Positions 1-24,248 of a DNA stretch of 24,248 nucleotides are shown here, one piece after another. Source of the DNA: a virus (taxonomy: Duplodnaviria; Caudoviricetes); the IMG/VR virus record IMGVR_UViG_3300031848_000045, positions 1-24,248 of that record; one strand, written 5' to 3'. The notes beneath the pieces were generated by a model that made no database searches, had not been told where the DNA came from, and saw only the letters and a list, made by a program, of their open reading frames with translations. Every line of letters begins with the position of its first letter. Within the stretch, counting starts at the first letter, position 1. The translations under genes and the position numbers were made by a program.

Positions 1-157
1 TATAAAGCTTAGAGAATTTATCCTCTATAGTTTCTAACTCACGCTTCATGGTTTCTAGTTCAATTATAACCTGGCAGTAATCTTTCATACATTCAGATTC
101 TTCAGATGTTGTCTGGATTTCCTTAAGTAACCTTAGACTCGCCTTGGCTACATCCAT
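1..157 (-). CDS. Hypothetical protein, truncated at window edge (MDVAKASLRLLKEIQ...)
   Basis: Hand translation: ATG at 157, open to position 1; start overlaps the end of the upstream ORF. Confidence 0.5.
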   Translation of the reverse strand, partial: MDVAKASLRLLKEIQTTSEESECMKDYCQVIIELETMKRELETIEDKFSKLY

Positions 158-288
158 TTCACTCTATTTTTTAAAACGCTTAGAGTTACACTTACATTGT
201 GTTTGATTTTTAGGAATCTTTTTACAACACGTAAATCCTTCTTTCTTTTCAGTGCCGACTTCAGCACTCTGGTTATCAGTCCTTTCAT
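148..288 (-). CDS. Small basic protein, 46 aa (MKGLITRVLKSALKRKKDLRVVKRFLKIKHNVSVTLSVLKNRVKWM)
   Basis: Hand translation, not in ORF track; ATG preceded by the phage-typical leader AAAACCAAAACCA; overlaps the tail of 164-469 in another frame. Confidence 0.6.
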   Translation of the reverse strand: MKGLITRVLKSALKRKKDLRVVKRFLKIKHNVSVTLSVLKNRVKWM

Positions 289-469
289 TGGTTTTGGTTT
301 TAATTAGTTTTTGTAAATAAATAGCTAAGTCCATTGCTTCTTCTTGGGCATGAACTAACCACTGTAATTCTGTTAGGTCTGTACGATCCATTGTTACTCC
401 GTACTTACTCTTACCTAACTCTGCTCTGTCTTGTATACTTATACAGACATCATCTTCTATACTGCTCAT
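164..469 (-). CDS. Conserved phage helical protein, possibly NTP-pyrophosphohydrolase (MazG-like) fold
   Basis: Motif RxxxGxxKYGxTxDRxDL...WLxHAQEExMDxxxY; the recognisable domain covers only the first ~60 aa. Confidence 0.6.
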   Translation of the reverse strand: MSSIEDDVCISIQDRAELGKSKYGVTMDRTDLTELQWLVHAQEEAMDLAIYLQKLIKTKTNERTDNQSAEVGTEKKEGFTCCKKIPKNQTQCKCNSKRFKK

Positions 470-470
470 A

Positions 471-1580
471 TTAGAAATTGTAAACTAAGCTTGCAACTCT
501 ACCGTTCTCCTTGTGGAATAAAAATCCTTCAACCGCCTTGGGGGATCCTTTATATCCTTTTTTTGAATGCCAGGAATCAGCGCCTGAAGGACTTCTCATG
601 TATTCCACGGTTACACCGATATAATCTTTAGCTGATTGGAATTTAAGTTTTATTTTATGGTGAACATGATGTAAAAACATTGTTCTGTGTCTACACTCTC
701 CCCACAATACAGGAGCCTCCTGTGCCATTAACAATGGTAAGTCAGCTTGTTTTGCTCCATCGCCATGCTCTAATCCAATAAGGTTGTTAAAGAATCTGTA
801 GTACTTACGATGAGCAGGTCCTGCATCAACAGTAACATCTTCTGATTCTCTGAACCATGATTTTAAGCAGTGAGCTAAATGGAATCCAGACTGGTAGTCG
901 TGGTTAGACATTGAGTGAACGCAATCTACAGGGGCTATCGTTGATAACATCTCTACCGCAGCTACGTATATTTCTAGGGCTAACTCGAATGACTGCCACC
1001 ACATACCGTCTTGATTCTGGGGGGTTCCGTTCGTTGTTGTGTTTAATGTATTGTCGACGTGTAGTACGTCATTACCAATACAGAGTAATACTCGACTGAC
1101 ATCAAAACCTTGAGCTTGATTCATAAGGCCTTGTACGCCTTCTAAGACTCTTTCTTTTGCTATCTGTCTGTTATACTCTTCTCCTTCTCCAGTCTCCTCA
1201 GCGATAGCTAATTTACCCACGTGAATGTCAGCAGGGTTTATAACTAGCAGGTGATTTCCTTGGATCTTGGTTAGGGGTTTTGGGTATGTTATCTTATGAC
1301 GGGATATTGTGTTCTCCAGGTCAATAAGTAACTTGGCTGATGAGCGTTCACTCATGTTGCCATCATTCTTTGTTACAATCGAGAATCTTGGTTCACCACT
1401 AGCGGACTGCCAGTGTTTACACGAGACGACTTCCTCTGGATCTACGCCTCTCTCTTTTAAGTAATCTAAATATACAGATGAGATTTGATCGTTGTCATTG
1501 ATATTAGAGACATCTATTGCTCTCATTTCCTTGATAACGTCAATTTCCTCTTGCTTGAGGCGCATTCGGTGATTCGACAT
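471..1580 (-). CDS. Calcineurin-like metallophosphoesterase
   Basis: Ordered motifs DIH, GND, (S)NHD, HGD, HHVH. Confidence 0.85.
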   Translation of the reverse strand: MSNHRMRLKQEEIDVIKEMRAIDVSNINDNDQISSVYLDYLKERGVDPEEVVSCKHWQSASGEPRFSIVTKNDGNMSERSSAKLLIDLENTISRHKITYPKPLTKIQGNHLLVINPADIHVGKLAIAEETGEGEEYNRQIAKERVLEGVQGLMNQAQGFDVSRVLLCIGNDVLHVDNTLNTTTNGTPQNQDGMWWQSFELALEIYVAAVEMLSTIAPVDCVHSMSNHDYQSGFHLAHCLKSWFRESEDVTVDAGPAHRKYYRFFNNLIGLEHGDGAKQADLPLLMAQEAPVLWGECRHRTMFLHHVHHKIKLKFQSAKDYIGVTVEYMRSPSGADSWHSKKGYKGSPKAVEGFLFHKENGRVASLVYNF

Positions 1581-1584
1581 GTGT

Positions 1585-1824
1585 TTACTTTATGTTAACA
1601 ATATCATGGAAGTCTGGATCTATCTGCTTAATCTTAAGCATTAACTCCTCGGTCTTGTTTTCCACGGACAGGTGTTCTTCAGGGGTGGACTCTGAGCCTA
1701 GATTGGCTTGTAATGAGGCGTTTAGACGTAACAATTCGTCTATCTTAACTCTAGATTCTTCACAAGTCTTATAGCTCGTGTCTTGATTCTTGCCTTTAAG
1801 CCAATCTATATATTCGTTTCTCAC
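1585..1824 (-). CDS. Hypothetical protein
   Basis: 79-aa ORF; GTGA start/stop overlap with the upstream nuclease gene. Confidence 0.7.
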   Translation of the reverse strand: MRNEYIDWLKGKNQDTSYKTCEESRVKIDELLRLNASLQANLGSESTPEEHLSVENKTEELMLKIKQIDPDFHDIVNIK

Positions 1825-2618
1825 AATGTTCCCTCTTCGATGTAACTATCTATTTCCTCAGTGCAAGATACAAAATATTTATCATACATTTCTAGCGTGT
1901 ATTTGTACTTCTGCCTCCCACTCTCAAGGAACTCAGGAGATACATCAAATATACCTACGTTGTACGGGAAGTTCTTGCCTATTACAATGAACTTGAACTG
2001 ATCCAATCCAACTGCATCTGCATAGAATGCTGCTTGCATATCGTAGTGATATTTCTTACAGTCATATTTGAACTTATCTATGCCTCCGAACTCTGCGGTA
2101 GTCTTAATGTCTGCGATAAAGTCAAACGATTTAAGGTCTAATTTACCTTTACACTTGATTCCTTTATCGGTAGTCCAGGTAACTGCCTGTTCCTTTTCTG
2201 CTTGAGAGATTAACTCCATTACCTTCGGGTGGTGGAATAGAGACATACACATAGCATCGATCTTGTCCAGATCTTTCACTGATATTATACTCTTACCAAC
2301 TGACTGAGCGTGAGATAACTCAACCATCTTCCACTTTTTGTTTATAGTAGATGTCATTCCTTTTTCCTTTTCAGGCCTAAGCTCTGTATCTAATATGTAG
2401 AATTGGTCATTGAACTTGTGGGGTTCTAATGCCATGCAGTGGAATGCACTACCGAATGTCATAGCAGGGGTTGCTTCGGGTGGAGAATCTAAGTATGCTC
2501 TGAAATCTGCTGGAGACTTAAGTAAGTTCTTTAGCATTGAGCAACTAACGTGTGTCTTGTCTGCGAAATATACTTTATCGTCAGCAAGGCTTTCTGTAAA
2601 CTTTTTGGTTGTTTTCAT
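1821..2618 (-). CDS. PD-(D/E)XK exonuclease, RecE/exonuclease VIII-like (DUF3799-type)
   Basis: SxSxLK, FGSAFHxxxLEP, CKGKLD...DIKTT, YxYxMQAAFY motifs. Confidence 0.88.
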   Translation of the reverse strand: MKTTKKFTESLADDKVYFADKTHVSCSMLKNLLKSPADFRAYLDSPPEATPAMTFGSAFHCMALEPHKFNDQFYILDTELRPEKEKGMTSTINKKWKMVELSHAQSVGKSIISVKDLDKIDAMCMSLFHHPKVMELISQAEKEQAVTWTTDKGIKCKGKLDLKSFDFIADIKTTAEFGGIDKFKYDCKKYHYDMQAAFYADAVGLDQFKFIVIGKNFPYNVGIFDVSPEFLESGRQKYKYTLEMYDKYFVSCTEEIDSYIEEGTL

Positions 2619-2646
2619 AGTGTTTGTTTTAAAATGTTTAAGGCAT

Positions 2647-2671
2647 AAAAAAGAAGGCCGAAGCCCTCTTT
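2647..2671 (-). terminator. Intrinsic terminator
   Basis: Minus strand AGAGGGC-UUCG-GCCUUCU then U-tract; G-U pair and cUUCGg loop fix the strand. Confidence 0.8.
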
Positions 2672-2716
2672 CTATTAACCAATTGAATAACCAACAATTA
2701 TGACAACCAAATCATA
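2647..2716 (-). ncRNA. Candidate small regulatory RNA (~70 nt)
   Basis: Flanked by a Bacteroidota-type promoter and a terminator; body UAUGAUUUGGUUGUCAUAAUUGUUGGUUAUUCAAUUGGUUAAUAG is antisense to phage start regions. 5' end approximate. Confidence 0.55.
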
Positions 2717-2719
2717 CAC

Positions 2720-2749
2720 CAAATATAGGTTATATAATCAGATTGTCAA
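2720..2749 (-). promoter_or_regulatory. Bacteroidota housekeeping-sigma-type promoter
   Basis: Minus strand TTGACA (2749-2744) ... TATATTTG (2727-2720), matching -33 TTG / -7 TAnnTTTG. Confidence 0.7.
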
Positions 2750-2762
2750 GCTATTGCTAGGA

Positions 2763-3122
2763 TTACTTTTTAACAGTCATCTTTCCTCTAGGTCTATTGG
2801 CCTTAACTGCCTCTTTCTTAGCGGCTTTCTTTACTGCCTTCTCTGGTTTAGCTGTGGCTACCTCAGCGGTTTGCTTTGCTTGGAAGTCCATTTGCTCCCA
2901 TACAAGACGCTGGATAGTACCAGCAGCATGACTTGCTCCAATGAAGTTAACCATCATGTCTTCCTTCATAGTTGGAGTGATCTTCACCCCAGCAGCCTCA
3001 AACATTTCTGTTAAATGTCCTTCAACGTGAGTTTCTAGTTCAGTGATAGCTTTCCCTAACGGAGAGTTTCTGAATTCTTGTTCTTGCTCAGTAACGGCAG
3101 CAATTTCTTTAATCTTTCCCAT
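2763..3122 (-). CDS. Hypothetical protein with Lys/Ala-rich C-terminal tail
   Basis: 119-aa ORF in operon; tail KPEKAVKKAAKKEAVK. Confidence 0.75.
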   Translation of the reverse strand: MGKIKEIAAVTEQEQEFRNSPLGKAITELETHVEGHLTEMFEAAGVKITPTMKEDMMVNFIGASHAAGTIQRLVWEQMDFQAKQTAEVATAKPEKAVKKAAKKEAVKANRPRGKMTVKK

Positions 3123-3133
3123 AGCGTAATTGT

Positions 3134-4108
3134 TTAGAATGGTAAATTATCAATATCGAAGATTTCTGGCACGACCTGATTCCTTTTAGAGTCAATGAAG
3201 TCCATGGTATTCTTTTGTAGAACATCTTCCCATACCATTTTTTCTTTGTTTAAAGATTTAAACCTACATATCTTAGGCTCGAATCTGAGTATCACAGGCT
3301 CATCTTCCTGAGTTGGAATACCTACAAGCTTCTGGAACTTAATCTTCCTTACGTGAAGTTGTGTGTCGCTCCAATCATCTGAGTTTGGATTCCTGTGTAC
3401 AACTATAAAGTTGTCCGTTCTATTCGCAAACATACCTCCCATTTCCACGTCGTAGTGTGATGGAGCAGGTGTTGTTCCGTCTTGATTCTTTTCTCTAGCA
3501 GCTTTAGTTACAGCATGTGTTACTAATATAAACTTTACAAAGTTCTTCTGTTTAAATCTACGTATGTCCGACAGTACTTGATAGTAGTAGTCGTACTTAC
3601 TCATAGACCTGTTAATAGCTAGATCATTCATTGGATCTACATAACATCCGTCAAAATCACCATTGTCTAGTTCCGTCTGGAATACTTCCATAACATCATA
3701 GATTGTTGGTGTGTTAGGAAACGATACCACTTTGAAGTGTTCCATTACCCAAGCGCAGGCAGCATCAAATACTGACCTATCCATCCTTTCGGATTTGGTT
3801 TTGTCGGCAGTCATTCCTATAAACATCTCTGCTAGATCTATAACCATTTCACCAACAGGTTCATTCTCAGGGCAGTAGCATAACCATTTCCATTTGTACT
3901 TTACTGATGCTAACATCATTAAGTAGAAAATAGCTGTAGTCTTCCCTATGTTGGCAAACCCTGTTATAACATCAAGCTCACCCTTTCTGAAGGTGTAGTG
4001 TTTGTCTAACCAGGGAATCCCAGTAGACAAGCCTTTGTTATATCCATTGTTGTAGACATGATTTAGATACTCGGAAACCTCTTCCTTAGAGTTTATCTTA
4101 TGCTCCAT
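3134..4108 (-). CDS. SF4 (DnaB/Twinkle-like) replicative helicase, no primase domain
   Basis: STG..LD, Walker A TGFANIGKTT, Walker B YVDP, LVTH, DNFIVVHR, HVRKIK. Confidence 0.88.
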   Translation of the reverse strand: MEHKINSKEEVSEYLNHVYNNGYNKGLSTGIPWLDKHYTFRKGELDVITGFANIGKTTAIFYLMMLASVKYKWKWLCYCPENEPVGEMVIDLAEMFIGMTADKTKSERMDRSVFDAACAWVMEHFKVVSFPNTPTIYDVMEVFQTELDNGDFDGCYVDPMNDLAINRSMSKYDYYYQVLSDIRRFKQKNFVKFILVTHAVTKAAREKNQDGTTPAPSHYDVEMGGMFANRTDNFIVVHRNPNSDDWSDTQLHVRKIKFQKLVGIPTQEDEPVILRFEPKICRFKSLNKEKMVWEDVLQKNTMDFIDSKRNQVVPEIFDIDNLPF

Positions 4109-4518
4109 TAGAAGTTGTATGAATCTAAGCGTGTCTTCTGAGCGTCTGCGACTTTACGTGCTCGATCATTAGACTCCTTATTAGTTTCTAATAGATATAG
4201 ATAATCTTCCCAGCTACCATTAGCGAGAAAATTGTTAGGATATTTTCTGAACTTCTCCTCAAAAGCGTTATGATACAATGGTATTAACTCCATTATAGTA
4301 GCTTTCTGTTGGTTGTTTAGCTGTTTCCACTTGATAAACGATTGACTCTTAGTCTTGCTTACCCCGTAGGCTTTATAGAAGTCCAGGAAATCCTGCGTGT
4401 AACTTGACATTACCTTCTCTTTAGGTTCGTATCCATCTTTCGATGTAATTACGTTCATTAAGAATTCAGCATCCTTAATTATCTTACCCAGAGTTTTCAG
4501 TATCAGTTCTCGGTTCAT
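4108..4518 (-). CDS. Putative replication initiator/helicase-loader-type protein (conserved phage C-terminal helical domain)
   Basis: Pattern FxxFYxxY...K....WxxL...Y...KYPxxFLxxxxWED; stop overlaps the helicase ATG. Confidence 0.6.
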   Translation of the reverse strand: MNRELILKTLGKIIKDAEFLMNVITSKDGYEPKEKVMSSYTQDFLDFYKAYGVSKTKSQSFIKWKQLNNQQKATIMELIPLYHNAFEEKFRKYPNNFLANGSWEDYLYLLETNKESNDRARKVADAQKTRLDSYNF

Positions 4519-4909
4519 CTTCAATTGGTTTGTTGGTTTCTAATATGGTTATATGACACCCTGCCTTTTCCTTATCGTATAAGTAAGTCTCAAATGAGGG
4601 CATTATTTCGTCGCAGTTGTCGTCGTGTATCCATCCGTATATGGTCATCTGATCTTGTACGGTTTGTAGTGGATTAACGTAATCGAACTTGTGTCGTGTT
4701 CCTCGTATAAACTTGAACGATATATGTACAGGTTTTTGTAATCCGTCGATGACAGACCTAAACTCTTCAGCATACTGCTCCCAATAGGGTTTAGTATTTT
4801 TGATGTAGTTCATTACTGTCTTTGAATGGATCATGTGTTTCCCAGTCCAGCGCTTACCATTCTTAGATGAAGGTGTGCTTAGTGGGATAAAGTATGTTCT
4901 CTCTTCCAT
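4484..4909 (-). CDS. RusA-like Holliday junction resolvase
   Basis: PSSKN, FDYVNxxxxVQD and GWIHDDN acidic motifs. Confidence 0.7.
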   Translation of the reverse strand: MEERTYFIPLSTPSSKNGKRWTGKHMIHSKTVMNYIKNTKPYWEQYAEEFRSVIDGLQKPVHISFKFIRGTRHKFDYVNPLQTVQDQMTIYGWIHDDNCDEIMPSFETYLYDKEKAGCHITILETNKPIEDEPRTDTENSG

Positions 4910-4913
4910 AAAA

Positions 4914-4921
4914 CAAAGATA
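4914..4921 (-). promoter_or_regulatory. -7 promoter element TATCTTTG
   Basis: Exact TAnnTTTG 4 nt upstream of the ATG at 4909. Confidence 0.55.
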
Positions 4922-4970
4922 GTAAAATAAATTACTCCCTACTAGGCGAACCGTTCGGGAGCATATTTAT

Positions 4971-5324
4971 CTAGAAAGGCATTGATCCATGATCAACAGG
5001 TGCTGTTGCCTCTGCTGAATCTGCTTTAGCCTCACCTTTATTGGTGAATACCTTCCAAGCATTAAGGTCTGTATAGTACTTACCTTTATACTCTCTTGAT
5101 TCTACGTCAAAGCTAACGTCTACTTTCTGATCTACCTTGTTGTACTTAACAAAGTTGTCTACTTTTTCTCCTCCAAAGAGGTTGAACGCTACGGTCTTAG
5201 CGTATTCACCGTCGGTCTCAACAACGAAGTGTAGTTTTTTCCACTCTTTGCCTGTAGATTTAGATATACCAGATTGTAATTCACCGATTGTCTTGATTGT
5301 TCCTGTAATTTGTAAGTTGCTCAT
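4971..5324 (-). CDS. DUF3127 family OB-fold protein (SSB-like)
   Basis: GkeWKK..FVVET...YxKxVAF...VxVxFDVESREYxGKYYTxLxAWK and PF terminus; Bacteroidota-typical. Confidence 0.85.
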   Translation of the reverse strand: MSNLQITGTIKTIGELQSGISKSTGKEWKKLHFVVETDGEYAKTVAFNLFGGEKVDNFVKYNKVDQKVDVSFDVESREYKGKYYTDLNAWKVFTNKGEAKADSAEATAPVDHGSMPF

Positions 5325-5364
5325 AATTAATGGTTTTGTGAGTCATTTATTTTAGACTCCGTTT

Positions 5365-5395
5365 AAAAAATAGGAAGGGATATTATCTCCCCTCC
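5365..5395 (-). terminator. Intrinsic terminator
   Basis: Minus strand GGAGGGGA-7 nt-UCCCUUCC followed by UAUUUUUU. Confidence 0.7.
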
Positions 5396-5405
5396 ATGGT
5401 AATGT

Positions 5406-5942
5406 TTATATATTCTCTTGAACTTCTTTGAGTAGTTCCGCTTCTTGACTCTCCGTCATTGAGTACTTGGCCATAGCCTCAGACACTCTTTCTGGATGAG
5501 TTGATGCAGCAGTAATCATAGCGTCGAAAGTCTTCTTGTCGAGCTTAATCTTCGGGTTACTTGATGCAGCAAAGTCTGATGCCTCATCTTCTCCGAATAC
5601 GCCCTGCGAGTATAGACCTGCAAGCTTTAACACTATACGGGATAACGCACGCTTTTCTGCCATAGCGACAGGGTAAGCATTTGAGTTGTTACCAGGCGAG
5701 CATTCTCCGTAAGTCTCTGTACGAGATTCACCCATAGTTCCTATTGCCTTGATAAGGCAGTACTTATGGTCGTCGGATAGCTTTACAATATCATAATTGA
5801 TGTCGATCTTGTAGGCGGCTTGCACCTTTTCTATACCCGATCTCGTTATGATGGTATAAAACTTATGCTTGTGTACATCTTCTCCTGTGAGGTTGCACTT
5901 CTTGAATAAGTCGTTGAGTAATTCACCTTTTGTTTTTGGCAT
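5406..5942 (-). CDS. Putative single-strand annealing protein (Rad52/Sak/ERF-like)
   Basis: IITRSGIEK and YPVAMAEKRALSRxxLKLAG...FGEDEA motifs; next to SSB-like and RecE-like genes. Confidence 0.55.
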   Translation of the reverse strand: MPKTKGELLNDLFKKCNLTGEDVHKHKFYTIITRSGIEKVQAAYKIDINYDIVKLSDDHKYCLIKAIGTMGESRTETYGECSPGNNSNAYPVAMAEKRALSRIVLKLAGLYSQGVFGEDEASDFAASSNPKIKLDKKTFDAMITAASTHPERVSEAMAKYSMTESQEAELLKEVQENI

Positions 5943-5986
5943 GATGTTGGTTTTAATGGTTAGTTTAAATAATTAGATAGCGTAGC

Positions 5987-6127
5987 TTATGATCCACATG
6001 CTTCGCAATCTTCGTTGTCGATACTACAAGCCTCTGGTTGATCCTTGGTTTCAAGGTCTGTAATCCAGGAGTCTAGGGTATCCGCTTTGTTTTCTTCAGT
6101 CTTAACTGAATCGTCATTCTTTATCAT
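5987..6127 (-). CDS. 46-aa acidic peptide ending CSIDNEDCEACGS (RNR-alpha C-tail-like)
   Basis: Hand translation MIKNDDSVKTEENKADTLDSWITDLETKDQPEACSIDNEDCEACGS; fills a gap in the operon. Confidence 0.75.
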   Translation of the reverse strand: MIKNDDSVKTEENKADTLDSWITDLETKDQPEACSIDNEDCEACGS

Positions 6128-6383
6128 CTTCTTTTGTTTTTATCCAATCTTCTTCAGCACGGGTTTCGTACTGCATAGGATCGAATGGTTTATACTTAGC
6201 CTTGGCTATTCCTTGCATGACTATCTTCGCAAAACCTCTGAGCAATATATGTTGCTTCCTGAAGATAATTGTCGATGATATTTCTACAAATAATTCAGCC
6301 ATTACTTGCTTAACTAGCTTGCTGTCAAGCTCTAAGTCGTAAGCAACTTCTTCGCAGATTTGGTCGATCTTTGATTTTTTCAT
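6114..6383 (-). CDS. HU/IHF-like DNA-binding protein
   Basis: IxEEVA..L......VKxV...F..I.......I.LRGFxK pattern; ATG at 6383 preferred over GTG 6389. Confidence 0.7.
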   Translation of the reverse strand: MKKSKIDQICEEVAYDLELDSKLVKQVMAELFVEISSTIIFRKQHILLRGFAKIVMQGIAKAKYKPFDPMQYETRAEEDWIKTKEDDKE

Positions 6384-6409
6384 AGGCACGTGAAGATACG
6401 AATTTAAGA

Positions 6410-6598
6410 TTACTTAGACAAGCCTTGTACTTTTACGTTGAGTACTGCTATTATTATTAGCAATGCTCCTATTACGTAAGGTGCGTACAGTGCTGTAATT
6501 ACCATTATCAGTTGACTAATAAGGGCTACCCCTGCGTATGCTATACCTACTTGGAATAGTAGCTTAGACAGAGAGTTTGACATGATTTCCTTGAACAT
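6410..6598 (-). CDS. Small membrane protein (two predicted TM helices)
   Basis: Two long hydrophobic stretches. Confidence 0.7.
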   Translation of the reverse strand: MFKEIMSNSLSKLLFQVGIAYAGVALISQLIMVITALYAPYVIGALLIIIAVLNVKVQGLSK

Positions 6599-6601
6599 AA
6601 T

Positions 6602-6949
6602 TTATTGTTTAAAGGTTATAAATCTGAAGACTTTTGATCGAGAATATTTCATTCCTTGCGATTCTTTGTGTCGCTTCAGCTCGGCACCACTTAATTCTAT
6701 AACGATATGACCTCTACTTGCGTTGACATAGTCATCTATTAGAAGTTTACCATAACGGTTTTTAACTTCTCCGTGTAAGCCACGTAGTCTTGGTGTCATT
6801 CCAGTGTTTTGGTTCATGCGTTGTAGACGCTCGTACCATACAACTGCGTTGGCTCTTTCAGGGATCTTGGAATCGAATATCACGGTTCCTTCTATTTCTG
6901 CTTGGCGTAACGCAGCTGCGTAGGTTAGAGCAATAGCTTCTGTAATCAT
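6602..6949 (-). CDS. Hypothetical protein
   Basis: 115 aa, ATGA overlap with upstream gene. Confidence 0.7.
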   Translation of the reverse strand: MITEAIALTYAAALRQAEIEGTVIFDSKIPERANAVVWYERLQRMNQNTGMTPRLRGLHGEVKNRYGKLLIDDYVNASRGHIVIELSGAELKRHKESQGMKYSRSKVFRFITFKQ

Positions 6950-7167
6950 ATTGCGAATGATGATTTATCGGCACCTTCCCTGTAGTTGTACCCGAACATA
7001 CGTCCAGGTCCATTACCTTCGTCATCTTGCGATGCGTACAGTACTGTTCCGTCATCAAATATTAGAGCGGTAGCACTTTCTGAGTGGTGATTACCTTCCC
7101 AGCCTTCAGCTTCAATCTCACTTGGCATCATTTTTCTGACGCTTACTAATTTTACACCTATCTTCAT
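6946..7167 (-). CDS. Conserved-looking phage hypothetical protein
   Basis: Motif FDDGTVLYASQDDEGNGPG; tight operon packing. Confidence 0.75.
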   Translation of the reverse strand: MKIGVKLVSVRKMMPSEIEAEGWEGNHHSESATALIFDDGTVLYASQDDEGNGPGRMFGYNYREGADKSSFAI

Positions 7168-7169
7168 AA

Positions 7170-7373
7170 TTAAAGTATTACTTGGTTAACAAATAGACTC
7201 ACAACGACCAGTAGCCAGCTAAGCAAAAGATGCCTATTGTCTAAGGTTGGTGTTTCGTCTTTATCTAATATTCCTTCGATCATAGCGTTGCCGAGATCTA
7301 CTACGAATATCATTGTCTGATAGATAGCGAATAGTAACGCTAAGCACAGCACTCCGTTTGTGATGTATATCAT
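7170..7373 (-). CDS. Small membrane protein
   Basis: Two hydrophobic segments; ATGA overlap. Confidence 0.65.
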   Translation of the reverse strand: MIYITNGVLCLALLFAIYQTMIFVVDLGNAMIEGILDKDETPTLDNRHLLLSWLLVVVSLFVNQVIL

Positions 7374-7750
7374 TGTTCGTTGTATTTACGATTTACTTCT
7401 GCGATTATATCCATAATGTTTACAGTCTCTACGTTAAGGTGGTCATTCACCTCTTTGTATTCCTGTTGATGTAACGATTCGGATACTGCATCTAACTGAT
7501 TATGAGGCATCTCCTCTACGGAGATTCTAGCCAGGTCGTAGATTTCATCTACTATATCCACCTTCAGTGGGGCTAACCTCTTCGTTGCTTTATAAGCGTA
7601 AGGCTTGCCATCTTTACCGATCCTTACGGATACAGCAAGAAAGCCATTCTTAGTGCTTAGATTTTTGACATCTTCTGGGGTTAACAATAAGTCAATCCCT
7701 GTTGTGTCTACCGTCGTAACGTTTCCTTTAATAAACTTTAAGTTATTCAT
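7370..7750 (-). CDS. Hypothetical protein
   Basis: 126 aa; leader AAAACCAAACCA-ATG. Confidence 0.75.
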   Translation of the reverse strand: MNNLKFIKGNVTTVDTTGIDLLLTPEDVKNLSTKNGFLAVSVRIGKDGKPYAYKATKRLAPLKVDIVDEIYDLARISVEEMPHNQLDAVSESLHQQEYKEVNDHLNVETVNIMDIIAEVNRKYNEQ

Positions 7751-7782
7751 TGGTTTGGTTTTAGTTAGTTGTTATTTAAGCA

Positions 7783-8049
7783 TTACAAAAAGTATGTTAT
7801 ATTTCTAACTTCTTTCTTTATTTGTTTTTCATAAGAAGTTCCTCTTGCAGTATATTGTCTTGCTTCGTTTTCAAGTATTGCAGTTAATATTGTTTTAGGT
7901 AAAATCATTGGCATGTTTTTATCATCCCATCCATCTACATCAACACAGCCTGAGTCCAAAACTCTATTAATGTTTTGCATTGCTTTTTGATGAGATTCAA
8001 TAAGCATATCACTAACTAGTTCTTTGATTTTCTCTTTATTATTTTTCAT
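7783..8049 (-). CDS. Hypothetical protein
   Basis: 88 aa; leader CAACCAAACCAA-ATG. Confidence 0.75.
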   Translation of the reverse strand: MKNNKEKIKELVSDMLIESHQKAMQNINRVLDSGCVDVDGWDDKNMPMILPKTILTAILENEARQYTARGTSYEKQIKKEVRNITYFL

Positions 8050-8061
8050 TTGGTTTGGTTG

Positions 8062-8880
8062 TTAGTAAATAAACTCAGTTTCCTGCTCGCACTCTTCGTG
8101 ACACTTAGGGCAGTTCTCGTACTCTTCTAGCTTGAGTTCCTCAGCTTTCTCAGTCCAGCCTTCTGCTTGCATGTCTGCATTACAGCAATCGCTTGAGTAT
8201 CTGATCTCTGCGTTCTCGTCGGTTACTAATCCGTTAGAGGAGCGTATTCTCCCTGCGAATCCCATACCTTCTTCGCTATACTCCATTTCTACACATAGAT
8301 CTGGGTTTTGCTCTATAAGGGCTTCGATTACAGGTATTGGAGGGCTCCATGCTGTCTCGAATGTTAGGCACACCTCATCTTCGACTGCGTGATGTACATA
8401 CACAGAACAGGCGTTCCATTTAGTGCCCCAGTTGTTACAACACCAGTCGTACCATGTTCCAGCTCCGTAAGCCTTTACGTTCTCAAGGAATTGCAGTCCA
8501 TTCTCGAAGTCTACTTTACTAAGTTCGCCAAGACAATGATCTAGCATTGTTTGTCTACGAACGCTTAGTTCGTCTTCGGGGTTTACGTTTGCCTTCTCCG
8601 TCCAGGCATCCCAACCTAAGTATCTATCTATCTCAGTCCAATCGTCAAAGCTTTCTGCTTTTATACAAGCTACAGCTTCGTTTGTTTTGGATCCAGATGT
8701 TATACCTAATTCTTCAGGCATCTCTACGAAGTCGTTGAAGTCGAAGAGTCTAACCCCTTCTTTCTCAACGGTGTCTCCGTCCATATTTGATTCTAATTTG
8801 ATAGACAGTGCGTTATAAAACTTTGTCATATCTTCTTTTGTTCCTGAAATGTTCAGGGTATTGTAGCACCAGTTTGGCAT
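8062..8880 (-). CDS. YubB/DUF1281-type ferredoxin-like domain protein with Cys-rich C-terminus
   Basis: MPNWCxN, WYDW...NWGTKW, FETAWSPP, YxEEGxxFAG; terminal SDCC...CPKCHEEC. Confidence 0.85.
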   Translation of the reverse strand: MPNWCYNTLNISGTKEDMTKFYNALSIKLESNMDGDTVEKEGVRLFDFNDFVEMPEELGITSGSKTNEAVACIKAESFDDWTEIDRYLGWDAWTEKANVNPEDELSVRRQTMLDHCLGELSKVDFENGLQFLENVKAYGAGTWYDWCCNNWGTKWNACSVYVHHAVEDEVCLTFETAWSPPIPVIEALIEQNPDLCVEMEYSEEGMGFAGRIRSSNGLVTDENAEIRYSSDCCNADMQAEGWTEKAEELKLEEYENCPKCHEECEQETEFIY

Positions 8881-8885
8881 AATTT

Positions 8886-9113
8886 CTATTGTTTAGTTGG
8901 TTGGTTAGCCCATGAAGGGATACTGTCTCTGATTTCTTTCTTTTGTTCTTTAGTTAAGAGGCTGTATAGATACTCTATCTCATCTCTTGGACTATCACAT
9001 TCTTCTAGTACCCATAATGAGTACCATTCATCGAATTCCTTACCCATAAATTGCTGTATCATAATTTGGTTATTTAGTCGATTGATAATTGAAGGTTTAC
9101 TTTGATTTTCCAT
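8886..9113 (-). CDS. Hypothetical protein
   Basis: 75-aa ORF; start may be internal (M18). Confidence 0.6.
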   Translation of the reverse strand: MENQSKPSIINRLNNQIMIQQFMGKEFDEWYSLWVLEECDSPRDEIEYLYSLLTKEQKKEIRDSIPSWANQPTKQ

Positions 9114-9358
9114 TCCCAGTTAAGTTTTTTAGTAACAGGGTTTCTAACTTGCCTGTGAGCTTCAATGATGCTCTTCTTTTCCAGGCTGTTGGTTCTACCA
9201 GTTACCTGGTTGATTGGAATATCTAGATGAACTGATAATTGAGCGTTGGTTGCCGCTCCGTTTAGGTCTGCTAAAGCCAGAAGGACTACGCCCTCCATTC
9301 GATTTATCTCTCCGCTTTCCTTTAATTCCTTGTACGCTATTATACTTGTATCTCTCAT
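9074..9358 (-). CDS. Winged helix-turn-helix protein
   Basis: TSxxAY...ATNxQLSxxLxxPINQVTGRxNxLxKxxxI pattern. Confidence 0.75.
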   Translation of the reverse strand: MRDTSIIAYKELKESGEINRMEGVVLLALADLNGAATNAQLSVHLDIPINQVTGRTNSLEKKSIIEAHRQVRNPVTKKLNWEWKIKVNLQLSID

Positions 9359-9717
9359 TAGTTACAGATTGGTTGGTTACAATGTTCACATATAGGTACG
9401 ACTATCACCTTCTTAAGGTTTAGCCTTAGATTCTTTTCTATAGTACCCTTAGAGATGCTAAGCCTCTTGACGTGATTACATAAGTCTTCCATTGCTCTTA
9501 CTGAGTACAGCACGGATGAATGATCCTTATTTATCTCAAGACCTATAGTCTTTAAGGTTTCTTTAGTGTACTCTCTAGATAGCAGACAGAACATTTGTCT
9601 TGCCTCGCTTATATCTCTACGCCTACTTCTACCTTTTAATTCCTCTTTGCTTATCTTTAGTTCAAGGCGTATTGCTTTGAATATTATATCAAAGGGTGTT
9701 AGGATAATTTCTCCCAT
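9358..9717 (-). CDS. Stand-alone DnaA domain IV-like (Bac_DnaA_C) HTH protein
   Basis: ELKGRSRRRDISEARQMFCLLSREYT..TLKTIG...NKDHSSVLYSV; C-terminal CEHC. Confidence 0.8.
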   Translation of the reverse strand: MGEIILTPFDIIFKAIRLELKISKEELKGRSRRRDISEARQMFCLLSREYTKETLKTIGLEINKDHSSVLYSVRAMEDLCNHVKRLSISKGTIEKNLRLNLKKVIVVPICEHCNQPICN

Positions 9718-9873
9718 CTAGTTATCTTTTTGTAGTTGTATTAATTCCTCATCAATACTATCCCATATCCATTCAAGGTCTTTCCTTGTGGATTGATCAA
9801 TGTGATCCCATACCCTGTCTATGGCGATTGTATAGATTAGGTTTTGTTTTTCTAGTAATTCTTTCTTGGTCAT
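9718..9873 (-). CDS. Hypothetical protein, 51 aa (MTKKELLEK...)
   Basis: Start moved to ATG 9873; the longer track start lies inside an inverted repeat. Confidence 0.6.
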   Translation of the reverse strand: MTKKELLEKQNLIYTIAIDRVWDHIDQSTRKDLEWIWDSIDEELIQLQKDN

Positions 9874-9881
9874 GATATTTA

Positions 9882-9976
9882 ATGTTAAGTTAACATAGAG
9901 AAGACTACTATACATTATATTGGCGGTATGAATAAATTCACTAAACTAGTTTACGCACTTATAATGATAGTAGTCT
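9882..9976. repeat. Nested inverted repeats / palindrome cluster
   Basis: AGACTACTAT(A)CATTATA 9902-9919 pairs with TATAATGATAGTAGTCT 9960-9976; palindromes at 9882-9896 and 9942-9953. Confidence 0.8.
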
Positions 9977-9995
9977 ATGCTATTGGTGTAAGTAT

Positions 9996-10337
9996 TTAGC
10001 AGGCTGCCATTCCGAAGAAGTAGAAAGCTTTAATGCCTTTCTTTCCTTTATACCCTCTGCGTTCTTTCATTCGCTTGAGTACGGCTCCTGTTATTTCTAC
10101 GCATACACAATCACGCTTATCTAAGCTTGATAGTATTTTGTCTTCCCACTTATCGAACGCTGCCGTTCCATATCTTGGGTTTCCGTTTGCTATAGAAAAT
10201 CCATGGCAAGTACTTATTGTACCGTTGTATCCATCGTGCCCATCTTCGTACTCAGCTTCTTCTACTGCTGAATGAAATGCTTCTCCTGGACTTTTGAAAC
10301 GTCCTACTTCTAGTGCTGAAAAATCACATGCTCCCAT
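9996..10337 (-). CDS. Conserved-looking phage hypothetical protein
   Basis: MGA...AFxxAVEEAxYExGHDGYNGTIST...FxFFGxAA pattern. Confidence 0.8.
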   Translation of the reverse strand: MGACDFSALEVGRFKSPGEAFHSAVEEAEYEDGHDGYNGTISTCHGFSIANGNPRYGTAAFDKWEDKILSSLDKRDCVCVEITGAVLKRMKERRGYKGKKGIKAFYFFGMAAC

Positions 10338-10360
10338 AATTGTTTTGTTTTAATTGGTTG

Positions 10361-10531
10361 TTAATAGTTATTTAATTCTGATACTCGTACTACGTCTCCT
10401 AGGGTTTCTCTTCCGATCTCCGCTGCCTCTTTCTCAGAGTTAGCCTCTACGGGCTTCCACTCTTTGTAGTCGCATGGATCGTCTTCGTTTGAATATCTAG
10501 TTGGAATGAATGTTACTGCGTAAGTTTTCAT
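10361..10531 (-). CDS. Small protein, 56 aa (MKTYAVTF...VEANSEKEAAEIG...)
   Basis: Hand translation; fills the gap; VEAxSxxEA motif common in small phage proteins. Confidence 0.7.
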   Translation of the reverse strand: MKTYAVTFIPTRYSNEDDPCDYKEWKPVEANSEKEAAEIGRETLGDVVRVSELNNY

Positions 10532-10536
10532 ATCGG

Positions 10537-11016
10537 TTATTTAATGGTTATTGTATATGACTCTCCCATAGGTGAATCGTGATGACTCATTGTTGCGTAA
10601 TACACGCCTTCTTCGTCTTCGCTCCAGATCTTGAATGTTAGGTCTGATTCGATTGCGATAGCCTTGAAGATGTCTACACCCTCTTCGATTTCTATCTCTT
10701 TCTCTCCAGATCTATTTCTCCAGCCCATGTTCTTGCCTTCTATCTCGGCAACTCTTCCTTGATACTCTCCGAAGTAGTCGTTCATGTCTTCCTCGAAATG
10801 CTCGTAAGCATCTCCAGGTAGATTTTCATCCTGCCATACAATCTCTTCTATCAGGTCTTTATCAATATCTGCTATATTGAATTCCCCAACCCTCTTGTCG
10901 TGGTTATCTGACTTATAGTGTTCATATCTTTCTATGAATTCGTGCTTCTCATCCATATAAACATCTACCTCATAGTCGATGTACTGATTAATGTTGTACT
11001 CTGCAATTTTTTTCAT
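10537..11016 (-). CDS. Acidic hypothetical protein
   Basis: 159 aa with GWRNRSG and SHHDSPMGE motifs. Confidence 0.8.
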   Translation of the reverse strand: MKKIAEYNINQYIDYEVDVYMDEKHEFIERYEHYKSDNHDKRVGEFNIADIDKDLIEEIVWQDENLPGDAYEHFEEDMNDYFGEYQGRVAEIEGKNMGWRNRSGEKEIEIEEGVDIFKAIAIESDLTFKIWSEDEEGVYYATMSHHDSPMGESYTITIK

Positions 11017-11032
11017 GATTTGGTTGTTTTGG

Positions 11033-11215
11033 TTATAGTTTTTTGAATAATCCAGGCATTGCTTCTATTGCGGCATCATTGATCATTGAAACCACAACAC
11101 CTTCATTATTCGTGTGTGTGTACATTTTTGATTCTTCCTGAAAGATGTATATACTACCTTTTAGTATGTCTCCTTTTTCATGTTTCTGAGTTACTAATAG
11201 CTCTATTTTTTTCAT
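11033..11215 (-). CDS. Hypothetical protein
   Basis: 60-aa ORF in operon. Confidence 0.65.
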   Translation of the reverse strand: MKKIELLVTQKHEKGDILKGSIYIFQEESKMYTHTNNEGVVVSMINDAAIEAMPGLFKKL

Positions 11216-11223
11216 CTTATTGT

Positions 11224-11430
11224 TTAGATTTGTTTAGCTCTAGTTAATACATTGACGGGTTCTTTACCTCGTCCTATTAACAGCTTGTCTACTGCGATAG
11301 CCGCCTCTCGCTCTGTATCAAACTTATTCCTGCCTACACCTTTCATGTTTACGTACCAGCGCTGAGCGCTACTTGTTTTAATACTAGCAACATGTTTGTA
11401 CTCGCTAGGAGCGTAATTCATTTTGTTCAT
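11224..11430 (-). CDS. AP2-like DNA-binding domain protein
   Basis: YKHV...WxV...FDTEREAAIAVD pattern. Confidence 0.6.
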   Translation of the reverse strand: MNKMNYAPSEYKHVASIKTSSAQRWYVNMKGVGRNKFDTEREAAIAVDKLLIGRGKEPVNVLTRAKQI

Positions 11431-11442
11431 CTTAGTCTTGTT

Positions 11443-11535
11443 TTAGTTGTTTAAAAATAGTATCGCCAAATAAAACACCCCAGCTGCCAATATTGAAGCT
11501 ACGCACCATTCAAACAAGTTATTTTTCTTCTTCAT
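11443..11535 (-). CDS. 30-aa single-TM peptide (MKKKNNLFEWCVASILAAGVFYLAILFLNN)
   Basis: Hand translation; start and stop both lie within 21-bp repeats. Confidence 0.6.
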   Translation of the reverse strand: MKKKNNLFEWCVASILAAGVFYLAILFLNN

Positions 11536-11536
11536 C

Positions 11537-11734
11537 TTAGTCTTGTTTTAGTTCTTTGATTCTTTGATTCAATGCTTTTGCAATTTCCTCCACAATAAAA
11601 CCATCATACATACTGTCAATCATATCTATGACATTTTCTAGCTCCTCTACACCTCTTTGTTTAGCATACCTCTCAACTTGTGATTTAAGGTCGCTATCTG
11701 AAATGTCTAAAGTTATCGTTTGTGATTCATTCAT
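11537..11734 (-). CDS. Hypothetical protein ending ELKQD
   Basis: 65 aa; C-terminus encoded by the repeat. Confidence 0.75.
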   Translation of the reverse strand: MNESQTITLDISDSDLKSQVERYAKQRGVEELENVIDMIDSMYDGFIVEEIAKALNQRIKELKQD

Positions 11735-11735
11735 C

Positions 11736-11900
11736 TTAGTATTGTTTTAGTTCGTTAGGGATTTCCATCCATCTAATTACTTCACCTTTCAATGTAGTTT
11801 CCCACATATCTAACCATTCTGTGCCTGTGTAGTAGCACATCTTTATATAACCATTATCCATTCTACACACATAGCTTCCTTCTTTTTTTGGTTGTTCCAT
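11736..11900 (-). CDS. 54-aa DUF551-like protein (MEQPKKEGSYVCR...VIRWMEIPNELKQY)
   Basis: Hand translation; PxxxGxY...W.....VxxWMxIP pattern. Confidence 0.7.
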   Translation of the reverse strand: MEQPKKEGSYVCRMDNGYIKMCYYTGTEWLDMWETTLKGEVIRWMEIPNELKQY

Positions 11901-11944
11901 CTTAGTCTTGTTTTAGTTTATATTCCGTATTCCGATATGCGATA

Positions 11945-12110
11945 TTGTCTCTATTATCTCCTATATTTGAGACAAGAATTTATCTCTATCTTAGTGATAC
12001 CTAGTCCATGGAAGAGTGGTAATCCCGTACCACCCTTCGCTGACTTTTAAATCCCTATGATTTAAATTTGCCTACACCCAATCACTCAAGCAAGTTTAGG
12101 GTATAGGGCT
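11945..12110 (-). ncRNA. Structured non-coding region (multi-hairpin)
   Basis: Stems CCUAUACCC/GGGUGUAGG, UUUAAAUC/GAUUUAAA, GAAGGGUGGUA/UACCACUCUUC; no credible ORF. Confidence 0.5.
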
Positions 12111-12141
12111 TTGTTTTGCAGCGTTCAAGTAGCTTGCTCTC

Positions 12142-12291
12142 TTAGTTTCTAATTCTAGTGGGTACATAACCCATTATCATTTCGAATGCACTCCTGTATA
12201 CGTATCCAGATTCTTTAAGTGCTAACTTTTTCTTAGCCTTAATTTTCTTACGCATATCATTGTACGGTATATCGTCCGATGGTCTCTTCAT
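12142..12291 (-). CDS. Small basic protein, 49 aa (MKRPSDDIPYNDMRKK...)
   Basis: Hand translation; 2 nt after the upstream stop. Confidence 0.65.
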   Translation of the reverse strand: MKRPSDDIPYNDMRKKIKAKKKLALKESGYVYRSAFEMIMGYVPTRIRN

Positions 12292-12293
12292 AA

Positions 12294-12446
12294 TTAGTCT
12301 TGTAAGGTGTTATAGAATATTACTATCCAACCTGTGCCGTAGGCCATTCGGTACTCAGCTAGTAAGGTTCTAGCGTGAGATAGTGTTTCGGCAGAGTCTA
12401 TTTCGTTGAAGTCTCCGCTCTCGTAACTTGCTACTATCTTGTACAT
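12294..12446 (-). CDS. Small protein, 50 aa (MYKIVASYE...LLAEYRMAYGTGW...LQD)
   Basis: Hand translation; leader AACAACCAATAT-ATG. Confidence 0.75.
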   Translation of the reverse strand: MYKIVASYESGDFNEIDSAETLSHARTLLAEYRMAYGTGWIVIFYNTLQD

Positions 12447-12460
12447 ATATTGGTTGTTAT

Positions 12461-12482
12461 AGGGAGAACCGAAGTCCTCCCT
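12461..12482 (-). promoter_or_regulatory. Stable UUCG hairpin without U-tract
   Basis: AGGGAGGAC-UUCG-GUUCUCCCU just downstream of the DUF932 gene; probable mRNA 3' stabiliser. Confidence 0.6.
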
Positions 12483-12489
12483 GTTAGTA

Positions 12490-13416
12490 TTATAGTGTTG
12501 CTACAAATGCGTCTATCTTAGCGAATGCTTTGTTAGACATCTTTGCGCCACCACCTATCATAAGTGATTCGTCTCTACCGAACGCTCGGTTAGGTACTGA
12601 TTTCTTGTGGTTTACGAAGTGTGTTACTCCGTTGAATAATCCCCACATGGTCTGTCCGTGAACTCCCATCTCCGTTACAATAGATGACTGAAGATCCATT
12701 GCTGCGTTGATTTTTCTAGAAGAGTAGTGTTCTGCATACTCACTATGACTCATAGCTCTGTCAATACCTGAAAGGTCTTTCCACATATTATCCTTAAAGT
12801 CCATTAGTTTTCTGTCAGTGAATATCTCGATGTTACTCCATTCTTCGAATTTCGTATACATCTCCTCTTCTGCTGCCTGATTGGCTGCAATACTTTGAGG
12901 TATGTTGCGTAACTGCTCTTCGATGGTACTGTTGTGACGCATTTTAAATTGAGCTTGGTTGTGGAATTGGTAGAACTGATTAGCACAGCTTACCACTTTG
13001 TTGCCAAAGCCTATTCTTACACCATGCTTTCCGTCATGCCCCCAGGTTGCTATTACAAACTTCACTAAGGTGTCGTCTGCAATTTTAACCTCGTCGTTTA
13101 ACCTAAGCTGGATGAAGCATTGCTTACCTCCGTTGATAGGTCCTGAATGACTGACTGTATAGTTGTTTTCTGTCGCAACTTCCTCTATCGTTTTGATGAT
13201 AGACTCGTTTTGAGTTACGTGGTACGATGAACCTACCACTCCGAGCGACTCTTCTGTTGAGTCGTTTACCGTTGCGAACCAGGGTGTTTCAACAAACTCT
13301 GAGTGTGTTGCTATTTGCCCTTCTTCGTTTACACTAACTCTTTCGTCAGCTCTGTATAACTCTCTTTTTGATACGGTGAAGTCTAATCCGATTGCAATTA
13401 AATCTTGGTTTTTCAT
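12490..13416 (-). CDS. DUF932/DUF945 family protein (LGT_TIGR03299-like)
   Basis: LGVVGxxYxxxQN, HDG, VSCANQF, RH, GxTxWGLFNGVTxF motifs. Confidence 0.88.
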   Translation of the reverse strand: MKNQDLIAIGLDFTVSKRELYRADERVSVNEEGQIATHSEFVETPWFATVNDSTEESLGVVGSSYHVTQNESIIKTIEEVATENNYTVSHSGPINGGKQCFIQLRLNDEVKIADDTLVKFVIATWGHDGKHGVRIGFGNKVVSCANQFYQFHNQAQFKMRHNSTIEEQLRNIPQSIAANQAAEEEMYTKFEEWSNIEIFTDRKLMDFKDNMWKDLSGIDRAMSHSEYAEHYSSRKINAAMDLQSSIVTEMGVHGQTMWGLFNGVTHFVNHKKSVPNRAFGRDESLMIGGGAKMSNKAFAKIDAFVATL

Positions 13417-13470
13417 AATCGTGTTGTTTATTTAGTTGATTTGGTTACTTGTTTTGGATGATTGTTAATA

Positions 13471-13929
13471 CTACCAGGAAGCCTGGTACATATAGCTAGG
13501 ATATTCATCTTTATTATCCTTAAGTTCTTCTCTTATTACTCTCGCAGTTTCTTCTATGTCTCCGTAGTAATACTCGTCATGAGCCGTTGATCCAAAGAAA
13601 AAGCCAGACGATGCAGGTAGCAAGTCAGGATTCTTTTCTTTGACAACTTTCTCGCATAAACTTGCAAGGTCTTCTAGGTCGTCTAAGCTTACGTCAGATT
13701 CTTGACACGCATCTACTCCGTCTTGACATTTATTCACAAACCATTGGTGGATTGCGTTTGACTTACGCCAATACATAATCTGCTCTACTACATGCGTTAT
13801 CCTTTCGGATTTGATGTGAGGTTGTGGTTCGTTGTTTTTAGTTACAACAACTAAATGTCTTTGACTAGGTTCGTGGTGACTCCAGTTCTGAACATAAGTT
13901 CTTTTACTTAAATACATGTCTAATCCCAT
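13471..13929 (-). CDS. Conserved phage protein (MGLDMYL...YWRKxNAIHxWF...YQASW family)
   Basis: Recognisable motif set; function unknown. Confidence 0.85.
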   Translation of the reverse strand: MGLDMYLSKRTYVQNWSHHEPSQRHLVVVTKNNEPQPHIKSERITHVVEQIMYWRKSNAIHQWFVNKCQDGVDACQESDVSLDDLEDLASLCEKVVKEKNPDLLPASSGFFFGSTAHDEYYYGDIEETARVIREELKDNKDEYPSYMYQASW

Positions 13930-13947
13930 AATAGTTGGTTTGGTTGG

Positions 13948-14232
13948 TTATATCTCATAATTTGTACGGCCATGAGACGAAAGCCGTTCTATATCTCCGA
14001 CAAGCTCCAGCTTAGCTGAATACTTACCAGAGAATTCTGTTATAAGGTTGTCATAAGCATACTTATTTATCTCACGATCCTTTAAGTCGTTAAGGCAATT
14101 ACCTTTAAGTAATCCTTGAACGGCATAGTCCGTGTGTAAATGTGATAGCTTAGTTCCTTTTGATTTATTGTGGTAAACCTCTTTCCACACTCTGACTTTG
14201 TATCTACATAGCCAGATCTTCTTCTTCTCCAA
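13948..14232 (-). CDS. Hypothetical protein
   Basis: 94 aa, TTG start 2 nt after the upstream stop. Confidence 0.65.
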   Translation of the reverse strand: MEKKKIWLCRYKVRVWKEVYHNKSKGTKLSHLHTDYAVQGLLKGNCLNDLKDREINKYAYDNLITEFSGKYSAKLELVGDIERLSSHGRTNYEI

Positions 14233-14234
14233 GG

Positions 14235-14477
14235 TTAAAACCTTTTAGGAATAGCGTGGGTTTTGATTTCTGAGGTCTCACCGCTTACTCCGAATTTCGG
14301 AGCGAGCTTACCATACACTAGAATAAAGTTATTAACATTTATATTACCCTGATTATCAGTTGTTTGAATTATCTCTCCAGAGTTTCTGTTGACGAGATAA
14401 CCGATAGGTTTATTGGGTATTTCTGTTAACACTTTTAGTGTTTTGTTTTTCTCTTTAACCTGTTGATTCTTCTTCAT
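14235..14477 (-). CDS. Hypothetical protein
   Basis: 80-aa ORF in operon. Confidence 0.65.
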   Translation of the reverse strand: MKKNQQVKEKNKTLKVLTEIPNKPIGYLVNRNSGEIIQTTDNQGNINVNNFILVYGKLAPKFGVSGETSEIKTHAIPKRF

Positions 14478-14637
14478 GCGTTAGAATTTGTTTGTACTGA
14501 TCAGGTGTTATGTTTACTTGAACGTAATCCATACTTCCTGGCTCTCTTGTGCAAACGTTAAACATTTCGTCTAAATGGCTCTTATAATAGTGCCAATCTA
14601 CGACATATCTGTTCTTAATCCAAATGGTTACTGTCAT
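14455..14637 (-). CDS. Hypothetical protein
   Basis: 60 aa with A/C-rich leader. Confidence 0.65.
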   Translation of the reverse strand: MTVTIWIKNRYVVDWHYYKSHLDEMFNVCTREPGSMDYVQVNITPDQYKQILTHEEESTG

Positions 14638-14659
14638 TTTTGATGGGTTTTAGTGGTTA

Positions 14660-14893
14660 CTACTCGAAGATTGTACCTATAGCTGCGCCTATAATAGTAC
14701 CTAAAGTTCCGACTATGACAGCCGTAGTCTTGACAGACTTTCTGCCTATGTCTAGTGCGTTGTTTATAGCACTCTCTACGGAGTGACTATTTTTATCTAC
14801 TGCTTTCCAGTAGTCTTTTGCGAACATAAAGTTGCGCAAGTTTTTTAGGTCTCCCGTGTTATGGTTGACTAGGTTTTTGATTGATTTTTTCAT
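14660..14893 (-). CDS. Protein with C-terminal glycine-rich TM helix, 77 aa
   Basis: Start moved to ATG 14893 (MKKSIK) to remove overlap; tail VIVGTLGTIIGAAIGTIF. Confidence 0.7.
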   Translation of the reverse strand: MKKSIKNLVNHNTGDLKNLRNFMFAKDYWKAVDKNSHSVESAINNALDIGRKSVKTTAVIVGTLGTIIGAAIGTIFE

Positions 14894-14904
14894 GTTGTTT
14901 TCTT

Positions 14905-15162
14905 TTATGCTTCTAGGGTTAGTGTTATTTCTACATGAACTCCGTCTTCTACAGTTGATGCACTCATCCACTTGGATTCGTTGTCGTAGGTTACTTTTTC
15001 TCCTTTGCTTTTTAGGTATTTATCTACAATACTTAAAGTCTTATCGTTTATATGACCTTGAAGTCTTATTTCTCCATCCCAGCAAGTTATACAGTAGAAT
15101 AATCCGTGACTTGTTAAGTCTCTCATTGCTTCGTTTTCTTGGGCTACTTTAAATCCTTTCAT
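14905..15162 (-). CDS. Hypothetical protein
   Basis: 85-aa ORF in operon. Confidence 0.75.
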   Translation of the reverse strand: MKGFKVAQENEAMRDLTSHGLFYCITCWDGEIRLQGHINDKTLSIVDKYLKSKGEKVTYDNESKWMSASTVEDGVHVEITLTLEA

Positions 15163-15165
15163 GAT

Positions 15166-15330
15166 TTATTTATTTAAGTTGTTTGTATATTCTACACATA
15201 ACCGAGTGTGTTCTTGACATAAGTCTTCGTCTGTATCGTCATTGCTTGCGCTATTCCATACGTCTTGCCATATCTTGTCGTAAACTTCTTCTGGTAATGG
15301 TTGTAGGTTTAATGTTTCTTTATAGCTCAT
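15166..15330 (-). CDS. Small acidic protein, 54 aa (MSYKETLNLQPLPEEVYDKIWQDVW...)
   Basis: Hand translation; fills the gap. Confidence 0.65.
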   Translation of the reverse strand: MSYKETLNLQPLPEEVYDKIWQDVWNSASNDDTDEDLCQEHTRLCVEYTNNLNK

Positions 15331-15502
15331 TGATTCTATCTTTTAAGAGTTTAATAGTTACCAACAAATCGTTGTCTTCGATCTCTACATTCTCACCTGA
15401 TAGGTCGATGTAGGTTGCAGTTAGATCCCTAGCAAGGCGTTGTATTACTACAACACGCTGCATAAGATCTTTCCTGTCTTTCTTTGAAAGGATTGTTTCC
15501 AT
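15320..15502 (-). CDS. Hypothetical helical protein
   Basis: 60-aa ORF. Confidence 0.7.
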   Translation of the reverse strand: METILSKKDRKDLMQRVVVIQRLARDLTATYIDLSGENVEIEDNDLLVTIKLLKDRINEL

Positions 15503-15511
15503 TGTTTTAGT

Positions 15512-15745
15512 TTATCCGAATAGCTCTTTCCATCCTTCAGGAGATATTCCTGAGATGAGAAATTCTCTATCTTCGTTGTTTAAATTTGGCAGACACTCTT
15601 GTATGGTGGCAGATCTTGATCTCCATTTATAGTATCCTGCTGAATTAAACGAAGAGGTTGTATACTCCTCGTTCGTTCCTTTGCACATGCCTACGGCTAC
15701 TGAATCATATTCACCTGAAGGTAATATTTCGTGTGTGTTTATCAT
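15512..15745 (-). CDS. Conserved-looking phage protein, 77 aa
   Basis: IQxxxPxLxxxDREFLISGIxPxxWxxLF motif; start moved to ATG 15745 (ATGA overlap). Confidence 0.8.
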   Translation of the reverse strand: MINTHEILPSGEYDSVAVGMCKGTNEEYTTSSFNSAGYYKWRSRSATIQECLPNLNNEDREFLISGISPEGWKELFG

Positions 15746-15885
15746 GATTTGTCTTCTTTTTTTAGTCTTGACTCTGCGCAAGTTTCGCAGATACCCCAGT
15801 CGTGATCTGCTTCGTGCAGCTCATCTTCGGGTACCATTCTTCCGCACCTTGTGCAGTTAACGTCTTTTATTTCTTCTGGATTCAT
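15742..15885 (-). CDS. 47-aa zinc-ribbon protein (CTRC...CETC)
   Basis: Hand translation MNPEEIKDVNCTRCGRMVPEDELHEADHDWGICETCAESRLKKEDKS; ATGA overlaps at both ends. Confidence 0.8.
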   Translation of the reverse strand: MNPEEIKDVNCTRCGRMVPEDELHEADHDWGICETCAESRLKKEDKS

Positions 15886-16121
15886 AGTTTTGAATTTAAT
15901 GAATGTATAATGTTTTCAAGTTCGTTTTGCTCGTCGCTTCCGATTCGATCTGACCAGTTGATCATATCTTTTAATCTATCGGATGTTTGTTTTATAGCTT
16001 CAACTAGAATTTTGTTATTTCCAAAGAAAGCATTGATTATTATATCTTGCTGTGCAACCTTTGCCATTAATGCTTCGTTTGCTACCGTTAGGTATTCTTT
16101 TTGTTCTTCTTCGTGTGACAT
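15882..16121 (-). CDS. Hypothetical coiled-coil protein
   Basis: 79-aa ORF. Confidence 0.7.
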   Translation of the reverse strand: MSHEEEQKEYLTVANEALMAKVAQQDIIINAFFGNNKILVEAIKQTSDRLKDMINWSDRIGSDEQNELENIIHSLNSKL

Positions 16122-16124
16122 AGT

Positions 16125-16397
16125 TTATATCTTTTTGTTTTTAAATAATTCTTCGCTTTGTGCTTCCATATCAGCTTGATGACTTAGCATTTCGTCATCT
16201 AAATAGTCTGAGTACTTTAACGCTTGCGCTATATCTTCAGGAATATCTCCACAGACATCTATCAGATCTTCAATCTTCCAGACGCTTGTTCCGCTTTCTA
16301 TTAACTCTTCTTTCATTAAGTCAATAGTGTTTTGGTTTGCATCGTGGATATTAAAATACCAATCGATGAACATTGTTCTTGCTTGTAGGTTTGCCAT
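16125..16397 (-). CDS. Acidic hypothetical protein
   Basis: 90 aa; leader CTAAACTAAAAACT-ATG. Confidence 0.75.
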   Translation of the reverse strand: MANLQARTMFIDWYFNIHDANQNTIDLMKEELIESGTSVWKIEDLIDVCGDIPEDIAQALKYSDYLDDEMLSHQADMEAQSEELFKNKKI

Positions 16398-16411
16398 AGT
16401 TTTTAGTTTAG

Positions 16412-16723
16412 TTAGTTATCTTCGTCTTCTATTATCGCGCTAAAGCAGTTGTTTCTTAATTGCTCAAAGTTTTCCCAAGGCATTTGTATTTCAACAACAG
16501 TTGATACATGAAACCTTACGCTATCCTTTGATGATTCAGTCCAAGGTCGGACATATTTTTTCCTAACCCAATCTCTTAGTTCTTGACTAGGCGGCTCTAA
16601 GAAAATGAATCTATAGTCTATATTACATCTTTCTGTGAAAGTTTCTTGTCCGTAATCCATTAAGTCTCTCATGTATCCAAATGGAATCCATACTGATACT
16701 GTAGGTTTGAATTTATTTTCCAT
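16412..16723 (-). CDS. Hypothetical protein
   Basis: 103-aa ORF. Confidence 0.7.
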   Translation of the reverse strand: MENKFKPTVSVWIPFGYMRDLMDYGQETFTERCNIDYRFIFLEPPSQELRDWVRKKYVRPWTESSKDSVRFHVSTVVEIQMPWENFEQLRNNCFSAIIEDEDN

Positions 16724-16726
16724 AGC

Positions 16727-16984
16727 TTATAGTTTATTATAGTTATTAACATATTCCTTTGATACTAACGAGTAGTTTATGATTAGCGGATTCTCTCGAA
16801 CCTTTACTAATTGTATTCCTACTTGTTTCTTTAACCAACCTTTGAACGCATCCGTTCCTAAGTTGATTATGTTTTGAGGTACGACAGCGTACTTGTTCGT
16901 GAAGATTATCACGTTCTTACCTGTCTTTGAGGTTGTATTTAATACGTTCCTCTTGTTCCATTGCATTACTTTGATTTTTGCCAT
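16727..16984 (-). CDS. Basic hypothetical protein
   Basis: 85 aa, preceded by pseudoknot copy 1. Confidence 0.7.
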   Translation of the reverse strand: MAKIKVMQWNKRNVLNTTSKTGKNVIIFTNKYAVVPQNIINLGTDAFKGWLKKQVGIQLVKVRENPLIINYSLVSKEYVNNYNKL

Positions 16985-16993
16985 AAGCTAGTT

Positions 16994-17026
16994 CTGGGAA
17001 GTTTAACGTCTTTTAACCAGTAAGAC
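16994..17026 (-). promoter_or_regulatory. H-type pseudoknot motif, copy 1
   Basis: GUCUU-A-CUGG-UUAA-AAGAC-GUUAAACUUC-CCAG. Confidence 0.7.
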
Positions 17027-17035
17027 AGTTTATTG

Positions 17036-17290
17036 TTAATAGTATATTTCTCCTGAAAGAACACTTTGCATCCAGTGATACAAAGGGCTAGATGTGTTGT
17101 CGCTAGGCTCGTCAGAGTACCTGATTATAACAGGAGATCTTTCGAGGTTTTTCTCGTGTTGACAGATATAAACATCAACATCAGAGTATTTTATACCCTT
17201 TTTTGTTTGTTTATCACCGTTCTCACTTTGCTCTTTATATGTACCTATAAACGTACATTTATCGCAGTCGTGTGTATATTTTGGTTTCAT
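17036..17290 (-). CDS. Hypothetical protein with HDCxxC motif
   Basis: PxYxHDCDxCxFxG...DVYxC...IxRYSDEP pattern. Confidence 0.8.
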   Translation of the reverse strand: MKPKYTHDCDKCTFIGTYKEQSENGDKQTKKGIKYSDVDVYICQHEKNLERSPVIIRYSDEPSDNTSSPLYHWMQSVLSGEIYY

Positions 17291-17308
17291 AATAGTTTCT
17301 TTTAATAG

Positions 17309-17360
17309 ATTAGTTGCCGTAGGCTATAGTGAATAGCCTAACGAACTCAAGTTCTACAGC
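17309..17360 (-). ncRNA. Three-way-junction motif, copy D
   Basis: GCUGUA/UACGGC, GAAC/GUUC, GGCUAU/AUAGCC, tail AACUAAU. Confidence 0.6.
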
Positions 17361-17530
17361 TTTGCAACGTCTGCTAGGATCTTATCCCAGACAGACATAT
17401 TTCTTTGATGTGTTTTTAATTCTTTTTTCATGCGTTCTACCTTTAGTTGAGTAAAGGTTTTAATGAACGTCTTCTTGTAAGGGTTACTCGATCTAATCGG
17501 TAACATCTTAATTCTTTTTCTTTTTTCCAT
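17354..17530 (-). CDS. Small basic protein, 58 aa (MEKRKRIKMLPIRSSNPYKK...)
   Basis: Hand translation; 2 nt after the upstream stop. Confidence 0.6.
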   Translation of the reverse strand: MEKRKRIKMLPIRSSNPYKKTFIKTFTQLKVERMKKELKTHQRNMSVWDKILADVAKL

Positions 17531-17532
17531 AT

Positions 17533-17805
17533 CTAGTTTACTACCATTGAGGCGTTAGTACTTAGGCATAACGGATACCCTACAGCTAAGAAGGACTGTA
17601 ACTCTTCTATAGTGTTTGTAAGTCCTTGTATGTCATCGTCGATTTTGTGTATATCTTCAATGAGATCACTTAATTGCTGTTCGTTAACGGCAAGAGCACA
17701 TTCATTTTCAATATCTGACTTGTCGTCTTTTAATACTTGAATTAGCATAGTGAAAGCGTTAAGCTTTCCTTCTGCATCGCTGAATCGTTCTGGTGTTTTT
17801 GTCAT
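17533..17805 (-). CDS. Hypothetical coiled-coil protein
   Basis: ORF track 17533-17811; ATG 17805 preferred from pseudoknot spacing. Confidence 0.7.
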   Translation of the reverse strand: MTKTPERFSDAEGKLNAFTMLIQVLKDDKSDIENECALAVNEQQLSDLIEDIHKIDDDIQGLTNTIEELQSFLAVGYPLCLSTNASMVVN

Positions 17806-17814
17806 AGGCATTCT

Positions 17815-17851
17815 CAGGGAAGTTTATTGTCTTTTGTGTAACCTGTAAGAC
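17815..17851 (-). promoter_or_regulatory. H-type pseudoknot motif, copy 2
   Basis: GUCUU-A-CAGG-UUACACAA-AAGAC-AAUAAACUUC-CCUG. Confidence 0.7.
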
Positions 17852-17852
17852 T

Positions 17853-17904
17853 GTTAGTTCCTCTGCATTCAGCGATGAATGTTACGAGCACATGCTCCAG
17901 AGGT
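17853..17904 (-). ncRNA. Three-way-junction motif, copy C
   Basis: CCUCUG/CAGAGG, GAGC/GCUC, CAUUCA/UGAAUG, tail AACUAAC. Confidence 0.65.
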
Positions 17905-17908
17905 ATTG

Positions 17909-18073
17909 TTATTTTGTTAGTTTGTTTAGAAAGTACTCTACTTTCTTATAGTGGAATGCTATAAGTACCTCGTACTTAATCTCTTCCATTTTGGTTGTTG
18001 CGAATTGATGCTTTACAGCATACTTGACAACCTTGTAACCGCTTACGATTACATTGTTTATTATTCGTCTCAT
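17909..18073 (-). CDS. Small basic protein, 54 aa (MRRIINNVIVSGYKVVK...)
   Basis: Hand translation; ATGA overlap with upstream gene. Confidence 0.65.
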   Translation of the reverse strand: MRRIINNVIVSGYKVVKYAVKHQFATTKMEEIKYEVLIAFHYKKVEYFLNKLTK

Positions 18074-18240
18074 AGGCATTCTTTTATTTTTAATTCGTTA
18101 GACAGAAACTTAACCATTGTGTCTGCTTCGTCTTTAGTGAAGTCGTCACCTGGAGATGACTGAATCATCTTCCATACGTTTAATGCTCCTTTAATTGTTT
18201 CTACTGATTGACCTTCTAGTAATTCGCTTGTTAGTGCCAT
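18070..18240 (-). CDS. 56-aa protein paralogous to the N-terminus of 19713-20093
   Basis: Hand translation MALTSELLEGQSVETIKGALNVWKMIQSSPGDDFTKDEADTMVKFLSNELKIKECL. Confidence 0.85.
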   Translation of the reverse strand: MALTSELLEGQSVETIKGALNVWKMIQSSPGDDFTKDEADTMVKFLSNELKIKECL

Positions 18241-18256
18241 TGTTGGTTGTTGTTTA

Positions 18257-18309
18257 GTTAGTTCCTCCTACGTATATCGCTTACGATAAGACCTACGTCT
18301 TTAGGAGGT
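18257..18309 (-). ncRNA. Three-way-junction motif, copy B
   Basis: CCUCCUA/UAGGAGG, AAGAC-GUAG-GUCUU, CGUA/UACG, tail AACUAAC. Confidence 0.65.
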
Positions 18310-18313
18310 GGTG

Positions 18314-18592
18314 TTAGTTGCTACTTTTTAATATGTACTCCATTTCTTTTTCTATTAAGTTAACTGTTTCCATATCTGTATGAGTGTAAGTTCTCTCTAT
18401 AGATGTGTCGTCCATTTCTCCGTATTCAGAGAATGCACTAATTCTTACTCCTCCAATCACGACTTTTACTACGTAGTAGTCAGTTTGAAGTAATACATGA
18501 GCCATCCCTGAGATAAATCCTCTTTGAGTATTATACACAGAGTATCCAGTGAAGTCTCCGTTAAGTAATGTGTTGATTCTATATGTAATCAT
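18314..18592 (-). CDS. Hypothetical protein
   Basis: 92 aa, preceded by pseudoknot copy 3. Confidence 0.75.
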   Translation of the reverse strand: MITYRINTLLNGDFTGYSVYNTQRGFISGMAHVLLQTDYYVVKVVIGGVRISAFSEYGEMDDTSIERTYTHTDMETVNLIEKEMEYILKSSN

Positions 18593-18600
18593 AACGAATG

Positions 18601-18638
18601 CAGGTAAGTTTAACGTCTTTTAGTAAAACCTGTAAGAC
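18601..18638 (-). promoter_or_regulatory. H-type pseudoknot motif, copy 3
   Basis: GUCUU-A-CAGG-UUUUACUAA-AAGAC-GUUAAACUUA-CCUG. Confidence 0.7.
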
Positions 18639-18650
18639 TTTTGGTTGTTA

Positions 18651-18956
18651 TTATTGTTGAATCATAGCGTTCTCCATGAATATCACGGATAACTGATGAG
18701 CGCTGAGGTCTCCCTCGTAGCGAATACTCATCGTGTTTATGTTGGTAAGCCCTTTTGCGTTGGTGAACTCTACGGTGTAGCAAACGTCGACGAGTCCGTC
18801 GCTTATTGTCATTCCGTTGAGCTTTACCTCTGCTGTGGATATATCATTGTCTCCGAATAAAATATCGCAGCCAGATTGAATTCTAGGTGTTAACGTCTTA
18901 GCCGTTACATCTAAATTGATTGATTGTCCTGAATAGGTGATAGATAGTTTGTTCAT
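18651..18956 (-). CDS. Hypothetical protein
   Basis: 101 aa; leader AACAACCATT-ATG. Confidence 0.75.
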   Translation of the reverse strand: MNKLSITYSGQSINLDVTAKTLTPRIQSGCDILFGDNDISTAEVKLNGMTISDGLVDVCYTVEFTNAKGLTNINTMSIRYEGDLSAHQLSVIFMENAMIQQ

Positions 18957-18966
18957 AATGGTTGTT

Positions 18967-19155
18967 TTAATTGTTTTGTTTTTTGTTTCTTTTGTTTTGT
19001 TTTACAACCTCTTCGATGGTTGAGTTAAGAGGTGTCTTAATAATCTCCTCGTTAAGCCTCTTATGTCGTCTGTAATCACTGATTGTAATTACCACTACTA
19101 AGAATAGTACTGATACTAGAGCTATTATAAAGAATCCGATGATTTCTATTAACAT
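18967..19155 (-). CDS. Single-TM membrane protein
   Basis: N-terminal hydrophobic helix followed by basic residues. Confidence 0.7.
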   Translation of the reverse strand: MLIEIIGFFIIALVSVLFLVVVITISDYRRHKRLNEEIIKTPLNSTIEEVVKQNKRNKKQNN

Positions 19156-19189
19156 AATGATTTACTTTAATTGTTTGTAACGTTTTGAC

Positions 19190-19412
19190 GAGCCGCAAAT
19201 TCTTTGCGATACTTTTACTATATTTGTCATCCTACGATTTGTAGACGACTTGCATAGGAATGTGCTTGGATCAGATACTCTGCTCCATACGACATAGCGC
19301 CGTTGCACTTTACAACTTTCTGGCTGCCCAACTGCATACTAATCGTAGTGACTAGTACACAGTGAGCACTCAGAATTTAAAGTTGTTGATGGCAGCCCTA
19401 CTTGTCTGCCAG
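19190..19412 (-). ncRNA. Large structured intergenic RNA candidate
   Basis: Five consecutive folded elements including a ~75-nt hairpin with several G-U pairs. Confidence 0.55.
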
Positions 19413-19421
19413 CATAATTGA

Positions 19422-19616
19422 TTACGCTTCTGTCTCTACAAGACACAGTATAAGGATAGTCATCACACTACTTGTGTAGACTGCTGCTTTACGAGCGTCT
19501 CGCCAAGCCTCGGACATAGAGTATCCGAATTCCATTTCTGGATCGGTAGCTACAACTCCTTTGTTTAACGCTTTTTCTGCCATTCTTTTCATTTGTTCTT
19601 CGGTAGGATTTACCAT
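19422..19616 (-). CDS. Hypothetical protein, 64 aa, hydrophobic C-terminus
   Basis: Start moved to ATG 19616 (MVNPTEEQ). Confidence 0.65.
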   Translation of the reverse strand: MVNPTEEQMKRMAEKALNKGVVATDPEMEFGYSMSEAWRDARKAAVYTSSVMTILILCLVETEA

Positions 19617-19653
19617 AATAGTTAGAACACTGAGGTAGTTCAAGCTCCATTTA

Positions 19654-19706
19654 GTTAGTTCCTCTTTAGTGTAGTGAACACGGTAAGACCTACGTCTTCA
19701 AGAGGT
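19654..19706 (-). ncRNA. Three-way-junction motif, copy A
   Basis: CCUCUU/AAGAGG, AAGAC-GUAG-GUCUU, GUGU-UCACU-ACAC, tail AACUAAC. Confidence 0.65.
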
Positions 19707-19712
19707 GTGTTG

Positions 19713-20093
19713 TTATTCTTTTTCTATTAACGCTTTTAACGTATTGATCGCAGAGGCTAAGCCATCTACTCTTCCGTTAATGTACTCCTGAGAGTATCCG
19801 TCTTCCGTAGTGGTCACAGACCAGTCAGACAGTTGACACTCGATTGATGCTAACACTAATACTATTGATGAGTTGTTCATAACGTTTTTTGTTTCGTTAG
19901 TTATTGCTAATTCCATTTCTTCTTGCGATTCCATAATCGCTAACTCGTTAGTTAAGAACTTAACCATATCGTTGGCTTCTTCTTGATTGAACGAATCGTT
20001 ATCCGTTGAGACTTGGATCATTTTCCACGTTTGTAGAGCGTCCTCTAATGTCTCTACTGATTGTCCTTGAAATACTTGGTTTGGCTGTGCCAT
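19713..20093 (-). CDS. Two-domain hypothetical protein
   Basis: 126 aa; N-terminal half has a paralog at 18070-18240. Confidence 0.8.
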   Translation of the reverse strand: MAQPNQVFQGQSVETLEDALQTWKMIQVSTDNDSFNQEEANDMVKFLTNELAIMESQEEMELAITNETKNVMNNSSIVLVLASIECQLSDWSVTTTEDGYSQEYINGRVDGLASAINTLKALIEKE

Positions 20094-20110
20094 AATGAAT
20101 GATGTGTTGT

Positions 20111-20194
20111 TATACTAAATGATTGTACTGCTTTGACGGGTAGATTCGAACGTTGTTCTCAACCGCACCGTTTTCTTAACAGTACTATAGTATA
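20111..20194 (-). other. Long imperfect hairpin in 5' leader
   Basis: UAUACUA/UAGUAUA, GUACUG/CAGUAC, ACGG/CCGU, GAAC/GUUC nested pairings. Confidence 0.6.
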
Positions 20195-20270
20195 GGTTAT
20201 GTGACGTTAGTAGCCACTTTTGAATGAATGAGAGACAGATTAGAGTGCATCGCTCCCTTGCACTTGGGTA

Positions 20271-20567
20271 TTAATCTTTAGCTATTGCTACTACTATGGT
20301 AGCTATTACACCAAGAGAGACCATTAATGATCCTCCTTTGATTACTTTTATAGCGTTATCGGTACGGACTTGCGTCATACCTCTTTCTTCGCATTTAGTT
20401 TCGTGCTCTTGTGCACGCTTGATAGTCTTGTTATTTTTCTCCGTTAGCTTGGTACCCTCGGCTACCTTCTTGGCGATAGAGTTTAGTTGCATAGAGATAC
20501 AGATCCCTGATGCTGTTGTTGGTACGTCTTTGGTTGCGGTAAGTAATGTTGAGAAGAATGTATTCAT
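20271..20567 (-). CDS. First gene of the leftward block; C-terminal TM helix
   Basis: 98 aa; tail SLMVSLGVIATIVVAIA. Confidence 0.7.
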   Translation of the reverse strand: MNTFFSTLLTATKDVPTTASGICISMQLNSIAKKVAEGTKLTEKNNKTIKRAQEHETKCEERGMTQVRTDNAIKVIKGGSLMVSLGVIATIVVAIAKD

Positions 20568-20723
20568 AATGCTCCCACACTTTGGTAGTGGGAATCTCCG
20601 TATTAGTTATGCACGTTGAAATCAACTTGCTTTTGATAGAACAGGTGGCGTAGCCTAAAAGATTGGGTTGCACACGGGGTGTACAGGAGAGGGCATCACA
20701 CATTCACATTTAAAAAAAAAGTT

Positions 20724-20731
20724 TATATTTG
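20724..20731 (+). promoter_or_regulatory. -7 promoter element TATATTTG for the rightward (packaging) operon
   Basis: Exact TAnnTTTG 26 nt before ATG 20758, preceded by an A9 tract; no clear -33 TTG. Confidence 0.6.
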
Positions 20732-20757
20732 CCTAGGAACAATTCAAAAATAAAGAT

Positions 20758-21024
20758 ATGCCTAATAATAAGTACGGAGGAAAAGGAAGTGTAAGTGTAT
20801 ACTCCAAGACGACGAGTAAGACTAAGTCTAAGACAAAAAACGGTAAAGAGAAGGTAAAGAACAAGTACAAGAACATTACTACTACGACGGACTCTACTGG
20901 AACTACTACATATAAAACAAAGTCTAAGACTAAGAACGGTAAAGAAACAGTGAAGACTAAATTCAAGTTTAAGCCTAAAGGAAAGGGCAAGACTTTAAGG
21001 GAAAGAACTAGATCGAGAGGTTAA
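20758..21024 (+). CDS. Very basic Lys/Thr-rich protein with internal repeat
   Basis: KTKSKTKNGKE(K/T)VK twice, with synonymous differences between the DNA copies. Confidence 0.75.
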   Translation: MPNNKYGGKGSVSVYSKTTSKTKSKTKNGKEKVKNKYKNITTTTDSTGTTTYKTKSKTKNGKETVKTKFKFKPKGKGKTLRERTRSRG

Positions 21025-21037
21025 TAAATACAAAGGG

Positions 21038-21361
21038 ATGAAGAGATATATTGAGACTCCATACGGGGAGATATTCCGTGACGAGATGGGTAACTTAACT
21101 TTAGAGTATGAGACAGCGGACTTTTCCGAGTTCTCACCTATGGATCCTATAGACGGAGAGATAGACCTGTGGTTGATAGATAATGATTACATAATACTGG
21201 ATAGGGATATATACTTTAACGATCCCGTTGTTGAATCTTTGAATTACATATACTTTGATCAGGAGACTCAGGACTACGAAGAGATTGATGTTCCAGTTAG
21301 TTACTCTGACGACATGGATGTTGGTAACTTTATGCTTAAGTATAAATTAGAAAGAGCCTAA
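21038..21361 (+). CDS. Acidic hypothetical protein
   Basis: 107 aa, Asp/Glu/Tyr-rich; stop overlaps next ATG. Confidence 0.75.
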   Translation: MKRYIETPYGEIFRDEMGNLTLEYETADFSEFSPMDPIDGEIDLWLIDNDYIILDRDIYFNDPVVESLNYIYFDQETQDYEEIDVPVSYSDDMDVGNFMLKYKLERA

Positions 21362-21897
21362 TGTATCTACTCAAACTAAAGAAAAAAGGGGATAGTGTGA
21401 TAGCTGAAGACAATGGTCTATTGGCTGTACCAGAATTCCATAAGTTATTAAAGGAAAAGAAGTTGGGCGAGAAGGCTATGCGTTATGTAGCATTGAGTCA
21501 GGACTACGATTCTCCATATAGGTACTTGAATGAGCGAGATCGGAATAGGCAAATCTGCACGGACTTAACAGGGAAGCCTGAATGGGCTGACACTAAACAT
21601 CCTTTAATGGTGGCGGCAATTAAGAAGTATGGAGAACTACAAAGGGATCCTTTAGATGACCAGCTCGGAGCGTTCAACAGGAAGATCGATCAATACACTA
21701 CACTTATAGATAACTGGTTTTTGGATCAGGAAACTGCTGAAGACTTACAGAAGGTAATGATCGGTATTGAAAAACTATTAGGTACTCGTACTGTTTTGCT
21801 GGAGGCTATTGAGCGTCGTGGTGAACGGAAGGTAATTAGTGGTGAACAGAAACTAAGCTTCCTTGAGAATAGAGCTGCTAGACTAAAAGATTCATAA
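21361..21897 (+). CDS. Helical protein upstream of TerL, candidate terminase small subunit
   Basis: Translationally coupled to TerL; DYDSPY motif and coiled-coil C-terminal half. Function inferred from position only. Confidence 0.5.
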   Translation: MYLLKLKKKGDSVIAEDNGLLAVPEFHKLLKEKKLGEKAMRYVALSQDYDSPYRYLNERDRNRQICTDLTGKPEWADTKHPLMVAAIKKYGELQRDPLDDQLGAFNRKIDQYTTLIDNWFLDQETAEDLQKVMIGIEKLLGTRTVLLEAIERRGERKVISGEQKLSFLENRAARLKDS

Positions 21898-23726
21898 TGG
21901 CTGGTAGATTCGACGTACAACAATACAGACCTATACCTAATCACGGACACCCCAAACTCGACACCGATAGTTTAATCTATCAAGACTATTGGGAGGAGGA
22001 GATGAACCGCTGCATTAATGGCTATAAACCTATTGGCGGTGCGTGGATACCTGGGAACTACTACTGGTATCTTAACTACTATATGATATTAGGTAACGAC
22101 GGTACAGACGGGAATCGAAAGACTCTTATCTATCCGTGGTATAGAGATATGGATCTTGAATACTTTATGCTATTCGACACCTGCCGTAGAGAAGGTAAAG
22201 GAATGATCGTAATTAAAGCCCGTGATAAAGGTTTTAGTTATATGAACTCTGGATTAGTTGCTCATGAATTCACATTCTTTCCGCATTCCGAGGTCGGAAT
22301 TGCGGCTGGACTAGGGGTTACTGCGAATTCATTTTTTGATAAGGTTAAGAAGGGGCTGATGAACCAACATCCTAATTTCAGGCATGGTTGGTTAAAGGAT
22401 ACTAAGGATACATTAAGGGCAGGTTATAAGGAGAAGAACTCTGAAGGTCGGTGGGATATAAGTGGTTATCAATCTGTGATACACTGTAGAACCATGGATG
22501 ATCCAGAAGTTTATAAAGGAGAGCGTTTATCTATAATGATTTTTGAGGAGGCTGGTGAATTCAAGAGATTGAAGAACGCCTACATGTCTTCCAAGGCTTG
22601 CTTCATGGATGGATCTAAGCAGTATGGAGTTCCTGTGGTCGGTGGAACAGGTGGGGATATAGATTCTGCCTCTGCCGATTTTATGGATATGTATTATAAT
22701 GCTGATGCGTTTAATCTTATTCCTATGTTTATTCCTGCGTCTGTTGCATTACACGGATTCTTTAGTCCTGTTACTGGAGTAGACGACGAACCAGCGGCTC
22801 GTAAATTCATTGAAGACGCTAGAGAAGATATACTAAATGGTGGTGGTGATAGTAAGGCGTATAATTTACATATACAAAATTACCCACTAACCATACAGGA
22901 GGCGTTCTTAAAGACTAAAGGATCGAGGTTTGACATTGCGTTGCTTAATCAACAAAGAGGCCGTGTGCAAGACCTGAAGGATCCTGAGCAGCACTTAACG
23001 ACTGGTCATCTTGATTGGGTAATAGGAGATAAAGGATTAACTCAAGAAGTTAAGTTCACTCCTCATCCTCACGGGCCATATAAAATACTACACCACCCTA
23101 AACCTCATTTAACTGGATTAGACATAGGTGGTATTGATAGTTATGATCAGGATCAGGCTGGTGCGGCACCATCTTTGGGTTGTGCTATGATATTCCGTAG
23201 AATAGAGAATACAAACGTACCATATAGGCTTCCTGTTGCAGAATATACAGATAGACCTGAAACTGCTGACATGTTTTTCGAAGGATGTCTGAAATTAGCT
23301 GTATATTACAACGCACAAATGCTGGTGGAGTATACTAAGATTGGTATACTAGATTACTTCCTTAGAAATAAGGCTCAGAGGTACTTGAAGACCAAACCTC
23401 GTAGTGCACACTCGCCTGGAACTAAGACGAGAAACAACTACGGTGTTCACATGAATAAGCAAATTAAGTCATATATGGAGTCATTGATGTACGATTACAT
23501 AAAGGAAAAGGCAGACGATATATGGTTTATAGACCTGCTAGACGAGTTATGTGACTGGGGTTCAAGGAATACGGATAGGGCGATTGCATTCGGTTTGTGT
23601 CTTATACATGAAAATGATAACTTTGCGATTGAAGTGAAGAATAGAGAAACTGAGTCCATCAAAGAAAGTGGATTCTCTTATTACAAAAACGATAGTAATG
23701 GTACGCCAGTAAAACATAATAGATAA
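21897..23726 (+). CDS. terL: Terminase large subunit, crAss-like
   Basis: YWYLNY, Walker A KARDKGFSY, Walker B IFEEAG, GGTGG, nuclease GIDSYDQD and terminal DRAIA. Confidence 0.93.
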   Translation: MAGRFDVQQYRPIPNHGHPKLDTDSLIYQDYWEEEMNRCINGYKPIGGAWIPGNYYWYLNYYMILGNDGTDGNRKTLIYPWYRDMDLEYFMLFDTCRREGKGMIVIKARDKGFSYMNSGLVAHEFTFFPHSEVGIAAGLGVTANSFFDKVKKGLMNQHPNFRHGWLKDTKDTLRAGYKEKNSEGRWDISGYQSVIHCRTMDDPEVYKGERLSIMIFEEAGEFKRLKNAYMSSKACFMDGSKQYGVPVVGGTGGDIDSASADFMDMYYNADAFNLIPMFIPASVALHGFFSPVTGVDDEPAARKFIEDAREDILNGGGDSKAYNLHIQNYPLTIQEAFLKTKGSRFDIALLNQQRGRVQDLKDPEQHLTTGHLDWVIGDKGLTQEVKFTPHPHGPYKILHHPKPHLTGLDIGGIDSYDQDQAGAAPSLGCAMIFRRIENTNVPYRLPVAEYTDRPETADMFFEGCLKLAVYYNAQMLVEYTKIGILDYFLRNKAQRYLKTKPRSAHSPGTKTRNNYGVHMNKQIKSYMESLMYDYIKEKADDIWFIDLLDELCDWGSRNTDRAIAFGLCLIHENDNFAIEVKNRETESIKESGFSYYKNDSNGTPVKHNR

Positions 23727-24248
23727 TGAAGAATTTCCCTAGTCAATTAATAGCTGATTCCAAGAAGGACGAGAAGTGGTGCGAGCAGATGCTTGACGCT
23801 ATGATTTATAATTCTGAACAGTCAGGTGACACGATTACTAAAGACGTAAGGAATTACGAAATCTATAATGGGCAGTTTAACCGAGAAGATTATAAATATC
23901 TAACAGAGCAATATGGTGCAAGTTACCCAGCTAGGTTAGTTAATTATCCTATCGTTCAGCCTAAGATAGATTTACTATTAGGTGAGGATCTTCACAGACC
24001 TCTTGATACTAAGGTAGTTACGATTAATCAGGAAGCTATTAACAGAAAGGAAGACCATAAAGTTACTATGGTTATGAATAAGTTAATGGAAGAGGTTCGT
24101 GCTCAAATGAAAGAGCAGGGAATGGAGGTTAATGCTGAAGGGCAGGATATTCCAGTACCAGAAGATATAGATACTTTCATGCGTTATAATTACAGAGAAT
24201 CCATTGAGGAAGCTGTACAGGACGGTCTAGAGTTTCTAACTAATCGTT
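23726..24248 (+). CDS. Portal protein, crAss-like, truncated at window edge
   Basis: Hand translation MKNFPSQLIADSKKDEKWC...NYEIYNG...PARLVNYPIVQPKIDLLLGE...RP; directly after TerL. Confidence 0.85.
   Translation, partial: MKNFPSQLIADSKKDEKWCEQMLDAMIYNSEQSGDTITKDVRNYEIYNGQFNREDYKYLTEQYGASYPARLVNYPIVQPKIDLLLGEDLHRPLDTKVVTINQEAINRKEDHKVTMVMNKLMEEVRAQMKEQGMEVNAEGQDIPVPEDIDTFMRYNYRESIEEAVQDGLEFLTNR

Follow-up and report, generated by a model that had tools for sequence, protein, structure and literature searches.

The mRNAs of Bacteroidota lack Shine-Dalgarno (SD) sequences. Among phage sRNAs, PreS of lambda reportedly acts by base pairing. In Bacteroides thetaiotaomicron, the FopS sRNAs (Rfam RF04319) block the start codons of several mRNAs, with susC start regions among their targets; a FopS copy is reported in one Caudovirales phage, and RbpB binds both FopS and GibS (PMC11697453, in the part of the paper covered). 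GibS uses an extended 30-50-nt AU-rich seed around the start codons of SD-less mRNAs (PMC7366714, covered in part), and the c4 RNA of phages P1/P7 acts in trans on phage mRNAs by base pairing (PMC12197685, covered in part). In the Cellulophaga phage phi14:2, early genes are transcribed by a virion polymerase and later genes by the host polymerase; it also produces plentiful long non-coding RNAs of unknown function (10.1101/2020.03.07.982082, in the sections covered). How crAss-like phages turn down their early genes is not settled in the literature covered. We describe a unit in such a phage genome that, judging from its sequence, quite probably encodes a ~70-nt sRNA that blocks the translation of several genes of the phage itself. 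No report of such an RNA was found in the crAss-like and flavobacterial phage literature covered, subscription papers lying mostly outside this coverage.

The window, i.e. the whole stretch of 24,248 nucleotides analysed here, is a 24-kb virus record that is about 36% complete. Positions 1-20100 carry a leftward run of small genes and, following it, the genes for SSB, RusA, an initiator-like protein, a helicase and exonucleases; the terminase gene runs rightward from 21897 and is 28-30% identical to crAss-like terminases. In the relative G001 (64.7 kb, 96% complete) a major head protein is encoded, along with a giant ORF that carries a GSDHDGD motif and is likely, by sequence, a virion polymerase. 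The terminase and this giant ORF are the features that resemble phi14:2, as far as the available part of its description goes. We found no cultured relative; exonuclease matches in phage records were below 31% identity among the matches listed. A tRNA and tmRNA search of the whole window returned none.

The unit (2646-2727, minus strand) lies between an upstream 119-aa gene of no known family (2763-3122, minus strand), the last gene of the RusA-initiator-helicase run, and an exonuclease VIII-like gene (1821-2618, minus strand; phrog_412, E 1.6e-57), which served as the downstream synteny anchor. Its layout as read from the sequence has four parts: a Bacteroidota sigma-A -7 box TATATTTG (2720-2727), a U/G-rich body, a UUCG hairpin and a U-tract; the predicted RNA is ~70 nt long. 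The promoter, body and UUCG terminator that the sequence-only reading had described from this DNA are thus all present. The predicted body (2673-2715, minus strand, 43 nt) carries three UUGGUU motifs and a CAU and is a collinear mirror of positions -25..+12 of the phage's own start regions, and the intrinsic-terminator-like hairpin with its UUCG loop and U-tract occupies 2646-2672 (minus strand). A TTG at 2747-2749 (minus strand), 19 nt upstream of the box, is by its spacing a possible -33 element. The promoter had been proposed on the strength of a TTGACA together with TATATTTG; both are there, but the hexamer (2749-2744) is not kept in other lineages and here lies in a hairpin arm paired to UGUCA of the body. 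Since the flavobacterial box TAnnTTTG spans -12 to -5 (PMC9723704, covered in part), +1 is predicted at 2715, and the fourth and fifth bases after the box are a pyrimidine and a purine, as expected of a start site, in 14 of 15 representatives.

Among 59 related loci, four were without upstream DNA, and the remaining 55 were scored. The unit, including its box, precedes the exonuclease VIII gene in 55/55 (54 found by script, and L221 by eye); the window's own locus is counted among them and some contigs are represented more than once, so that they correspond to about 23 sequences (22 distinct among the 54 found by script). They fall into six lineages (A-F) with exonuclease identities of 57-100%, and promoter-anti-leader-terminator units, which the earlier reading had suggested looking for in related phages, recur in all of them. 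The body ends with GGUUA in 13/13 representatives and starts with GAUUUGG in 9/13. The CAU, rightly noted earlier in the window RNA, is held by 10 of the 13 and missing in the other three, which belong to lineage E. In the terminator stem 6 of 9 pairs are changed on both sides (17 units), and its covariation score was reached by 0/500 column shuffles; mean conservation z was 4.3 for the body vs 2.0 for the arm upstream of the box. One strong match was found in each of five records searched, one of which is 96% complete. On this sequence evidence it is a conserved, real RNA unit, and it likely makes a small RNA, because a conserved promoter-to-terminator cassette mirrors the phage's own start regions.

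The likeness to FopS, as described in the part of that report covered, comprises a sigma-A promoter, a length of about 65-70 nt and an intrinsic terminator, present here as sequence features alone, and also a U-rich 5' part with CAU, a GGUUAA before the terminator and start-codon pairing, which is predicted here. In contrast to FopS, the window unit is single-copy, has predicted phage targets, carries three UUGGUU motifs and, relative to FopS as far as it is described there, has a masking arm. The FopS model (RF04319; cut-off 56 bits) gave no match on the unit's strand in the window, and its best scores in 11 records were 16-31 bits, the best matches that we read being reversed start regions beside hairpins; any reversed leader beside a hairpin would therefore seem to resemble FopS to the model. 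One such weak match (18.4 bits) at 2608-2679 on the plus strand consists of the reversed exonuclease start and the shared hairpin. Rfam 15 over the whole window gave 0 matches at E<=1, with a best score of 18.4 bits in 2560-2800. The FopS R1/R1' 5' seed is absent, the 5' end of the unit being GAUUUGGUU or GUUGAUU, and the multicopy trait of FopS is replaced by one strong copy per record in the five records. Because it fails the model, has a different seed and is single-copy, the unit appears to work like FopS without being a FopS member. With GibS it would share extended start-codon pairing on SD-less mRNAs, GibS having two seed regions; unlike the unit, GibS is 145 nt long with a non-canonical promoter and host metabolic targets (PMC7366714, in the part covered). 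The c4 RNA and PreS differ from it, as far as the sources covered describe them, in having enterobacterial hosts, few targets and no shared leader.

Pairing was scored against start regions whose start codons were called by script; the first test set had 58 regions, one of them not ATG, and later tests used the corrected 51 starts. In plain duplex energy with the 58 regions, both the mean and the top ten of the window RNA beat 300/300 mono- and 300/300 dinucleotide shuffles, so that the complementarity pointed out earlier exceeds that of shuffled controls. The single best site taken alone is weak, being equalled by 18/300 dinucleotide shuffles. Of 351 further 43-mers from the minus strand, none matched the pairing of the RNA, and in each of 6/6 genomes the own RNA beat 60/60 dinucleotide shuffles. 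Pairing is stronger at same-strand than at opposite-strand starts (p 1e-4 to 0.04; six genomes), and stronger with the own start regions than with late genes. The duplexes are collinear, with the 3' GGUUA on -25..-15, the middle on the near leader and CAU on AUG.

The best predicted target on the minus strand is the start of a 159-aa gene (11015-11033) with a 13-nt perfect match (-19.2 kcal/mol net, rank 1/51), followed by the starts of a DUF932 gene (13404-13441, -19.0 net), a 113-aa gene with 10-nt and 8-nt matches (10330-10360, -18.5 net), a phrog_7971 gene (13915-13951, 13/14, -17.9 net) and a 58-aa ORF with its ATG at 9062 (9052-9087, -17.7 net). The replication-initiator-like gene start (4518-4540, minus strand) has an 11-nt match (-17.2 for the short and -14.4 for the long form of the RNA). 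The complementary sites listed before this analysis hold, viz. 11015-11027 (13/13), 13927-13940 (13/14), 10335-10344 (10/10) and 10352-10359 (8/8). That reading took early genes as the targets; own early starts are indeed preferred, but replication genes, the initiator-like gene at 4518 and SSB at 5324, are predicted targets too. At 11413-11922, four small genes in a row have nearly the same leader, 21-25 nt long with GACTAAG at its end before the ATG; pairing with the RNA was moderate for the three scored (-6.5 to -13.8).

The margin becomes smaller once folding costs are counted. At 37°C the top ten were matched by 2/142 shuffles and the mean by 13/142, and at 20°C with 60-nt targets shuffles matched the mean in 42/103 and the top ten in 12/103, where the window RNA is not clearly better. 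Ten other representatives were scored at 37°C with folding costs: the top six were matched by 0/30 shuffles in six of them, and by 2/30 in C3, 4/30 in E1, 4/30 in F and 11/30 in E3. Several mRNA starts thus lie above background, though not at 20°C, and the signal is weak in lineage E, which is without CAU. Reversed start regions did as well as the RNA in 6/51 cases, so that the RNA does not surpass a good inverted leader; it behaves like a generic one of good quality, as a multi-target blocker would, which is not proof of function. Taking the conservation of the unit, the lack of conservation of the plus-strand ORF and the preference for own early starts together, the multi-target anti-leader sRNA proposed in the sequence-only reading appears the best account of the locus.

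Support for co-variation of seed and leaders inside the clade is moderate on the sequence comparisons. Own-lineage pairing ranked 12, 38, 23, 6, 6, 7 and 167 of 720 (six lineages, seven tests), and the lineage-pairing preference was matched by 1/28 shuffled sets; the support is no more than moderate because the gene-family test was positive in 12/21 with p 0.10 and lineage-private 6-mers split into 74 higher and 76 lower. It appears clearer in a second phage group. With a search model built from 17 units, a like unit was found in 7/9 loci of more distant phages with exonuclease identities of 31-36% (L149:8834-8935, L150:7666-7757, L151:7452-7538, L152:8775-8868, L153:9071-9157, L154:8636-8724 and L155:5254-5346), sitting behind SSB-helicase, two or three genes after a helicase of the same PHROG families. 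In this unit the box overlaps an upstream stop codon, a hairpin at the 5' end hides CAU, and an open GGUU-rich tract and a terminator are also present. Three of these RNAs are of a UUGGU type and four of a UAGGU type: among called leaders beside UUGGU-type RNAs, 14 of 91 have AACCA and 0 AACCT, and beside UAGGU-type RNAs, 11 of 105 have AACCA and 18 AACCT. Moreover, one orthologous leader switches with the RNA type in 7/7 second-group phages. This switch supports the mechanism, not directly the window copy, because it is one evolutionary event in a separate family.

Across the promoter lies a long hairpin that the earlier anti-leader reading had left out (27 bp at 2760-2691, z -5.5, 0/200 shuffles). 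The partner of its 5' arm (2728-2760, minus strand) is the 25 nt with which the body begins, and in the read-through form the box TATATTTG is left in the loop (TATATTT). The hairpin begins 3 nt past the upstream stop codon. The 3' UTR of the 119-aa gene is the long form of the RNA; the arm is absent from the short transcript. Six of the 27 pairs are G-U and the transcribed strand folds at -23.7 vs -8.7 kcal/mol for the opposite strand (RNA parameters), and for these reasons the model favours a structure formed by the RNA of the transcribed strand; on the same energies, a hairpin formed at the DNA level by the template strand was rejected as unlikely. Opening of the seed (first 30 nt) is computed to cost 4.6 kcal/mol in the short and 20.2 in the long form, top-ten net binding in the window falls from -17.0 (short) to -11.0 (long), and the long form binds worse than the short in the window and in 10/10 other representatives. 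The initiator-like start at 4518-4540 is still predicted to be bound by the long form via the unmasked 3' motif.

In A1 and A2 the arm beats 150/150 shuffles and 83/83 host arms. The own arm-body pairing ranks 2/720; a 16-nt arm test was weaker (25/720, and 77/720 for the outer arm alone) because it missed the lineage A arm. The hairpin is kept in A2 with different letters on both arms, and the F version is shorter. Its register varies: the loop holds the box in A and F, whereas in B-E the box falls in the 5' arm. The arm is borderline in B3, D1, D2, E2 and F (5-14/150), not above shuffles in B1, B2, C1, C1b, C2, C3, E1 and E3 (29-139/150), and in the second phage group a mask was not above shuffles (15-95/100). 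Since it exceeds chance only in some lineages and is absent in the second group, the modelled mask is solid in the window's lineage, not a general rule.

The blocker would work as follows. Host RNA polymerase would start the transcript at 2715, and pairing would be nucleated by the open UUGGUU motifs at AACCA words lying 8-25 nt upstream of the AUG; its extension would open the weak 5' hairpin, and CAU would then cover the start codon, in the manner of FopS in Bacteroides. The A/C-rich leader and AUG of at least ten own early and replication genes are predicted to be paired in this way, with their translation likely blocked. The same bases would also end the rusA-initiator-helicase mRNA, where the spacer upstream of the box would fold back on the seed, and activity would for that reason be confined to the transcript started at the internal promoter. 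A promoter-and-lock arrangement, in which the tail of the replication mRNA folds over the seed and initiation in the hairpin loop frees a silencer of early genes, is a tentative extension of the folding models, and we hold it rather doubtful.

Several other explanations were weighed against this blocker. The unit might be a cis element, i.e. a structured 3' UTR serving as an RNase III-type processing or stability hairpin with a terminator, or as an attenuator of the exonuclease operon, in which case the anti-leader look would be a by-product of pairing with the A-rich arm. The position of a 27-bp hairpin directly after a stop codon between co-directional genes fits this, as do the RNase III homologues listed for B. 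thetaiotaomicron (PMC7366714, in the part covered). Yet the body is more conserved than the arm, the hairpin register shifts between lineages, the 3' GGUUA is kept in all 13 representatives although it lies outside the window hairpin, the start of the neighbouring exonuclease gene pairs weakly (-6.7 to -15.3), and in the second group the leaders switch without a mask; we regard a cis role as unlikely. Contradicted by conservation is translation of the plus-strand ORF of 104 open codons (2700-3014), for which the stretch would be a leader and gene start. It has a good-looking leader and ATG, but no PHROG match, and the frame is open for 0-15 codons in 11 of the 12 other representatives and 59 in one; no plus-strand TAnnTTTG box is listed before it and it is antisense to a conserved gene, so that we rejected it as a gene and give this explanation hardly any credence. 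A leaderless peptide (AUG at +1, five codons) was likewise rejected, not being kept in lineages C-E.

CsrB is a protein-titrating decoy RNA, and UUGGUU loops could similarly titrate an RNA-binding protein, e.g. an RbpB-like RRM protein. Each unit has two to four GGUU motifs, two of them in predicted loops in the window, lineage E does without CAU, and FopS and GibS are bound by RbpB (PMC11697453, covered in part); set against this, the UGG to AGG change goes with the leaders in the second group, and the order and spacing of the motifs mirror start regions, which makes a decoy distinctly unlikely. Host mRNAs had been offered as an alternative to early genes; as main targets they would imply a broad shut-off or the hitting of a receptor, e.g. 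a SusC transporter. FopS acts on susC start regions (PMC11697453, covered in part), AACCA occurs in 22/233 host starts, and one host regulator start pairs at -35 kcal/mol. The sampled host starts nevertheless pair worse than the own ones: 2/233 vs 11/51 phage starts reach <= -20 kcal/mol, and own starts were better at p<0.05 in 12/13 representatives, the sample being 400 kb of one flavobacterium that is not necessarily the phage's host. The -35 match, with the response-regulator start L322:4943-5599 (G011), does not recur in homologues (mean over 23 of them -12.2, next best -25.4) and was rejected as chance. These comparisons run counter to the host proposal, and host mRNAs as main targets seem improbable.

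For the multi-target blocker of the phage's own genes, the polymerases suggest a timing. By analogy with phi14:2, early genes would be damped once the host polymerase takes over, and an RNA made by host polymerase that blocks early starts would fit such a hand-over. Tuning of replication is an equally open role, because the replication genes of phi14:2 are early and the predicted targets include SSB and the initiator-like gene. Unlike phi14:2, whose whole replication module is early in the part of its description covered, the window has host-type boxes inside this module. One lies before rusA (4914-4921, minus strand) at the same place in G001 and G002; by its sequence it is likely the start of the read-through mRNA, with the rusA ATG on the predicted +1. 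This box and that of the unit are the only intergenic host-type boxes on the early strand that recur in G000, G001 and G002. The promoter-and-lock arrangement, if real, would amount to an RNA-based switch from early to middle genes in crAss-like phages, triggered by the choice of start site. A single phage RNA reading the shared leader word would be address and shut-off mechanism in one, and the masked long form would show an anti-leader sequence sitting silently at an mRNA end. The gain would, on sequence grounds, be a new family with a distinctive, lineage-limited self-masking hairpin, not a new principle, since FopS and GibS already act in this mode.

Other features of the window were also noted. 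The rusA gene seems leaderless (4909-4921), its ATG beginning at the fifth base after TATCTTTG, likewise in L198, while other lineages have a short leader. A further TATATTTG box inside the exonuclease gene (1946-1953; also G001:31797) could drive a phosphoesterase-like gene. GC hairpins lie between co-directional genes at 12462-12480 (after DUF932; also in G002) and 5373-5395 (before SSB). Before early genes, repeated elements of 40-58 nt (16975-17014, 17796-17859, 18582-18646, 18253-18310 and 19650-19707) carry GTCTT/AAGAC inverted words, a similar word being present ahead of G001:19478; they are candidate virion-polymerase promoters or processing sites. An 88-aa lysine/threonine-rich ORF (20758-21024, plus strand) with an internal 55-nt repeat opens the rightward run, and a search for a family match to it gave none.

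Finally, searches were extended outside the clade. When species genomes were scanned by pattern for a host homologue, none of the 61 matches had both box and terminator, and model R1 over 41 Flavobacteriaceae genomes (104 candidates scored per genome) gave one match, at a gene end without box. Loose viral pattern scans yielded mostly chance matches, with a terminator in 12/119 and a box in 3/106, all identical to the window, and among 24 matches nine outside the clade were not units. Other viral contigs combine TATATTTG, GATTTGGTT and a terminator-like hairpin (L035:401-480, L115, L139, L093 and L097), where L093 and L097 are two copies in one contig.

Follow-up and report, generated by a model that had tools for sequence, protein, structure and literature searches.

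In Escherichia coli, a pseudoknot in the tisB leader is required for binding of the 30S subunit and of S1, has a positive effect on translation and acts as a standby site, roughly 100 nt away from a Shine-Dalgarno (SD)-type site that is sequestered (PMC7708055). bS1 is described to bind pseudoknots, and the rpsO (uS15) operators of E. coli and mycobacteria place a pseudoknot at the initiation region of SD-led host genes, where it meets the 30S subunit and needs a U-G/C-G motif (PMC10931766). In phages T4, T2 and RB69, the gene 32 operator is a compact two-stem pseudoknot in the mRNA leader of a single gene, located 67 nt upstream, separated from the gene by an unstructured tract, and bound by the gene's own SSB product (PMC3014915). 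The PeSL cassettes of T4-type phages are repeated intergenic modules before small variable genes which are exchanged between loci and contain a sigma-70 promoter, a terminator-like stem-loop and an SD (PMC2839356). As for the Bacteroidia, upstream adenines are known initiation determinants, less secondary structure near the start is among the determinants in Flavobacterium johnsoniae, and positions −11, −12 and −15 of the rpsU SD of this organism were mutated in published work; adenines and low structure explain only part of how SD-blind ribosomes choose and rank start codons (PMC7797042, PMC13000457).

We analysed a phage sequence of 24,248 nucleotides (IMG/VR record IMGVR_UViG_3300031848_000045, hereafter the window), for which the first-pass annotation had proposed a repeated H-type pseudoknot on the minus strand, ending 9, 9 and 8 nt before the ATGs at 16984, 17805 and 18592. 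The three copies are present with these coordinates, stems and distances. Copy A (16994..17026) is composed of stem 1 (GUCUU/AAGAC), a single A as loop 1, stem 2 (CUGG/CCAG), a loop 2 of 4 nt and a loop 3 of 10 nt. It ends 9 nt before AUG 16984, the start of the anchor gene (16727..16984, minus strand), which encodes an 85-amino-acid basic orphan protein from a family of 32 proteins. Copies B (17815..17851) and C (18601..18638) carry stem 2 as CAGG/CCUG and have a loop 2 of 8 and 9 nt, so that the lengths of 4, 8 and 9 nt given for the loop before AAGAC were likewise reproduced. Copy B lies 9 nt upstream of AUG 17805 and a gene for a 90-amino-acid orphan protein (17533..17805, minus strand), with an additional in-frame AUG at 17811, 3 nt past the predicted knot; copy C lies 8 nt upstream of AUG 18592 and a gene for a 92-amino-acid orphan protein (18314..18592, minus strand). 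A pattern with stem 2 left free matched three times in the window, whereas none of 100 dinucleotide shuffles contained any match. A sequence-blind scan for H-type topology gave 15 hits in the window, which shows that the topology alone is commonplace by chance and that copies A to C are distinguished by their common sequence and position.

Altogether, 24 distinct copies were found ahead of five unrelated protein groups. Stem 1, the single A of loop 1, three of the stem-2 pairs and the length of loop 3 were identical in all of them, as was the A at the end of loop 2, and many further unpaired letters were invariant. Neither stem contained a G.U pair in any copy, and the two crossing helices were paired in 98.6% of 216 cells compared to 35–56% in slid registers. 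The covariation of stem 2 noted earlier (CUGG/CCAG versus CAGG/CCUG) is real but restricted to a single pair, which is A-U in 16 copies, U-A in five and a U.U mismatch in three; it may go back to one event that was spread via module exchange. Similarly, the 10-nt linker described as constant is constant in length (24 of 24), while its sequence is of two types, with an ACUU-type end in 14 copies and an ACUAAU-type end in ten. As stem 1 is invariant, it is unable to show covariation. With only one covarying pair in stem 2, the predicted compact H-type pseudoknot is thus plausible, but not proven.

A covariance model was built from these copies and, as the first-pass annotation had suggested, used to search phage genomes. 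In 98 sources (1.05 Mb) it returned 44 matches of at least 56.8 bits, all from a single clade of phages whose terminase is crAss-like; the next match scored 23.6 bits. In the data searched, the element is limited to this clade: the model found no copy in 39 loci of the sister group (terminase identity 64–66%), and ten sister-group loci with 6–10 kb of sequence upstream of the terminase contained no such knot 7–11 nt ahead of an AUG. Genomes of the GTDB gave 15 pattern matches, none with stem 2. Together, these results indicate that the element is not a general feature of the host. A scan with three stem-1 pairs left free gave at least 81 distinct matches, and among the matches listed both stems were fully paired only in four clade copies; with stem 1 wholly free and the AUG fixed at 9 nt, 13 loci were obtained, namely 11 from the clade and two without stem 1. 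Hence, stem-1 variants were found neither by these two scans (for the former, among the matches listed) nor by a search of the clade loci that allowed one substitution per strand. Look-alikes in tRNA clusters of unrelated phages (L008, L283/L284, L291, L297) were not followed by an AUG-led gene at the appropriate distance and were discounted.

The comparison with Rfam, also proposed by the annotation, did not recognise a described family at the element. With E-values up to 10, the window gave three weak and unrelated hits, none at the element, and at gathering level nine related loci gave tRNAs only. DUF805b RNA, a small candidate cis-regulatory RNA (RF02914; gathering threshold 35.6 bits), was ruled out, as the genome of the window gave no match even with E-values up to 10 allowed, and DUF805 (RF03081) with a best score of 15.5 bits against a threshold of 51.1 bits, located elsewhere than the element, in five records. 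With its 5-bp stem 1, short loop 1, variable loop 2 and A-rich loop 3, the element resembles preQ1-I in outline as regards size and layout. The ligand of preQ1-I, however, is contacted by a conserved C that closes loop 2 and by a U in loop 1, whereas in 24 of 24 copies of the element loop 2 ends in A and loop 1 is a single A; preQ1-I was ruled out on these grounds and for want of an Rfam match. The pistol ribozyme, in which P1 with a pseudoknot is accompanied by two further stems around the cleavage site, had no Rfam match either, and loop 3 of the element leads directly into stem 2 with the AUG 8–10 nt later, which leaves no space for further stems. Type III antitoxin RNAs (ToxI/CptI/TenpI) form head-to-tail repeat arrays upstream of a toxin gene; they were rejected as copies A to C are dispersed singly, 821 and 786 nt apart, and the three downstream proteins had no ToxN-type Pfam or PHROG match.

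Literature searches returned no account of the element, although the supplement of a paper on 224 motifs (PMC5737381) could hold it. From a screen with 10,006 viral RNA candidates (PMC10690425), six core words of 10–13 nt were absent from six supplementary files; files 1, 2 and 4 could hold the motif. The available part of a preprint (10.64898/2026.09.22.753630) does not treat it. Of the known leader pseudoknots, tisB is the most likely working analogue (PMC7708055), but the element abuts an SD-less start and is repeated ahead of unrelated genes; its sequence relation to tisB was compared via Rfam only. Its stems without G.U pairs set it apart from the rpsO operators. From the gene 32 operator it differs in lying 8–10 nt from the AUG, before five protein groups and with an only hypothetical binder, and from PeSL cassettes in that it has no promoter box or SD and a structure locked to the AUG.

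In 35 of 35 contexts, the 3′ end of the element was located 8–10 nt before an AUG, and all copies were oriented in the sense of the mRNA. The upstream side is loose: the gap to the preceding stop codon was 8–71 nt in 34 of the 35 contexts (no upstream stop was found in the remaining one), and an A/U-rich linker preceded the element in every context. An in-frame AUG followed the predicted knot after 3 nt in 12 of the 24 copies, and the start actually used is therefore uncertain in these cases. The genes of the window that lack the element have an SD-like run of at least four letters in only one of 48 cases, but A at −12 in 39 and A at −3 in 32 of 48. By comparison, in the three element genes of the window position −12 is a C and position −3 is not an A, and C is found at −3 in 20 of the 24 copies. 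The 3′ strand of stem 2 spans about −9 to −14, overlapping the mutated positions of the F. johnsoniae rpsU SD. The host of the clade is likely a member of the SD-less Bacteroidota. The first-pass annotation had inferred a start-tied mRNA element in such a host, which is supported by the constant spacing, the SD-less and adenine-bearing element-free genes and the result from Rfam; enhancer and operator were not separated directly.

What the annotation missed is that the element appears, from the loci compared, to be a conserved leader module that is swappable. It was present ahead of 15 of 15 anchor-gene homologues in terminase-anchored loci. Among the metagenome loci anchored on the gene itself, 23 of 31 carried it and 8 of 31, all of one lineage, had a plain A-rich leader, which indicates that the anchor gene can do without the element in this lineage. 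Between the same flanks, nearly identical anchor-gene alleles have the element in some cases and a plain A-rich leader in others, and on the tree of the anchor gene the leader states are scattered. The sole sister allele with the element also has A at −3. In two further gene families, including the homologues of the copy B gene, the leader is the element, a second structured leader (module 2, see below) or plain. Homologues of the copy B gene in L331, L337 and L344 have the CUGG/CCAG form 10 nt before the start, and homologues of the copy C gene in L337 and L344 (48–51% identity) have kept the element at 8 nt.

To this pattern we give, with about even probability, the following reading: the element would be a cis-acting leader module that promotes initiation at small early phage genes and is recognised by the host 30S subunit, substituting for the A-rich leader usual for SD-less genes. 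The RNA would fold as predicted, the partner would not be a phage protein but the ribosome (bS1, or the part of the platform at which an SD helix would be placed), the effect on translation would be positive, and copies may have spread between genes by recombination in the common A-rich linkers. The occupation of the same slot before homologous genes by the element, module 2 and plain A-rich leaders supports a role in initiation. On the other hand, binding in E. coli generally incurs an energy cost from structures adjacent to the start (PMC3936740), and low structure near the start is favoured in F. johnsoniae, so that a knot at −9 could equally dampen translation. If an invariant fold occupies the place of the missing SD helix, start-codon choice would have a determinant of a new kind. 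The natural pair of alleles that shares gene and flanks but differs in the leader, together with module 2, represents ready reporter constructs for F. johnsoniae, and if the effect is positive, the element could become a portable expression part for Bacteroidota.

An unlikely alternative is a translational operator, in which a phage protein, possibly the anchor protein, binds the knot and silences a group of early genes in the way gp32 acts at its own leader; the element would then mark out a regulon of early genes in a clade of phages so far unstudied. The invariant letters would suit recognition by a protein, the knot lies within the region that a 30S subunit would cover, its leaders lack favourable adenines, and the T4 operator provides a phage precedent, although with its knot 67 nt upstream and an unstructured tract in between it is unlike the element (PMC3014915). 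The anchor protein is basic and its confidently predicted structure (pLDDT 87.9) gave only weak matches, mostly OB-fold-like (Z 3.3–4.3), which fall below the chance range of the structure tool; searches of Pfam, PHROG, PDB sequences, Foldseek and Atlas returned no assignment. Furthermore, eight alleles retain this protein without the element, and the RNA is unchanged in 24 of 24 copies while the protein drops to 28–33% identity in the most distant family members, a pattern more in keeping with a conserved host partner than with the anchor protein.

The annotation's list of four functions also comprised a nuclease block and a ligand-binding fold, both of which are less favoured by the present data. 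It is rather improbable that the knot marks or shields an mRNA end cleaved in the upstream linker, as near to the AUG as the ribosome permits. Compact knots can withstand nucleases, the A/U-rich linker is always present and other structured modules occupy the same intergenic spaces; yet protection has no need for a spacing of 8–10 nt when the loose side is the 5′ side, and one would not expect a protective structure to take the place of the A-rich initiation region. A DNA-level element (a recombination site, a promoter for a phage polymerase or a DNA-binding site), whose inverted repeats merely resemble an RNA knot, is less probable again. Stem 1 is an invariant inverted repeat and modules are probably exchanged between genes, as are the PeSL cassettes (PMC2839356), but the spacing of its arms varies from 9 to 15 nt while the second, crossing pairing covaries, and every copy is sense-oriented and locked to the AUG. 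The TAnnTTTG box, the host promoter motif of Bacteroidota, was absent from 37 element contexts, a search which a phage-specific promoter would escape; the relative G001, which is 96% complete, contained no recognisable phage RNA polymerase, although its 3916-amino-acid protein remained without assignment. We regard a ligand-sensing, riboswitch-like RNA of the small H-type class, which would adjust how accessible the start codon is, as very unlikely: its likeness in outline to preQ1-I and the many invariant unpaired letters stand against the missing Rfam match, nested-fold predictions for the 24 copies without a conserved rival fold sequestering the AUG, and downstream genes that are unrelated orphans with no metabolic theme. 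A recoding signal (read-through, frameshift or coupling of ribosomes from the upstream gene) is the least probable reading. In its favour, the knot starts 8–9 nt past a stop codon in 6 of 34 contexts; against it, the gap ranges from 8 to 71 nt, all three frame offsets are represented (in 12, 14 and 8 contexts) and 26 of 35 contexts have in-frame stops within the element or the spacer.

Returning to the proposed initiation-promoting leader module, the element is accompanied by other structures. The weaker copy that had been suspected before ATG 19616 is a real and conserved structure, but belongs to a different, strongly covarying hairpin family, module 2 (19625..19648, minus strand, 8 nt before AUG 19616). 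Module 2 has its own invariant letters, GGAG ... UACCNNAGU, the former followed by a covarying stem of 4–5 bp with the latter as its loop, and it holds the same distance to the AUG in 14 versions. Its GAAC/GUUC stem covaries at four of four pairs; the GAG/CUC helix also proposed for this leader shows no double change and has one pair broken in 3 of 14 versions. A second copy, overlooked in the annotation, has the stem CCCAC/GUGGG (20574..20599, minus strand) and lies 6 nt before AUG 20567. It may be speculated, with a probability well below even, that Bacteroidota phages evolved structured ribosome-binding sites, i.e. small tertiary folds that would dock at the site which the SD–anti-SD helix occupies in other bacteria and set the start codon by distance, and that this clade draws on a shuffled kit of two unrelated folds together with plain A-rich leaders to tune the output of each early gene. 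Finally, a predicted three-way-junction module (17860..17903, minus strand), followed by ACUAAC, is located 8 nt upstream of copy B, and several relatives have related modules ahead of the element.

The first-pass annotation had placed three copies of a predicted H-type pseudoknot on the minus strand, at 16994..17026, 17815..17851 and 18601..18638 ahead of the AUGs at 16984, 17805 and 18592, and these were borne out together with their stems, loops and AUG distances. With stem 2 left free, the pattern occurs three times in the window, and none of 100 shuffles contains it. When this topology was scanned for without regard to sequence, the window gave 15 matches; it is therefore recurrence and position, rather than topology, that carry the case. 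Among the 24 distinct copies counted, with stem 1 fixed in the search pattern, across 94 loci of the clade of related phages that carry the element, 98.6% of 216 cells were paired compared to 35-56% in slid registers. Eight of nine stem pairs were invariant; for stem 1 the evidence of this comes from the two gene-anchored sets of loci and from three less strict searches, in which stem-1 variants were absent. The variable pair, in stem 2, was A-U in 16 copies, U-A in five and U.U in three, with A.A absent among the 24. Loop 1 is a single A in every copy, loop 2 has 4-10 nt, begins with UU and ends on A, and loop 3 always has 10 nt, in two sequence types. In an H-type knot, loop 3 is expected to be of fixed length and to contain adenines while loop 2 is free, and the loops of the element vary as those of such a knot would. 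Covariation is thin, as it concerns a single pair and possibly reflects one event spread through module exchange. The invariance of the element points to recognition of its sequence or tertiary shape.

The same pattern retrieved 62 stretches from IMG/VR, and those with a fully paired stem 2 and a gene 8-9 nt behind it came from related phages only. The anchor gene (16727..16984, minus strand), an 85-aa orphan behind the first copy, was present in 15 of 80 terminase-fetched loci chosen blind to the element, and the element lay directly upstream in 15 of these 15, which include several near-duplicates and two matches to the window. Metagenome loci fetched by the protein (n=31) carried the element in 23 cases and a plain A-rich leader in eight. 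Behind the 24 copies stand five protein groups with 15, 4, 3, 1 and 1 members. The element was not found in 39 sister-group loci, many of them short upstream of the terminase; a separate look at ten longer ones gave no such knot either, and none of 15 pattern matches in GTDB genomes had stem 2. An Rfam match would, by the first-pass annotation, have removed novelty; no family matched the element in the window or in nine related loci. DUF805b and DUF805 did not match, and features that we take to define preQ1-I, pistol and type III antitoxin RNAs were absent. The element was undescribed in those parts of the literature that were searched; the motif could stand in three supplementary files of PMC10690425 or in the supplement of PMC5737381. 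The element is real and apparently uncatalogued, a clade-limited leader element of an already known kind, the translation-linked leader pseudoknot. A conserved look-alike core lies within or close to tRNA clusters in phages outside the clade that are unrelated to it (L284:6001-6038, minus strand; L291:3746-3783; L297:6001-6038). Its loop 2 is longer and structured, a start codon behind it is absent, it had no Rfam match in locus L283, and it is possibly a separate non-coding RNA.

In most copies (14 of 24) the knot ends 9 nt before the AUG; the gap is 8 nt in six copies and 10 nt in four, and across 35 distinct contexts it stays within 8-10 nt. On the 5' side, 8 to 71 nt separate the element from the preceding stop codon in the 34 contexts where a stop was found. 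With its 3' distance fixed and its 5' distance loose, the element is tied to the start codon behind it. Twelve of the 24 copies have an extra in-frame AUG 3 nt past the knot; in the copy at 16994..17026 this codon is UAG, so that the distal AUG is the sole one shared by all copies. The TAnnTTTG box, a promoter motif of Bacteroidota, was absent from the 100 nt upstream in 37 contexts. One such box, kept in the relative loci L186 and L188, lies at 20724-20731 (plus strand), where early and late gene blocks diverge.

Replication genes occupy the left end of the window and a long series of small orphan genes its minus strand. The terminase large subunit (21897-23726; PHROG 6681, E 5e-95) has its closest matches in annotated phages among crAss-like phages (27-30% identity), and of 209 terminase-matching records 97 are named Flavobacterium, 32 Bacteroides and 10 Cellulophaga. 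Among 48 element-less starts, hand-picked from the window's ORF list, a Shine-Dalgarno (SD)-like run of at least 4 occurs in one, A at -3 in 32 and A at -12 in 39. Both adenines are among the reported start determinants in F. johnsoniae (PMC7797042, PMC13000457); from these starts and the terminase matches we infer a Bacteroidota host. A 96%-complete relative encodes a 3916-aa protein (L191:7486-19233, minus strand) without PHROG or PDB-sequence match, which may be a virion RNA polymerase or other ejected protein.

The 3' strand of stem 2 spans about -9 to -14, displacing the adenines at -12/-13, and C stands at -3 in 20 of 24 copies. In the one SD-led gene of F. johnsoniae the reported pairing positions include -11, -12 and -15, and with SD-less mRNA the anti-SD is described as remaining sequestered (PMC13000457). 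High affinity for pseudoknots is reported for bS1 (PMC10931766), and the tisB pseudoknot is reported to be needed for 30S and S1 binding (PMC7708055). Given the position of stem 2, the F. johnsoniae pairing and these two precedents, we regard it as the most likely reading, at about even odds, that the host small subunit binds the knot and that the knot thereby promotes initiation at a measured distance. The protein downstream drops to about 30% identity while the element RNA stays invariant; judged from these sequences, a host partner would fit better than autoregulation. A knot that lowers translation as operator or damper seems unlikely, retaining some weight because start-proximal structure is usually inhibitory (PMC3936740). 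The anchor protein has a confident predicted fold, but its structural matches are weak and OB-like (the best at Z 4.3, with an rmsd of 2.7 across 65 residues) and speak neither for nor against RNA binding. Read-through, frameshifting and a coded peptide are countered by the loose stop gap, by mixed frame offsets over contexts (12, 14 and 8) and by in-frame stops within the element or spacer in 26 of 35 contexts.

A weaker fourth copy had been proposed before ATG 19616, but this belongs to a second hairpin family, module 2 (19625..19648, minus strand): of its two helices the GAAC/GUUC stem held, with four of four pairs covarying, whereas GAG/CUC showed no covariation. Module 2 consists of GGAG, 2-4 nt, a 4-5 bp stem and the loop UACCNNAGU; its 14 versions in the clade include 20 double changes, a level that 0 of 500 shuffles attain. 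A second window copy (20574..20599, minus strand) precedes ATG 20567. From the loop end to the AUG there are 11-13 nt, and because two unrelated folds end equally far from the AUG, they point to a constraint on leader distance set by the ribosome.

The leader slot is swappable. Locus L349, which has the element, and L350, L352 and L354, which lack it, have nearly the same sequence as far as the ACUAA linker and become near-identical once more 9 nt 5' of the AUG; between these flanks lies the knot in L349 and a short A-rich tract in the others. In an anchor-gene tree of 25 alleles (six of 31 loci excluded as partial, offset or duplicate; two long branches join near the root), the eight element-less alleles and L349 form a single tight group, so the leader change was one event. 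The U.U form turns up on three branches that lie apart, a pattern suggestive of leaders moving from gene to gene. Homologues of the gene at 17805 carry the element in L331, L337 and L344, a plain leader in L304 and module 2 in L334, and those of the gene at 19616 have module 2 or plain leaders. Three features, namely the fixed spacing, the naturally occurring exchange of knot for plain leader and the second fold, make the standing question of SD-less initiation directly testable. The gene at 18073, which overlaps the 3' end of its upstream neighbour, has a 9-nt spacer identical to that before 17805 with the knot absent (18073-18082, minus strand), a possible scar of module exchange.

Further elements were seen on the minus strand. 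At 19661-19705, 18264-18308 and 17860-17903, 5' of the element, of module 2 or of plain leaders, lie modules predicted to form three-way junctions; CCUCY/RGAGG closes them and ACUAAC comes next. Many relatives have variants of these modules, and there is a related hairpin near 17313-17357. A conserved intergenic block of 220-254 nt (19183-19403; 27 distinct versions in the clade, e.g. L186:13699-13951 and L187:6652-6872) has no Rfam match. Its 24 aligned versions share a 7-bp helix and a crossing 8-bp helix with one compensatory pair each and a nested hairpin in which four changes are of the G.U type (with 99.8% of cells paired), making it a candidate pseudoknotted non-coding RNA. Another long structured intergenic region, 20094-20270 (predicted -33.9 kcal/mol), has parts common to L187 and L188. 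Finally, a leader of 25-40 nt that ends in AAGACUAAG-AUG occurs four times within 11413-11922, each time ahead of a small gene (starts 11900, 11734, 11430 and an unlisted one near 11535); this is another repeated leader cassette, unstructured.
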